Virus record (IMG/VR): IMGVR_UViG_3300033183_000442
Location: 1 to 58,856 of that record
Direction: 5' to 3' (one strand)
Length of the DNA stretch: 58,856 nucleotides
Source: a virus
Lineage: Duplodnaviria > Caudoviricetes
Shown: positions 1 through 58,856 of the stretch, piece after piece
Numbering within the stretch: position 1 is the stretch's first letter
Layout: every line of letters begins with the position of its first letter
Position numbers and translations under genes: made by a program
Notes under the pieces: generated by a model
Database searches by the model: none
What the model was told of the DNA's origin: nothing
Seen by the model: the letters and a program-made list of their open reading frames with translations, nothing else

Positions 1-18
1 GTCAGAGGATGATCTGGA

Positions 19-303
19 TTAGGTATCCAGACTGACACTTACGATTTGAACCTCTTCATAAATTTCAAGCGCACTTGCGACGGACGCGGCGGCCTGCATG
101 GCGGCGTCAGATGTTGCATAGCTTCCCAGTTCTTTAAACATCAAGCCACTGTCAAATCGCGTACTGACCGAAACCAACATCAAAAGAGTGCTGCCCGCCT
201 GAGCGCCCACAATGACAAATGTTTCAACGCTGGAATTATTGGTCAGCTCATGAATTTTCGACAAAAGGGTGGGTGAATACATCCTCAATTCCTCCGTCTG
301 CAT
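19..303 (-). CDS. host hypothetical protein (outside prophage)
   Basis: 94-aa ORF left of the att site; no recognised motif. Confidence 0.45.
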   Translation of the reverse strand: MQTEELRMYSPTLLSKIHELTNNSSVETFVIVGAQAGSTLLMLVSVSTRFDSGLMFKELGSYATSDAAMQAAASVASALEIYEEVQIVSVSLDT

Positions 304-355
304 GAACTAACGCAAGCGGGTCATGTGACAAGATATTTAATCAAAATTTGGAATA

Positions 356-374
356 TTTGGAGCGGGCGATGAGA
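356..374. repeat. att core, left copy (displaced 3' end of tRNA-Gly)
   Basis: identical to 56005-56023. Confidence 0.95.
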
Positions 375-437
375 GACCGTCTCAATTTATAAAAAACCCA
401 ATAAAATATAGGGTTTTATGCATTTTATGTCTCTTTA

Positions 438-461
438 GGGGTGGTAAAAGGGGTGGTAAAA
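438..461 (+). repeat. integrase arm-type sites, 2x GGGGTGGTAAAA
   Basis: 12-bp tandem repeat that recurs at 55923-55958 inside the other att site. Confidence 0.8.
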
Positions 462-497
462 GGCTATATTCTCCGTAACGATTGAGGTGGAGATTTA

Positions 498-1829
498 ATG
501 CCCAAGACCAGAAAAGTCGGTAAATACTTAGAGCTGAAGGGTAACACCTGGATGGTGTTCATGGATGTACCAAAAGACTTGCGTAAGCATTTCGGTAAGG
601 CTCGTCTGAAAAAATCACTGGGAACCTCTGATGCTGGTTTGGCCGAGCAGTGGAAGCATCAGTACATTGCTGATTGGAAGATGCAAATTGCCATCGCCAG
701 AAATGATCCGGATATGGAGATAGGTGAGGTTTCAGATGCGATCAATGCAATGAATAAGTTCTTGGATCAAATGAATCTCAGCCCACAAATGCGACATCTT
801 ATGGCTGCAAAGTATTTTAACCCTGACATTCCAAACTTGAGCGAAGAACAGCAAAGTAAGCGCACCCGAGCGTTTGGCGGGGTTACGTCAACCTTAACTA
901 ATACAGCCGACTACATCGATGAGTTCTTTGATTATGCGAAATACGCACCTGAAGTGCACATTGAAGGTAAGCGTTATATGACGGACGTTTTTGTCAAAAA
1001 GTTCCCAGTGTTTGAGACCATATCCACTGAGCAGTTGGTTACTTATTGTGATGCTAAATTACGGGGTACAGACGGCAGGCAATCTTGGTCTCGGGTTACC
1101 CTGCGCAAAAACCTAAACTTCGCAAAAAAGTATTGGGAATATTGCGCCCAAAGGTACACTAGTGCACCAAACTTAATCGACTATGAGCGGATACTGCCGC
1201 AAGAGATCAGAACTAAAGCCACCCGTAAAAACAGTGATGAGGCGAATAAAGCCTATTCAGTTGATGAGGTGTATCTGTTGCTTGATGCGGCGGTAAAGAA
1301 AGCCGAAGAAACCAACAGGCATGGTGACCATAACCTTGTCGATCTAATTCGATTGGGCATGTACACAGGGTGCCGTATTGAAGAGCTGTGCCAGATGAAA
1401 CTCACAGATGTAACGGCTGACAGTTTTATCATCAGGGATTCAAAAACTGAAAGCGGTCAGCGACTGGTGCCGATGCATAAAGAGGTTTCACAGGTCGTAG
1501 AGCGGCTCAAGCAGTCTAGTACTGATGGTTTCCTGCTGTCAGGTGAATCCACTGCTAATGCCACTGGTAAGCGCAGTAAGGGCCTCAGCCAGCGGTTCTC
1601 AAGGCATAAGCAGGAATTGGGGTTTGGGAATAAGGTCTACACATTTCACAGCTTCCGTTCGACTTTGGCCAAGAGGTTTGAAAGTGCAGGGGTAGAGGAA
1701 ATTAGAGCTGCCCGTATCATCGGACACAAGGTCAAATCGATGACCTATGGAATTTATTCCCGAGGAACGGATTGGGATGTTTTGTTCAATACGATGAACG
1801 AAAAAATCAGTTTCCCTAGGTCGGCTTAA
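498..1829 (+). CDS. int: tyrosine integrase (att-adjacent)
   Basis: TGCRIEE, KT, HSFR, IIGH and Y catalytic motifs; lies next to the att site. Confidence 0.95.
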   Translation: MPKTRKVGKYLELKGNTWMVFMDVPKDLRKHFGKARLKKSLGTSDAGLAEQWKHQYIADWKMQIAIARNDPDMEIGEVSDAINAMNKFLDQMNLSPQMRHLMAAKYFNPDIPNLSEEQQSKRTRAFGGVTSTLTNTADYIDEFFDYAKYAPEVHIEGKRYMTDVFVKKFPVFETISTEQLVTYCDAKLRGTDGRQSWSRVTLRKNLNFAKKYWEYCAQRYTSAPNLIDYERILPQEIRTKATRKNSDEANKAYSVDEVYLLLDAAVKKAEETNRHGDHNLVDLIRLGMYTGCRIEELCQMKLTDVTADSFIIRDSKTESGQRLVPMHKEVSQVVERLKQSSTDGFLLSGESTANATGKRSKGLSQRFSRHKQELGFGNKVYTFHSFRSTLAKRFESAGVEEIRAARIIGHKVKSMTYGIYSRGTDWDVLFNTMNEKISFPRSA

Positions 1830-2376
1830 TCATCGCCAGCAAATTGATGTGCTGGCATTTATCAAGCGGAACGCAGTAGAATTTTTCACCCGATGGAACC
1901 CGCTCGTTTTTGTTTTCAACGACAGGGCTATTTAGGACATCTTCGGCCCTGACATACATCGCATGTGTTTGCGAATTATTGATCACCATGAACACAGATT
2001 TATCCTTGGCGAACTTCTTTTTGCGCAAGGGTAGGTAGAGGCTGTCGAAAGGGAAATCAGTCCCATGCCATTTCTGCCTTATCTCAACCTCGCAGCCGAA
2101 GGATTTACCGTTGCGCTCAACAATTAGATCGATCCCGAACGGATCCTCATTTTCAACGCACTCACAATCCATGGCTTTCCAAAACATGATCCCCAGTGCC
2201 TTGGCTGGGGCATCAAATATTTCCCATTGATCTTCTTCAAACGCTTTAAGCACTTTAACGTTCCTTGTTCTGGGAATAGGCGGTGTTCCAACCTCTGTGC
2301 CATTCCCGTTCATAGAAAGAGCCTTTCCGGTAGACGCACTCATCATTTGCGATGAATGCGTTGTAACCATGCTCAT
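1816..2376 (-). CDS. phage protein, possible PD-(D/E)xK nuclease fold (start uncertain)
   Basis: GIDLIV...CEVE motif; last gene of the leftward operon. Confidence 0.55.
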   Translation of the reverse strand: MSMVTTHSSQMMSASTGKALSMNGNGTEVGTPPIPRTRNVKVLKAFEEDQWEIFDAPAKALGIMFWKAMDCECVENEDPFGIDLIVERNGKSFGCEVEIRQKWHGTDFPFDSLYLPLRKKKFAKDKSVFMVINNSQTHAMYVRAEDVLNSPVVENKNERVPSGEKFYCVPLDKCQHINLLAMIKPT

Positions 2377-2409
2377 AGGGTGTTTTTGCGGGGAATATCC
2401 GTTTCATGA

Positions 2410-4095
2410 TTAAACCCCGCATGTGCCGCCAGTGCCACTGATGTCGCAGATGTCATGCGTTTCAATGGCTTCTTCAAACTCGGTTCCCAGTTTGGTCACA
2501 GCCTCGCTATACGGGACGCTGGTGAGGGGTTGCCCACCTCTGGAGCCATCAGGGTAACAGGTGAAACCCCGGAGCCTCGGAGCGTATTTAGCCAAAGTTG
2601 TAGCGAACTTCTCAACGGTATCGTCATTGTTCAGTTTGCTTCCCCATGACGGCAGGTTGATTGTCGATGAAATCGATTGATCAACATAATCCTGAACATC
2701 CGCCTGAAAGGCCATTCTGCGTTCGTAATCCTCAGCCAGATCAATCGCACTTTCAACGCCCTCTGGGTCAACCCCGTAGCGTTCAATCAGCTCTTGCGCA
2801 GCACTATCGACAACATACTGATACACCCAACGGTTCTGACCCTTGAGATATCGCCGTTTATAGGCCACCGCAAAGATTGGTTCGACCCCAGTGGATGTGC
2901 CTGCCAGGATTCCTATAGAACCTGTCGGCGCCACCGCCCTCTTGGCCACTGGGCGGGATAGATCCAACTCATCAGCCGTTTTTGCCGATGTATCATCAGA
3001 CACACCTCGGTAAACCGACAGCCAACTATGCAACTCAGGCGTAACCTCGTAACGGCTGTTGCGCTTGATCAACCATTCATGGATGCCCATTAAACCAAGC
3101 CCAAGGCGGCGGTTTTTCTGCCGGACATCGTAAACTTTGTCATATGGCAGTTTGGCCTTCATGGTGCCGCAAATCAGGAACTTGGTGGCCAGATGCACCA
3201 CATCTGCAAACTCATGGATATCATCGATACGACCCATGTTCAGCGATCCTAGGTTACAGACATCGCTATCATCCGAACTGGTGACCTCGGTGCAGGCGTT
3301 TCGCAGTGTTTCATCGTTCTTGTCGAAAAAGTTGAAACTGAAACCTGGTTCAGCGGTGCGCATCGCCTGCCGAACGTTTTCAACAAACACATCACCAGGG
3401 TGCCCAGTAGCATAATACTGCATGATCCAATCTGTGTCGTAGTTGACGCTGATATTTGTCATGTCCAACGGCGCTGGGAAGTTGAAATCAGACTGCTTGA
3501 TGTCCCACAGGCTTTGCCCTGTTTGGCCAACTGGCATGTTTTGCCAATCCTTGGCCCGTAGGAAATCACTGATGTCACCATGTTGCCAGTTCAACGAAGC
3601 GTAGATCGCAGATCGGCGAGATCCGCCTTGCATGACCCTTCGACCTATTTCGTTGATCATATTCATTTTGGGGATTGGCCCCGAAGCTGTGCCGCCAGTT
3701 TTCTTTATGGGCGTTCCAGCGGCCCTGTAGACGCTGTAATCGACGCCTATGCCGCCACCAGTCATCAGACAGCTTTCGGCCTTCCATGACAGGTCTGCCC
3801 AATCCTCTCGGGTGTCCTCTTCGGCCTTTAACAAATAGCAATTGTTAAAAAACTTATTGGGACGGCCCGCATAGTAGAGGTAGCGCCCGCCGGGGATGAA
3901 TTTCATCTCGGCGATATATTGGGTGAGCTGATCAACTTCGTCTTTGGTGAGGACATCACCACAGACATCCTCGACCAAAGTTTTTGCCAATTGTTCCCAA
4001 GTTTCCGCACCTTCATGCCTGTATTTGTGGTTGAAGATGTCTTCCGAAAACTTGGATCTGAACGCTGGGTTCAGGTTTGATTTGTACGCCGCCAT
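2410..4095 (-). CDS. nrdJ: ribonucleotide reductase, probably class II (B12-dependent)
   Basis: PGGR, NNCY, GGGIG, GGSRRSA, NACTE, CNLGSLN, APTGS, SISSTIN motifs and C-terminal Cys pair; no beta-subunit gene in the prophage. Confidence 0.88.
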   Translation of the reverse strand: MAAYKSNLNPAFRSKFSEDIFNHKYRHEGAETWEQLAKTLVEDVCGDVLTKDEVDQLTQYIAEMKFIPGGRYLYYAGRPNKFFNNCYLLKAEEDTREDWADLSWKAESCLMTGGGIGVDYSVYRAAGTPIKKTGGTASGPIPKMNMINEIGRRVMQGGSRRSAIYASLNWQHGDISDFLRAKDWQNMPVGQTGQSLWDIKQSDFNFPAPLDMTNISVNYDTDWIMQYYATGHPGDVFVENVRQAMRTAEPGFSFNFFDKNDETLRNACTEVTSSDDSDVCNLGSLNMGRIDDIHEFADVVHLATKFLICGTMKAKLPYDKVYDVRQKNRRLGLGLMGIHEWLIKRNSRYEVTPELHSWLSVYRGVSDDTSAKTADELDLSRPVAKRAVAPTGSIGILAGTSTGVEPIFAVAYKRRYLKGQNRWVYQYVVDSAAQELIERYGVDPEGVESAIDLAEDYERRMAFQADVQDYVDQSISSTINLPSWGSKLNNDDTVEKFATTLAKYAPRLRGFTCYPDGSRGGQPLTSVPYSEAVTKLGTEFEEAIETHDICDISGTGGTCGV

Positions 4096-4535
4096 CAGAC
4101 CAAATCCCCCAAATCAGGTTCTTGGTAATTAGGACCTTTCATCACTTTGCCATCGCTGCGGACAATAGGGTTACCATCATCATCCAATTTGGACATGTTT
4201 GATGCATGAACCCTGCGGAACGCTTCGTCTAAATCCCAGCCAAAGGTGATGGCGTACCCATAGGTGACGTACAACACATCACACAGCTCCTTCAGAAGGT
4301 TTTCTTGTTCCTCCGCTGAACACACTTCATCGAACTCTTCGCTCATGAGTTTCATGCGCAGGCGGTCTGCATCACTATTCTGTTCATAGGGCAGGCCAAT
4401 GCTGTGCCCCATGATTTTGTGAAACTGTGTCACCATCTGCATTGGTGTTTTGCCTAGGTAGGCATCAGGGTCCATGAAAGCCAATCGGTTTTCATCGAAA
4501 TATTCAAAGCTAACGTCCATCATTTTGTTCCTCAA
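4095..4535 (-). CDS. MazG-like nucleoside triphosphate pyrophosphohydrolase
   Basis: EEFDE...KELCDVLYV...VHASNMSK...GKVMKGPNY. Confidence 0.85.
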   Translation of the reverse strand: MRNKMMDVSFEYFDENRLAFMDPDAYLGKTPMQMVTQFHKIMGHSIGLPYEQNSDADRLRMKLMSEEFDEVCSAEEQENLLKELCDVLYVTYGYAITFGWDLDEAFRRVHASNMSKLDDDGNPIVRSDGKVMKGPNYQEPDLGDLV

Positions 4536-4797
4536 CGACTGCTATCAAGCGGTCCAAGTACCAGGCCGCTTTGTTTAAATCTTGGAGGCCGTTTTTGTAC
4601 GGCCAACGGTGTAGGTATTTGGCGACATTGCCTCGCAGATAGCCGATCAATTCAGGCTGTGTGAGAAAGTCGCTTATGTAATCGATGCACTCGATTTTGC
4701 CCTGTCCATAATGGGGCGGATGGTGGACCGCATCGTCAAAGAAATCGGTTGTTTCCCTAACGAAATCCTCCATCGTTACATCTGTTTTGTAATCCAT
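4510..4797 (-). CDS. DUF3310 family protein
   Basis: VHHPPHY..G.IECID...GNVAKYLHR..KNG.QDL.KA.WYL. Confidence 0.85.
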   Translation of the reverse strand: MDYKTDVTMEDFVRETTDFFDDAVHHPPHYGQGKIECIDYISDFLTQPELIGYLRGNVAKYLHRWPYKNGLQDLNKAAWYLDRLIAVVEEQNDGR

Positions 4798-5141
4798 CAG
4801 TGCAACTTCCCCTTCGGAAATTGCAGGATGTTGGCAGGCTTAGATTTACCCTCGGACGCTTCGGCCTGATTGCGGTCATATTCCTCAATCATCCGTTGCT
4901 CTTCTTCGGTTAAACCCCGACCCGCAAGCATCGCCATTTCACCTAATTGGTGCATGAACTCAGTCTGATATTTCAGCATGTAGTTCAGGCCGTCCAAGAT
5001 CATTTCGAAATCATGCACCGCATGTTTGTCGAAATCGTCGGTGAAGTTGTGGCCCGTAAAGATTTCCATGCCACCATCCTCTTTGCAGTGGATGATCAGG
5101 CCCATGGTATCGGACGGTAATATTTTTTCTTTATCGTTCAT
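4797..5141 (-). CDS. hypothetical phage protein
   Basis: ORF overlapping both neighbours in the operon. Confidence 0.75.
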   Translation of the reverse strand: MNDKEKILPSDTMGLIIHCKEDGGMEIFTGHNFTDDFDKHAVHDFEMILDGLNYMLKYQTEFMHQLGEMAMLAGRGLTEEEQRMIEEYDRNQAEASEGKSKPANILQFPKGKLH

Positions 5142-5490
5142 TGCGAACCCTCGAAATAAGTTTGAAGAAATGCTCTGCGTCGATCAGAGCGAGGGGAGGG
5201 CGGCGATCAGCTTTGATGATGACCAAGGGTTCTGCGCCTGCGGGGCAATTGTCCTTAGCCTGATCATAGAAGCCGTACACAGCGATCCGTTTTTGGGATT
5301 TGCATTCGGTGGAATAGGGGAAAAGTTCCCGAGCGGCGGATGCCAATCTGACATCTTCGCCGTTCTGCCCCATGCCTGTCGAAGTGACATCATCACTTTT
5401 TAGGCTGGGAAATGTTTCCAGAATGCGGTCTCGGACCCACTGCTGTAATCGCCGCCCCTTAGCTTTTGCTGAGGCGGTCTTGATCGGCAT
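5131..5490 (-). CDS. Holliday junction resolvase-like endonuclease
   Basis: SAKAKGRRLQQWV...GED...ECK PD-(D/E)xK pattern. Confidence 0.8.
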   Translation of the reverse strand: MPIKTASAKAKGRRLQQWVRDRILETFPSLKSDDVTSTGMGQNGEDVRLASAARELFPYSTECKSQKRIAVYGFYDQAKDNCPAGAEPLVIIKADRRPPLALIDAEHFFKLISRVRNER

Positions 5491-6347
5491 TATTCGTCCT
5501 CAACGAACCAATAATGCGGCGGATCTTTAGCCTCTGATTTTGGATGGGCTTTGAAGGTGGCGCTGGGCCAACATTCACCGAGGTACGGACAAAATTCGCA
5601 GGTTTTGCATAGGCGCTGTAGGCCAGTGCTTTTGCCCCGCCATTTGTCATCGATGGGTTCAAAGCTGCGCTTGAACGTAGCCTTCGACAGGATCGCTGAC
5701 ACAGTGTTTTCGATGTTCTGCATGACCAATGACATTTCGTCATCGCCACCCTCAAACTCGACTACTTTGATGCGACCTGTGCTTTTACAAACTACAATCC
5801 AACCGCCGGGTTCTTTACCCTTAGCTTTGGAATACCCAACGAGTTGCCCGATATAGCCAAAATCATCACTTTCCCTTAGCCCCTCATAACCCTTCGACCA
5901 CTTGTGATTGAAGGCCCATGGGGAACAGGATTTGATGTCGTACACCTTGCCATCAAGTTCGATGTCATCGGTGCCGTTGATGATCGCATCAACAATCTTC
6001 AGCGATACCTTGTCGTTGCCCCCAGTGATATTTGCACCAGAGATTTTCAACAAAAGTATGGCGATGATTTCAACGATGTCGCCCATCATCATTTGTGTAA
6101 TGAAATTGTACGGCTTACGGGCCGCTTTCGCACCTGCCGCCTGCATCTGTAGCTGACAAAGGGGTTTGCCGACACTACTCATGCGCAAGACATCACTTGT
6201 CTCAGGCGGTGGTGAAAGTTGTTTGCGAAGCACCTCTTTCAGTGCTTCGCCAGCTTCTTCTAACCACTCATCCATGATGGTCAGATCGTCAAATTCCCTA
6301 TTGGACAGACGATCTGCCGCCAAATGAAGATTGGTTTCCAAAATCAT
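5490..6347 (-). CDS. Cas4-like PD-(D/E)xK exonuclease
   Basis: G..D...YDIKS, QL.GY, C-terminal CxxCxFCxxxxxC. Confidence 0.8.
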   Translation of the reverse strand: MILETNLHLAADRLSNREFDDLTIMDEWLEEAGEALKEVLRKQLSPPPETSDVLRMSSVGKPLCQLQMQAAGAKAARKPYNFITQMMMGDIVEIIAILLLKISGANITGGNDKVSLKIVDAIINGTDDIELDGKVYDIKSCSPWAFNHKWSKGYEGLRESDDFGYIGQLVGYSKAKGKEPGGWIVVCKSTGRIKVVEFEGGDDEMSLVMQNIENTVSAILSKATFKRSFEPIDDKWRGKSTGLQRLCKTCEFCPYLGECWPSATFKAHPKSEAKDPPHYWFVEDE

Positions 6348-7186
6348 GCTGCGTCTTCGACTCCGTCCTCAAGGTCGTCATCAAGACTGCTTTGGATTGC
6401 ATCCAACGCCTGACGGTCAAGGGATTGACCAGCAACCGCAGCGTCATACGCTTTTTTGATGCGGTTGTTTTCCGACTTGATTGAATCCGCAATCATTTGG
6501 ATTGTTTCGACCACTTTGTCGTCTAGACCAAGGGGTGTCTTCAAATCCGGAGCGAAGTGGAAAGTAAACCAAGTCACCGAGCCGTTCTTGTGGCGTTTTG
6601 ATGTAAGTTCGCATTGATAATCCCATAGGTTGCGGTTGGCGGGAACAACTTTGATAAATTCATCCTCGAAGGGGCTGAAATTTGTTCCTTTGAGCATCAA
6701 GATCACTGGTTCATTGTCCCAAGTGACTTTTTCGCCTGTAGCCGTTTTTGCCTCACCTGAGACCAAGCCCCGAACCTGTCGGAAACATGTAATACTTGCG
6801 TATTTTTCCTTCTGTTCCTGTGCCATTTCTCGCAACTGTGATGAGATTGGTTTGCCACAACGCAATGTACCATTCATATCGATTGGTTCTTCTGCAAAGC
6901 TGGCAATGATCTTTGATTTATTGCCAAGTTTTTTCAGAACGTTGTCCCAATCAAGGTACTGGAAGTGATGTGACAGCGGGCGGAACGTAGCTGTTTCCGC
7001 ATATGCCGCAACTTCTGCACCCTTAATGGTAAATGAGCCTCGGGGAAGCGGGTTCCCTTCGTCATCATCAACCTGCGAGTTGATTACAAGTTGCGGAAGG
7101 CGGGTAGCATTTGAACCGGACGAGTTCGCTACTTTTGCGCCCATTTGTGCAGCCAATGCTGCGATGTCCTGGGGTGTATTTGACAT
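6344..7186 (-). CDS. putative single-stranded DNA-binding protein
   Basis: position downstream of polA; acidic C-terminal tail (DDDLEDGVEDAA). Confidence 0.6.
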   Translation of the reverse strand: MSNTPQDIAALAAQMGAKVANSSGSNATRLPQLVINSQVDDDEGNPLPRGSFTIKGAEVAAYAETATFRPLSHHFQYLDWDNVLKKLGNKSKIIASFAEEPIDMNGTLRCGKPISSQLREMAQEQKEKYASITCFRQVRGLVSGEAKTATGEKVTWDNEPVILMLKGTNFSPFEDEFIKVVPANRNLWDYQCELTSKRHKNGSVTWFTFHFAPDLKTPLGLDDKVVETIQMIADSIKSENNRIKKAYDAAVAGQSLDRQALDAIQSSLDDDLEDGVEDAA

Positions 7187-7212
7187 AGAATTTCCTTCTA
7201 GTTGTTAACAAA

Positions 7213-7238
7213 ATTGGTCTCCAAGGTTGCTGGATAAG
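7213..7238 (-). promoter_or_regulatory. predicted sRNA target in the ssb-exonuclease-nrdJ operon leader
   Basis: mRNA-sense CTTATCCAGCAACCTTGGAGACCAAT is 24/27 identical to + strand 54334-54360. Confidence 0.7.
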
Positions 7239-7293
7239 CAAAATTTTCTTGGACGTTCGTTGTACCATAATTAAATGTACAAAACAATTCCTA

Positions 7294-7322
7294 ATATATT
7301 AGAAAAAACATTGGCGATCAAA
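7294..7322 (-). promoter_or_regulatory. sigma70-type promoter of the ssb operon
   Basis: TTGATC-N17-TATATT on the minus strand. Confidence 0.55.
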
Positions 7323-7326
7323 AAAA

Positions 7327-9414
7327 TTAGATCAACCAAGTTTGCCCGGTTTCTATTTCAATGGCCAAAGGCAATGGAAAATCGTAGTTCCATTTGTTTT
7401 CGGCTTCCTTCAGTACATCCGTCATCGCCCAAGTAAGTGCGTCATGTACTAGATCGATTTCATCAGGATGCGTATCCACAACAATTGAATCATGGACGGT
7501 CAGGATCAGAAGTGATGTCAGATTCAAATCCTTAAATCTGCGATATGCTCGAACACAGGCCATCTGCACCAGATCATTGCCGAACCCTTGAACAGGATAG
7601 TTCACAACTTGAGTGGCATTACTGATCCGCCCGTTGCCATAACGTTTTGCATTTGGCCAATGATATTGCCGTCCCGATGGGGTTTGAACGATCCCATTTC
7701 GTATGACACCATCCATCAGTGATTTTTGATACTTCGCCAAGCCGCTGTAGATTACAAAAAACTGTTTGAAGTAATTTTGCACATGCTCAGGTTCACCCAT
7801 ACCCATGCCGCCATATAGCGGTGCGAATGTGAATGCCTTTGCCGCCTGACGCAGGTCCTTTGTCACTGCGCTGGGGTGGATGCGATTGATGATAGAAGCG
7901 GTTTGGCTGTGAACATCCTTGCCGTTTTCAATGTCATCCTTGATCTGGTTGTCCATCGACAATGCGCCCGCAACCCTGAATTCCAGTCCACTAAAATCCG
8001 CTTCTGTGATGATCCCGCCGTTGAAACGGGAAACAACGCATTTGCGGATTGGGAAACCCCGCTTGGGTTGGTTTTGGAAGTTGGGATTGGATGATGATAA
8101 GCGACCTGTTGCAGTCACACATTGATTAAAGTTGGTGTGAAGCAGGCCAGTTGGACGGGTCCATGTCTGTATGCCTTTGACAAAACTATCGAGGTAAACC
8201 GAAACCGCATTCAGACGGCTAATCTTGGTCAAAAACTCAACGGCTAGTTCGTTGCCTTTGTCCTGAGCTTGAGCGGCCAGCAGTTTGATGGTGGTTTTAT
8301 CGCATTTGAAACCGTTGATGCTTGCGTCACCAGGACCGAAGGGTACCAGCTTCAAGCCAGCAGTGGCCTTCAACTGCTCGTAAAGAGCGCCTTTGCCTGA
8401 ACAGGTTGGGCAACGGTTTTCGTTCTTGAACGGTTCACCATTCTTTTTGAACTTCCGAATTTTGCCCCGGCCATTACAGGTGCCACAACACTTCGCCTGC
8501 GTTTTCTTCACCACCTGTGTGGTGCGTCTAACCGCATTGGCAAATTGCGTTTTGGACATCTTTGGCGGCCGCAGGGGTTTACCGTTGGGGCCAATGCCGA
8601 TGTTGAACAGTTTCTGATGTTCATGGCGATCAACGACCATGCGGGAGTAAACGACCTTGGTCATGTCTGCGCCGCTGTTGAGGTTAATGGGTGTATCACC
8701 CATGACTTGCTCAACGATTTCATTGAGGCGCTTTTCCAGCTCAACCTTCTCAGCAGCAAACTCTGCCTCAACCTCGGCCAGCGCATCCATATCAACGTTT
8801 ATTCCGTTGCGTTCCATTTCGATGAGGCACTGCATCATGTCGTTGGACAATTCCAAGATCGATGTCAGGGATGCGTTTGCTTCCATCGCAAAATCATCCA
8901 TTTGCTTGAGGTAAATTTCTCCTGCAGCCCTGACATCCGCCTCAGCGTATTCGATCACAGTATCAAGAGGCATTGCCTCAAACCCAGTGCCGGATTTGAA
9001 CAACTCATCAACCAGATCGCTCTGCTTTCGGGTTGTATCCCGGCGTTCTGCCGTAGCCTTTAGCGAAATCTCCCGCCGCTGACCTTTGGACAGAACGTAT
9101 TCTCTGATCATTGTGCAGTGGATTTCAGGGGGCAGGGTGAACCCCATCTCCTTTAGCCACATCACATCAAACTTGGCGTTGTGCGCAATCAACACATCGG
9201 CCTGTTGCAACATATGTTCTAACAGGCTTCTGCAATCGGGGTCAGGCTTTTCATTGTGGTGAAACACAAGCGAAAACACCTCATCAACGGTGTCCCAGCC
9301 CAACATACCAAAGTGGGCTGAAACGCATTTATTATCGGGATTGAACGGGCTGTTATCCGTTTTACCGTCCAATCGTTGGACAGTTGTTTCAAGATCAAGA
9401 ACCAGCCGCTTCAT
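7327..9414 (-). CDS. polA: family A DNA polymerase with 3'-5' exonuclease and DnaJ-type zinc-finger insertion
   Basis: DLET, HNAKFD, TGRLSS..PNFQN, DFSGLE.R, KAFTFAPLYG, VHDS; two CxxCxGxG motifs. Confidence 0.95.
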   Translation of the reverse strand: MKRLVLDLETTVQRLDGKTDNSPFNPDNKCVSAHFGMLGWDTVDEVFSLVFHHNEKPDPDCRSLLEHMLQQADVLIAHNAKFDVMWLKEMGFTLPPEIHCTMIREYVLSKGQRREISLKATAERRDTTRKQSDLVDELFKSGTGFEAMPLDTVIEYAEADVRAAGEIYLKQMDDFAMEANASLTSILELSNDMMQCLIEMERNGINVDMDALAEVEAEFAAEKVELEKRLNEIVEQVMGDTPINLNSGADMTKVVYSRMVVDRHEHQKLFNIGIGPNGKPLRPPKMSKTQFANAVRRTTQVVKKTQAKCCGTCNGRGKIRKFKKNGEPFKNENRCPTCSGKGALYEQLKATAGLKLVPFGPGDASINGFKCDKTTIKLLAAQAQDKGNELAVEFLTKISRLNAVSVYLDSFVKGIQTWTRPTGLLHTNFNQCVTATGRLSSSNPNFQNQPKRGFPIRKCVVSRFNGGIITEADFSGLEFRVAGALSMDNQIKDDIENGKDVHSQTASIINRIHPSAVTKDLRQAAKAFTFAPLYGGMGMGEPEHVQNYFKQFFVIYSGLAKYQKSLMDGVIRNGIVQTPSGRQYHWPNAKRYGNGRISNATQVVNYPVQGFGNDLVQMACVRAYRRFKDLNLTSLLILTVHDSIVVDTHPDEIDLVHDALTWAMTDVLKEAENKWNYDFPLPLAIEIETGQTWLI

Positions 9415-10631
9415 GAACGATACCTCGATACCTCTGGTTCAATCAGAACTGGGATTGTCCCATGATAACCGCTCAATTTATTTTTACTGACCGTCAGGAA
9501 CCGAGTGTTATCGGGTTCGCCATCATCATTGTCACCGCTGTGTTTACCGATGCCAATGATCAGATCCGCTTCTGCGGCTTTGCCAGTTTTTGATCCCTCA
9601 GCCATTGAGAAATCAACCCTGGTTTTGCCCTCCGCATCGGCAGATGCCTGAGAGATACCGATCAATGCACATTGGTGCCGCTTGGCCAGTTCCCGTAATC
9701 GCCGATATAATTCTCGGAACCGTTCATGGGTGGCATTGTAATGGCCGGATACGCCAACCTTATCCGCCTGATCTATAACCAGCACATCGGGCTTCATCTT
9801 GCGGCAGTAGGCGTCGATGCGATCTAAATCCCAATCCACAACGTCCTTCATCTCCAAGTTATCCTTGGCACAGAAGAAGCCACTGACGGCCTTTTTGGGA
9901 TCAGCGATGACCTGATGGATATCCATCCCAGCCGCAGCTTGATAGGCCCTCAGCATAGTGCGCTCGGTATCTTCCTCATTGCCGAGGTAAACCACCTTGG
10001 CGCCCTGATCACAGAAGCCACCTGGGCCAGCCATCAACGACACAAGAAACGCCGTTTTACCTGTTTCTGGTCGAGCGAGTAGAACCATAAATTCGCCTGG
10101 GCCGATGCCGTAGACACAGGTGCTAAGGCTGTTGATGTTGAACTGCCAACGGGAAGCGTTGGAAGATCGCTTGAGCAGGGTGGGCAGGTCCTTGGTGGTG
10201 GTATCACCAAAATCATCCGGCAGATAACTATCAGCCACCCGTTCCATTAATGCCTGCAACTGCGTCATCGCATTGGTTTCGCCTTCAGATAGGCGGATAC
10301 CAAGGTCAGCGATTTGGCGACCAGTTTCCTTGCGCCACAGTTTTTCGATTACATCTGTCGCAATGTCTTGGCTGTAGGGTTGAGCATTTTTCAGATCGGA
10401 AATTACGTCTTGAAAATCGGCTCGTTCAGCATTTGTTGCAACAGGGTTGTCAGCGACCCATAGGGCCAGAATTTCGTCGGGAAGAATGTCATGTTGGTAT
10501 TTGGTATGGGCTTGGCCCAGAATGTCATAAACCTCCGCAGCATCGTCGCTAAAGATGGATCGCTTTAAACGATTGCGATTGCTCTTGTAACTGTCCGTTG
10601 CGAGGAGGGTGGCAAGTAATTGCATTTCCAT
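9411..10631 (-). CDS. DnaB-like SF4 helicase
   Basis: Walker A ARPETGKT, VIDQ, SQ, SKNK; start moved to the ATG at 10631 after a GGAGGG RBS. Confidence 0.9.
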   Translation of the reverse strand: MEMQLLATLLATDSYKSNRNRLKRSIFSDDAAEVYDILGQAHTKYQHDILPDEILALWVADNPVATNAERADFQDVISDLKNAQPYSQDIATDVIEKLWRKETGRQIADLGIRLSEGETNAMTQLQALMERVADSYLPDDFGDTTTKDLPTLLKRSSNASRWQFNINSLSTCVYGIGPGEFMVLLARPETGKTAFLVSLMAGPGGFCDQGAKVVYLGNEEDTERTMLRAYQAAAGMDIHQVIADPKKAVSGFFCAKDNLEMKDVVDWDLDRIDAYCRKMKPDVLVIDQADKVGVSGHYNATHERFRELYRRLRELAKRHQCALIGISQASADAEGKTRVDFSMAEGSKTGKAAEADLIIGIGKHSGDNDDGEPDNTRFLTVSKNKLSGYHGTIPVLIEPEVSRYRS

Positions 10632-10656
10632 ATCATGGCCCTCCAATTTATTGGTG

Positions 10657-10685
10657 AATATATTGGATACCAAAACATGAGGCAA
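10657..10685 (-). promoter_or_regulatory. sigma70-type promoter of helicase-polA
   Basis: TTGCCT-N17-TATATT. Confidence 0.55.
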
Positions 10686-10720
10686 AAATAAAGCCCCAAT
10701 CTTGCGATCAGGGCTTAAAA
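10684..10720 (-). terminator. intrinsic terminator
   Basis: AAGCCC/GGGCTT stem followed by a U-rich tract on the minus strand. Confidence 0.55.
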
Positions 10721-10735
10721 TTTTTTGCGCTGGGC

Positions 10736-11257
10736 TTAGGCTGGATGTTTGCCGCCCCAGTTAGCAGTTGACTGGGTCGAGTTCTGTCTCCAAGTTTCTT
10801 CCCGCAGTTTGATCTCGATCAACATGCCACCCTTGTCCCGCTCCAAATCTCTTACAAATTGGTTTTGCAGAACTTTTGGTAATCGATTGATTGGCATAGT
10901 TGTGAATTTGGCCGCTTCCTTTTCCTCAAGGCACTCCAACCACACTTCTTTTTCATCATATCCCCTTACTTGGAACATCATGAACTTGGTTGATGTAGCG
11001 TAACTGCCCCGAGTACCTCTGAATACGATTTGATTCAAATCACCTGTGGCACCTCTGCGTTCTTGCATTGGCATATCAGCCTGATCCAGTGTGATTGTTA
11101 CTTTTTCAGCAACTTCGGGATGTGTATCCGCTAAGTAGTCTTCAAACTGTTTGCTGAATTCTTTCAAGGCTTTTTTGAATAGATAGGCTTCATCAATTCC
11201 ACCCTCTAATTCGATGTCGTACACAATTACGCCTCTATACGGCTTTCCTTCAGACAT
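10736..11257 (-). CDS. hypothetical phage protein
   Basis: 173-aa ORF with GAGG RBS. Confidence 0.75.
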   Translation of the reverse strand: MSEGKPYRGVIVYDIELEGGIDEAYLFKKALKEFSKQFEDYLADTHPEVAEKVTITLDQADMPMQERRGATGDLNQIVFRGTRGSYATSTKFMMFQVRGYDEKEVWLECLEEKEAAKFTTMPINRLPKVLQNQFVRDLERDKGGMLIEIKLREETWRQNSTQSTANWGGKHPA

Positions 11258-11319
11258 ATTTCCTCACTCTACCCTATGCAGGGTTTGCTCCATACTTGGT
11301 CAGCGGTTTATTGTTATGA

Positions 11320-12105
11320 TTAGATCCGCAGTATTTGTTTCAGTTCGCTGGTTGAACACTCTTTCGGGTCCTTGCCTGTTATCCGTAAACGGATATCGCC
11401 TCGTAGTTTTTTTGTTATAGCCAATGCCTTCCTGGAGGCATCGTTGTCTAACACTATATACACCTGTTTATAACTTTGTAAATTATTTTCTAATATATTG
11501 GTTAAATTAGTTCCCAATAATGCAACACCTGTTAATCCATCAATTCTGGAAACAGAGCAGGCGCTTGCAACATCTTCCACAGCAACTGCTATATCAGTGT
11601 CACCAACGGTGATGCCTGAACTGACATCGCCATATGAAATCCACTTGGGGCCGTATCCACCTAGGGCGGGGATAACTCTACCCACAGCGCCTGAATTATC
11701 ATTGTTGTAAAACAGCACTCGTTTTTCCCGAGGCGCATAGCGGACTTTGATCAGCCCTGCTTCGACGGCCTCAAGGGAGTTGGTGCTGATGAGGTATTTG
11801 CGCACTTCTGACTGATGGTCAAAGTGTGTGGTAATTTCAGGGACTGGTAGATTACGAGCGATGCGTTTAACGCTTCGATCTTTAGCAAGCGAATTCTTGG
11901 CTGCTTCAATTGATCTGTCGCCATCGTATTTCCCTCGGACGGTGCAAGATGCCCGGAAACAATTCCATAGGATTTCACCAGTTGCAAGGCGATCCACTGT
12001 GAACTTTTTATAACCGCCGCAGAACGGGCAATTCATGGTCCTGTGTTCACCCACCTTCATGTGGAGTTGTTTAACGATGTTGAGTTGTTCTGGATATGAA
12101 AACAT
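11320..12105 (-). CDS. DNA primase (zinc-binding domain + TOPRIM)
   Basis: CPFC...CFRASC; VEDV, ALLGT, LDND, DPK. Confidence 0.85.
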   Translation of the reverse strand: MFSYPEQLNIVKQLHMKVGEHRTMNCPFCGGYKKFTVDRLATGEILWNCFRASCTVRGKYDGDRSIEAAKNSLAKDRSVKRIARNLPVPEITTHFDHQSEVRKYLISTNSLEAVEAGLIKVRYAPREKRVLFYNNDNSGAVGRVIPALGGYGPKWISYGDVSSGITVGDTDIAVAVEDVASACSVSRIDGLTGVALLGTNLTNILENNLQSYKQVYIVLDNDASRKALAITKKLRGDIRLRITGKDPKECSTSELKQILRI

Positions 12106-12165
12106 GTCTGAGAATCCGAGGCCCCGCCTGGTAGGAGGTCAGACGGGGCCGGAGGTTGCGGTGGG

Positions 12166-12633
12166 TTAGGCCGCAGGTGTTGGCAGCATCAGCCGATCAT
12201 AATCATACAGCTCTTGGAAAATCGTAATGATTTCCATTGGCAGGTATTTTAGCGGATACGAATGATGTTCACCGTCGAAGTATTTGCCGCCAAAATCTTG
12301 GCCAATGGTGTCCACATAAAATGCTTCCACCATGATCCCTTCGTCGGTGAGGATTTCATAGGCGCCAAGTGGTGCCGCCCATGGGCTTTCAAACTGAAGG
12401 TTCAGCGTCACCACACCTTCATCGAAGTACAGATCATCGTTGTCGATCAGGTCAGGGTATGGGTCCCGAATATCCCATTTTGTACCCCATGCCTCTATTG
12501 CCCGATCAGCGGCAAATCTCGACAGCGGTTTGATCTCCTGGAGGAAACGGCCCTCCCGGGCCGCTCCGGCTAGGCAAGCAAGACGATTTCTCGGTCCGAC
12601 CAGACGCAAAATGTTATCAACCATGTTTGGCAT
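12166..12633 (-). CDS. DUF1281/YubB-like protein
   Basis: MPN..DN.L start, WGTKWD, F.SPWAAP. Confidence 0.7.
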   Translation of the reverse strand: MPNMVDNILRLVGPRNRLACLAGAAREGRFLQEIKPLSRFAADRAIEAWGTKWDIRDPYPDLIDNDDLYFDEGVVTLNLQFESPWAAPLGAYEILTDEGIMVEAFYVDTIGQDFGGKYFDGEHHSYPLKYLPMEIITIFQELYDYDRLMLPTPAA

Positions 12634-12634
12634 A

Positions 12635-13144
12635 TTAGCGATCCCCCGTTACTGCGGGTTTCGCTTCGAAGCGTAAACCAAGTTCGCTGCGGATGACTGA
12701 CAACGGTTTCCCGCAATCCAATGCCTCTGCACCCAGACCAAGAGTGTAGCACTCATTAAACGCATCCAGGACATTTTCTGGGTCAATTCGGGCGTCCCAC
12801 ATTTGGAACTGCCCATTGTTGTATTCACACAGAAAATTGCGATCCCGTTCAAAGCTGTAAGTGTGCAGCCCTGCCAGTTGCCCTTCGATTTTGCGAAAGG
12901 CCCCCAGAAGGATGTCGGTGCTTTGAAAATGCGCCTTAAGTACTGAGTATTCTTGGTCGAAGCCAGGTATTTGAACTCTGGTTTTGTAGGGTTCAACCCA
13001 AACGTTGCCAGATTCAATGTGACTGCCGCCGATACGAAATTTACGCATTTTCGTAGCAATTTTCTCGACCTGCTCTCGTTCGCCGATAGCATTGATCATG
13101 TTCTGTACAAGCGTAAAATCAAGCATAGAAACCTCCCCGTCCAA
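12635..13144 (-). CDS. hypothetical phage protein
   Basis: ORF coupled to its neighbours; N.I.AIG.R start weakly resembles the adjacent YubB-like protein. Confidence 0.65.
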   Translation of the reverse strand: MDGEVSMLDFTLVQNMINAIGEREQVEKIATKMRKFRIGGSHIESGNVWVEPYKTRVQIPGFDQEYSVLKAHFQSTDILLGAFRKIEGQLAGLHTYSFERDRNFLCEYNNGQFQMWDARIDPENVLDAFNECYTLGLGAEALDCGKPLSVIRSELGLRFEAKPAVTGDR

Positions 13145-14069
13145 AGAAGAATGGTGATGAAACTAGGCCAGCCATCCACTTTTTACGAAGGGCCAAAGTT
13201 TCACCAACATTATCTGCCTTAGCAGCGTTTTTGACGGGGAATGCTTCAGCGTCACATGCATAATCTGCAACCGCCATCATAAAGGCGAACTTGTTGGTTC
13301 CCATTTCTGGGACCGTCACCTGAATGTACTGATCAAGAATGTCCGCAATGACTGTGTCCGTCATTTTGGTGTACATCTCCAAAGCGTTGCGACATTGCTC
13401 AAGATTTACCTTGTGATCCGCAAGTTCCTGAAGTGCCTGCACCGCTTTTGGGAATTCCATGAGCGTATAACGCAAATGCGCTTCAATCGGTTCAGGCCCG
13501 AAGTTACCGACATGACGCTGGCTCTTTGCTGCCTTATTACCAAAACTCAGGATGTTACCTGTGGTCTCGCACTCAGCACCCATAATGGTGATTACCGCAT
13601 TTTGTGCGGCGTTTTTCACCATAATTACAGGGCTGCAATGTGTTTCCCAACCATTTGCAGTTTTAAGTTTGAAACGAAAATCCTTCAGTTTCAAACGCAA
13701 CTCGTTGTAAGCGTAGCCATTCTCTACGATTTCATCGAGTGTCACATTCTGCAAAAATTTGGGCGGAAGCAATTTTTCCAGCGCATCAGTGATGATGCCA
13801 TACAGTTCGCCGTTTGGCACAGGTCTGTATTTGTCATCTACTAAGTAGATTGGATCGCCAGTTTCTGCATTGCATAGCAAATTGTTGGGTAAACCTCTGC
13901 GATCTTCGAGGAGTTCAGCGAACCCCATGTCATTGAGCGCATAAACGCCTTTGAAGGTCAGTCCATAATCTGCGATAGTTAGTGCAGGAAATTTTGCCTT
14001 CAGGTCTTTTTCCTGCGGGTTTGCAGCGACAGGCGCTGTTTGCGGATACTTGTGTGTCTGCATATTCAT
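13119..14069 (-). CDS. DUF932-like early protein
   Basis: V.DKYRPVPN.E and RH.G motifs; start set at ATG 14069 after GGAG. Confidence 0.55.
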   Translation of the reverse strand: MNMQTHKYPQTAPVAANPQEKDLKAKFPALTIADYGLTFKGVYALNDMGFAELLEDRRGLPNNLLCNAETGDPIYLVDDKYRPVPNGELYGIITDALEKLLPPKFLQNVTLDEIVENGYAYNELRLKLKDFRFKLKTANGWETHCSPVIMVKNAAQNAVITIMGAECETTGNILSFGNKAAKSQRHVGNFGPEPIEAHLRYTLMEFPKAVQALQELADHKVNLEQCRNALEMYTKMTDTVIADILDQYIQVTVPEMGTNKFAFMMAVADYACDAEAFPVKNAAKADNVGETLALRKKWMAGLVSSPFFFGRGGFYA

Positions 14070-14173
14070 TTGTAATAGTTCTCCGGTACTTGGGCTACTT
14101 TGGCCCGTTGAAGTGTGCGAGGGCACTCATTGCCCCCGCTTTTGGATTGGTTGGCGCTGGTTAGGCGCCGCAG

Positions 14174-14191
14174 TCGGTTCGCTGGATAAGA
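14174..14191 (-). promoter_or_regulatory. predicted sRNA target in the leftward early operon leader
   Basis: mRNA-sense TCTTATCCAGCGAACCGA is 18/18 identical to + strand 54333-54350. Confidence 0.75.
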
Positions 14192-14224
14192 TTGCGAAAC
14201 TTGACTGGTGCCGTTGTGGCGGAC

Positions 14225-14390
14225 TTTTGTGACAGTTCGATGACGGTTTTGTAACAGTTTTGTGAAATGTGCTGGTTCTCATAACCTAATGGTCTCAGGC
14301 CCACCAATGTTTTCAATGGTTTAGCTTTCAGTGCGCTGCCAGTGTATTCACAAAAATATTCAAATCCCTTCGTCATTTTTTGTCACTTAG
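14225..14390. other. probable relic attP of the second integrase: tRNA(CAT)-like fragment with arm-like repeats
   Basis: CTCATAACC..GGTC.CAGG-CCCACCA at 14278-14306; 11-bp-period TTTTGT(G/A)A repeats at 14225-14268; IHF-like TTTCAATGGTTTA. Confidence 0.55.
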
Positions 14391-14507
14391 CCGGGTTTTC
14401 TGCCATATTTTCGACGGATTTCGTCTTCATTGGCCAATAACCAAGCAATCTGTTCCCGAATTTCGTCTTCAAAACGTTGTTCGGCAGTGCGCTCTCCAAA
14501 TAATCGG

Positions 14508-15641
14508 TCAAGCGACTTGGGTCGTTTGGGTGTTTCCATGTATTTCTCCTGTGTTGTTTATACGCTTCTGTTGAGCCGCCGCAGCCATGGCGGATGTTGG
14601 CACAACGTAGGTGGACACAACCTGGCGGGATTTATGTCCAGTGACGGATCTGATCTCATCCTCGGTACAACCGCTTTCGCCTAAGACGGTTGCACCTGAA
14701 CGGCGCAGATCAGACAGTTTCAACTCTTCGGGCAATCCTGCCTTAGAGCGGATGAAGGCGGCTTTCTTGCGGTACAAGCGTTCGCTATACTGCTGTCCAG
14801 TCACTTCATATGGGGCAATGACATCGTCAAGTTGCTGGTTGGAGCGACCTGAGATCATTGTCATGCGTTGGGATAGAGCAGGGGTGGCGGGTATCTTTAC
14901 TGCCGCACCAGTTTTAGCCTGCTGAATAAAAAACGCCCCATCATTGTATGCAGACCAGCGTAAGCTGCGACAATCGATAGGGCGTTGGCATAATTCGTAT
15001 GCCATCAGTGCAATTGTGCCGATGCTTGGTATTCCACAGGCATCGGCGGTATCTATAAACGTCCGGAGATCATTAGGTGTCCAACGGACGGAGCGGGAAG
15101 GGGCTTGAGCAAGCCGAATGCCGCTGAATGGGTTTTTGATCAGCAATTCCATGTAAATTGCGCAATCCCAAACCGCAGACATGATGTTTATGGCGGTATT
15201 TGCGTAATTGATGGAATTGGTCGTTACCAACGCTGCATACAGCTTCTCGCCATATGCAACGTTGATATCGGTTGCGCTGGATAGATTGCGCATTGGTTGC
15301 AACCCATCGGGCGTCATTGTGGACACTGTATTAATAACGCTGCGATAGGTGCGACGACTGCCAGGCTTTAGCGAAGCCCAGCGGCTAGAAGCAAAGTAAG
15401 CGTCCAAGACATCTGCGTAAGAGGTAACCGCAGATTTAGCAGGGGAAGGAGAGAAACCCGTCTTTTTATACGCTTGAAATGCTTCGTCAGCCGCTTGGCA
15501 CTTCGCAAGTGCTGTAGGGAAATCAGCACACACCTCGAACGAATAGCCAAGTGCCTTCTGAAGAGATGCGCTTGGAGAAAACGCATAACGGCTGTCTCCC
15601 GATGCCGTCTGGTAAGTCTTCAGATATTTCACTTTGGCCAT
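14508..15641 (-). CDS. second tyrosine recombinase (HMO-2011-type integrase position)
   Basis: CQR, QAKTG, DLRRS, TGH, Y motifs; start at ATG 15641 after GGAGGG. Confidence 0.9.
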   Translation of the reverse strand: MAKVKYLKTYQTASGDSRYAFSPSASLQKALGYSFEVCADFPTALAKCQAADEAFQAYKKTGFSPSPAKSAVTSYADVLDAYFASSRWASLKPGSRRTYRSVINTVSTMTPDGLQPMRNLSSATDINVAYGEKLYAALVTTNSINYANTAINIMSAVWDCAIYMELLIKNPFSGIRLAQAPSRSVRWTPNDLRTFIDTADACGIPSIGTIALMAYELCQRPIDCRSLRWSAYNDGAFFIQQAKTGAAVKIPATPALSQRMTMISGRSNQQLDDVIAPYEVTGQQYSERLYRKKAAFIRSKAGLPEELKLSDLRRSGATVLGESGCTEDEIRSVTGHKSRQVVSTYVVPTSAMAAAAQQKRINNTGEIHGNTQTTQVA

Positions 15642-16016
15642 TTCGCCCTCCAGCAGTTGTTGCCCCACCATTACATCACAGTCGATCTACATCTGTCAAA
15701 ATGAAATGCAATATGAATATATTGGCAAAAAAATTCATTCATAAAACGTCAGATAGGACGACAATTTGATTACTTCAAGGTAGAATCGGAAAAAGCCCTT
15801 AAAACATGGCAAAAATTACTCGGGCGTCAAGCGTATGTATATACCTTATATATAGAGAGTGCTTAAATACAGATTGTGTTGAGGTGTAATATTAGTGCAC
15901 TTCATAGTGCATTTTATAAATTCACCAATAAATTCAAAAAGCTTGAATTTAAATTAAAAACAAAAGAATCTTTCGCTACGGCCCTTGCCTGACCAGCAAA
16001 CAAACGGGCCGCAACA

Positions 16017-16040
16017 TATCCAGCGAAAGGAGGCCCCAAT
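16017..16040 (+). promoter_or_regulatory. predicted sRNA target overlapping the RBS/start of the rightward early operon
   Basis: TATCCAGCGAA-AGGAG..CCAAT(G) versus TATCCAGCGAAccgAGGAGaCCAAT at 54336-54360. Confidence 0.7.
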
Positions 16041-16797
16041 GGGCTTTATTAATCTGACTCTAAAATCTCGTAATCAAAAAGTTGGCAAGGTGCCTGTTTC
16101 TACTTCCGGCAAACAAACTTGCCCGGACACCTGCCCATTAAAAGAGAGCGGCGCTTGCTACGCTGACGGTGGTCCGCTCTCATTATTTTGGGACAAGGTT
16201 TCAAAACAAGAAGCCGGGACCGACTATAACAGTTTTGTTGATGCAGTCCGGGGTTTGCCGGATGGTCAGTTTTGGCGCCACAATCAAGCCGGGGATTTAG
16301 CACCAACAAAAAGAGACCCCAACACAATCGACGCACCCGCTCTTGTGAAATTGGTGGAAGCCAACAAGGGCAAAATGGGATTCACATTCACACATTACGA
16401 CCCCATCAAAAACCTGATGAACGAGTTTGCAATTCATACTGCAAACAAAAACGGATTTACGATCAATCTATCCGGCAACAATGTTTTCCATGCTGATGAA
16501 CTGGCAAAGACAAAATGCGGCCCGGTGGTTTCCGTATTACCGCTTGAATATCAACGTCAGGGCAAAGGCAAAGAATTCACAGAAAGCCTGGACGCATACA
16601 AATCCCGGCTTGCTGATCTGCCCAAGACAACACCCGCAGGCAATCGCATTGTTATATGTCCGGCAACATATAAGGAGGGCATGTCATGCAATGACTGCCG
16701 CTTATGTGCAAAAGCCAATCGCAAGACAATTGTCGGTTTTCCTGCTCATGGCAGATCAAAACGCAAAGCGGACGCAATTGCGCAGGAGGTGGCATGA
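16039..16797 (+). CDS. Cys-rich phage early protein (gp88-like)
   Basis: SRNQKVG, TCP..CP.....CYA, RHNQAGD, CPA...C..C.LC, FPAHG; AGGAGG RBS before ATG 16039. Confidence 0.7.
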   Translation: MGFINLTLKSRNQKVGKVPVSTSGKQTCPDTCPLKESGACYADGGPLSLFWDKVSKQEAGTDYNSFVDAVRGLPDGQFWRHNQAGDLAPTKRDPNTIDAPALVKLVEANKGKMGFTFTHYDPIKNLMNEFAIHTANKNGFTINLSGNNVFHADELAKTKCGPVVSVLPLEYQRQGKGKEFTESLDAYKSRLADLPKTTPAGNRIVICPATYKEGMSCNDCRLCAKANRKTIVGFPAHGRSKRKADAIAQEVA

Positions 16798-16967
16798 TGG
16801 ATCATGAGATTTTCCAATATTGGGCCGCTGTCGATAAGCATCACAATAAGGTGGTGAACCTATTTGAAACCGAGAACCAAGGGAAAGATTGGTTCAAGTA
16901 TTACCGGGGCCGCTATCGCTTGGAATTGGCGCCTGTCGTTGTCGAACTGCAGGAGGGCAAACAATGA
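16794..16967 (+). CDS. small hypothetical protein
   Basis: ATGA overlap and AGGAGG RBS. Confidence 0.65.
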   Translation: MMDHEIFQYWAAVDKHHNKVVNLFETENQGKDWFKYYRGRYRLELAPVVVELQEGKQ

Positions 16968-17194
16968 GTGAAGTTTGTTTAACTGATGAACAATTCAAGG
17001 CTTTGCAAATGGATATTGCGGATGCCTTGTTACATGCTCAGATCATAGATCAAGCGTACTATTATATTGAAGACGACAATGGGCATGTGTCTTTAACAGA
17101 AGAGGGCCAAGAAGAATTCAACCGATGTCATGATCATGCAGAATTTATTTTGCTAGATAATGGCATCCGGAATGCAGAAGTAGCGCATGAGTGA
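16964..17194 (+). CDS. small acidic hypothetical protein
   Basis: ATGA overlap and AGGAGG RBS. Confidence 0.7.
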   Translation: MSEVCLTDEQFKALQMDIADALLHAQIIDQAYYYIEDDNGHVSLTEEGQEEFNRCHDHAEFILLDNGIRNAEVAHE

Positions 17195-17295
17195 ATTCTA
17201 TAGGGTTTATGGATTTTTCTGTTTCTATGCGCACCTATATTTGATGCTGACATAGATCCGGAGAAGCGATAGCATACAAGCAAAGGGGAATGAAA

Positions 17296-17454
17296 ATGCT
17301 TGATACAGTTCAAAAACAGGATGTCATTGATCGCTTGGAAGAAGCCTTAGCACTCAGTGACCCGAACAAGGTGATTGCTGAAATAAAGCAATTTAAAACC
17401 GAGCTTGGGCGTAAATGGCGCCGCATTGAATTGGATGGCGAAGACAAAGACTAA
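17296..17454 (+). CDS. 52-aa hypothetical protein (below the ORF-track cutoff)
   Basis: MLDTVQKQDVIDRLEEAL...; AGGGG RBS; followed by a terminator. Confidence 0.6.
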   Translation: MLDTVQKQDVIDRLEEALALSDPNKVIAEIKQFKTELGRKWRRIELDGEDKD

Positions 17455-17477
17455 CTTCACCAGTAGCAAAACAAATT

Positions 17478-17509
17478 AGCCCGCCTATTGAGCGGGCTTT
17501 TTTATTTTT
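17478..17509 (+). terminator. intrinsic terminator
   Basis: AGCCCGC/GCGGGCT stem followed by a T-tract. Confidence 0.8.
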
Positions 17510-17514
17510 GGGCT

Positions 17515-17931
17515 TCAGCTAATCGATAGATAAATTATGATTGCGACAAGCCCGCACCAAATTAAAACTAGGGGCCAATTTTGGAACAGGCCATCATCTA
17601 TAATTTCACCTAATAGCGTTCTAAAAAATGGGTGCTTTCCTGTGCTTCCGGGCCATTTCGTTCCGCAGGAGGGACAATGTTTAGCATCAGGTGCAACTTT
17701 GGATGCGCAAAAATAGCAATTTTTGGGTGTTAGCAATAATCGCTCTTTAACTGCTCTCAACTTCCGTTTTTTCGCTACCTTTTGAAATTTCTTGCTGCTG
17801 TTGCCGCAGATATTGCACTCAGTGACAAAGCCATGTTGGCCAGTCACATAATATCCCATTTCACCACAAGCCTCGCAGGGGATCATAAATTGGGGATATG
17901 CATCATATCCGGGATCATTCCATCTAGTCAT
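17515..17931 (-). CDS. zinc-ribbon protein with C-terminal membrane anchor
   Basis: four CxxC pairs; hydrophobic C-terminus. Confidence 0.65.
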   Translation of the reverse strand: MTRWNDPGYDAYPQFMIPCEACGEMGYYVTGQHGFVTECNICGNSSKKFQKVAKKRKLRAVKERLLLTPKNCYFCASKVAPDAKHCPSCGTKWPGSTGKHPFFRTLLGEIIDDGLFQNWPLVLIWCGLVAIIIYLSIS

Positions 17932-18442
17932 GATTTCATACTTCCACAGGCCCCACCCACCCGCAAATAAAATCTATCAACTATGTGTGCGCCGCAGTTT
18001 TTTCTGATGAATGCCCGGTCAATTCCAGTTTGTAGAATGGCTTTGTGGAATGGTTTCAGCTTTTCCCTTATTTTACTGGGGTTTTTATACTGGGGCCGTA
18101 AATTATCAGTTAACGGCCCCTAAAAACTGGCCTAAAACGTCAATAAAATATGGCTTTTGTGCAACATTCACCAACTATTTTGGGGGGCATGTGCCGGGCC
18201 GGGTGTACCGGGTACCGTATACAACTCCTGCCTATTTTCAGCATTTTCAGACCGTAAAGTTGCCCCTTTATCCGCAACCCCCTGCGGACCCAGATACGCA
18301 ATCTGTCAAAATCCCATATCGGCGCTGCGGGGAATTTACATTTTGATCTGTAAAATTGAAAAATATTGATCACTAATCGGGTGGAACTGCATAGTGAATA
18401 AATGAAATTGCCTAAAATAAACTGAGGAGGTATATTTTTGAG

Positions 18443-18883
18443 ATGCTGTCGTATTCTATCATAAAAATGGGTTTTAGCTTTTTTATTTTAATCCCCTTTC
18501 TCTCAACAATTTTCAGCATTGTATTGGTATTGTTTGTAGGCAGAGAAAGCTCGCTATTACGGAGCCAATATCAAAATAAGCTTCTTTTATTAATTGGGGC
18601 AGCTATCATTATTAACATATTAGGTCAGCTAGGATACTTGGGCAGACCAATCACTTTAGATCAAGTAAACGGTAAAGAAATCACAGCTCCCTTTCATTTA
18701 ATTTCCACTGTATTCATACCAACGATGATCTTTGCTGTTTGTGTCAGATATGCAGCAAAGCGATTGAAAGGCATGGGCTATAATAGATTTTTAAGTTTGC
18801 TTGCAGTTGTGCCAGTGTTTGGTCCTTGTTTTTTATTTTGGCTTGCACTCACAGTAAAGGAACGAGCTTCTGTGGGGTCATAG
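18443..18883 (+). CDS. DUF805-like integral membrane protein (AT-rich moron)
   Basis: about four TM segments; AKRLKGMG.....LL..VP..G motif. Confidence 0.65.
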   Translation: MLSYSIIKMGFSFFILIPFLSTIFSIVLVLFVGRESSLLRSQYQNKLLLLIGAAIIINILGQLGYLGRPITLDQVNGKEITAPFHLISTVFIPTMIFAVCVRYAAKRLKGMGYNRFLSLLAVVPVFGPCFLFWLALTVKERASVGS

Positions 18884-18927
18884 GATACTTAAAACGTCAG
18901 TATGTCGTAGTTTGAAAGGTACAACTA

Positions 18928-19542
18928 ATGCAACGCATCCTGTTTTTATGTGCTTTGGTGTTAAGTTCACTCACTAATGTTTTTGTGCATGCAGAGGGAT
19001 CAGTTGATATTGCAAGGCAACAATTTAACAAGGGGATGGAATACTACACTAAAAGTAATACGGATGATTGTGATGCTAATTGTTCAAAGGCCTATGGTTT
19101 ATTTGTAAAAGCGTCAAATAGTGGCCATTGCGATGCTACAGTTATGGTTGGACTATTAAATAAAGAAAAAACCAAGAACTACCTCGTAAGTTGGAAAGCT
19201 TTACTGCTTTCTATTCACCAGTGTAATCACATGTTAGGCCTCTACCACTTAGGTGATATGGATGCGCAAGGTCTGATTTATGACGATGTAAGCGATTTTA
19301 ATGTCCAATTGATGTACTACTTGGCTCTACATGGAAATTTGCCAAACCAGAAACAATCAATAGTGGACATGTACTTAGATTCAATCAGCAATAAATTTAA
19401 TGAAATGTCGGTTAAGACAGGTATGACATTCGAGGAATTTGAGAGCTTTTTAATTGAAACTTCTTCACCAGCAGATTTAGAGCAGTGCAAATCTAGTCCC
19501 CGAGATTGTTTCCTTATATCCGAATACTTTTCGACAAACTAA
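18928..19542 (+). CDS. exported protein with Sel1-like helical repeats
   Basis: signal peptide; G..YY, KA...G...A...VG, Y.LG.M...G patterns. Confidence 0.6.
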   Translation: MQRILFLCALVLSSLTNVFVHAEGSVDIARQQFNKGMEYYTKSNTDDCDANCSKAYGLFVKASNSGHCDATVMVGLLNKEKTKNYLVSWKALLLSIHQCNHMLGLYHLGDMDAQGLIYDDVSDFNVQLMYYLALHGNLPNQKQSIVDMYLDSISNKFNEMSVKTGMTFEEFESFLIETSSPADLEQCKSSPRDCFLISEYFSTN

Positions 19543-19605
19543 CTGATCGCTAGTCTGCTTAAGTCAAAGTCTCAAGCGAAATTCCACAAAAATTAGAGAG
19601 TTTAA

Positions 19606-19686
19606 ATAATAAGGGTGACGCAAAAACTAACTAAAACGTCACCCCGATCGTAGTAAACAGAGGCCCTGGTAGGAGAGTGGGCCTGC
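19606..19686 (-). ncRNA. candidate sRNA (anti-SD loop hairpin + large-loop 3' hairpin)
   Basis: AGGCCC/GGGCCT stem with CUCUCCUACC loop; GGGTGACG/CGTCACCC stem; upstream TTGGAT-N16-TATACT. Confidence 0.55.
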
Positions 19687-19879
19687 GTTAAGTATATGTC
19701 GGTATCTCAGATATCCAAAATGCGTAGGCGAAATTCCGCAAAAAAATACCCCGCAACCGGGAGCAGGGCATAGTTGATTTTGGGAGATATCATTTAGTGA
19801 TGATACCTAATGGAATGGAAAATCGAGGGACTCTCCACCTTCATGGTTGCAAAGTGAGATTCATAAATCAAGGAATTTA

Positions 19880-19992
19880 GTGGTGGGAGCTGCTGCGGAG
19901 AATATTAGAATAACAGCAGCCCCCTGTTTGGGTTTAGCAGTGATACCGACTAGGGGTCGGCTGGTCAGGTAGGGAATACCTTTCACTGCGAG
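19880..19992 (-). ncRNA. candidate structured sRNA
   Basis: GCAGTGA/TCACTGC stem enclosing two hairpins with CCCU loops; GCTGCTG/CAGCAGC 3' stem; TTGACA at 20019-20024. Confidence 0.5.
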
Positions 19993-20109
19993 ATCAGGTT
20001 TTAAAATGAGATGTTTCATGTCAACAGTTGACCAAGGGTAAAACGCCAACATGTTCAGGTGCTGAACAGTAATTTACGAATGATGCTTAAATTTTAATCA
20101 GAATGTATT

Positions 20110-20185
20110 TGAAGCGGTGCTGCCCGGAGCAATAAACTAACGAGAAATAGGCAGCACCGATGTGTTGACGCACTGTGTCGTCTAT
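20110..20185 (-). ncRNA. candidate sRNA / large-loop hairpin
   Basis: perfect 10-bp stem CGGTGCTGCC/GGCAGCACCG with a 25-nt loop; strand inferred by analogy. Confidence 0.4.
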
Positions 20186-20484
20186 TATGTTTACGCAAGG
20201 GCAAGCAAACTGGATTAGGTAAATGTGGCGATCTGTGTTAGGTAATCCCTGCCAACACAATGAAGAGAGCTGCTATGCGGGTTCGTCTATCGAACACAAT
20301 CAGCTTCGTTAGGTTCCAATTTGAGCACTTAGATTTGCTCTGGGATTGGTTCATAATGAAGAACTGGAAGAAACGGCTTCATCAGAAATAAGTGTTATAA
20401 AGTAACACTTTTCTGTTGAGGTTTCAGCCTGAATCTGGTATCCTTTTGGTACAGGTTATCCTGTTCTAATTTAAGGCTCAGACC

Positions 20485-20814
20485 ATGAGCAGTTACGGAA
20501 CTGACGCCTCTATCCGAGTTCCAATTTCCTTAGATTTCGACATCGACGTTGATGACCATGGGGTCAGCTATATTGTTGGCTCTCTGTTTGTTGCAGATGA
20601 TGAAGATGCCCAGGAGATCCGGGTGGAGGTTGAACAAATTGTTGAATCCCTATGCGATTTCTACGGTGACATTGAGGGCTATCAGCACCTCTATGTAGTC
20701 GCCCATGAACTCACCCGTATGGCAGAGATGCTGCGGGAGAGGGCAGGGATGATTGAAGATAGTGTTGTAGCGGTTAACGATCTCTTTGACCTTACCGACG
20801 AAGACTGGAACTAG
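20485..20814 (+). CDS. acidic hypothetical phage protein
   Basis: 109-aa ORF overlapping the next gene. Confidence 0.7.
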   Translation: MSSYGTDASIRVPISLDFDIDVDDHGVSYIVGSLFVADDEDAQEIRVEVEQIVESLCDFYGDIEGYQHLYVVAHELTRMAEMLRERAGMIEDSVVAVNDLFDLTDEDWN

Positions 20815-21172
20815 AACCTGTTCCATATGCGGTGAAACCAAAGACCTAGATCAATTTTATGCGAACCGATCCAAATCCCAAGGTCGAAGTACTCTGTGTA
20901 AGCCCTGTGAACGGAAATCGCAGGCTACATTGAGGCAACTGCATTCGGAACATCAGATCCCCGAAGATCATTCCTGTCCCATTTGTATGCGGACGGAGTC
21001 AGAACTTGCGTCTGAAGGGCAGAGAACAAAAAACCCGTTCCGGTTAGATCATAACCATGGAACGGGTGAATTCAGAGGGTTTCTCTGCGACAGTTGTAAT
21101 ACTGGATTAGGGAAGTTTAGGGATGAGCCTGGTTTGCTGGCTAGAGCAATTAGTTATTTGAACGGTTCTTAA
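20786..21172 (+). CDS. endonuclease VII-family HNH nuclease
   Basis: CPIC...LDHNHGTG.FRGFLCDSCNTGLG.F.D. Confidence 0.85.
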   Translation: MTLPTKTGTRTCSICGETKDLDQFYANRSKSQGRSTLCKPCERKSQATLRQLHSEHQIPEDHSCPICMRTESELASEGQRTKNPFRLDHNHGTGEFRGFLCDSCNTGLGKFRDEPGLLARAISYLNGS

Positions 21173-21187
21173 CTCAAATGTTCTGGG

Positions 21188-21742
21188 TTATTTTGTTAAG
21201 GGACCATCCCACCAGTGTGCGTCTTCACAAAGAGTACCCCAATTCTGTTCAGCGAGAAGACAGACTAATTTTTCTTTTACTTCTGTAAGATTTAGTTCCG
21301 TCTCGTTTTTTTTAAAAAAAGATGGACTAGAGTTCTTCATTTCAGAGAAAGTGCCGTCATCCAGAAACCACATCTGATCTTTGTTAACTAAGAAAGTGTA
21401 CTGGTACGCAGCGCAAAGTTCTGGGCTATATTCACTATCTGGGTTTCCAACTAGAAACCGGTCATAATAATTTAAGGTATTAAAAAAAGTTGTTGCGTCT
21501 TCTGTATTTAGAAGTCTCATAATTTGTTTATGCGAGGCTAGGTATGAATTAATAAATAATTCGTAATGACCTAGATTCAGCGCACTTTTTGCTAGGTCCC
21601 AGTTACTTTTAATTGTGCCACATGAAGTTTCCGCTGACATAAGTCTTATCGCTGATCCATATCTCTGATCAGAACTTTGTGTTGCTCCGAGAGTTGGGAA
21701 AACAATCGCAAATAAACATAGGGCACTGTAGAATTTCTTCAT
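21188..21742 (-). CDS. exported Cys-containing hypothetical protein (moron)
   Basis: signal peptide; low GC. Confidence 0.7.
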   Translation of the reverse strand: MKKFYSALCLFAIVFPTLGATQSSDQRYGSAIRLMSAETSCGTIKSNWDLAKSALNLGHYELFINSYLASHKQIMRLLNTEDATTFFNTLNYYDRFLVGNPDSEYSPELCAAYQYTFLVNKDQMWFLDDGTFSEMKNSSPSFFKKNETELNLTEVKEKLVCLLAEQNWGTLCEDAHWWDGPLTK

Positions 21743-21787
21743 GTAAATTCTCTTTCAAGTATAATAGACGCTACGGGACATTGATCA

Positions 21788-22344
21788 TGATAACCAACAA
21801 ATTTAAAATTAATCTAATAAAAAATTGGATCACTGCTATTTTTTTTGGATTACCCTCGGTTGCGTTTTCAGATCCAATTCAAGCGGGGCATTACGCACTA
21901 TATCGTCAAATGGAATTTTCAAACATATGTGCAATTTACGAAGTTTGGTGGCCTATAGCTAACGAGGCACATGCTGCTCAGGAACTAGACACTCGGTTTG
22001 TTACGTTAATGCAAAAAGAACTTATCCCTAAAATTGGTCAGAGATTTGGGAAGCCGGGAGACTTCGCTGACGGTATGCATTTTTATATGAAAAAACGAGT
22101 GAAAGCTGAAACCGGAGATTATTTTGAACCTGTCGATTGCATCGCCTATCAATATCATCTTGCAGCAGAGATTATGTGGGATCAGGAAAAGATTGGTAAA
22201 ATAATACTGGATGACCCTGATTTTTGGTTTGGGTCTGCTGTGACGCAACAAAGGTTAGCCACCGCCTTGTCGGATGAAATCTTGCTATGTTTTGCGGCAA
22301 GCGGGGAATGGGGTAATAGCTGTAGTCCCTTAGAGGAAGAGTAA
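21788..22344 (+). CDS. exported Cys-containing hypothetical protein, probable paralog of the divergent neighbour
   Basis: signal-like N-terminus from ATG 21788; shared C.AYQY and C......WG..C. Confidence 0.65.
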
Positions 22345-22346
22345 TA

Positions 22347-22595
22347 ATGGAATGTTTGACCGGAGAATACCTAAGAGCTTTAACAACGCTGGGAGACAGT
22401 GGTGGTGCAACGATTGATTACATTTTCAAGCTTTGTGTAGTTTTGCTCACTGACCTCGCACAGTTCTTGGGAACTAGCTACGAAGCAATCAACATTTGGA
22501 TATTTGTAATTATCTGGCCGATACTCACCCTGTATCTCTTTTTCAGAGTTATTGTCCTGAGGGTTAAGTTGAAAAGGCGGACAGGGTATATTTAA
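22347..22595 (+). CDS. small membrane protein
   Basis: G.SYEAINIWIFVIIWP hydrophobic segment. Confidence 0.65.
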   Translation: MECLTGEYLRALTTLGDSGGATIDYIFKLCVVLLTDLAQFLGTSYEAINIWIFVIIWPILTLYLFFRVIVLRVKLKRRTGYI

Positions 22596-22655
22596 CCCTG
22601 CCCAAAGGACATTTTGATTATACACCTCAATGACTGATTTGTCCAGCTAAAAACA

Positions 22656-22703
22656 CAACATGTAGTCTTAACGGTTGCAAATATCTATATGTTGTGGTAT
22701 AAT
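22656..22703 (+). promoter_or_regulatory. sigma70 promoter overlapped by a pair of NrdR-box-like sites
   Basis: TTGCAA-N17-TATAAT at 22675-22703; CAACATGTAG (22656) and CTATATGTTG (22685). Confidence 0.6.
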
Positions 22704-22747
22704 AAGGGAAATTCCCAAACAATTTATTTTTCCAAAGGATTTCTCTC

Positions 22748-22891
22748 ATGAAGGCGAAAATGGCCAAATGTGGTGCATCAAACCCACCAGCAAAAAAGCT
22801 TAAAATGAACATGGGCGGGTACATGCGTATCGATAAGCCCAAAAAGCTAGGCGCATACGGCGGTGGCTATATCAACAAGAAAAAGAAGTAA
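22748..22891 (+). CDS. 47-aa basic protein (below the ORF-track cutoff)
   Basis: MKAKMAKCGASNPPAKKLKMNMGGYMRIDKPKKLGAYGGGYINKKKK; AAGGA RBS; TAATG coupling to the next gene. Confidence 0.65.
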   Translation: MKAKMAKCGASNPPAKKLKMNMGGYMRIDKPKKLGAYGGGYINKKKK

Positions 22892-23091
22892 TGTTCGTCT
22901 GGATTGCCATTGCTGTGACCTGTGCGTCCCCATTGGCGTCCGACTGTACGATGGCAACATATCCTGAGACATTTTCTGAGTCAGTTGATTGCCAGTCCCA
23001 AGTTGAGAAATTCATTTTTGCTACGAGATTAAAGGGCCTGATTACTTTCGGCGGCTGTCACCGAGTAGAGGTCGCAGGGGAATTCCTGTAA
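22891..23091 (+). CDS. small Cys-containing hypothetical protein
   Basis: coupled to the upstream ORF. Confidence 0.65.
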   Translation: MFVWIAIAVTCASPLASDCTMATYPETFSESVDCQSQVEKFIFATRLKGLITFGGCHRVEVAGEFL

Positions 23092-23114
23092 TTTTCGATT
23101 AAGGTATTTAAGAG

Positions 23115-23564
23115 ATGCTGGCTGAACTTGCTATGGCATCTGCAGCCTATTCCACCATCAAGACTGCCATCGGGCAGGGAAGGGAGTTGGTAGACTATGG
23201 AAAGCAGATCGCAGATTTCGTTACGGCTGAAGAGGATCTAAAACTCAGGGTCGAAAAAGAGAAGAAAAACCCCCTGAACCGGATAATGGGCAAGGATGCC
23301 TCAGATCTGGAATCCTTCTTGGCCCTGGACAAGATTAAGCAGCAAAAGGCCCAGCTCCAGTCCCACATGCGATTGTTTGGAAGACCGGGATTATACGACG
23401 ATTATGTGGCTTACTGCGCCCAGGCCCGAAAGGCCCGCATGGAAGCCCTGAAGCAACGAGAAAAAGAACGACAGGAGATGATAGAGATCCTGACTTGGAT
23501 ATTCATCGTCGTCGTTGTGTGGGGTGGTTTAGGCTACGGAGCGTATTATTGGTTCACAAAATAA
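23115..23564 (+). CDS. coiled-coil protein with C-terminal TM helix
   Basis: 149-aa ORF with RBS. Confidence 0.75.
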   Translation: MLAELAMASAAYSTIKTAIGQGRELVDYGKQIADFVTAEEDLKLRVEKEKKNPLNRIMGKDASDLESFLALDKIKQQKAQLQSHMRLFGRPGLYDDYVAYCAQARKARMEALKQREKERQEMIEILTWIFIVVVVWGGLGYGAYYWFTK

Positions 23565-23666
23565 AAAAGACCCACCATGCGTCAGGTGAGTCTTAATTAT
23601 TTCAGGGCGATAGTCTGGGAGAGATGCCCTAAGTTGGCTACGATACAGGGAGGTTTGTAGCCCTTG
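23563..23666 (-). ncRNA. candidate AbcR-like sRNA: two anti-SD loop hairpins + terminator
   Basis: loops CCUCCCU and CUCUCCCA; terminator with U6; promoter TTGCCT-N17-TATATC. Confidence 0.65.
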
Positions 23667-23725
23667 AATGAGGATATATGCTGCAATGCAGCAAAAGGCA
23701 AGAATTATTTTCTGCAATGCAGAAT

Positions 23726-23950
23726 TTAAGCCTCGCTATACCCATTACCGATCTTCCAGATTAATCTGAAATCCGGTTCAGATTTTCTATTACAATTTTT
23801 ACACCTAGCTTTGCGAACGATGTCACCGACTGTGGTTGATCCATCGTATTTCTCCAAAAGTGCTTTGACGGCAACGTCAGCAGTATGTTTGCAAAATCGA
23901 CATTCCATCGAAATGTGGTGATGCGGAATAACTCGTAGCTGCGTTTCCAT
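23726..23950 (-). CDS. small zinc-binding protein
   Basis: CxxCxH and CxxC; GAGG RBS. Confidence 0.7.
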   Translation of the reverse strand: METQLRVIPHHHISMECRFCKHTADVAVKALLEKYDGSTTVGDIVRKARCKNCNRKSEPDFRLIWKIGNGYSEA

Positions 23951-24461
23951 CGTACCCTCAAATAGAAAGAGGCAGCTCTACGCCAATTTCCTCCCAGAAT
24001 TAGCGGAGCTGCCTTCTATGGTTCCTCTCCCGTTGGAACTCTTGTGGCAGGGATAGTGCAAATTTAAATCATCGAGTCAACAGGCTAAATATTTGGGCAA
24101 AAATAAAATGCTTAAAAAGGGATGGCCAAAAAGCAAATGACCGCCTCGGGAGGAAACCTCTCTTAGCGGCCATTCTGTCTAATCGATCCTGCCAGTTACC
24201 TTCATTGGGTGTGCCCCAAATCCTGCAATCCAAGCTTTGTTCCGGTTGCCCTTCACTCTACCGTTCATGCCGACACTAACACTTGTTTGAACCATGATTC
24301 ATTCAACCGTCAATGTCTGTAATCCAACAGTTGAAACTCGATTCTGAACTTAAATCCCATTGCTGATTTTTAAGTCCGAAATTTCGTTTCCCCCAGACTA
24401 GATTAATTATCAGAGTACACAGCTTTTCGGATCTACAAAGCACTAATTTTAAGAAAAACGC

Positions 24462-24528
24462 ATATCCACAGGGTTATCCCCAGCATTTGTGATTTATGCA
24501 CACATTCGTCCACAGATTCTGGGGAAAA
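24462..24528. promoter_or_regulatory. cluster of DnaA-box-like 9-mers
   Basis: ATATCCACA, TTATCCCCA, TTATGCACA, TCGTCCACA and inverted TTTTCCCCA versus consensus TTATCCACA. Confidence 0.6.
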
Positions 24529-24582
24529 ATTCAAATATTCATAAATGATTTCAGTCATTTATTGATTCGGAGACCTTATGCC

Positions 24583-24849
24583 ATGGCTGATGATCGACTG
24601 CAACGCATGGAAGATAAAATTGACCGTATGTCCCAAGCGATAGTGGCGATGGCTCGCATGGAAGAACGCATGATCAGCGTATTTAAAAGGCTTGATGCTT
24701 GCGACGAGACCATGAAGAAAATCGATGAGCGTATGGATGAATCCGAAAAGCAAGCAATAGCCAGAGGTCAGAAGATCGCATTTGCCGAGCGCCTGTTTTG
24801 GATGGTGCTATCAGGCGCAGTTGGCCTCGCCTTCATTTATCTGAGGTAG
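24583..24849 (+). CDS. coiled-coil protein with C-terminal TM helix (holin/XhlA-like)
   Basis: MADDRLQRMEDKID...; GGAG RBS. Confidence 0.6.
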   Translation: MADDRLQRMEDKIDRMSQAIVAMARMEERMISVFKRLDACDETMKKIDERMDESEKQAIARGQKIAFAERLFWMVLSGAVGLAFIYLR

Positions 24850-24851
24850 CG

Positions 24852-25226
24852 ATGGATAAGCCAAAAAAGCAACTTACCGACAAGCAGACTGCATTCCTTG
24901 AACATCTTTTAGGTGATGCCCGAGGCAATGTTCGATTAGCGATGGATATGGCGGGTTACGCTAAGACGACTGCTGTCCAAGAGGTGGTTGGAAACCTCAG
25001 AGATGAAATTATGGATCGCACATCGATGATGATGGCCCTGAATGCTCCAAAAGCTGCATTCGGCATCACAGATGTCCTTGATGATCCCTCAGCAATGGGT
25101 GCGAAGAACGCCATTGCTGCAGCTAAAGAAGTGTTGGACCGAACTGGCCTTGTCAAAAAAGAAAAGGTCGAGGTCAAAACCAACGGTGGTGGCATGTTCA
25201 TCCTGCCTCCGAAAACGAATGACTAA
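24852..25226 (+). CDS. terS: terminase small subunit
   Basis: LTDKQ.AF...A...AGY...; AAKEVLDRTG; immediately precedes terL. Confidence 0.8.
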   Translation: MDKPKKQLTDKQTAFLEHLLGDARGNVRLAMDMAGYAKTTAVQEVVGNLRDEIMDRTSMMMALNAPKAAFGITDVLDDPSAMGAKNAIAAAKEVLDRTGLVKKEKVEVKTNGGGMFILPPKTND

Positions 25227-27070
25227 TGTGGCAAAACAAATCCCGTCCCAACAAAACGGCGAAGATACCTTATGCGTACAAAGCTGATGATGAAGATCCG
25301 TTGGTCCTCATACCAGATCCAATTATTGTTCAATACGTTGAGCAAGCAATGGACTATTTGGACGAAGGACACAGCTCCAGAAGGACGGCTGATTGGCTTA
25401 GTGAAAAGTCTGGTAAAACGATCAGTCACCAAGGCTTATCAAACATTTGGAAAGCCCATCGTTCAGAAACTTCAGAACTGCTTAAATCTCGCAAAAAGCA
25501 ACGGCGCAAAAATGCTCCAAAAACTGAAGCTGAAAAGCGAGTAAAAGCAGCAAAGCGAAAACGGTCAGACGCTAGACGGGTACTGACCATGGCCGAGAAA
25601 AAGATCGCAAAACTTGAAGGTAAGGATGCATCTCCAAACTCTGTATCGGATCAACTAGACTTTAATGCGGTACCACAATCGCCAGCCGAAGTCGTATTCT
25701 CCCCGAACCCTGGACCGCAAACCGAATTTTTGGCGTCAGCGGAGAGGGAGGTCCTCTATGGAGGCGCAGCAGGCGGAGGAAAAAGCTACGCATTACTTGC
25801 TGACCCACTGCGATACTTTGATAACCCTGCTTTCGTTGGATTGCTCCTTAGACGTACGAACGACGAACTCAGAGAGCTTGTGTGGCGCAGTAAGGAATTA
25901 TATCCGCAAACGCACAAGGGAGCGAAATGGCAGGAGAAGGCGAGCCAATGGGTCTTCCCAAGCGGAGCGAGACTTTGGATGACCTACTTGGAGCGGGACG
26001 AAGACGTTCTGCGCTATCAGGGTCAGGCATTTAGTTGGATCGCCGTAGACGAACTTACCCAGTACGCAACGCCATTCGCTTGGAATTATCTACGCTCTCG
26101 CTTGCGGAATACCGACCCGAATTTACCCGTCTATATGCGGGCAACTACAAACCCTGGCGGTCCAGGTCATATGTGGGTCAAAAAGATGTTTATCGACCCT
26201 GCGCCGTCCAACACAGCGTTTGACGCTCGGGATTTAGACACAAATGAGCCTCTGCTTTACCCAGAGAGCCATGAAAAAGCCGGACAGCCGCTATTTCAGC
26301 GCAGGTTCATCCCAGCAAGCCTGAAAGATAACCCATATCTGTATGATGAGGGCACTTATGAGGCAAACCTGCTCTCATTGCCCGAAAATCAGCGGAGACA
26401 ACTGCTAGACGGGGATTGGGCTGTTGCAGATGGGGCCGCATTCCCAGAATTTAGTCAGAAGGATCATGTAATTGAGCCATTTGATATTCCGCCTGATTGG
26501 CGAAGATTTAGATCGGCTGATTTTGGGTACAGCAGCCATTCAGCGGTGCATTGGTTCGCCATAGATCCATCCTACGAGACATTGATCGTCTATCGAGAGC
26601 TATATGTGAGCAAACATACGGGTAGGGACCTCGCAAAAGCGGTCCTAGAGGCCGAAATGGGCGACAAAGTGCAATATGGAATACTCGACAGCTCCTGCTG
26701 GCACAACAGAGGCCAAATTGGCCCTTCAATCGCCGAAGAAATGATCGCAATGGGCTGCAGATGGCGTCCTTCAGACAGATCCGCAGGCGCAAGGGTAGCA
26801 GGCAAGAACCGATTGCATGAATTATTGAAGATCGATGAGATCACAGGCGTCCCTGGCATCCAATTCTTCAACACCTGTCGTCAGATCATCGCTGATTTAC
26901 CAGTTATTCCCTCAGACCCTAAAGGCAGCGACGATATTGATCCGAGATACGCATCTGACCATGCCTACGACAGTATCAGATACGGCATTATGAGCCGCCC
27001 GAGAGCGTTCGATTTCGGCAAAATGCCGATGAATACTTTCAAACCAGCAGATTCAATATTTGGTTATTAA
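25226..27070 (+). CDS. terL: terminase large subunit with N-terminal extension
   Basis: YGGAAGGGKS Walker A, VDE Walker B, TTNPGG, DFGY, DHAYDSIRY. Confidence 0.95.
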   Translation: MWQNKSRPNKTAKIPYAYKADDEDPLVLIPDPIIVQYVEQAMDYLDEGHSSRRTADWLSEKSGKTISHQGLSNIWKAHRSETSELLKSRKKQRRKNAPKTEAEKRVKAAKRKRSDARRVLTMAEKKIAKLEGKDASPNSVSDQLDFNAVPQSPAEVVFSPNPGPQTEFLASAEREVLYGGAAGGGKSYALLADPLRYFDNPAFVGLLLRRTNDELRELVWRSKELYPQTHKGAKWQEKASQWVFPSGARLWMTYLERDEDVLRYQGQAFSWIAVDELTQYATPFAWNYLRSRLRNTDPNLPVYMRATTNPGGPGHMWVKKMFIDPAPSNTAFDARDLDTNEPLLYPESHEKAGQPLFQRRFIPASLKDNPYLYDEGTYEANLLSLPENQRRQLLDGDWAVADGAAFPEFSQKDHVIEPFDIPPDWRRFRSADFGYSSHSAVHWFAIDPSYETLIVYRELYVSKHTGRDLAKAVLEAEMGDKVQYGILDSSCWHNRGQIGPSIAEEMIAMGCRWRPSDRSAGARVAGKNRLHELLKIDEITGVPGIQFFNTCRQIIADLPVIPSDPKGSDDIDPRYASDHAYDSIRYGIMSRPRAFDFGKMPMNTFKPADSIFGY

Positions 27071-27073
27071 AAC

Positions 27074-29194
27074 ATGTCCCTAATGGAACCCCCTAACGGC
27101 GTATCCCCAGATGACGCAACTGAAACAGATGCAGTTGTCGCTCTGGATGAAGATGGAAACGTCGAAGAGGAAAACATCCAATATTCCGGTATTGCAGCGT
27201 TTATTCAATCGCAATTCCGCCGTTCGAAAGACCGCCGTTTAGCGGATGAAGACCGCTGGCTGATGGGCTATCGGAACTACCGAGGTATATACGGCCCTGA
27301 AGTTCAGTTCACCGATAGTGAAAAATCCAAAGCCTTCGTCAAAATCACAAAGACAAAAGTTTTGGCGGCATACGCACAGGTCGTCGATGTTTTGTTTGCT
27401 GGCAGTAAATTCCCCCTTGGGATCGAGCCTCGATATCGTCCAGCAGGCGTTTCAGATGCGGTTAACTTTGACCCTAACGAGGTCACTGAGGAGAAGGTCC
27501 AAGAAACCACTGGGTTATCCTACAAACCACCTCGCTCAGTCACCCGTCCAGAACTGGAAAAACTAGGAGTTTATGAAAACATCCTAAAGCCAGTCGAAGG
27601 TGAACTTGCAGAAGGGCCTGGCAAAACTCCAACAGCAATTACATTCGAGCCAGCCAAAAAGGCGGCAATGCTGATGGAACGCAACATGCATGACCAGCTC
27701 ACCGAGAGCGATGGATCAAACCACCTACGTTCAGTTGCGTTTGAGGCATGTTTGTTTGGCACAGGTATCCTGAAAGGCCCCTTTGCTTTCGATAAGGAGT
27801 ATCCGAGCTGGGATGATGAGGGGAACTACGCCCCAGAGTACAAAACAATCCCTAAAGTGGAGTTTGTGTCGATATGGGATTTCTATCCTGATCCCGATGC
27901 TCGAAACATGTCCGAAGCAGAATTTACGGTACAGCGTCACCGCTTAAACCGTAGCCAGATGCGGGCATTGAAGAGGCGCCCACACTTTCGAGATGAAAGC
28001 ATCGAGCTGGCAATAGATTATGGCCCTGACTACCAGCGCCAGTATTGGGAAGATGCCTTGGAAGACGATGCATCTACCGATGCGATTGATCGCTACGAGG
28101 TGTTGGAATATTGGGGCATTCTAGATGCTGAGTTGGCTGAAGAAGCTGATATCGATCTGCCTCCAGAATTTGAAGATCGGGACGAAGTACAGGTTAACGC
28201 TTGGGTTTGTAACGGACAAATCATTCGATTGGTTATCAACCCATTCACACCAACCCGCATCCCATACTCCGCAGTTCCATACGAACTAAACCCATACTCA
28301 TTCTTTGGCATTGGTGTCGCCGAAAATATGGAAGACACTCAGCTCCTGATGAATGGTTTCATGCGAATGGCAGTCGATAATGGTGCGCTGTCCGGAAACT
28401 TGCTCATTGAAGTAGATGAGACCAACTTGGTGCCTGGGCAGGATTTATCTGTGTACCCCGGCAAGGTCTTTCGTCGTCAGCAGGGGGCACCAGGCCAGAG
28501 TATCTTCGGCACCAAGTGGCCGAACGTTTCCAACGAACTTCTCATGATGTTCGACAAAGCCCGCCAGCTCGCAGATGAAAGCACAGGCATTCCATCCTAT
28601 GCGCATGGTATCGGCGGTGTGATGGGTGTAGGGCGCACAGCATCGGGTATGTCGATGCTCATGGGGGCAGCCGCACAGAACATCAAAACAGTTGTTCGCA
28701 ACATTGATGACTATCTTCTGCGTCCGCTCGGCAAAGCCCTCTATGCGTTCAACATGCAGTTCAATTTCAGTGAAGATTACGCAAAGGGCGATCTAGATGT
28801 GTTTGCCCGAGGCACTGAAAGCCTCATGCGCAACGAAATCCGCTCACAGCGCCTACTACAGTTCATGCAGATGTCCGCAAATCCAGCAATGGCGCCATTC
28901 ATCAAGTATGATTACATCCTGCGGGAAATGGCGGCGTCATTGGATTTAGATGAAGATAAAATCTTGAATGATCCAAGGGAGGCCATGCTGCAAGCCAAGA
29001 TGATGCAAGAGATTGCTCAAATGATGCCACAGCAGCCTCAAGCAGCCCCACAGGGCGGTGTTCCAAGCGTCAATGATCCGACAGGCTCAGGCGGTGGTAA
29101 CATCGGTCCGGGCAACGCTCCAGAACCGGGTGCGCCAGGATTTACTGGTGAGGGTGGCGGTGACAACGGTGGTCAGCAAGGTCCCGTTCAGTAG
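27074..29194 (+). CDS. portal protein
   Basis: follows terL; GTGILKGP, DFYPDP, RTASGMSML; size. Confidence 0.9.
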   Translation: MSLMEPPNGVSPDDATETDAVVALDEDGNVEEENIQYSGIAAFIQSQFRRSKDRRLADEDRWLMGYRNYRGIYGPEVQFTDSEKSKAFVKITKTKVLAAYAQVVDVLFAGSKFPLGIEPRYRPAGVSDAVNFDPNEVTEEKVQETTGLSYKPPRSVTRPELEKLGVYENILKPVEGELAEGPGKTPTAITFEPAKKAAMLMERNMHDQLTESDGSNHLRSVAFEACLFGTGILKGPFAFDKEYPSWDDEGNYAPEYKTIPKVEFVSIWDFYPDPDARNMSEAEFTVQRHRLNRSQMRALKRRPHFRDESIELAIDYGPDYQRQYWEDALEDDASTDAIDRYEVLEYWGILDAELAEEADIDLPPEFEDRDEVQVNAWVCNGQIIRLVINPFTPTRIPYSAVPYELNPYSFFGIGVAENMEDTQLLMNGFMRMAVDNGALSGNLLIEVDETNLVPGQDLSVYPGKVFRRQQGAPGQSIFGTKWPNVSNELLMMFDKARQLADESTGIPSYAHGIGGVMGVGRTASGMSMLMGAAAQNIKTVVRNIDDYLLRPLGKALYAFNMQFNFSEDYAKGDLDVFARGTESLMRNEIRSQRLLQFMQMSANPAMAPFIKYDYILREMAASLDLDEDKILNDPREAMLQAKMMQEIAQMMPQQPQAAPQGGVPSVNDPTGSGGGNIGPGNAPEPGAPGFTGEGGGDNGGQQGPVQ

Positions 29195-29201
29195 AAACAA
29201 C

Positions 29202-29750
29202 TTACTCAAACGGTTCTACATACATCTCACCATTGTGCGAAAGTGGGTCCCAGACTATTTCCTGTTCTTGACGCTCATTTGTGGCGAAGAAGACCTGCGA
29301 TTTTTCGATGATGGTTGAATGTATTTGTGGATTACTAAGCTTGATGCCTCGATGACCTTTGGCAAATCCCACTGCCACCTGCTTATCCAGTGTCCAAGAT
29401 AATCCATGCCAGCCGAAGATTTCACAGCCTCGATAAACCTTAAAAGCCCAAGGTAACGAATTAAACCATTTGGCTTCGCTACTTTTCACTACACTATCAG
29501 AGTTTTTGTGATGTGCATTGAATAGCTTTTTAAAATCGTTCGTTAAGTCTGAAAAATTATCACAGCCTGTCCAGTTTTGATGGACCAGTTTTACAAAGTC
29601 ATACCCTGCATCTGCTTTTGCCAGTTTTATAATGACTTTAGCTACATCTTCACTGCCTAACCCTGGACCTATGAGTGTGTAGTCATCCTGCAAATAGCGG
29701 TCAGCCAATTCTGCAGCATCAAATTCATCAACATTTAGAGCACTAAACAT
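29202..29750 (-). CDS. putative R-S-E type ADP-ribosyltransferase-fold protein
   Basis: VYRG...LSWT...A..FA...EQEIV; antisense insertion. Confidence 0.55.
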   Translation of the reverse strand: MFSALNVDEFDAAELADRYLQDDYTLIGPGLGSEDVAKVIIKLAKADAGYDFVKLVHQNWTGCDNFSDLTNDFKKLFNAHHKNSDSVVKSSEAKWFNSLPWAFKVYRGCEIFGWHGLSWTLDKQVAVGFAKGHRGIKLSNPQIHSTIIEKSQVFFATNERQEQEIVWDPLSHNGEMYVEPFE

Positions 29751-29758
29751 AGGGCCTC

Positions 29759-29974
29759 ATGGACAAACAGTTCTATCGAACACTTCTAATTCTAGTGAAT
29801 GATAAAGACGTAATGGACAAAGTCCACAGCTACGTCACAGCCCGAGTTGAGGTTCTTCGCAACCAGCTCGAAATCACCCAAGATATCCAACAAATTTGCG
29901 CAATCCAAGGTGCAATTCGAGAGCTAAGACGCCTGGAAACACTGCGGGATGAAGTAATCAAAGGAGCCGAATAA
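29759..29974 (+). CDS. hypothetical head-module protein
   Basis: QG.I..LRRL..LRDEV motif; coupled to the next gene. Confidence 0.7.
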   Translation: MDKQFYRTLLILVNDKDVMDKVHSYVTARVEVLRNQLEITQDIQQICAIQGAIRELRRLETLRDEVIKGAE

Positions 29975-30609
29975 TGGCGACGAAAAAAGAAGCCCGTAAG
30001 GGCATCAGAACTCAAGAAGGCGAAGAGATGGCCGAGAAGCGTTTTCAGCTTAATGAAGACGATGCGGATCTGAACAACGATGGCCGCTTGAGCAGTTACG
30101 AACGTCAACGAGGCGAAGCAATACAAAAGGCAATGGATGATGAGGAATTGGATGACGCCCCTGGCATGTATCATGGTGGGATCGCTTGCGGGTTGGATGC
30201 TGGCATCATGGCTGACGAATATTCAGGCAACCCTGTGCCGCCTGGATCAGGACCAGAAAACGTTCGAGACGATATCGAAATAATGGTTTCAGACGGTGAG
30301 TATATACTCCCTGCCGATGTCGTTAAGTGGCATGGCCTGAAGCACATTATGATGATGCAGGATGAAGCAAAAATGGGCCTGATGGGCATGTACGACATGG
30401 GCCTTATTCAATACGTCGAGGAGGAATCCTACGACGATGAGGAACCTACAGAAACACCTGAAGGCAATGAGGTCGAAGTGGCCGAGGTCGAGGTGGAGAT
30501 TGAGGAACCTGAAGTCCGAGAAACGGACGAATACATCGAGTCAGATTACGGAACAAAAACATCGATGTTTGGCATGGTGAAGAAGCCCAAAGTGGCCTTC
30601 ATTGTGTGA
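29974..30609 (+). CDS. acidic head-module protein
   Basis: RDDI...SDGEY..PADVV..HG motif. Confidence 0.75.
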   Translation: MATKKEARKGIRTQEGEEMAEKRFQLNEDDADLNNDGRLSSYERQRGEAIQKAMDDEELDDAPGMYHGGIACGLDAGIMADEYSGNPVPPGSGPENVRDDIEIMVSDGEYILPADVVKWHGLKHIMMMQDEAKMGLMGMYDMGLIQYVEEESYDDEEPTETPEGNEVEVAEVEVEIEEPEVRETDEYIESDYGTKTSMFGMVKKPKVAFIV

Positions 30610-30651
30610 TTTTAGCTGGGCTACCCGTATTTCGGCCCCCAAGGAACCAAC

Positions 30652-31428
30652 ATGGCAAAATATAAACGAGCAGAAGAGTTAGACGACGATCTATCTTACA
30701 GCCAAGAAGTGGCGAAACAGCAGGAACCCGCAGAGCCTGAAGTAGAAAATGCGGAAGAGGCATCCTTCAAAAAGCGATATGGTGACCTACGCCGACATTC
30801 GCAAAACTTGATGTCACAAAAAGACAAAGAGATTGAGCAACTGAAGCAACAGCTTGATAGCGCAGCTAAAGGGCAAATACGTTTCCCAAAGACTGATGAA
30901 GAAATCGAGCAGTGGAGCGCAAAGTATCCGGACGTTGCCAAAATCGTTGATACAATCGCCCGCAAACGAGCCAATGAGGCACTGGAGGAGGGGGAAAGGC
31001 GTCTAGGTCACCTCAAGGACCTAGAAACTAAACTCTCTCGCAAAGAAGCTGAACAGCAGCTCTACAAACTTCACCCTGACTTTGGTGAGATTAGGCAAGA
31101 CCCTACGTTCCATGAATGGGTGCAGATGCAGCCTGCATATATCCAGGACGCACTATATAAAAATAACACAGACGCTCATGCAGCCTCTCGGGCTTTGGAC
31201 CTTTATAAAGCTGATACGGGACGTCGAAAAACAACCAATAAAAAGTCAGCGGCAACTGCTGTAGGGCGCACATCTAGTTCAACTCCTGGCGTTGAAGGCA
31301 AAGCAAAGTTTAGCGAAAGCCAAGTCGCAAAAATGAGTGACCGAGATTACGAGAAAAACGAAGAAGCAATAATGGAGGCTATGCGCTCAGGCGCATTTGT
31401 CTATGACCTCTCTGGGGCGGCCCGATAA
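30652..31428 (+). CDS. capsid scaffolding protein
   Basis: FKKRYGDLRRH; coiled coil; precedes the capsid gene. Confidence 0.75.
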   Translation: MAKYKRAEELDDDLSYSQEVAKQQEPAEPEVENAEEASFKKRYGDLRRHSQNLMSQKDKEIEQLKQQLDSAAKGQIRFPKTDEEIEQWSAKYPDVAKIVDTIARKRANEALEEGERRLGHLKDLETKLSRKEAEQQLYKLHPDFGEIRQDPTFHEWVQMQPAYIQDALYKNNTDAHAASRALDLYKADTGRRKTTNKKSAATAVGRTSSSTPGVEGKAKFSESQVAKMSDRDYEKNEEAIMEAMRSGAFVYDLSGAAR

Positions 31429-31484
31429 AAAATGCCCCGCACAAGGCGGGGCCAGTCCAACAGGGAGTGTGGCCGAAGCCACCG
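31427..31484 (-). ncRNA. candidate short sRNA
   Basis: 5' hairpin, unpaired CUCCCUGUUGG, GCCCCGC terminator + U-tract; TTGCCT at 31511-31516. Confidence 0.55.
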
Positions 31485-31526
31485 TCGGTATGTAGAATCC
31501 AGATTCTATAAGGCAAGTAAATTCCC

Positions 31527-31736
31527 AAAAAGAAAGGTCGGCCCAGATGACTACAAGAATTAGTGGCCGACCAGTTCAACTGACTCCGATAGGGAGGTTG
31601 GAGCCAGCGCCCTCACATTTCGTAGCAAGGTTACCGATGGGAGAGGAGTGACAACCTTACTCGGCGAAGAGCAAGCCCCGTCTAGTATGGGGATGATCAA
31701 GGAGGCTGCTCTTCTCAGATCACTTCGGATCTGTTG
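31527..31736 (-). ncRNA. candidate multi-hairpin sRNA with several anti-SD loops
   Basis: five stems; CCUCCUU, CUCCUCUCCCA, CCUCCCU segments; GGTCGGCC/GGCCGACC 3' stem + U-tract; TTGACA-N18-CATTGT. Confidence 0.6.
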
Positions 31737-32019
31737 CAGCAACAATGCCTTATTTAGCCCCTAACTGTCAAATTTAATCAACATATTGTGGTGAATTTTT
31801 GTGCAAACCGACTTGGTTTGTTCATGAGTTCACAAACTCACCTCATTCAGGGCCGCTTATGCCTACCCCTGAATGAACAAATATCCAGAAGACAAAGACG
31901 CAAAGTCCACCAGTGCCCAGAGGCCCGTATATACGGCGGTATATACGCACCCTCCATCAAGCACTGCCGCTCATGGGTCCTTCTGAGAATGCAACGCCAT
32001 TTTCACAAGGAGATCAACA

Positions 32020-33093
32020 ATGGCATTTGGAAGTGCATCGGGTTATTCAAACCTGCCCAATGGCAATTTTAGCCCAGTAATTTATTCAAAGAAGGTTCAA
32101 AAAGCCTTCCGCAAATCATCTGTTGTAGAAGATATTTCTGTGACGGATTACGCAAACGAAATCGCCAACATGGGCGATACCGTTCGCATCATCAAAGAAC
32201 CAGATATCACAATCAATTCTTACCTCCGAGGCACCACCTTGGCGACACAAGATTTGACTGATGCTGACTTCACAATGATCATTGACTCTGCAAACTATTT
32301 TCAGTTCGCATTGGACGATATCGAAGATGCCCACTCGCATGTAAACTTCATTGATCTTGCAACAGATCGAGCAGCTTACAAATTGCGAGATGCATTTGAC
32401 CAAGACATCTTGGGTTACGTCTCAGGGTATGAGCGTAACGCTGGTAACACTGCTTGGATCGCTCGTTCAGCTTCTGTTGGTACTAAACAAAACGCAGCAG
32501 CAGGCGCAGACGAACTTCTTGCAGCGAACAAGTTAGACATCACCGACTTCGGTGGTACGGCTGCATCAGGTACAACTGGTGCGACTGTGAGTGCCCTGAC
32601 ATCCATTCCAGTTGCTGCTGGTGGTGGTACAGGCGCCGTAACTTCACCGCTTGCAGTTCTAAACCGCATGGCTCGTCTCCTAGACGCACAAAACGTCGAT
32701 ACAGACGGGCGCTGGGTGGTCGTTGATCCTGTGTTCAAAGAAATCCTGATGGATGAGGACGCAAAGCTGATCAACGCTGACTTTGGTGGAGAAGGTGAAG
32801 TTCGTAACGGACGTATGCCTGGCACAATCCGAGGTTTCCGGGTCTACACATCAAACAACCTACCTTACTTCGGTACAGGTGCTGGCACATCTGCTTCAGC
32901 AGGTTCTCGTCAGAACTTTGGTGTGCTTGTTGCGGGTCATGACAGCTCATTGGCAGTTGCTGACCAAATCGCAAAGACGGAATCCTTCCGTTCACCAGAC
33001 ACATTCGCTGACATCGTACGAGGAATGCAATTGTACGGTAAGAAAATCCTTCGCAGCGAAGGCTTGGTTACAGCAAACTACAACTTGGCTTAA
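32020..33093 (+). CDS. major capsid protein
   Basis: NLPNGNFSPVIYSKKV, GDTVRIIKEP, RWVVVDP, FADIVRGMQLYG. Confidence 0.92.
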   Translation: MAFGSASGYSNLPNGNFSPVIYSKKVQKAFRKSSVVEDISVTDYANEIANMGDTVRIIKEPDITINSYLRGTTLATQDLTDADFTMIIDSANYFQFALDDIEDAHSHVNFIDLATDRAAYKLRDAFDQDILGYVSGYERNAGNTAWIARSASVGTKQNAAAGADELLAANKLDITDFGGTAASGTTGATVSALTSIPVAAGGGTGAVTSPLAVLNRMARLLDAQNVDTDGRWVVVDPVFKEILMDEDAKLINADFGGEGEVRNGRMPGTIRGFRVYTSNNLPYFGTGAGTSASAGSRQNFGVLVAGHDSSLAVADQIAKTESFRSPDTFADIVRGMQLYGKKILRSEGLVTANYNLA

Positions 33094-33103
33094 TCGCCAA
33101 TTC

Positions 33104-33125
33104 GGGGGCAGGGCAACTTGCCCCC
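33104..33125 (+). terminator. GC-rich stem-loop after the capsid gene
   Basis: GGGGGCAGG-GCAA-CTTGCCCCC; no immediate U-tract. Confidence 0.5.
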
Positions 33126-33147
33126 ACAGTCATTTTAAGGACCATCC

Positions 33148-33837
33148 ATGCCCAGCACATACATAAACCTTTGCAATATGGTGTTACGCCGTATCAATGA
33201 AGTGGAAATGACATCTGCTGAATTTGCGGGTGTGAGAGGCGTACAGGCACTCGTTAAGGATGCGGTACGAGCAGCGATTGCAAAGATCAATCAGGCTGAG
33301 TTTGAATGGCCCTTCAATGCAAGCGAACATACGCAAGTGCTTGAAGTGGGCAGGACCGAATATGATTGGCCTGACTATTTCAAAATCGCAGATTTTAACT
33401 CATTTCAAATCCAGAAGGATGACAGCTTAGGGGTAAGTTACAAAACGCTTTCGCCAATAGAGCGGGATGAGTGGTACGCTAAACATCGGGATACCGACTA
33501 CGATGCGGGATCAACGGGCAGGGCCGTTCCTGATTTCGTATTTCCGAGCCATGGAACAGGCTTTGGCGTAACGCCATCTCCTGACAAAGCATACAGCCTT
33601 CGGTTTCGGTATTACCTCAACTATGCGGATCTGACGGCACATGATGATGTCACCCGTATCCCAGAAAGTTTCGACACCGTCATCATCGATGGTGCGCTTT
33701 ATCACCTCTACATGTTCAAAGATAATATCGACGCAGCGAATGCAGCGTTTCAGGCGTTTACGCTTGGTCTGAAGGACCTCCAAACCCTCTATATCAATTC
33801 ATACGAATACGTTCGGGACACTAGGATCGCTTTCTAG
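33148..33837 (+). CDS. head-tail adaptor (tail tubular protein A-like)
   Basis: position after the capsid gene; N..L.RINE, EWPF, P.PDKAY. Confidence 0.75.
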   Translation: MPSTYINLCNMVLRRINEVEMTSAEFAGVRGVQALVKDAVRAAIAKINQAEFEWPFNASEHTQVLEVGRTEYDWPDYFKIADFNSFQIQKDDSLGVSYKTLSPIERDEWYAKHRDTDYDAGSTGRAVPDFVFPSHGTGFGVTPSPDKAYSLRFRYYLNYADLTAHDDVTRIPESFDTVIIDGALYHLYMFKDNIDAANAAFQAFTLGLKDLQTLYINSYEYVRDTRIAF

Positions 33838-35478
33838 ATGGCTGATGAAATTCAAAGTTTTAAACTTGTCTGTTCGGGCGGTTTAAACTCCAACCAAAAT
33901 CACTTGTACTTATCCGAGGCCGCAGCAGGTTCGGCAACTCGCTTAGTCAACTTTGAACCTAGTCTGTATGGTGGATACCGCCGTATGGAAGGTTTCAAAT
34001 TACTTGAAGAGTTGGATGTCACAGTAGGTGGCGCAAACGCTGAAGGGAAAGTCCTATGCGTTGCGATTTATAAGAACGAGCATATCGGTAATCCCTACAT
34101 CATTGCTGCCCGTAAAGATGTCGGAGCGAATACATACAAATTTTATAAGTTTGTTTCGCAGGTCGGCTGGCAGGCAATGACCAACAGTCTGACGCTGAAT
34201 ACCACAGATGGCGTTCGCACAGTCGATAAAATTCGTCATGTTCAGTGGGATTTTGGTGACGGTTCGCACATTGCATTTGCCGATGGCGTAAACAACGCAA
34301 TCATCTTTAATGGTACAAATTGGTATCAGCTCAACAGCTCAAATACAGGTGGTACCGCAAGTCCAGGTGGCGACCAGATCGTCAATGCACCAGCACTTGT
34401 AGACGTTTTTGAAAACCATTTGTTTCTGGGCGGCGATAGAGCATCTCGCTCTGTTCTTTGTCACTCGGCACCTGGTGATCCATTTGATTTTACAAATGCA
34501 GCAGGCGCTGGGCAGATTACTCCAGGCTTCAATATCGTTCAGTTTAAACCCTTTCGAGATGATCTCTTTGTCTTCGGCACCAACAGCATCAAAAAGGTAT
34601 CACCAGACATCACTGCAGGCTTTGTAACCGACCAAGTTACAACCAACGTTGGATGTATCGCCCGAGACAGCGTTCTTGAAATTGGTGGAGACCTAATGTT
34701 CTTGGCACCCGATGGTTTCCGTCCCGTTTCAGGCACAAGCCGGATCGGCGATGTTGAACTCGAAACGATCTCAAAACCAATCCAAGTCACCCTCGTTGAT
34801 ATGATCCGAGAATACGACATGGATACCATCAACGGGGTAGTTATCCGATCTAAATCCCAAGTGCGGTTTTTCGTAGGTGATGACAACGATAGTAACGTTA
34901 CAAGTTCCTATGGCATTATCGGCGGTCTAGCGAACCAAGATGGTTCAATCGGCTGGGAGTTTGGAGAGCTGACGGGTATCCGAGCGTCCTGCACCACATC
35001 GGATTACATTGGACGAACTGAGTATGTTCTGCATGGAGATTACGATGGCAAAGTTTATCGGCAGGAGCAGGGGACAGACTTCAATGGCGAAGACATAATC
35101 GCCGTATACGCAACTCCATACTTGGATTTTGGTGATACCGAAGTGCGCAAAACAATGCGCAAGGTAAACACTTTCATTCGCTCGGAAGGCCCAGCGACAG
35201 TTTACCTTTCTATGAGCTACGACTGGGGCGATTACAACACTGCTCGGCCTAGCAGTTACAACCAAACATCAGCAGGTGGTCCGGTTGAATATGGTGGTCG
35301 CAATATCGACTACGGCGCAGCAAACGTCCTCTACGGCGGTAACTCCAAACCCATTATGACAACTGATGTTCAGGGATCTGGCTTCTCAGCCCGAGCCACA
35401 TTCGTATCCCTCGGCCAGTCAGAACCTTTTTCAATCCAAGGGCTGGTATTTGAATTCTCTATTTCAGGAAGGCGTTAA
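33838..35478 (+). CDS. tail nozzle (tail tubular protein B-like)
   Basis: beta-rich; GGLN start; position. Confidence 0.75.
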   Translation: MADEIQSFKLVCSGGLNSNQNHLYLSEAAAGSATRLVNFEPSLYGGYRRMEGFKLLEELDVTVGGANAEGKVLCVAIYKNEHIGNPYIIAARKDVGANTYKFYKFVSQVGWQAMTNSLTLNTTDGVRTVDKIRHVQWDFGDGSHIAFADGVNNAIIFNGTNWYQLNSSNTGGTASPGGDQIVNAPALVDVFENHLFLGGDRASRSVLCHSAPGDPFDFTNAAGAGQITPGFNIVQFKPFRDDLFVFGTNSIKKVSPDITAGFVTDQVTTNVGCIARDSVLEIGGDLMFLAPDGFRPVSGTSRIGDVELETISKPIQVTLVDMIREYDMDTINGVVIRSKSQVRFFVGDDNDSNVTSSYGIIGGLANQDGSIGWEFGELTGIRASCTTSDYIGRTEYVLHGDYDGKVYRQEQGTDFNGEDIIAVYATPYLDFGDTEVRKTMRKVNTFIRSEGPATVYLSMSYDWGDYNTARPSSYNQTSAGGPVEYGGRNIDYGAANVLYGGNSKPIMTTDVQGSGFSARATFVSLGQSEPFSIQGLVFEFSISGRR

Positions 35479-35481
35479 CGC

Positions 35482-37584
35482 ATGGCAGGATACACTCGAC
35501 AGTCTCGCCCCGATATTATCAACGGCGCTGAGATTACGGCACCACCACTCAACGCCGAATTTGACCAACTAGAAGATAGTTTTAGCACCACTGGCCACAC
35601 CCATGATGGTACGGCAGGCAATGCGCCAAAGATTAATCTGCAAACATCCGTAGACGGTTACTTACTTCCTGCGAATGGTGGGACAGGTGGTCAGAACAAT
35701 GTCACAGCGACAACCAATCCAACCGTAACGGATGACGTAAACGCAGGCTACGCACCAGGAAATATCTGGTACAACAGCACTACCGCTCGTTTCTTTATTT
35801 GCTCGGTGAATACTGCGTCAGCCGCTCAGTGGTTTGAGGTTGTCGGTGTTGCAAATAACCTGATCAGCCCTGAAACAACCAACACCGTAGACATTGGCTC
35901 AACAACCAACCGCTACAAAGACCTTTACCTGTCTGGCTCAGTCTCTGGTACAGCCAACGCCACTTTCGGTGGTACGCTAAACGTCACTGGTACAACCACA
36001 CTCACAGACGTTAACGCTACAGGTAATGCCACAGTAGGCGGCACTCTAGGCGTTACTGGCCTAACCACATTAGCCCAAGTTGATGCTAACTCTGGTACAA
36101 TCGACAATACCGTTATCGGCGGCAATACGGCTTCACCGATTACGGGTACGACGATCACTTCTACCAACGGCTTCACAGGCGATATTACAGGTGATGTCAC
36201 TGGTAACGTCACAGCGGCTACTGGTACTTCTAGCTTTGATAACATCAACGCTTCAGGCACTATCACAGGCAACGTCACTGGCAACATTACTGGTAACGTA
36301 ACCGCAGCCACAGGCACCTCTAGCTTTAACGATGTAACGATCTCAGGCACACTGAACATGGACGGTAATACTACCGCCACTATTCAGAACCTGACTGATC
36401 CAACCAACCCACAAGACGCAGCCACAAAGAACTATGTCGATACTGAGGTAGCAGCCCTAGTCGATGCAGCCCCTGCAGCCTTAGATACGTTGAACGAACT
36501 AGCTGCAGCTATCAACGACGATGCTAACTTTAGCACTACAATGACGAATGCATTGGCGGGTAAGGTTGCTGATACTGGCGACACCATGACAGGCAACTTG
36601 ATCATGTCTGGTGCAACGGTCACTGGCCTACCTCTACCTACAGCCAACACTGAGGCAGCATCCAAAGCCTACACTGACCAACAGGACGCTCTACAAGTAT
36701 CCCGCTCTGGCGATAGTATGTCAGGCCAATTGGCTATGGGGCTGAACAAGATCGTTAACTTGGGTACGCCAACTGCGAATACGGATGCGGCGACCAAAGT
36801 GTATGTAGATGGCATTCTAGGCTCTGCTACAGCGGCTTCTGCTTCGGCAGCGGCGGCAGCTACCTCTGAGGCAAATGCTGCAGTATCTGAAGCTAACGCA
36901 CTGGCCTCTGAGAACACTGCTAGAGATTGGGCAATCAAGACTAGCGGCACTGTCGATGGTACTAATTACAGTGCTAAATATTGGGCGACACAGGCAGACG
37001 TAGGAACTATTGCGACCAACATAGCGGATATAAATACAGTCGCCGCCGATATCGCCAATGTGTCCCTCACTGGAGGGTCAATTGCATCAGTCAATACTGT
37101 GGCGAATAATATCAATAATCTGAATGATTTCTTCGATACATACTTCGTTTCAGCTACCGCACCTACCGCCCCAACGTATGACGTTACAGAGGGTGACCTT
37201 TGGTTCGATACGACTGCGCAGGTGCTTAAAGTTCGCTCGACTAGCGGGTGGCAGAATGCGGGTTCCTCAGTCAACGGAACAGCGGAGCGTAAGGATTATG
37301 TCGTTGGTACGGCATCAGGAAGCTACGGCGGTACGTCCACCACAACCTTCCCCGCAATTTATGACACTGGGTACGTTGATGTGTACCTGAACGGGGTCAA
37401 ACTAGCCCCAACAGACTTTACCGCCACTGACGGTGCGAATGTGATCCTCGGCAGCGCAGCGGCAACGGGAGATACAGTCTCCATTGTATCCTTCGGAACC
37501 TTTGTAATTGCGGATCACTACAACCAAACACAGGTCGATGCACTCATTGAGGATGTCGAAGCACTAGCTCTAGCAGGAATTTAA
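35482..37584 (+). CDS. proximal tail fibre
   Basis: MAGYTRQ start; G..TG repeats, DAATK.YVD, LDTLNELAAA, VYLNGVKL. Confidence 0.85.
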   Translation: MAGYTRQSRPDIINGAEITAPPLNAEFDQLEDSFSTTGHTHDGTAGNAPKINLQTSVDGYLLPANGGTGGQNNVTATTNPTVTDDVNAGYAPGNIWYNSTTARFFICSVNTASAAQWFEVVGVANNLISPETTNTVDIGSTTNRYKDLYLSGSVSGTANATFGGTLNVTGTTTLTDVNATGNATVGGTLGVTGLTTLAQVDANSGTIDNTVIGGNTASPITGTTITSTNGFTGDITGDVTGNVTAATGTSSFDNINASGTITGNVTGNITGNVTAATGTSSFNDVTISGTLNMDGNTTATIQNLTDPTNPQDAATKNYVDTEVAALVDAAPAALDTLNELAAAINDDANFSTTMTNALAGKVADTGDTMTGNLIMSGATVTGLPLPTANTEAASKAYTDQQDALQVSRSGDSMSGQLAMGLNKIVNLGTPTANTDAATKVYVDGILGSATAASASAAAAATSEANAAVSEANALASENTARDWAIKTSGTVDGTNYSAKYWATQADVGTIATNIADINTVAADIANVSLTGGSIASVNTVANNINNLNDFFDTYFVSATAPTAPTYDVTEGDLWFDTTAQVLKVRSTSGWQNAGSSVNGTAERKDYVVGTASGSYGGTSTTTFPAIYDTGYVDVYLNGVKLAPTDFTATDGANVILGSAAATGDTVSIVSFGTFVIADHYNQTQVDALIEDVEALALAGI

Positions 37585-37586
37585 TC

Positions 37587-38489
37587 ATGCCTATAAACAC
37601 CAACACTTTTGAAAGTAATCTTACTACTAAGATTAACGCTACAAGTGGCACAACGGACGCAAAAGAGTTCCTGCTACTTGGCAAAGCAATCGAAGCCGTA
37701 ACACCTTCAGTCGTCGTACAGGACGTTATTGATGAAGGTACAACCCAAACTACAGCGGTTAACACAGCAGGTACAACGCAGGTTACAGCGGTCAACACTG
37801 CGGGAACAACGCAAGTCGGCCTAGTCCAGACTGAGGGCGCAACCCAAGTCGCAGCGGTACAGGCGGCAGGTGCGGGGTATGCACAGCTAACAGGAGCAAC
37901 CTTCACTGGCGGTATTTCAGGTACGACAGGTACGTTTTCAGGTGCGTTATCCGCAACAGACTTAACGCTTTCTGGTAACCTCACAGTTTCTGGAACAACC
38001 ACAACCATTAACACCGCTACACTGGATGTTGCAGACCTAAACATTACAATAGCAGACGGTGCGGCAAATGCGGCTGCAGCCAACGGCGCAGGTATTACGG
38101 TAGATGGTGCATCAGCAAACATCACCTACACATCTGCTACCGATACTTGGGACTTCAATAAGGCCATTACAGGCTCATACACAAACCTACATCCTGAGCT
38201 TACGACTACCTCTGCAGCAACAACGCAGACGATCAACATGAATGAGCCTATGCATCATACCACTATGACTGCAGCTACGGCCTTTTCTGGGATCAATATT
38301 GCAGCGGGTAAAACTTCAATGATGGTTCTGGATACGTCTGCAACGCCTCATACTCCGACTTGGAGTTCCGACATTAAGTGGCCCGATGCAACAGAACCTA
38401 CTTGGGCAGATTACCGTTACTGGATCGTATCAATGACTTGCTTAAACGGCACAACAATCTTGGCTTCGGCTCAGGGTTATACGGTATAA
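37587..38489 (+). CDS. distal tail fibre A
   Basis: GATFTG, TTTTIN, GAGIT; tandem GTTQ(T/V)TAVNTA repeats. Confidence 0.75.
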   Translation: MPINTNTFESNLTTKINATSGTTDAKEFLLLGKAIEAVTPSVVVQDVIDEGTTQTTAVNTAGTTQVTAVNTAGTTQVGLVQTEGATQVAAVQAAGAGYAQLTGATFTGGISGTTGTFSGALSATDLTLSGNLTVSGTTTTINTATLDVADLNITIADGAANAAAANGAGITVDGASANITYTSATDTWDFNKAITGSYTNLHPELTTTSAATTQTINMNEPMHHTTMTAATAFSGINIAAGKTSMMVLDTSATPHTPTWSSDIKWPDATEPTWADYRYWIVSMTCLNGTTILASAQGYTV

Positions 38490-38501
38490 GGGGGTAAGCT
38501 A

Positions 38502-39464
38502 ATGAGTTTACCAACAAACTTTTTTATAGGTAAGGGCGGCGGCGAAGAACCTCTCTTTGCTTTCACTACGCATACTTTTACCAATGCGGGTGCCAACTAT
38601 CAAACTGGCCCTTCACAGACGATGATTAACAACAATTACCCTGCAGTGATTTCCGCAAACACTGTAGTTACGAGCGGTATCCAAGCGTTTACTCTACCTT
38701 CTACGGGTACTTACGAAATGGTTGGTTATGGTGCGCACTGTCGAGATGGTTTGAGTAGAGGTGCGAGAATTGAAGCTCGGAGAAAATTCAACCAAGGTGA
38801 TGTGATAAAAATTCTTGTTGGGCAACAGGGAAATAAAAGTTCATATAACAATAGTGGTCATGGCGGGACATTTGTGTTTTTTAATGCTACTGACCAATAT
38901 CCTATCTTAGTAGCAGGTGGCGCAGGCGGGGCATCGCAGAACAATAACCCCACTGGTTCAGGCGCTACCTCTGAAAGTTGGGGGCAAATTACTGAACAGG
39001 GCGGCAAAGGACGTACTGGCTCATCTACTGGTTCATATTCGCAGAGCAGCCTCGGTACAGTTGGTCATGGCGGTGTTACTGGTTCAGACCCTAATTATAG
39101 AAGTGGTTCTGGTGGAGGGTGGCTGTCTAATGGTTCAGCAAACTCTCAAGGCTGTACTTATTCCAGTTCAATTCAAGGTGGGTTTGCCCCTAGAAATGGT
39201 GGTCAAGGCGGCTACGGTTCAAACGGAGGCGTCTATTATGGCGGTTTTGGCGGCGGTGGCGGTCTTAGTGGGGCTTGTGGATCGTCTGCCAACGGCGGTG
39301 GCGGTGGCTACACTGGTGGCGCAGGTGCAAATACTTGCTGTGACGGTCAGGGCGGGGGTGGCGGTAGTTTCACCGATAGCCTCTGTACTAACATTTCAAA
39401 GACACAGGTTAGAAGTACCCTCAACGGCGGGAATGGTTGGTTTACCCTAACCTATTTAGGATAA
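38502..39464 (+). CDS. glycine-rich adhesin A
   Basis: poly-Gly motifs, LVAGGAGG, GGFGGGG. Confidence 0.7.
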   Translation: MSLPTNFFIGKGGGEEPLFAFTTHTFTNAGANYQTGPSQTMINNNYPAVISANTVVTSGIQAFTLPSTGTYEMVGYGAHCRDGLSRGARIEARRKFNQGDVIKILVGQQGNKSSYNNSGHGGTFVFFNATDQYPILVAGGAGGASQNNNPTGSGATSESWGQITEQGGKGRTGSSTGSYSQSSLGTVGHGGVTGSDPNYRSGSGGGWLSNGSANSQGCTYSSSIQGGFAPRNGGQGGYGSNGGVYYGGFGGGGGLSGACGSSANGGGGGYTGGAGANTCCDGQGGGGGSFTDSLCTNISKTQVRSTLNGGNGWFTLTYLG

Positions 39465-39467
39465 GAT

Positions 39468-39656
39468 ATGTCCGCTCTACCAAGTATACCTGAGTTTTCT
39501 AAACAGCGTTTCGCAATCTGTAAGTCATGTGAACTATTTGGTTCTGTTACACAAATTTGCGGATCATGTGGATGCTTCATGCCAGCTAAAATACTAATCA
39601 AAGGTGTTAACTGCCCAGAAAATAAATGGGGTAAATACGAGGAACCCACACCATGA
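39468..39656 (+). CDS. small Cys-rich protein
   Basis: R..IC..C......C..CGCFM..K......CP..KW. Confidence 0.7.
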   Translation: MSALPSIPEFSKQRFAICKSCELFGSVTQICGSCGCFMPAKILIKGVNCPENKWGKYEEPTP

Positions 39657-39838
39657 GCAAAGCAAGACTATTAGCCGATCTCCTACGGGACGAAAAAATA
39701 TCCCTGGCAGAAGTCTCTGGGGAAGCATCATCATCAGACTTCAATGTTAACCAATCCGATTACAACACTTCTGACGTAAGCCTAAACCAAAAGGTGACGG
39801 CTCTTGAAGATGAAAATTTACTCAATTTAGGGGTCTAA
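39653..39838 (+). CDS. small tail-associated protein
   Basis: MSKAR.LADL start typical of fibre modules; ATGA overlap. Confidence 0.6.
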   Translation: MSKARLLADLLRDEKISLAEVSGEASSSDFNVNQSDYNTSDVSLNQKVTALEDENLLNLGV

Positions 39839-39841
39839 CCA

Positions 39842-40726
39842 ATGCCAACAACTAATACTAATTTCAGCACACTTATTAGTGCTATTGATACCAAAGCGCA
39901 GTCATTAGCTGCATCTACAACTGATCCAAAAGACTTGGTCTTCTTGGGCAAAACAGTTGAGGCTTTAAACGTAGCAGATACCGTTTCAGGCGTTATCGAT
40001 GAGGGCGACACTCAGGTAGCAAGGGTTACTGCCGAAGGTACTACACAGGTAGCCGCCGTTGCTGCACAAGGTGCTAACTATGCGCCTCTATCAGGTGCCA
40101 CATTCACAGGCGCAGTGACTATCCCTGATCTAACGGTCACAGGCACTACCACAACCATTAACTCTACAAACCTGAACGTAGCAGATGCTAACATCACTAT
40201 TGCTGATGGCGCAGCTACCAGTGCAGCGGCTGATGGTGCGGGTATTACTATTGAAGGTGCGGATGTTAACTTCCAGTATTCCGATACTGGTAAATACATG
40301 AGCCTGAATAAAACCCTTCAGCTTGATCAAGCGATTATGGAACGGGTGAAATACACCACTTCAGGTCAAAGCACAGTTAGTACTGATATTAACAATATTG
40401 GTACAGGCAGAGGTGCAATTGTTTTTGATTTAACAGATGCCACTGCAAACCGCACACTGAACATTAATATGGCAGGTACAGACACCATTGATAGTGTTAT
40501 GGCGCAGGGCGATGCCATGACCGTAGTGGTTGGTGTTAAAAATGGTGCTACCGCATACTACCTAAACGCATATCAAATTGAAGGAACCGCTGTTACTCCA
40601 CTTTGGCAGGGCGGCTCTGCACCTACAGGTGGTAATGCAAACAGCCATGACATCTACACATTCACTGTAATTAAACAAGCTACTAACCAGTTCCAAGTTT
40701 TGGCTTCAATGTCACAATTCGCATAA
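39842..40726 (+). CDS. distal tail fibre B (paralog of A)
   Basis: N-terminal half aligns with 37587-38489; C-terminal WQGGSAPT.G...D.YTFT.IK. Confidence 0.75.
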   Translation: MPTTNTNFSTLISAIDTKAQSLAASTTDPKDLVFLGKTVEALNVADTVSGVIDEGDTQVARVTAEGTTQVAAVAAQGANYAPLSGATFTGAVTIPDLTVTGTTTTINSTNLNVADANITIADGAATSAAADGAGITIEGADVNFQYSDTGKYMSLNKTLQLDQAIMERVKYTTSGQSTVSTDINNIGTGRGAIVFDLTDATANRTLNINMAGTDTIDSVMAQGDAMTVVVGVKNGATAYYLNAYQIEGTAVTPLWQGGSAPTGGNANSHDIYTFTVIKQATNQFQVLASMSQFA

Positions 40727-40741
40727 TAGGAGATCGACACA

Positions 40742-41770
40742 ATGAGTTTGATTATTCCTAAAAAACAACCTTTGTATGCGCCGATGTTAGGCACATTTGG
40801 CGGCGGGTCTGCTAGGGGATTTGGACAATTTGGTGGTGCTGCAGTTTTAGCAGGTGAGGTTATTCTTGAGGGCACTCAAAGTACAGCCAGCAGCACAGTG
40901 ACTAGCCGTAACTGGACAGTACCAGCGGGTGTCTCTTCCATCTCTATTGTTGCCGTAGGCGGCGGTGGTGCAGGTGCGGATCGGCATGATGGTATGGGCG
41001 GCGGTGGCGGTGGCCTAGCATGGTATAATGATGTACCCGTTAATGCGGGTGATACCCTCGTACTTAATGCAGGTGCGGGGGGTACTTGGGGTTCACTAAC
41101 TACTACCAGAAGCAACACTGATGGTGCATCTGGGGGTTCGAGTTACATTACCCTAACTAATGGCTCAAATATGTGCATTGGATATGGCGGCCCGGGGGGT
41201 AACCATAACACTTATTCTTCCACAAACCAATGGTACTCTGGTGGGCAATATGCAAATTCCGATGGTGGCGGTGAAGGCGGTCAGATACTGCGTAAGTCTG
41301 GTTCAAGGTCTGGCGGCAGTGGTGCAGGAGGCTATGCGGGTAATGGGGGCCGAGCAGGTGCGCAGCAATATGATACAAACTACTTCCCGCAACAGGGTCA
41401 AGGCGGTGCAGGTGGTGGAGGTAACGGCTCTAACGGTTCCAACCCACAATTTTGCTCTGGCGGCGGCGGTGTAGGTATCTACGGACAAGGAGCAAACGGT
41501 ACTGAGTCTCAGCTACAAAGTGGTAGCACAGTAAGTTCTGCACAGGGTGGCTCTGGTGGTGGTGCTTCATCTGTTAGTGGCGGTAACCACAGCTTTCCGA
41601 TGCCAAACGGTGGTAGTTACGGCGGCGGGGGCGGCGGTGCGCACAACGGCGACTACCCTGGAAATGGTACAAGGGGAGTAATTCGGGTAATTTGGGGGGA
41701 AGTTCCTAGACAATTCCCAAATACAAATGTGGATTTGGCAAACTCATTTGATAACGTCACTTACCTCTAA
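40742..41770 (+). CDS. glycine-rich adhesin B
   Basis: WTVPAGVSSISIVAVGGGG...G..G.IRVIWG. Confidence 0.7.
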   Translation: MSLIIPKKQPLYAPMLGTFGGGSARGFGQFGGAAVLAGEVILEGTQSTASSTVTSRNWTVPAGVSSISIVAVGGGGAGADRHDGMGGGGGGLAWYNDVPVNAGDTLVLNAGAGGTWGSLTTTRSNTDGASGGSSYITLTNGSNMCIGYGGPGGNHNTYSSTNQWYSGGQYANSDGGGEGGQILRKSGSRSGGSGAGGYAGNGGRAGAQQYDTNYFPQQGQGGAGGGGNGSNGSNPQFCSGGGGVGIYGQGANGTESQLQSGSTVSSAQGGSGGGASSVSGGNHSFPMPNGGSYGGGGGGAHNGDYPGNGTRGVIRVIWGEVPRQFPNTNVDLANSFDNVTYL

Positions 41771-41839
41771 AACCTCTTGCAACCTAACCGCATAAGTGCT
41801 ATACTCTAAATCACAATTTTTCAACAAATTTAGGTACTT

Positions 41840-42295
41840 ATGACAGAAGAAACCTCTGAGTTTCGGTCTGTTCTATTACCCTCGAAAGAAGTTCTAAGGC
41901 TTTGGCCTACACTGGAACCAGAAATCACTAAAGCCTTAGAACATGGTATAGATGAACTGACCGCTTTCGATGTCTGCAGACAAGCCCTCGACAACAAAAT
42001 CCAAGTTTGGGCAACCATCGATAGAGACAACAAAATAGTCTGCACCACTACAACCCGCATACTGCCATACGAAAGCACAAAGGTGCTGCAGATCATTACC
42101 TGCACAGGCAGCGGAAGACAGTGGAAAGAATTTTACGAACAGCACAGGGCCGTAGAAGATTTCGCAAAGGCTAATGGCTGTTCAAGCGTACAGGTTTGGG
42201 GCCGCAAAGGTTGGCAGCGTAACCTGAAAAAACTCACAAGTAGATCAGGTCACAAATACGAAACCCTCTACTACGTTTTCAATATGGAGATTTAA
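41840..42295 (+). CDS. GNAT-like virion-module protein
   Basis: FAKANGC......GRKGW motif. Confidence 0.55.
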   Translation: MTEETSEFRSVLLPSKEVLRLWPTLEPEITKALEHGIDELTAFDVCRQALDNKIQVWATIDRDNKIVCTTTTRILPYESTKVLQIITCTGSGRQWKEFYEQHRAVEDFAKANGCSSVQVWGRKGWQRNLKKLTSRSGHKYETLYYVFNMEI

Positions 42296-43753
42296 ATGAA
42301 GACCTTAGACCCAATTGGCCTATTTCGGTATCTAAATCCTAGAGCCAGTGGGCTTATCGTTTTTAAAGGCGGCGGCGGCGGTGCTTCTGCAGAGCAAGTG
42401 GACGAAAGTGTGGCTGCAGGTACAGCGGCGGTAAATGAAAATACCAATGCGAGAGCGGCAGAAGCTGCAGTGGTTGGCGAAGAGATTAAATCCAACCAAG
42501 GCACCATGATGGATAATCAGGCAGGGCTTAAATCAGGTCAGGCTGATATTCGCAGAGACATTGCCAACATCCCACAGACAACGGTTGTTTCGCAGACAGT
42601 CGATACATCTGGTATTGAGAACCGTATTGGTAGCCTTGAAGGTACTACAGATCGGGGATTTGCAGATGTAGGTGGTCGCTTGGATACAGTGAACAGCACA
42701 CTTGGTGATGTACAAGGTTCTGTTGATACAGGCTTTGCAAGCATGAACCAGAACTTCAATGATATTACTGAGGGTCAGACAGGCATCCAGAATACCCTGA
42801 CAGACGTTGCAGGTAACATGACTGAACGCTTCGATACTGTAGACAACACACTGGATACAGGCTTCACAGGCGTTAATGAGAACATCAATACGCAGTTTGA
42901 TACTCAGAACCAAAACCTAACAGATATGTCTGCTAACATTCTTGGCGGTCAAACCAGTTTGCAGGAATATTTGGAAGGGATGTCTGGCCGAGCGGATACT
43001 TATTATGGCGGTCTGGCAGAGAGCCAAGCGAACTTACAAAACAACCTATCTGGGCTTCAAAGCGGCTTTACCGATTTCCGAGATGCCTACGACACCAACA
43101 CCACTCTAGCGAACCAAACCAGAGCGGAGTTGATGGATACGGTTTCAGGTGGGTTTAATAAGGTTCGAGGCGCAATTGCTGACAACTTCCAAGACACCCG
43201 CAGCGACATCAATCAGGTGTCAGCGCAGGTGGATAATGTTCAAAACCGCCAAGCAAACTTGAACCAAACACAGACCCAAGATTTCACAAACACACTTCGG
43301 GATTTGGCTTCTGGTCTTGAGGCAACAACTAGAGATCAGGCTGCATCCCAGAATGATGTTTTGAACCGTTTGGACACTGTGAAACAGGTACTTGCGGCAC
43401 AAGGCGAAAACATCCCTGAAGACATTAGAGCGCAATACACAGCGTTGGCAATGTCCTTCGATCAAAATGGTCGTCTGATCAGGGAAAGTGTTGATGACCA
43501 AGGTGTCATTACCCGCCGAGCCATGGATGACCAGAGCAACGTTTTGATGGCTCAGTTCAATCAGCAGGGCAATATGCTTGGTCAATCTATGATCAACGTA
43601 AACAGCCTGCTCAGACAGATGGATAACTTTGGTTACACAGGAACAGGCGCACAGCCTGGCTCACTTGCTCCACAGCAATTGGCGAACCGCAGAGCTGCGA
43701 TTGAAAGCGGCTTGATGGAACGCCAAGACCCATATTTCAACACATTCGCTTAA
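42296..43753 (+). CDS. internal virion (ejection) protein, coiled coil
   Basis: FKGGGGG start; 11-residue periodic repeats. Confidence 0.65.
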   Translation: MKTLDPIGLFRYLNPRASGLIVFKGGGGGASAEQVDESVAAGTAAVNENTNARAAEAAVVGEEIKSNQGTMMDNQAGLKSGQADIRRDIANIPQTTVVSQTVDTSGIENRIGSLEGTTDRGFADVGGRLDTVNSTLGDVQGSVDTGFASMNQNFNDITEGQTGIQNTLTDVAGNMTERFDTVDNTLDTGFTGVNENINTQFDTQNQNLTDMSANILGGQTSLQEYLEGMSGRADTYYGGLAESQANLQNNLSGLQSGFTDFRDAYDTNTTLANQTRAELMDTVSGGFNKVRGAIADNFQDTRSDINQVSAQVDNVQNRQANLNQTQTQDFTNTLRDLASGLEATTRDQAASQNDVLNRLDTVKQVLAAQGENIPEDIRAQYTALAMSFDQNGRLIRESVDDQGVITRRAMDDQSNVLMAQFNQQGNMLGQSMINVNSLLRQMDNFGYTGTGAQPGSLAPQQLANRRAAIESGLMERQDPYFNTFA

Positions 43754-44208
43754 TTAAACAAAATATCTGGCGTTAATTCACAATAACCTTTTGATTTCTT
43801 CGTTGTATCGTCTGCAGGCCATTTAGTTATTCCAATTGCCTGAATTAGCCCATCCTTGGTCGATACTGAACGCAATTCCCAAATTTCTAAATCATCTACA
43901 TATTTAGAAAAGTATGTCGCTGTTTGGAAATCCATGGTCATCAAAGTAAGTGGATACATTTTTCTGACCCCAGATGACTGGTTCAAGTAGAATCCCGGTG
44001 AATTTCTCAAATCTAAATAAGCTGGATAAAATTCATAAAACGACCCGGGATATTCCAATGTGCAAACATAAAGCCTTGTGTCAGAAAAATCAAAAATCGC
44101 AGTTCCGTTTTTTTCAGCAGACGCAGAAATAGCAAAAATTGAAAGCACAAAAGCGAGTAAATTTTTCACAACAAAATCTCCAACCAACAGGATCAGTATG
44201 CATCCCAA
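43750..44208 (-). CDS. exported hypothetical protein (antisense moron; true start probably downstream)
   Basis: signal-peptide-like KNLLAFVLSIFAISASA; low GC. Confidence 0.55.
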   Translation of the reverse strand: MGCILILLVGDFVVKNLLAFVLSIFAISASAEKNGTAIFDFSDTRLYVCTLEYPGSFYEFYPAYLDLRNSPGFYLNQSSGVRKMYPLTLMTMDFQTATYFSKYVDDLEIWELRSVSTKDGLIQAIGITKWPADDTTKKSKGYCELTPDILFN

Positions 44209-44932
44209 ATCAACAAGTGATCAAGGAATAAACCTTATCAAAAAATTTGAGGGCCTGGCCAAAGTCAATACTGATGGCATGGTCGTCCCATATCGTTGCA
44301 GCGCAAATGTTCTAACAATCGGCTACGGTCACACCAAAGGTGTTAAAAAGAACATGCGGATCACAAAGGAAGAGGCTGAAGGGTTTCTTCGATTGGATCT
44401 GAAAGACTCCGAAGCTGCAGTCAAAAACCTAGTCACTGTACCTCTAACGCAGAACCAGTTCGACGGTTTGGTTTCATTTGTATTCAATCTCGGGCAGGGT
44501 GCCTTTGCCAGCTCAACCTTGTTGAAGAAACTGAACGCTGGGGATTATGCAGCAGTACCTGCGCAATTGATGCGCTGGAATAAGGCTCGGGTAGGTGGGG
44601 TGTTGAAACCCCTCAACGGTTTAACCCGCCGCAGATCCGCTGAAGCAACATTGTTCACCTTAGACGCAACACTGCCATCGGATGATCCTGATGTCCCAAT
44701 GCCACAAAAGCCTGCGGTCATGGATAAAAAGCCGTTGGCTAAATCCCGCACTATGGCTGGGGTTGGTATTGCCGGAGCAGCGACTGCACTGAATGAAACA
44801 GCAGGGCAGCTACAGGGTCTTGTGGGCTACGCTGACAGCCTGAAAACAGTATTCCTGATCTGTGCGCTGGGAGGCATCGCCTTGGCTGCATACGCCCGTT
44901 ACAGCGACCAGAAAGACGGTGTCGATGTTTAA
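44198..44932 (+). CDS. endolysin (GH24 lysozyme) with hydrophobic C-terminal extension
   Basis: IKKFEG, TIGYGHT, QNQFDGLVSF.FN.G, GL.RRR.AE; start at ATG 44198. Confidence 0.9.
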   Translation: MHPKSTSDQGINLIKKFEGLAKVNTDGMVVPYRCSANVLTIGYGHTKGVKKNMRITKEEAEGFLRLDLKDSEAAVKNLVTVPLTQNQFDGLVSFVFNLGQGAFASSTLLKKLNAGDYAAVPAQLMRWNKARVGGVLKPLNGLTRRRSAEATLFTLDATLPSDDPDVPMPQKPAVMDKKPLAKSRTMAGVGIAGAATALNETAGQLQGLVGYADSLKTVFLICALGGIALAAYARYSDQKDGVDV

Positions 44933-45170
44933 CATCTTCGGCAAAATTAAAGACGGGATTATCGCCACCTTAATACTGGCTATTCCCATTATTTATGTTT
45001 TCGGCAGAGCCAAAGGCAAAGCTGCTGAAAAACACAAAGTTCTGAAAGACGAACTTGAGGCCCAGAACAAGGCCACAGATTTTTACAAAGCGATGGCTGA
45101 ACATGAAGACGATCATAATGTCGATAGTCGCAGCGGTCTCACTGACAGGTTGCGCAGGGACGGTCTATAG
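44925..45170 (+). CDS. putative inner-membrane spanin
   Basis: N-terminal TM helix plus coiled coil; overlaps a lipoprotein gene. Confidence 0.65.
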   Translation: MFNIFGKIKDGIIATLILAIPIIYVFGRAKGKAAEKHKVLKDELEAQNKATDFYKAMAEHEDDHNVDSRSGLTDRLRRDGL

Positions 45171-45351
45171 GACCAATCTGCAGGTCTACTGCCCCCCAAT
45201 CCAAAACTATTCCCAAGAACATAATAACGACCTGGCTGATGAGTTGGATGCGTTGCCTGACGGGTACTACGCAATTCCATCTACAATCGCAGATTACGCA
45301 AAGTTGCGAGATCGGATTAGGGCCTGCGAAAATGAAAAGGACAAAATCTGA
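45103..45351 (+). CDS. putative outer-membrane spanin lipoprotein
   Basis: lipobox LTGC; CPP motif. Confidence 0.7.
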   Translation: MKTIIMSIVAAVSLTGCAGTVYRTNLQVYCPPIQNYSQEHNNDLADELDALPDGYYAIPSTIADYAKLRDRIRACENEKDKI

Positions 45352-47645
45352 TGGCGAATACCTGGCAACAAGATTTGGCAAATTCCCTGACGAAAAACGA
45401 TGGGAAAAGCTATGTGGATGGCGTTCTTACGGATGACAAAACTGGTCAGGCGATAGACGACAGCAGTGCTGTTGTTGGCAAGGATGGAAGTGTTTTTACT
45501 TCTAATGACGATAATTCCAACAACGTTTCTAACACCGTAACCAATATCAAAAACAAAGTCACAAATGTAGCGACTGGCATCAAGAATGACCTAGCGATGG
45601 GTTACGACAAACTGATGCTGTCCGATGAGGAATTTGTCAATAAATACGGTGCTGATGTTGTTGCTGACTTTGATAGCCGCACCAAAGTCACACAAAAGGT
45701 GAATGAAAATAAAACTTACACTGCATTAGAGCTGGAACAACTGTTTGGTTTTACGCCAGCCGAGATTGAATCCTATAATCAGAAGTTGGCGATGAAGGAA
45801 GCTGGCATTGATCCAAATGATGATAACTCATCTGGAACAGGCACAGGTACAGATGGAGCAGGCACAGGTACTGATGACGGTACAGCCGTAGACGAAGGTC
45901 CATCACCTCTGTCTGCCGATAGCATTCTGGAGATGGCTGAGAAGGCTGGTCTTATTGCGTCTAACGAAGATGTTGCGGCACTTGTTGCTGACCCTAAAGG
46001 GTTCATCGAAGCAAGAGGTGGTAATCTATCACAACTCGCACAAACACTGCAGCTCGACCCAAATACGGCAGGTGCGCTGCTCGATCCAAACAACCCCAAC
46101 TATTTGCTTAAAGGCAATCTAAGTTACACACCGACAACGGTGTCAGGGACACAGGTTTCAACAGCACCAACCAATGTTGGTCCAGCAACGTATGAAACTG
46201 CAACGATTACAGATCGTTTGGGTAACCCACAGTACAATGTTGATCCGGTTACGGGAGAGATCCGTTCCGAGAACCTCGTTGATGCGGATGCAATCCAGAC
46301 CGACATGCAGGGTGCCGCCACAGGCTTCAATGCGGATGGTTCGGTTAATCAGGTAGGCCAAGCACTCAACGATTATGTCACACAAAACTTCAGCCAAATC
46401 ATCGACACAAATACCGTAGCAGGCAAACTGCTGGCGCAGGAGTTGGGCGAGGGGAATTACACCGACAGTAAGGCCACAATCCTTGGTCAGATGGAGATTA
46501 TCTCAGAGCAATTTGTGGACGCTGCTGGGAACCCTAAAATACCCTCATGGGCGCAGGGAACGGCTCGGAATGTATCCCGCACAATCGCATTTAAGGGCAT
46601 GACTGGGACGGCTGCTACAGCGGCTATGGCAACAGCGATTATGGAAGCGTCATTGGGCGTTGCGGAAAAGGAGGCAACCTTTTTCCAAACACTGACGACC
46701 AAAAACCTTGATAACCGACAGGCGGCGATCATCAACAAAGCCAACGTTTTGGCGAACTTGGAAATGGCTAATCTGGATGCTCGGGAAACGGCAGCGGTCA
46801 CAAACGCTAAAGCCTTCCTGCAGATGGATTTGACCAATCTGACGAACGAGCAGCAAGCTGAGGTCATAAACACCCAGTCAAAGGTGCAGGCACTGTTTGA
46901 GGATACGGGCGCAACCAATGCACAGCGTCTATTCACTGCCGAAAACCAAAATGATTTCACAAAGTTTTATGATCAGATTTCAGTGCAGGTTCAGCAGTTC
47001 AATGCAGAGCAGATGAACTTGATGAAAAAGTTCAATGCGGGTGAGATCAATGATGCTGCTGAATTCAATGCTGCGATGGAAGACAGTCGCCAGAAATTCT
47101 ACAGCGAGATGCAATTCCAGATCGACACTGCAAACGCAAAGTGGCGTCAGACAGTTGCAACTGCCAATACACAGATGTTGTTTGAAGCTGCAGCGGCTGA
47201 TGTGCGCAACATTCTCGACATTTCCCAAGAAGGCTTGAACCGGACATGGGACCGAGCAGATGCCATGATGGATTACATCTTCAAGGGCAGTGTTGCTGAA
47301 GAAGAATTTGAACTGAAACTTCTGCTAGGTCAGTTGAATGCACAAGCTGCATCAACAGGTGGTGGTGGAGGCAGCTTTGTCCAAGACCTAATCAAGATGG
47401 GTGTTACGAAATGGCTATTTTCAGATGAGCGTCTAAAGGATGACATCACATTCTATGAAGAGCTGAACGGCATCAATTTCTACACTTGGACTTGGAACGA
47501 AGAAGCCAAACGCATTGGCGCAGATAAATATCCTGCGTTCGGTGTGATTGCGCAGGAAGTTATGAAAACCCGCCCAGATGCGGTGGACGAAGGTCCATAT
47601 GGCTACCTGCAGGTAAATTACGGGAAATTAAAAAATGAAGTTTGA
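45351..47645 (+). CDS. internal virion protein with C-terminal S74 chaperone-like domain
   Basis: Q/N/A-rich helical core; FSDERLK...Y...W...GVIAQEV....PDAV.......VNYG. Confidence 0.75.
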   Translation: MANTWQQDLANSLTKNDGKSYVDGVLTDDKTGQAIDDSSAVVGKDGSVFTSNDDNSNNVSNTVTNIKNKVTNVATGIKNDLAMGYDKLMLSDEEFVNKYGADVVADFDSRTKVTQKVNENKTYTALELEQLFGFTPAEIESYNQKLAMKEAGIDPNDDNSSGTGTGTDGAGTGTDDGTAVDEGPSPLSADSILEMAEKAGLIASNEDVAALVADPKGFIEARGGNLSQLAQTLQLDPNTAGALLDPNNPNYLLKGNLSYTPTTVSGTQVSTAPTNVGPATYETATITDRLGNPQYNVDPVTGEIRSENLVDADAIQTDMQGAATGFNADGSVNQVGQALNDYVTQNFSQIIDTNTVAGKLLAQELGEGNYTDSKATILGQMEIISEQFVDAAGNPKIPSWAQGTARNVSRTIAFKGMTGTAATAAMATAIMEASLGVAEKEATFFQTLTTKNLDNRQAAIINKANVLANLEMANLDARETAAVTNAKAFLQMDLTNLTNEQQAEVINTQSKVQALFEDTGATNAQRLFTAENQNDFTKFYDQISVQVQQFNAEQMNLMKKFNAGEINDAAEFNAAMEDSRQKFYSEMQFQIDTANAKWRQTVATANTQMLFEAAAADVRNILDISQEGLNRTWDRADAMMDYIFKGSVAEEEFELKLLLGQLNAQAASTGGGGGSFVQDLIKMGVTKWLFSDERLKDDITFYEELNGINFYTWTWNEEAKRIGADKYPAFGVIAQEVMKTRPDAVDEGPYGYLQVNYGKLKNEV

Positions 47646-47814
47646 TGACGCTGTTAAGCGGTCAATCAAAGCATTCCTGGACGGACGACTACCGACTGCT
47701 TTGATTGAGGCGCAGGGGAAGGACCTGATCTACACCCCTGAATACCTCGATGAGTTAGAAGCCTCATTTGCCGAAGAACCAGACATGGAGGACGCAGATG
47801 GAACTTCTGTTTGA
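47635..47814 (+). CDS. 59-aa hypothetical protein (below the ORF-track cutoff)
   Basis: MKFDDAVKRSIKAFLDG...; overlaps both neighbours. Confidence 0.6.
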   Translation: MKFDDAVKRSIKAFLDGRLPTALIEAQGKDLIYTPEYLDELEASFAEEPDMEDADGTSV

Positions 47815-48349
47815 TATGCCGATCCCCGGCGAAAACTACATGTCGGATACCCGTAACTACCCTTGGCACCGACCCCCAGAAATTACTGATTATGATGAAG
47901 CCGTTGATTACTTAATTGAGCGTTTGGCGGAACCAGAGCAATCAGAGTTGATCTATTCATTGATTGAATTGGAACAGCCACTGGCTGGGATCGTTGCTGG
48001 CCTAATGATGCAATCAATCGGCAGAGGTAAGTTTGGCATTGATCTAGCGATTTTGGCGGCAGGTCCTGTTTATCGTTATCTGCAGATCATCGCTGAACAG
48101 AACGGGCTGAAATACGAGAGCGGACTTGAAGACAAGGGCCGTATCCCAATCACACCCACCATTTTGAAAGCAGCGGTTGGACTGATTGATGAAGATGTTC
48201 CTGAAATAGTGGAAACACCTGCAGAGCTGATTGAACCCATTGGAATGGGCCTCATGAGCCAGAAGGTGACCAGTGGCGAAGCAAGCCCTGACGAACAAGC
48301 CCGGATGCTTGGTCTAGTCGAAGCGGAGGACGAAGATGCCCTACAGTGA
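47798..48349 (+). CDS. virion-module hypothetical protein
   Basis: PIPGEN......YPW.RPP motif; GGAGG RBS before ATG 47798. Confidence 0.75.
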   Translation: MELLFDMPIPGENYMSDTRNYPWHRPPEITDYDEAVDYLIERLAEPEQSELIYSLIELEQPLAGIVAGLMMQSIGRGKFGIDLAILAAGPVYRYLQIIAEQNGLKYESGLEDKGRIPITPTILKAAVGLIDEDVPEIVETPAELIEPIGMGLMSQKVTSGEASPDEQARMLGLVEAEDEDALQ

Positions 48350-50711
48350 TACGAAAACCCAACTCCGCAAAGATTTAGCCGCAGGTAAGTTCCAGCAAGA
48401 GGGCAAAGGCTTTCTAAGTGATGTCGCTGATATGTACATGGATTATGCGCTGCGTTCTATGTTGGCCGAGGAGTCCGACGAGCGAGCCGCAAAAAAGGCG
48501 GCTGAGAAAGATCGTAAGACAAAGATTGCGAATTCAATCAAAGAGGCCAAAGCCAAGGAGGCACAGGCTCGGGATTATCAACGCAAAGCCACAAATCTGC
48601 TCAGAGATGTTGGTTTTTCGGAGCAGTTAGACAACCCAAACTTCATGAAAGTGGCCATGGAGCAAATCTATGCTGCAGAGGGAAATTACAATTCAGCTCT
48701 GACCCGTATGGAAACGCTTAAATCTGATGGTCGCTTAAAGGTATTGGGGCCGATGCAAGGACCAGCCATACCGGGACGCCCGGAAAGCCTCGATATAGCA
48801 ACCGCATCCACATCAAGAGCGATTGATGCAGAGTTAGCGGATACAGGAACATCTGAAACTGCTGAAACTATTTTGGCAATGACAGATGGTCAGCCTGGTC
48901 AGCAGAACTTCAAGAATGCGCTTGAAGAACAAATGGCTGGGATCATGGAGGCTCAAACGCCTGTATCTGAGGTTAGTGGTTTCCGTTCTGAATTACGCAG
49001 TTCGGAGAGTTCTGGTGATCCAACAGCAGTTGATTTCAACAAAGAGGACGGCAAAGACCATGCTGGCTTGTATCAGTTTGGCCAAGACCGCTTGAACGAA
49101 ATCAATAATGCGCTGGGTACCAACTACACAGTCGAAGACATCAAGGCAGGAAATGTTAGCGAAAATGAACAAGAACGCCTTGCTGACTGGCATTTCGCAG
49201 ACATCGACAAGTTCATCGAAGACAAAGGTCTCGATAAGTTCATTGGGACTGAGATTAACGGTGCAACCGTAACTCGGGCAGGGATGGCAGCAGTTGCTCA
49301 CCTAGGCGGAAAAGGTGGTTTAGAGCAGTTCTTATTGACGGACGGGGCTGTAGACCCTTCAGACGGGCGTACAAAGCTGTCTGACTACATGAAACGCTTT
49401 GAGCAATCGCAGTACACAGAAACTCAAATGGACGAATTGGGGTTAGACCCGAACCAGCAGGGGCTGATGATTGCGCCAATTACGCCGCCCGATACAAGTA
49501 CGGAATACATGAAGGGTCTAAACTCAGTGAACGAAATCATTGGGCGTAAGGCACAGGTCCTCGCTGATCCTAAGTTACCTGTGAAAAAACAGAATGATTT
49601 AATCGAGCGTTTAGACAAAGCTATGGCTGAGATGATCGCTCAAAAAGAAGCAGACGCAGCCAAAAATCAAGAACCTCAACTTTATGGGTTACGCAATAAA
49701 GACGGTAAGATTGTTGCGGGACAGCTAATTCGAGGCATCCGAGTTGATGGTGGGATAAAGCGGTCAGGTGATAACACAGTAATGGAAGGCGATTTCGTCT
49801 ACATACCCGAAGACAGTGTCGAAAGCGTAATCAAATACAACAACGACACAGTTGAGCAAATCACAGTGCAGATGGCCTCAGACGCCAACTTGGCTCGGGA
49901 CATTGTGGACCTAAGAGACATCATTGTTCAGAACCCAGCAATTACTAACCGATTTGCTGTCGGAGCGTCACAAGTATCGACATTCCTTAAGGAGGGCGTA
50001 TCGGCGGTTGCTAGTCTGATGGAGGAGGACCAAGAGTACAGCTATGAGCAAGCTGTTGGTCTCCTTGATCGCATAGAAGATTTGACGCCTCAACGTCGAG
50101 AAGCAGAGATGCTCAAGCTGCGGGTCGCTTATGGTTTAGCCCGTCTACAAGGCTCAAGCGGAATGTCTTTGTCGGATAAAGAATTGAAGGCACAGTTGGA
50201 CAGCGTTCTGGCGAATGGCGACCCAGCTAAGGCACTTTCATTATTGAACCGTCAGTTGAAGTCATTGGTAGAAAGTTCTGAAACTACTAGAAAAACTCGG
50301 GTTAGCGGCTTCTTCGATCCAGAGGGTGCCGGGGATGTATTTGGTAACGCAATTTGGAACCAATCCATGGATGATTACATCCGAGGTGAAATTGGCGAAG
50401 ATCGTTTGCAATCATACGATGATGCCTTAGCAGGTAACACTGATTACAATCTACCACCAGCAGCGGCAGACCCCGTAGAGGACCCAGTAAAAGCCATCGA
50501 AGATTGGTCAAATGGTAGTGTAATTAATGGTATCGCATCAAAATCGCTTATGGCCGCACAAGTTGAGCGCATTCGCAACGCTGAAGGGTTAGGCGACAAC
50601 AAAGCACAATTGGTTGAGGAGTTGTATGAGGCACTTCTGGCTGACTTCCGCAAAGCAGGATTTGAGCAGCTAACCATGCAATCACTGAAAAACATATTGG
50701 AGCCGAATTAA
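48336..50711 (+). CDS. internal virion protein with lysozyme/lytic-transglycosylase-like domain
   Basis: ESSG...A......GLYQFG...AHLGG segment. Confidence 0.7.
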   Translation: MPYSDTKTQLRKDLAAGKFQQEGKGFLSDVADMYMDYALRSMLAEESDERAAKKAAEKDRKTKIANSIKEAKAKEAQARDYQRKATNLLRDVGFSEQLDNPNFMKVAMEQIYAAEGNYNSALTRMETLKSDGRLKVLGPMQGPAIPGRPESLDIATASTSRAIDAELADTGTSETAETILAMTDGQPGQQNFKNALEEQMAGIMEAQTPVSEVSGFRSELRSSESSGDPTAVDFNKEDGKDHAGLYQFGQDRLNEINNALGTNYTVEDIKAGNVSENEQERLADWHFADIDKFIEDKGLDKFIGTEINGATVTRAGMAAVAHLGGKGGLEQFLLTDGAVDPSDGRTKLSDYMKRFEQSQYTETQMDELGLDPNQQGLMIAPITPPDTSTEYMKGLNSVNEIIGRKAQVLADPKLPVKKQNDLIERLDKAMAEMIAQKEADAAKNQEPQLYGLRNKDGKIVAGQLIRGIRVDGGIKRSGDNTVMEGDFVYIPEDSVESVIKYNNDTVEQITVQMASDANLARDIVDLRDIIVQNPAITNRFAVGASQVSTFLKEGVSAVASLMEEDQEYSYEQAVGLLDRIEDLTPQRREAEMLKLRVAYGLARLQGSSGMSLSDKELKAQLDSVLANGDPAKALSLLNRQLKSLVESSETTRKTRVSGFFDPEGAGDVFGNAIWNQSMDDYIRGEIGEDRLQSYDDALAGNTDYNLPPAAADPVEDPVKAIEDWSNGSVINGIASKSLMAAQVERIRNAEGLGDNKAQLVEELYEALLADFRKAGFEQLTMQSLKNILEPN

Positions 50712-53700
50712 TGGCTGAAGAGTTAAGTGAAGTTGAAAAATTTGCTCAACGTATAAATGAGCAATATGGTAGTAATATCATTGATTTAAATATTGAAACT
50801 AATGTCAATGAGAACGTTGAAGCATTGCCCGGTGGCAACATTGGTATTGATGTAACCGACGAGATCAAAGCCAGCCAACAAGCGGATCAAACTCGGGATT
50901 ATGAGTATTTTTATGGTGAAGGCCCCGAGCGTCCTGGTCTTACCACATACATGGGTGCAGCCATTGGTGCCGCCGACAACTTCATCACTGGTAATGATAC
51001 ACCAAACCAAGCCCAGCAGGATGTAGCCGCTTTCGATCAAAAACGAGCGGAGTATGAGCAGGAAGCAAGAGCGACCTATGATGCTTTGGAGGAGTATGAT
51101 CTACCCGAGCTGAAAATGCTCGGTGGTCGAATTGTTGTACCTCCCGGACTTACAGATAATGAAGTGATGGCCGACGGTAAGGTGAAAGTTAATCGCCGCA
51201 TGTACACTGATGAAAACGGTGACCTGCAGACGGCATTTATCCTTGTGCCACCACCTGACAGTTCAGCATTTGAACGCATGATCGATCAGGCGACCCGCAA
51301 CATCCTTCAGGAAACACTTGGATTGGTTGAGCGGGAGCAAGATGGTTCTCTCGATGTTAATATCCTTGAGGAAAGTGATTTTGCAGCATCAGTTCCCGAT
51401 TATGAACAGGACGGCGCCGAAGGAGTATTTACCACAATACTCACATATGGCCTTCCATCGGCGAAAGCGACGAAAGTTGGAAGTGGTATTGGTCGTACTT
51501 TAGGCATTGGCAAAAAGTCTAAGACCCTTCTGAGTGCTTCGGGAGGCGCAATTGGTGCATCATTAATTGAGGGGGTCCTATCCACCGAGGGTGATCAGGG
51601 TATGGTATTCACCCCTGATTTATTACGTTCTACATTTCCAAATAAATCTGAAGAAAGCCTGAATGATCTAGCAATTGTTTTAGATGGCTTGGTTTTAAAT
51701 GGTGTTGTGGACAGTTTGCTGGGTTTTGGTGGCCTAGTGATGGGCAAAATCGGTGACAAGACCAAGGGTGCAAGAGGGCTTGTGGACCCAACATTTGTCC
51801 GCAACGAAGCCGAACGAGCGGCGGTGCTTGGAATATTCAGGCAGATTGATCCTGATCTTGCTGATGTAGATAATCGAACCTTGGCCGAAGGTTTACGAAA
51901 CCTATCGGAGGTTTTAGATGCCAATTCCGAAGTCTTGGTGCAGATTGGACAATCGAGTGCAAAGGTCCCAGTGGACACAGTGAATGCTATCCGCAACGGT
52001 GCAGAGCAGTACGTCATTAACACATACCAAAACATGCGCCGGGATATCCCAGACTTTGATGCTTTTGTTGAGCAAAAGACAAACGACATGGTCCAACGTA
52101 CCATCAGCCTTGCTCGGGCAAATGAGGGCGCAGAAGTCTTGCGTCAATCACAGTCAGATATGCTTTCAAGCGTTGGTAAAGTGATTGATCAGGAGGTTGC
52201 GAGAGTTAACCCTGATGCGGCTTCATTGTCCGATGCGGCGGATAGTCTGGTGACACAACGCCAGCAGCAAATTGATGCAGCGCAACAAACGCAGGATGTG
52301 CAGGAAGCAACAGCGCAAGGATTTAGAGCGCAGGCTGGACGGGCGGTTTCAGATGATCCGTTCATCCAACAAATGCTCAGTGATACTGATGCTTTCAAAT
52401 TCTTTGATGAAACCAACTACATCAACAGCATCAAAGGTTTGGTCAGTGATGAGTATCTGGAAGCCTACACAGCCGCATATAAGCGGGTTGGTGAAGCTTA
52501 TGATCGTATCCCCAATGCGCCGATTGATGTGAATGCGTTCAAGAACCAGCTTTTTGATGTCTTCAACACTATTGGCTCTACAAGCCAGGTCACCGATCAA
52601 AGCAGATTTGTGATGGGCGAACTAGAGAAGGCCATAGGCAGCAAGGTAAAGCCACAGGGGGATAATCTTCTACTGGCTGATCCTAGGGGTGAGCTGGCCG
52701 GAGAATTAACGCCACAGCAATTCATTGATGCGGTAGGTGATGATCTTGGATTTGCTGATCTCTACCAGCTTAAAAAGCAACTGGGTTCCACTATTGATGG
52801 AATGGACCGAAGCCCAGTTCGGCAGAAGCTCATCGAACTTAGAGACCACATCACCTCCACAGCCGTCGATGATAATGGCAACCCAGTCGGTCAGATGGCT
52901 TACGTCATTGCCAATGGCGGTGAAGCAGGGGAATTAGCTCAGGCCGCAGATGCTTTGTTCATTCAAACGCAAAACAAGTTTGCTCAAGGGGTCGGAGTAA
53001 AGCAGCTATCAGATTTAGCCGTAGAGCCAGCCTACAAGGGCGCAAACACACCTGCACCTGACGGTGGACGTACCCGAGGCATGGTTGCAATGGACAGCCA
53101 ATCTGTGGGGCAGGTGGTGCCACAAATCATGGCAGATCGCACTGGTGCTGAGTTTGACCAATTAGCTTTCGCCCTGAGTGATAGCTTGCGCAGGGATGAA
53201 GTAGCCAAGCCGCTTTTGGATTTGTACGAAGCCCAAGCAATTGACAGGTTGTCAAAAGCACTGGCAAACAACGACCAACAGACAATCGATTTAATTGATA
53301 AAAGCTTTGATAGCTTCATCAGTGAATTAAGGCGCCTAGAAAGCCCGTTAGTTTCTCAGCTTGAGGATACGAAACGCAGAGTTTCTTCGGTTCAGAATGA
53401 ATTAGGCAGCAGGGCCTTGGCTGCAGATGAGTTTGCGAAAGAAGCTGCGATGCGCAAAGCAGCAGCCGAACAGAATATCGTAGCAAAGCTCATCGATAGT
53501 CAGGGTAGGGCGAAGTCTAGCCCAGCTATCACACTGCGAAATCTGATCAGTGGGGATAATGCAGGGAATAACGTCAAATACCTAGTAGAGCAGATCAGTA
53601 CGCTGCCACAGAGCGAACGAGAGGCGTCTATGGCTGCATTGCAGGGCACTTTGCTCATGTTGGTGCGGGATGCAGCTTACACTGCCACACCAGCCGATGT

Positions 53701-54301
53701 GAAAGGCGCTACAGTGGAGTCTTTGGCAGGGATTAACCGTCTAACCAACGAGAGAGCATCAGGCATTCTGTCAGCTACCGCTCAAGCCTTTCCTGATGAT
53801 CCATTTATGGAAGAAACATTAAGGCAGGCGCTGGGTGGTTTGAGCGATATGAGCATTGCAAGCCGCATGAAGATATCTAAGGCCGGATCTGATACGGCAG
53901 CGAACCTTGGGATCAGAGACAGCGTTTCTACGGGTATTCTGTTTGCCTTTGGATACATGAACCCGACTGCAGCAGCCGCTAGACGACTTACTGCCGCCCA
54001 AATCGAAGCAATGGAGAAGCTTGGTAAGGAACGGCAGAAGGAAATCATTACGACTGCACTGGCGGCACCAGAGGAGCTTGCTCAATTGGCGAAAGGAATT
54101 GCGGATAAGCTTGATGAAAAGACGCTGATGACATTGAAGCGAGAATTCCTGCAAGCAGCAGAGCGGACCCTTCGCTATGAGGCTAGGGTGAACCCGAAGC
54201 CAGAGGAAGACGTTGATCAGCAGACACAGAGCATGCTGGGGAATGTAGTGAATACCCTTGGACGAGGTGTAGACAACGTAGTAGATTTCTTTAGGCAATA
54301 A
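50711..54301 (+). CDS. large internal virion (ejection) protein
   Basis: 1196-aa helical ORF ending the structural operon. Confidence 0.7.
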   Translation: MAEELSEVEKFAQRINEQYGSNIIDLNIETNVNENVEALPGGNIGIDVTDEIKASQQADQTRDYEYFYGEGPERPGLTTYMGAAIGAADNFITGNDTPNQAQQDVAAFDQKRAEYEQEARATYDALEEYDLPELKMLGGRIVVPPGLTDNEVMADGKVKVNRRMYTDENGDLQTAFILVPPPDSSAFERMIDQATRNILQETLGLVEREQDGSLDVNILEESDFAASVPDYEQDGAEGVFTTILTYGLPSAKATKVGSGIGRTLGIGKKSKTLLSASGGAIGASLIEGVLSTEGDQGMVFTPDLLRSTFPNKSEESLNDLAIVLDGLVLNGVVDSLLGFGGLVMGKIGDKTKGARGLVDPTFVRNEAERAAVLGIFRQIDPDLADVDNRTLAEGLRNLSEVLDANSEVLVQIGQSSAKVPVDTVNAIRNGAEQYVINTYQNMRRDIPDFDAFVEQKTNDMVQRTISLARANEGAEVLRQSQSDMLSSVGKVIDQEVARVNPDAASLSDAADSLVTQRQQQIDAAQQTQDVQEATAQGFRAQAGRAVSDDPFIQQMLSDTDAFKFFDETNYINSIKGLVSDEYLEAYTAAYKRVGEAYDRIPNAPIDVNAFKNQLFDVFNTIGSTSQVTDQSRFVMGELEKAIGSKVKPQGDNLLLADPRGELAGELTPQQFIDAVGDDLGFADLYQLKKQLGSTIDGMDRSPVRQKLIELRDHITSTAVDDNGNPVGQMAYVIANGGEAGELAQAADALFIQTQNKFAQGVGVKQLSDLAVEPAYKGANTPAPDGGRTRGMVAMDSQSVGQVVPQIMADRTGAEFDQLAFALSDSLRRDEVAKPLLDLYEAQAIDRLSKALANNDQQTIDLIDKSFDSFISELRRLESPLVSQLEDTKRRVSSVQNELGSRALAADEFAKEAAMRKAAAEQNIVAKLIDSQGRAKSSPAITLRNLISGDNAGNNVKYLVEQISTLPQSEREASMAALQGTLLMLVRDAAYTATPADVKGATVESLAGINRLTNERASGILSATAQAFPDDPFMEETLRQALGGLSDMSIASRMKISKAGSDTAANLGIRDSVSTGILFAFGYMNPTAAAARRLTAAQIEAMEKLGKERQKEIITTALAAPEELAQLAKGIADKLDEKTLMTLKREFLQAAERTLRYEARVNPKPEEDVDQQTQSMLGNVVNTLGRGVDNVVDFFRQ

Positions 54302-54376
54302 AAAACCTCTGTAGTAGTCGCTACAGAGGTTCTCTTATCCAGCGAACCGAGGAGACCAATCCCCGGAACTCGATTA
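54299..54376 (-). ncRNA. candidate trans-acting antisense (immunity) RNA
   Basis: 5' hairpin CCGGGGA/UCCUCGG, unpaired seed UUCGCUGGAUAAG, 11-bp terminator stem + U6; TTGAAG -35 at 54403-54408; complementary to at least four phage leaders. Confidence 0.72.
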
Positions 54377-54484
54377 AATTATTACGTTAATTTACCTGGT
54401 AACTTCAATAAAAATGCTAGCAAAATGACTTTCATATGCAAATAAGTCACATAATATTGTGCACTTATTTATGTAAATAAAGTG

Positions 54485-54500
54485 TTAACATATTGTTAAC
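54485..54500 (+). promoter_or_regulatory. CtrA-box-like site
   Basis: TTAA-CATATTG-TTAAC. Confidence 0.5.
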
Positions 54501-54524
54501 ATTAACAAATAAATAAGCATAAAA

Positions 54525-54606
54525 TATTTTACTTATTTTAACATTATTTACCTTTATTTACCCTTGTATGGTCTCATATGGCCTTATGTGACCTCAAATG
54601 ACGCTA
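54525..54606 (+). repeat. degenerate ~10-bp-period repeat array
   Basis: TATTT(T)AC-like units, then TATGGTCTCA/TATGGCCTTA/TGTGACCTCA/AATGACGCTA. Confidence 0.55.
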
Positions 54607-54641
54607 AAAATTATTAAAAAACACTGTTAACCAGTGAAATA

Positions 54642-54715
54642 CACCATATAGTGAGTTTTAACACTAAAATAATCAATATGTAGTGGTAGGTATTAGCTTT
54701 GATCGCAATATATTG
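54642..54715. promoter_or_regulatory. three NrdR-box-like sites 32 bp apart
   Basis: CACCATATAG (54642), CAATATGTAG (54674), CAATATATTG (54706). Confidence 0.6.
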
Positions 54716-54856
54716 ACTATTTTATCAAAAAAAAGTCATTGACGCTCACCGTATACATACGTCAACCTTGTTGCAGTCCCGCATCCAGCGATTCGTACTA
54801 CGAAGAACAGCGGGGCTATAGCCGCCAAGTTGTGCCGATGACCAACACTGAGATGC

Positions 54857-55165
54857 TTGGCTAAATGTAACAGGGTTTCAGAATTAACACAGTTTACGGA
54901 ATACGAACTGAGGCCCCCCATAAAGGTAGTCGACTTTATGTCTAAGTATACCTCACTCGAAGCCTTGGCTGAGAGCAGTTCATTGGTTGAACAATCATAT
55001 GCCTGCGATCTCTTGGCTTCAGCACTAAAGGAAGCGGCTGAACTGGGCCGCTTTTGCATCATATATTTTCTCAGTCAGGATGAATATCAGATTGTGGATC
55101 TGACGGGCAAGATTGCCTATGAGTACGATCCGGCAACCGATATCTTGGTCTATCCGCCCCACTAG
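54857..55165 (+). CDS. hypothetical protein (start possibly ATG 54938)
   Basis: ORF with AAGGT before MSKY. Confidence 0.55.
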   Translation: MAKCNRVSELTQFTEYELRPPIKVVDFMSKYTSLEALAESSSLVEQSYACDLLASALKEAAELGRFCIIYFLSQDEYQIVDLTGKIAYEYDPATDILVYPPH

Positions 55166-55383
55166 GGGTTCTGATGAAAATTTTTTTTTGCACAAAGTTG
55201 GCCGGGTCCGAATCGATTCGGCCAATTTTTTTTGTCTTGGCGATGTCTCAGTTGTGGACAACTTTAGGAAGGAAAACATTAGTTCCCCTAATTGAGCAAA
55301 TACCCACTATATGTGGCATTTTTCACAATAAAACATGCTAAATATGCACAAAAAATAAATTCCACCTGCATATCAATAGTTTA

Positions 55384-55398
55384 GAACAAAACAAGAAC
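55384..55398. promoter_or_regulatory. alphaproteobacterial LexA (SOS) box
   Basis: GAAC-AAAACAA-GAAC fits GAAC-N7-GAAC. Confidence 0.65.
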
Positions 55399-55573
55399 TT
55401 TCGCCGGAATACCTCGACTATTCAAAAGGATGGTCAACCGCAAATTCTCCGCAAAATGCAAATATAGCGGTTTGCGATAGGGAATCAGTCTGATAGATTA
55501 TTGGCATCAAGGTTCACCGCCGAGCCGAGGGGCTAAAACCTATGATCTGGGACAAGGTCATTATCAAGGCGGA

Positions 55574-55594
55574 TATTCAGCGAACCGAGTGAGA
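55574..55594 (+). promoter_or_regulatory. predicted sRNA target/decoy site
   Basis: TATTCAGCGAACCGAG is 15/16 identical to 54336-54351; the difference gives a G-U pair. Confidence 0.7.
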
Positions 55595-55608
55595 AACCGA
55601 AGGGCAGG

Positions 55609-55851
55609 TTGAGACTAGACCCCTCAACCACCTTCCCCAAAACGGAGACCAGGATACCGTTGAAAGACAATGTGCTGCAATTTTCATTTCGAGGAAATGA
55701 AGACTTCGCCGATTTCGCAGACAAAGTGAATGAGGCGTTAGAGAAAAGCGATGATGGTCCAATGAAAGTGGTGTGCTTTGAAAGCGATCACTTCAATGAA
55801 TACCACATCATTTACCAGACTAGGGAAGTGGTTCAGTGCCGTAAGGCATAG
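55609..55851 (+). CDS. small hypothetical protein next to att (start uncertain)
   Basis: 80-aa ORF followed by a terminator. Confidence 0.5.
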   Translation: MRLDPSTTFPKTETRIPLKDNVLQFSFRGNEDFADFADKVNEALEKSDDGPMKVVCFESDHFNEYHIIYQTREVVQCRKA

Positions 55852-55881
55852 CCTCAAACACCCAAGTCAGGAACAATACCG

Positions 55882-55912
55882 AAAACGGCTGCTATTTTAG
55901 TGGCCGTTTTTG
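55882..55912 (+). terminator. bidirectional intrinsic terminator
   Basis: AAAACGGCTGCTA/TAGTGGCCGTTTTT. Confidence 0.7.
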
Positions 55913-55922
55913 CTTTTATTTA

Positions 55923-55958
55923 GGGTGGTATATTGGGGTGGTAAAAGGGGTGGTAAAG
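55923..55958 (+). repeat. integrase arm-type sites, 3 copies at 12-bp period
   Basis: GGGTGGTA / GGGGTGGTAAAA / GGGGTGGTAAAG. Confidence 0.8.
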
Positions 55959-56004
55959 CCTAAGTGGCTGACCTCTAAAGTAATGATATATATAGAGAAA
56001 AATT

Positions 56005-56023
56005 TTTGGAGCGGGCGATGAGA
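56005..56023. repeat. att core, right copy
   Basis: identical to 356-374; overlaps the tRNA-Gly 3' end. Confidence 0.95.
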
Positions 56024-56081
56024 TTCGAACTCACGACATTTACCTTGGCAAGGTAACGCTCTACCCCTGAGCTACGCCCGC
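56007..56081 (-). tRNA. tRNA-Gly(GCC)
   Basis: cloverleaf GCGGGCG...TTGCCAA...TTCGAAT...CGCCCGCTCCA. Confidence 0.97.
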
Positions 56082-56219
56082 GTCCTTGGGTGGGTGCTGT
56101 TTATAAATAACTTCCGCCCGCTGCAAGCGAAAAACGTAACTTTGTTTCCCAACATGTCGCGGCATCTCTATTTTTTTTTGGACACCCTGTGCTAACTTGC
56201 AATTCGGGAGATTTGAAAA

Positions 56220-57389
56220 ATGAAAACACAAGTCTGTATCATCGGGGGCGGGCCCTCTGGGTTGTTGTTGGGGCAATTGTTGCACAGTATCGGTGTCGAC
56301 GCGGTTGTATTAGAGCGTCAGACACAGGAGTATGTCCTAAGTCGTATTCGGGCAGGGGTTTTGGAAGCGGGGTTTCAAAACCTAATGCGTCAGGCGGGTG
56401 TGGGTGCGCGCATGGACCGCGAAGGACATGTGCACAATGGTACCTTGATTACCTATAACAATGAACGCGTGCGCATTGATTTTAGCGCATTAACAGGCAC
56501 TTCGGTCATGGTCTATGGTCAGACCGAAGTCACCCGCGATCTATACGCCGCGCGCGCTGAAATTGGGGCCAAGACATTCCACAGTGTTGAAAATGTTGAA
56601 ATCCATGATGTTGAGGGGGATGCCCCCTATGTCACCTTTGACCAAGAAGGTGTGACGCATCACATCGAGTGCGATTTTGTTGCGGGCTGTGATGGATTTC
56701 ATGGTGTGTCGCGCCAACGCATTCCAAAAGACAAACGAAAAGAGTTTGAAAAGGAATATCCCTTCGGTTGGCTGGGCATCTTGTCACGAACACCGCCCGC
56801 GGATGAAGAGTTAATTTACGCCAATTCATCACGCGGTTTCGCCCTATGTTCCATGCGAAATGCGGAACTTAGCCGCTATTACATCCAATGCCCCATGACA
56901 GATCGGGTTGAGGATTGGAGTGATGATGCATTTTGGGATGAATTGCGCCGCCGTATTCCATCCGAAACCGCCGAGCGGTTGGTAACGGGACCCTCGATTG
57001 AAAAATCAATCGCACCCCTGCGGTCATTCGTGTGTGAACCGATGCAATGGGGGCGTTTGTTTTTATGTGGTGATGCGGCGCATATCGTTCCCCCAACAGG
57101 GGCAAAGGGGTTAAACACCGCAGCATCCGATATCCATTATTTATTCGAGGCGATGCGGGCCCATTATTTGGATCATGATGCATCTGCGATGGATCAATTC
57201 GGACCGCGTGCCTTGGCTCGTGTGTGGAAAACACAGCGCTTTTCATGGTGGATGACAACGCTATTGCATCATTTCCCAGAGCAAAGCGATTTTGATCACC
57301 ATATTCAGGCTGCTGAAATTGCGCATTTGCGCGACAATGTCGAAGCGCAGCGAGTACTGGCGAAAAACTACGTTGGGTTGCCGTACTAA
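56220..57389 (+). CDS. pobA: 4-hydroxybenzoate 3-monooxygenase
   Basis: GGGPSG, RIRAGVLE, GCDGFHGVSR, GDAAHIVPPTGAKGLN, NYVGLPY. Confidence 0.97.
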   Translation: MKTQVCIIGGGPSGLLLGQLLHSIGVDAVVLERQTQEYVLSRIRAGVLEAGFQNLMRQAGVGARMDREGHVHNGTLITYNNERVRIDFSALTGTSVMVYGQTEVTRDLYAARAEIGAKTFHSVENVEIHDVEGDAPYVTFDQEGVTHHIECDFVAGCDGFHGVSRQRIPKDKRKEFEKEYPFGWLGILSRTPPADEELIYANSSRGFALCSMRNAELSRYYIQCPMTDRVEDWSDDAFWDELRRRIPSETAERLVTGPSIEKSIAPLRSFVCEPMQWGRLFLCGDAAHIVPPTGAKGLNTAASDIHYLFEAMRAHYLDHDASAMDQFGPRALARVWKTQRFSWWMTTLLHHFPEQSDFDHHIQAAEIAHLRDNVEAQRVLAKNYVGLPY

Positions 57390-57427
57390 GCGATAGGTAT
57401 CAAAATAAAATAAGCGGGTGGGGCGGT

Positions 57428-57643
57428 TTAAACGGCCCCAACCAAGTTTGCGTTCACAGGTGATGCTGCGGCTGCATCATTTGCATCCAGTTCCGTAACG
57501 ATATTCGCGATATAGGCGTCAACAAAGGATGCGCGTGAATATCCGATATCCGCAAGTTCGCGATCAGATAGCATGGCAAGTGTTTGATGTGCTGCGCTTT
57601 TGGCGCGGCTGATAACCATTGCACGATATAGCGGTCTTAGCAT
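57428..57643 (-). CDS. DUF1127 family small protein
   Basis: L..LSDRELADIG.SR. Confidence 0.85.
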   Translation of the reverse strand: MLRPLYRAMVISRAKSAAHQTLAMLSDRELADIGYSRASFVDAYIANIVTELDANDAAAASPVNANLVGAV

Positions 57644-57972
57644 TTTTTGTTCCTTTCTTGCTATGAGAATTAGATAGCATTGTTATCGCTAACTTACCTC
57701 ATCCAAGTTGGAATTGCAGCAATGCAGAAAATGCATAGCGCGGAGGGCATCATCACATTGTTTCGCCATAAGTAGTCAATAAATTTACAGGTCTGTAACC
57801 ACTGGTTGTCAAATTGATAAAATCGTGTACAATTGTATACACGTTGAGCAATGTCCCCCATGACATTACGCCTCAACATGTTTCTCCCCATTGGACTGGC
57901 CCCACATTTTGTGGGGCATTCTTTGTGATACCCAGATCGCGTATCACAATACTCGGATTTATGAGAAGTAAG

Positions 57973-58056
57973 TGGTGGGCGACCTAGGAATCGAACCTAG
58001 CGTGCGTCTCCGCGAGGGAGTTACAGTCCCCTGCCACACCTTGCGGCCTGTCGCCC
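57973..58056 (-). tRNA. tRNA-Tyr(GTA)
   Basis: cloverleaf with CTGTAAC anticodon loop, long variable arm and CCA end. Confidence 0.95.
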
Positions 58057-58191
58057 ACTTACCGAGTGTTGAACACTTGAACGCAGGGGTGATTAGCCTT
58101 GTTAAAAAGTATCGTCAACTAGAAAATCCCTTGAAATTGGAACTCATTCTGGCGCAGAAGGCAAAACAAAGTTAAAAAGGCGTAATTTGCG

Positions 58192-58856
58192 ATGAAAAAG
58201 CCAAAGTGGGTTGTTGAAAAAGAACAAGCGAAAAAGGCGGCAGCTCAGGAAACCGTGTGGCTTTTTGGTTTGCATGCGGTGCGCGATGCGCTGTTAAATC
58301 CAAATCGACAACATCTGCGTTTAATCCTGACGAAAAATGCGGCAGACAAACTGGCGGATGCGGTTCAGCAGTCAGATGTTGCGCCTGAAATTTGTGATCC
58401 GCGTAAATTTTCAGCCCCGCTTGATTCTGCGTCCGTGCATCAAGGTGCTGCCCTTGAAACGAAACCATTGAAATGGGGTAGTCTTGAGGATGTCGCATTG
58501 GCCCCGGGGGCAGGGGCGCCACGTTTGATTCTGCTTGATCAGGTGACAGACCCTCATAACGTTGGTGCCATTTTGCGATCTGCCGAGGTGTTTGGGGCAA
58601 GTGCTGTCATCGGCACACAGCGCCATAGCGCACCTGAAACGGGCGCATTGGCCAAAACTGCCAGCGGCGCATTGGAACGTCAGCCGTATTTGCGACTGCG
58701 CAATTTGGCCGATTCTATTCAAGAGCTGCAAAAGCTTGGATATTTGGTGCTGGGCCTTGATGGAGAGGCGAGAGAGACAATCGACACTGTCTATGCCGTG
58801 CATCAGGACCGCGCCATCGCACTTGTTCTTGGGGCAGAGGGGCCTGGGTTGCGCCA
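58192..58856 (+). CDS. rlmB: TrmH-family RNA 2'-O-methyltransferase, RlmB-like (runs off the window end)
   Basis: MKKPKWV...FGLHAV...HQG...LDQVTDPHNVGAILRSA...LGAEGPGLR. Confidence 0.88.
   Translation, partial: MKKPKWVVEKEQAKKAAAQETVWLFGLHAVRDALLNPNRQHLRLILTKNAADKLADAVQQSDVAPEICDPRKFSAPLDSASVHQGAALETKPLKWGSLEDVALAPGAGAPRLILLDQVTDPHNVGAILRSAEVFGASAVIGTQRHSAPETGALAKTASGALERQPYLRLRNLADSIQELQKLGYLVLGLDGEARETIDTVYAVHQDRAIALVLGAEGPGLR

Follow-up and report, generated by a model that had tools for sequence, protein, structure and literature searches.

The immunity factor of phage P4, CI, is an RNA that pairs with repeated complementary sequences in the early transcripts. It is processed from the early transcript, which it then causes to terminate prematurely. 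The c4 RNA is cut from the leader of the operon it controls, has neither a promoter nor a terminator of its own and acts on one transcript (ant). The sar RNA is encoded opposite its single target and is thus a cis-antisense RNA. To our knowledge, the antisense regulators described in phages are mostly cis-encoded or internal to an operon. Bacterial trans-encoded small RNAs (sRNAs) have their own promoter, a 5' structure, an open seed and a U-tail terminator, and form short, imperfect duplexes at several ribosome-binding sites. In type I toxin-antitoxin pairs, divergent antitoxin RNAs such as IstR-1 and OhsC are found next to toxins that are small hydrophobic membrane peptides. HMO-2011-type phages, to which the present analysis relates, are among the most abundant marine viruses, and an integrase is found in some of them.

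As described in PMC12197685, the small structured c4 RNA of P1 and P7 blocks expression by pairing around the ribosome-binding region, and the pairing sequences differ between the two phages, which results in heteroimmunity. The same source describes the P22 sar RNA, about 69 nt long, as pairing with the ant mRNA and blocking initiation of its translation, and as needed for the proper establishment of lysogeny. STnc6030 of the Salmonella prophage BTP1 is antisense to the tailspike gene mRNA and is responsible for a sequence-specific superinfection exclusion of the same or close phages, with escape mutants in the pairing region (PMC12197685).

The locus considered here is located in a 58,856-nt stretch of viral DNA (the window; IMG/VR record IMGVR_UViG_3300033183_000442). 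A free-standing gene on its minus strand probably encodes an antisense RNA, about 70-80 nt long, that acts in trans on the early genes of the phage itself (Table 1). Like c4 (P1/P7, immI), this RNA and its targets change together between related phages; unlike c4, it has a promoter-like site and a terminator of its own, matches several operons, and is 38-47 kb away from sites B, C and D; its two remaining sites, F and E, are in the same lysogeny module at a distance of 0.4-1.3 kb. It resembles P4 CI in being complementary to several sites in early leaders, but its gene is separate, the targets are multiple and the start codons are often covered. Unlike sar, it is trans-encoded and its targets are multiple and imperfect; unlike STnc6030, it is trans-encoded and its targets are the leaders or initiation regions of early genes. 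Its predicted layout, with a putative promoter, is like that of the bacterial trans-encoded sRNAs, but it comes from a phage and its predicted targets are early genes of that phage. The Rfam c4-2 model scores 15.1 bits in the window (gathering score 41; E = 6.7), and no match to the c4 clan was found. At the gathering score no Rfam family except tRNA matches the window; the best match at a permissive threshold is Yfr10, with 27.2 bits against a cut-off of 43.

Table 1. Positions of the predicted sRNA gene, its complementary sites and two neighbouring genes in the window
Feature	Position	Strand	Description
sRNA gene	54297..54385	-	-10 box through terminator tail; covariance-model match of 67.0 bits, a partly circular score because the window was in the seed alignment
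Predicted sRNA proper	~54372 to 54300	-	~70-75 nt
Putative sigma-70-type promoter	54380..54408	-	read from sequence
5' hairpin	54347..54366	-	CCGGGGA/UCCUCGG, loop UUGGUC; 7-bp stem with one G-U pair
Seed	54334..54346	-	UUCGCUGGAUAAG, 13 nt, mostly single-stranded; from sequence and fold
Intrinsic terminator	54300..54331	-	11-bp stem, 6-nt loop, U6; from sequence and fold
Site B	14174..14191	-	18/18 complement of seed and start of hairpin 3' arm
Site B, second part	14144..14151	-	ACCAATCC, complementary to hairpin loop
Site C	7213..7238	-	24/27 complement of seed, 3' arm and loop
Site D	16015..16040	+	11-nt exact seed complement (16017-16027), then Shine-Dalgarno AGGAGG and CCAATG
Site E	55572..55589	+	15/16 over 55574-55589; leader of gene 55609-55851
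Site F (weak)	54780..54792	+	9-nt core ATCCAGCGA (54783-54791); structured leader of gene 54938-55165
Gene F	54938..55165	+	75 aa; divergent from sRNA; plus-strand terminator 55194-55229
Gene E	55609..55851	+	63-80 aa; beside attachment site; plus-strand terminator 55880-55912

The predicted sRNA gene and its relatives

The anatomy proposed in the first-pass annotation, namely a promoter, a 5' hairpin, an unpaired seed and a U6 terminator, was located in all its parts, but the seed is unpaired only approximately because two weak 3-bp helices hold part of it in the minimum-energy fold. The putative promoter consists of a -35 box TTGAAG (54408-54403), a 17-nt spacer with the palindrome TTACC-T-GGTAA (54402-54392) and a -10 box GTAATA (54385-54380), all on the minus strand. 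It is weak, and its -10 box, of the GTATAA type, is devoid of the final T. A consensus scan of the window for promoters and terminators flagged neither the promoter nor the terminator of the sRNA. The fold of the sRNA has an energy of -37.6 kcal/mol (z = -7.0; none of 200 shuffles is as good), to which the terminator contributes most.

The sRNA gene is convergent with the late operon. The hairpin directly 3' of the stop codon of the 1196-aa gene is flanked by an A-run and, on its opposite side, by a T-run, and the sRNA terminator is probably the plus-strand terminator of the late operon as well. Such an arrangement would be expected of a mere bidirectional late-operon terminator, in which case the complementary matches elsewhere would be due to chance or be remnants of recombination at module boundaries. 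This explanation is disfavoured and appears highly improbable: the covarying 5' hairpin described below belongs to no terminator.

In 22 distinct relatives the last late gene, which is tail-fibre-like, is closely followed by the same architecture. The position after the last late gene is kept at 10 of 10 viral loci in one set and at 16 of the 18 loci listed in another, in which one exception is cut by the contig end and the other, the most distant (28% identity), is without the sRNA architecture. All four cultured members of the clade, the Roseobacter phages CRP-3, CRP-212, CRP-235 and CRP-738, have it, in a junction intergenic space that is unannotated in their records. A U-tract is present on the sRNA strand at the terminator of all 22 loci. 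At 15 of them, a TTGnnn hexamer is followed after 16-18 nt by a TAnnnT-like -10 hexamer at the equivalent place; 11 of these 15 promoters have TTGACC, and several read TTGACC-17-TATAAT. These 15 promoter-like sites end 36-46 nt before the terminator. In the relative G001 a 44-nt core of the sRNA is identical to that of the window, the adjacent tail-fibre gene is 79.6% identical, and the terminator stem contains a compensatory change. Judged from these genomes, the predicted sRNA is a core feature of the CRP-3/CRP-235 clade and not special to the lysogeny module of this prophage. A covariance model run on HMO-2011, HTVC033P, CRP-1, CRP-345 and CRP-207 gave no match in any of the five at E <= 0.01 (best score, 21.4 bits); either the CRP-3/CRP-235 clade is the whole range of the family, or its members elsewhere have diverged past the model.

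Several nucleotide searches were less informative. A blastn search of 53900-55950 against the cultured phages gave no match, and the window-type seed motif was not found in CRP-235 or CRP-3; its absence was dropped as evidence against conservation once CRP-235 and CRP-3 were found to have seeds of their own. Viral contigs scanned for 14-nt exact matches gave more than 116 hits, all of them due to chance, and an 18-nt exact scan led to one useful contig. No prophage was found in bacterial genome contigs scanned with the tail-fibre alignment. The source of one relative, L159, is a metagenome contig of 374 kb.

The structure statistics were obtained on a model-based realignment; RNAalifold on a plain MAFFT alignment recovered only part of the terminator because the stems are out of register. 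After realignment, which is fitted to the model, 89.1% of 303 helix cells pair, compared with 69.8% in shuffles and at most 57.8% in slid controls, and the covariation score is 0.542 versus 0.231 in shuffles (0 of 500 shuffles reach either value), a result to be read with the caveat that a covariance-model alignment favours its own structure and that the matches of the model are almost all training sequences. Changes on both sides are found at 11 of the 14 helix pairs. Helix 1, the 5' hairpin, pairs in 87.4% of 119 cells over 19 distinct stem sequences, and its loop motif TTGGTC is present in 19 of the 23 distinct alignment rows; helix 2, the terminator, pairs in 90.2% of 184 cells. The helices have a strand: there are 41 G-U cells against 11 A-C cells, and pairing amounts to 89.1% on the minus strand versus 79.2% on the opposite strand, with the G-U bias present in both helices alike. 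In the search for covariation in related phage genomes that had been proposed at the outset, both helices covary across the 22 relatives. The U-tract terminator and a structure backed by compensatory changes, two traits of trans-encoded sRNAs, were both found. Taken from sequence comparison, the synteny, the promoter, the helix covariation and the G-U strand bias in 22 relatives support a free-standing small RNA gene predicted on the minus strand.

Complementary sites in the leaders of early genes

Site B is in the intercistronic leader between the ORF 14161-14376 and the 335-aa gene 13119-14126. Its second part is 14-21 nt upstream of the ATG at 14130 and 18-25 nt upstream of the GTG at 14126, which opens the 335-aa ORF. 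Site C belongs to the leader of gene 6344-7186, which encodes 280 aa and is located downstream of that for DNA polymerase. Site D runs into the Shine-Dalgarno sequence and ATG start codon of the gene that opens the rightward operon, a DUF7227 gene. Site E is conserved in G001. Site F is retained there amid otherwise unalignable sequence, with its outer stem compensated. The first-pass annotation had listed these sites and one more. The match at 14174-14191 was recovered as an exact inverted one, that at 7213-7238 as 24 of 27 alignment columns, that at 16017-16040 with its 11 exact nucleotides and the AGGAGG and CCAATG behind them, that at 55574-55589 as stated, and the 9-nt core at 54783-54791 was confirmed; the weaker copy proposed at 11340-11353 had to be given up, since it has three mismatches, falls within the ORF of the primase and does not exceed the background.

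Duplex energies were scanned in the window only (11,760 scan windows; background mean -22.1 kcal/mol, standard deviation 4.7). Site C gives the best duplex (-44.5 kcal/mol), followed by sites E (-44.2) and B (-43.9), and these three alone are above the background. Site D is ninth (-37.7 kcal/mol) and site F is outside the top 20. The support for site D comes mainly from its covariation in the relative G003, its duplex energy not setting it above the background. The 9-mer ATCCAGCGA occurs 4 times versus 0.54 expected (none of 100 shuffles reaches 4), and the 13-mer with up to three mismatches occurs 27 times versus 14.6 expected (none of 100 shuffles reaches 27). The excess of the 9-mer and the 18-nt exact inverted match both argue against chance matches to a bidirectional terminator. 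Complementarity to leaders and ribosome-binding sites is beyond chance, although this holds weakly for CRP-738 and, in the window, for sites D and F. The pairing takes in the hairpin loop and the 3' arm besides the seed. All sites are in mRNA-sense orientation (5 of 5 in the window, 4 of 4 in G003). The earlier claim that C-to-T differences keep G-U pairs could not be confirmed in general, since in the window it depends on one position, in site E; C-to-T and A-to-G changes at the F-like site of three relatives (L159, L160 and L162) add to it.

Every copy of the repeat, including the one at 54334-54360, has the same orientation as the strand of the neighbouring genes. This would also be expected if the repeat were a sense-strand DNA or mRNA element recognized by a phage or host protein (a translational repressor, a nut-like antiterminator or an operator binder), with no antisense RNA involved and with the copy at 54334-54360 as a further one of the series, placed behind the terminator of the late operon. 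A change of all copies together would likewise follow from an altered protein specificity, and no transcript of the sRNA was seen in one metatranscriptome of assembled contigs. Of 24 sequencing runs listed, one is RNA, and four runs were compared with the window; the metatranscriptome has a single contig of 230 nt, on gene F (54931-55158), which is neutral as to the sRNA. Several observations make a protein site improbable. There is no plus-strand gene within 500 nt downstream of the 54334 copy. This copy alone has a hairpin partner arm, a minus-strand U-tract terminator and a minus-strand promoter, which are kept in the 22 relatives, and the G-U pairs of its stems would be A-C mismatches on the plus strand (41 versus 11 cells). 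The length and register of the matches vary, from 18-19 contiguous nucleotides to two blocks, unlike a fixed protein site. In a nut-type site of phage lambda, a boxB-like hairpin adjoins the conserved box at each copy. The leader copies are without the partner arm that a nut-like boxB requires: none was seen in the sequence at copies B, C, D and E. The 5-bp GC hairpin present at copy B is unrelated.

The preferred reading remains that of an antisense RNA. The seed, together with the loop and 3' arm of the hairpin, would pair with 5' leaders or ribosome-binding regions of early genes. In the window these are the leaders preceding genes 13119-14126 and 6344-7186, those of two small genes beside the attachment site, and the ribosome-binding site of the gene that opens the rightward operon. 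Where the duplex extends over the Shine-Dalgarno sequence and the start codon, entry of the ribosome would be blocked. Sites B and C are 14-60 nt upstream of the start codons and leave the Shine-Dalgarno sequence uncovered, so that simple ribosome occlusion does not explain them; elsewhere than at start codons, pairing would probably lead to cleavage or polarity. The original proposal, in which one trans-acting RNA silences the lytic programme by occlusion of ribosome-binding sites or by premature termination, is supported in part, namely as to the predicted gene and the leader complementarity; premature termination is a conjecture.

Matching of seeds and targets between phages

The complementarity of 9 sRNAs to 8 genomes was compared in a genome-pair matrix scored by an ungapped complementarity score. 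The cognate genome scores best for 8 of the 9 sRNAs, a specificity that counts against a mere terminator with chance matches. For CRP-738, 29 of 200 shuffles attain the top score, compared with 4 of 200 each for CRP-235 and CRP-212 and 1 of 200 for the window. The longest exact match of the window sRNA is 18 nt in the cognate genome versus at most 11 nt in six non-cognate genomes; the corresponding values are 19 versus at most 13 nt for G003, and 15 versus at most 12 nt for CRP-235 and CRP-738. By this measure four of eight sRNAs (those of CRP-3, CRP-212, G004a and G004b) match their own genome no better than non-cognate ones.

Among the cultured phages, six of the eight top-two matches are on annotated start codons of early genes and two are on internal contexts of a Shine-Dalgarno sequence and an ATG. 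An initiation cassette of about 28 nt, ending in GACCAA(A)TG and complementary to the sRNA loop, is found at 3-5 early genes of each cultured phage. GACCAA(A)TG as such is not enriched genome-wide (3 occurrences in CRP-235 versus 2.0 expected), and it is its placement at early-gene starts alone that is notable.

Heterotypic variants of the kind known from c4 were found in two comparisons. G003 has another seed, and G003-type sequence is present at four leaders: a 19-nt exact match, a two-block match, a 9-nt match and a match at the ribosome-binding site of the integrase gene. At the position of site D it reads GTATCTAGC, which matches its own sRNA, and the counterpart of site C is also of the G003 type. 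In L159, L160 and L162 one base of the seed differs from that of the window, and the F-like site follows with G-U-compatible changes. Between the window and G003, homology is interrupted precisely at two points, site D and the 3' end of the tail-fibre gene, as the recombination remnants invoked with a bidirectional terminator would predict; repeats at module boundaries, however, should be common to the phages, whereas those observed differ and change together. The initial observation that the complement recurs in mRNA sense in the leaders of several operons was thus upheld, and the RNA and the leaders covary between phages.

Trans-acting antisense regulation of early genes by the predicted sRNA is well supported computationally. 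Early genes of the phage have start regions complementary to the sRNA and are therefore probably silenced by pairing with it. We infer the transcription of the sRNA, repression as the result of the pairing, and its biological role.

Immunity, lytic growth and the lysogeny module

The preferred role, favoured with less than even confidence, is that the sRNA made by the prophage silences early genes and thereby provides a sequence-specific immunity to superinfection. A role in lysogeny or immunity is plausible, as CRP-3 integrates, into a tRNA gene (PMC6918029), and as no helix-turn-helix or repressor family was found at E <= 0.01 when 122 ORFs were compared with Pfam, in line with the first-pass annotation, which had recognized no CI/Cro-like gene. 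Passages of PMC9038755 and PMC6918029 on the phage group name no lysogeny-related gene beyond the integrase. The main text of both has 0 occurrences of the words sRNA, antisense and repressor, which agrees with the first-pass view that no such regulator had been described for these phages.

Two observations count against the immunity role. The sRNA gene is present in every clade member, whether or not there is an extra lysogeny module, and the constitutive look of its promoter means that the sRNA would also be made during lytic growth. Translation of early genes can be shut off in the lytic cycle by a phage product, as it is by the RegA protein of T4. The same antisense RNA might be solely a temporal regulator of lytic growth that builds up once the cell is infected, shuts off early-gene translation and has no part in lysogeny or immunity, a possibility to be held tentatively. 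It would account for the presence of the gene in the whole clade with or without an inserted lysogeny module; because the sRNA is a clade core feature, a role in the lytic programme deserves equal weight. It would also fit the CRP-type phages, in which the sRNA immediately follows the replication-operon terminator, the hairpin of which contains the -35 box of the sRNA, and in which the targets are 3-5 early genes of the operon in the structural direction. A constitutive-looking promoter, however, would work in the prophage too. Seeds and targets are diversified among CRP-3, CRP-212 and CRP-235, all of which grow on host strain FZCC0040, and also within one sample (the window and G003); such diversification on the same host is expected of an immunity specificity and is unneeded for a timer. 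In the temperate subclade, moreover, the sRNA is back to back with gene F, the leader of which matches the sRNA, in a switch-like layout. The immunity and the lytic-timing roles are not mutually exclusive.

The product of gene F is acidic and hydrophilic and has five relatives among 5.8 billion proteins. Its predicted model (pLDDT 79) consists of one long helix and a small sheet, for which no PDB fold match was found at E <= 0.001. There is no atlas match and no Pfam match either; its similarity to a 58-aa ORF of G004 is weak (E = 0.026). As divergent neighbours, the sRNA and gene F resemble a type I toxin-antitoxin pair, but the 75-aa product is unlike the small hydrophobic toxins of such pairs. 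Gene E has no Pfam match, and a search of 5.8 billion proteins found the gene E product itself alone.

Extended to the whole group, the immunity role would make the sRNA the primary immunity repressor of the CRP-3/CRP-235 clade of HMO-2011-type marine temperate podoviruses, with lysogeny maintained in the absence of a repressor protein and with seed-target combinations defining heteroimmunity groups. This broader proposal is speculative and, on balance, unlikely.

The sRNA is a candidate for how HMO-2011-type phages switch off their early genes, and it may do the work of a repressor protein, none having been found in this phage group. Cultured phage-host pairs (CRP-3, CRP-212 and CRP-235, on one strain) allow a direct test of the hypothesis. 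The convergent junction of these genomes, where the intergenic space is unannotated, would contain a gene. The RNA would add a free-standing, multi-target antisense regulator to the known phage RNAs, and the clade would provide a natural set of orthogonal RNA-leader pairs. If the sRNA is indeed the immunity repressor, phages that coexist on one host would escape mutual immunity by changing one RNA together with several leaders.

Prophage layout and the predicted sRNA gene

The window is a complete virus record of 58,856 bp. The right-hand copy of the 19-bp repeat bounding its prophage is the 3' end of a tRNA-Gly gene (minus strand, 56007-56081), and the prophage ends are joined, as in free phage, in the related contig G001. 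By its DNA polymerase the prophage is assigned to the HMO-2011-type phages, its closest cultured relatives by this protein being the Roseobacter phages CRP-235 (63% identity), CRP-3, CRP-212 and CRP-738. The polymerase (7327-9414) contains a CXXCXGXG insertion of the DnaJ type (Pfam PF00684, E = 5.6e-5), which has reportedly been described before for HMO-2011-type phages. From ORF size and the CRP annotations we infer that terminase and portal lie in the rightward operon (25.3-50.7 kb is outside the domain scan). The leftward and rightward operons converge directly in the cultured relatives. In the window, about 3 kb are inserted at the convergence (54400-56022 plus 357-1829 in the circular form), comprising the first integrase, the attachment site and two small genes. 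Direct repeats of the GGTGGTAAAAGG type flank the attachment site (423-463 and 55908-55960) and are possible arm-type sites for integrase binding. An inverted repeat of 41 nt with 83% complementarity (31427-31467 and 57884-57924) links two hairpins, one 3' of a capsid-region gene and the other close to tRNA-Tyr in the host flank.

The first-pass annotation had described a promoter, a 5' hairpin, an unpaired seed and a terminator on the minus strand of 54299-54408, and every one of these elements is present in the sequence. The seed is mostly open in the predicted fold, but is held in part by two weak helices. The fold (-37.6 kcal/mol, z = -7.0) is far better than those of shuffled sequences, with the terminator contributing most. 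Promoter and terminator both went unflagged in a simple consensus scan, and no Rfam family matched the sRNA in the window search or in a search at permissive thresholds. The stretch between the sRNA promoter and gene F, a 75-aa reading frame (54938-55165, plus strand), is very AT-rich (54410-54735); it is unalignable in G001, is replaced by 527 other letters in a contig from one of three DNA runs (X3), and looks like a hypervariable regulatory region.

Features of the prophage, the sRNA gene and its three best-ranked predicted duplexes
Feature	Position	Strand	Description
19-bp direct repeat	357-375 and 56004-56022		bounds prophage
First integrase	498-1829	+	tyrosine integrase
Second integrase	14508-15671	-	tyrosine integrase, in leftward operon
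Leftward operon	15671 to 1816		second integrase, primase, helicase, DNA polymerase, Cas4-like exonuclease, B12-type ribonucleotide reductase
Rightward operon	15985 to 54301		DUF7227 gene, through weak small-terminase match, to 1196-aa last gene
sRNA promoter		-	putative; -35 TTGAAG, 17-nt spacer with palindrome TTACC-T-GGTAA, -10 GTAATA
sRNA 5' hairpin		-	7 bp, loop UUGGUC
sRNA seed		-	UUCGCUGGAUAAG
sRNA terminator		-	11-bp stem and U6
Site C	7187-7246		duplex -44.5 kcal/mol, rank 1
Site E	55571-55630		duplex -44.2 kcal/mol, rank 2
Site B	14137-14196		duplex -43.9 kcal/mol, rank 3

Conservation, structure and strand

Relatives were found by searching with the final 299 residues encoded by the last late gene, and the sequence following the stop codon was then read. 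The sRNA arrangement is present in all 10 viral loci, in 4/4 cultured clade members and in 16 of 18 further loci; of the remaining two, one is cut by the contig end and the other, the most distant (28% identity), lacks the arrangement. The promoter reads in many cases TTGACC, 17 nt, TATAAT or TATAAC, and its -35 box falls within the hairpin that terminates the converging replication operon. Next come a 5' hairpin of 5-7 bp (19 of 23 distinct rows have the loop UUGGUC), 12-20 nt of variable sequence and a terminator, the U-tract of which lies on the sRNA strand in 22/22 loci. The window's seed motif was not found in CRP-235 and CRP-3, though the sRNA architecture is present there. The window and G001 share an identical 44-nt core, as against 79.6% identity in the adjoining gene, and the terminator stem of G001 contains a compensated change. 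The annotated CDS gp18 of the CRP-212 record (L142, 13585-13833) shares part of its sequence with the terminator hairpin holding the sRNA -35 box. Contig G004 has two sRNA genes in tandem (L176 8556-8645 and 9085-9173). The loop of the second differs, and this sRNA is predicted to pair over 19 bp, G-U included, with the beginning of a 58-aa ORF located between the two genes (L176 8644-8820, minus strand), whose C-terminus bears a faint resemblance to the gene F product (BLASTP E = 0.026).

A covariance model was built from 22 loci and then used for realigning the same loci. In this alignment, which is fitted to the model so that pairing and covariation figures lean towards it, 89.1% of 303 cells pair, a proportion attained by 0 of 500 shuffles, in which 69.8% pair; both sides change in 11 of 14 pairs, and the covariation score is 0.542 versus 0.231. 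Pairing falls to at most 58% when the partners are slid, and the raw sequences themselves show 19 distinct stems in the 5' hairpin. The 54334 copy is on the plus strand, like the other copies, and could be one more sense-strand element recognised by a protein, placed behind a bidirectional terminator with no RNA gene. However, the putative promoter, the helix covariation and the G-U bias favour an RNA gene on the minus strand. Helix pairing is better on the sRNA strand (89.1% of cells versus 79.2%, in both helices) because G-U cells outnumber A-C cells, 41 to 11. The structure, the strand bias, the G001 core and the promoter settle the question, as far as sequence can, for a minus-strand RNA gene at 54299-54408.

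Complementary sites and their covariation between phages

Five of the complementary copies proposed at first pass hold up: 14174-14191 (18/18), 7213-7238 (24/27), 55574-55589 (15/16), the copy assigned to 16017-16040 (11 nt exact at 16017-16027, then AGGAGG and ATG) and the weak copy at 54783-54791, where the 9-nt core is present. The sixth, 11340-11353, is no better than background. All five real copies are oriented in the sense of the downstream gene, and the seed-complement 9-mer occurs four times in the window (0.54 expected). When the whole window was scanned for duplexes (11,760 windows, mean -22.1, sd 4.7 kcal/mol), site D, at 16015-16040, ranked ninth (-37.7 kcal/mol), and site F (54780-54792) fell outside the top 20. 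The predicted pairing employs the seed, the 3' arm and the loop of the sRNA; site B contains a second block, ACCAATCC, complementary to the loop, and the match at site C extends through GGAGACCAAT. Just upstream of site F is an inverted repeat (54739-54765; TTGACG, 15 nt, CGTCAA), kept in G001 with a different spacer. Three window-like contigs (L159, L160 and L162) have TTGACC at its counterpart, then a -10-like box. The repeat could serve as an operator or belong to the promoter of gene F.

The strongest evidence on the targets is contig G003, from the same sample as the window. Its last late gene shares 92% identity with that of the window until 48 nt short of the stop codon; beyond that point the terminator and the seed are different, the hairpin stem is compensated and the loop is the same. 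The leader preceding the counterpart of the site B gene has a 19-nt exact match to the G003 sRNA, the counterpart of site C a two-block match, and that of site D, GTATCTAGC, is of the G003 type. In the early integrase of G003, the Shine-Dalgarno sequence and ATG lie within a match to the G003 sRNA. The window and G003 cease to be homologous exactly at site D (16017) and at 54253, 48 nt before the stop, so that the sRNA and the early control region appear to have been exchanged as units. The seed of L159, L160 and L162 is one base off that of the window, and their F-like site follows their own seed; additional C>T and A>G changes there preserve G-U pairs.

When nine sRNAs were matched against eight genomes, the cognate genome came top for eight; the exception is a 44%-complete contig, from which the early region is probably missing. 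The statistics are uneven: for six sRNAs the top score is attained by 0-4 of 200 shuffles, but for CRP-738 by 29 of 200, and by longest exact match only four of eight sRNAs beat the non-cognate genomes. In the cultured phages, six of the eight top-two matches fall on annotated early-gene start codons. Three to five early genes per phage have in common an initiation cassette of about 28 nt, ending GACCAA(A)TG and complementary to the seed-to-loop part of the sRNA. The best sites in CRP-235 and CRP-738 are at internal ATGs of gp61 and gp64, whose annotated starts may therefore be too far upstream.

Proposed mode of action and possible biological role

A conserved RNA gene with cognate complementarity to early-gene leaders is demonstrated at the level of sequence. 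Of the initial proposal of an RNA-based lysogeny or immunity switch, the sequence observation is confirmed and an antisense RNA is well supported computationally; an immunity role is plausible. Most likely, the sRNA loop would contact GACCAA near the start codon, and pairing would then extend along the 3' arm and the seed, cover the Shine-Dalgarno region and block translation. Sites B and C are upstream of the ribosome-binding site, where the sRNA would have to act by cleavage, polarity or loss of a standby site.

The sRNA may act in lysogeny or immunity. Its promoter requires no obvious phage factor, seeds differ among phages of one host strain and also of one sample, and in the temperate subclade the sRNA gene and gene F are divergent neighbours, the F leader matching the seed. 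Among 122 ORFs of at least 40 aa in the early, replication and lysogeny regions (all outside 25.3-50.7 kb, the structural region), no helix-turn-helix or repressor family gave a match at E <= 0.01. In the main texts of two papers describing the group, integration of CRP-3 into a tRNA gene is described (PMC6918029) and the integrase is the sole lysogeny gene reported for the group (PMC9038755). The sRNA may equally be a purely lytic timer, a reading with which its universal presence in the clade and its position at the end of the replication operon agree. A seawater metatranscriptome contains one 230-nt contig over gene F (54931-55158) at depth 2.4, which may come from either strand or from DNA carry-over.

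The sRNA has a likeness to the P4 CI RNA. P1/P7 c4, of which heterotypic variants exist, and P22 sar both block initiation by pairing, according to a review (PMC12197685), and the window sRNA would work alike. As outlined in the same review, it also resembles STnc6030 of BTP1, a prophage RNA that confers sequence-specific exclusion. It is placed outside all four families because it matches no model, has its own putative promoter and its own terminator, would act in trans and has several predicted targets in different operons. A literature search found, among the papers listed, none on RNA regulation in HMO-2011-type phages, and the words sRNA, antisense and repressor are absent from the main texts of PMC9038755 and PMC6918029, in agreement with the earlier remark that no such description was known. 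The sRNA reading matters to phage and marine virus biologists, and is directly testable in cultured phage-host pairs.
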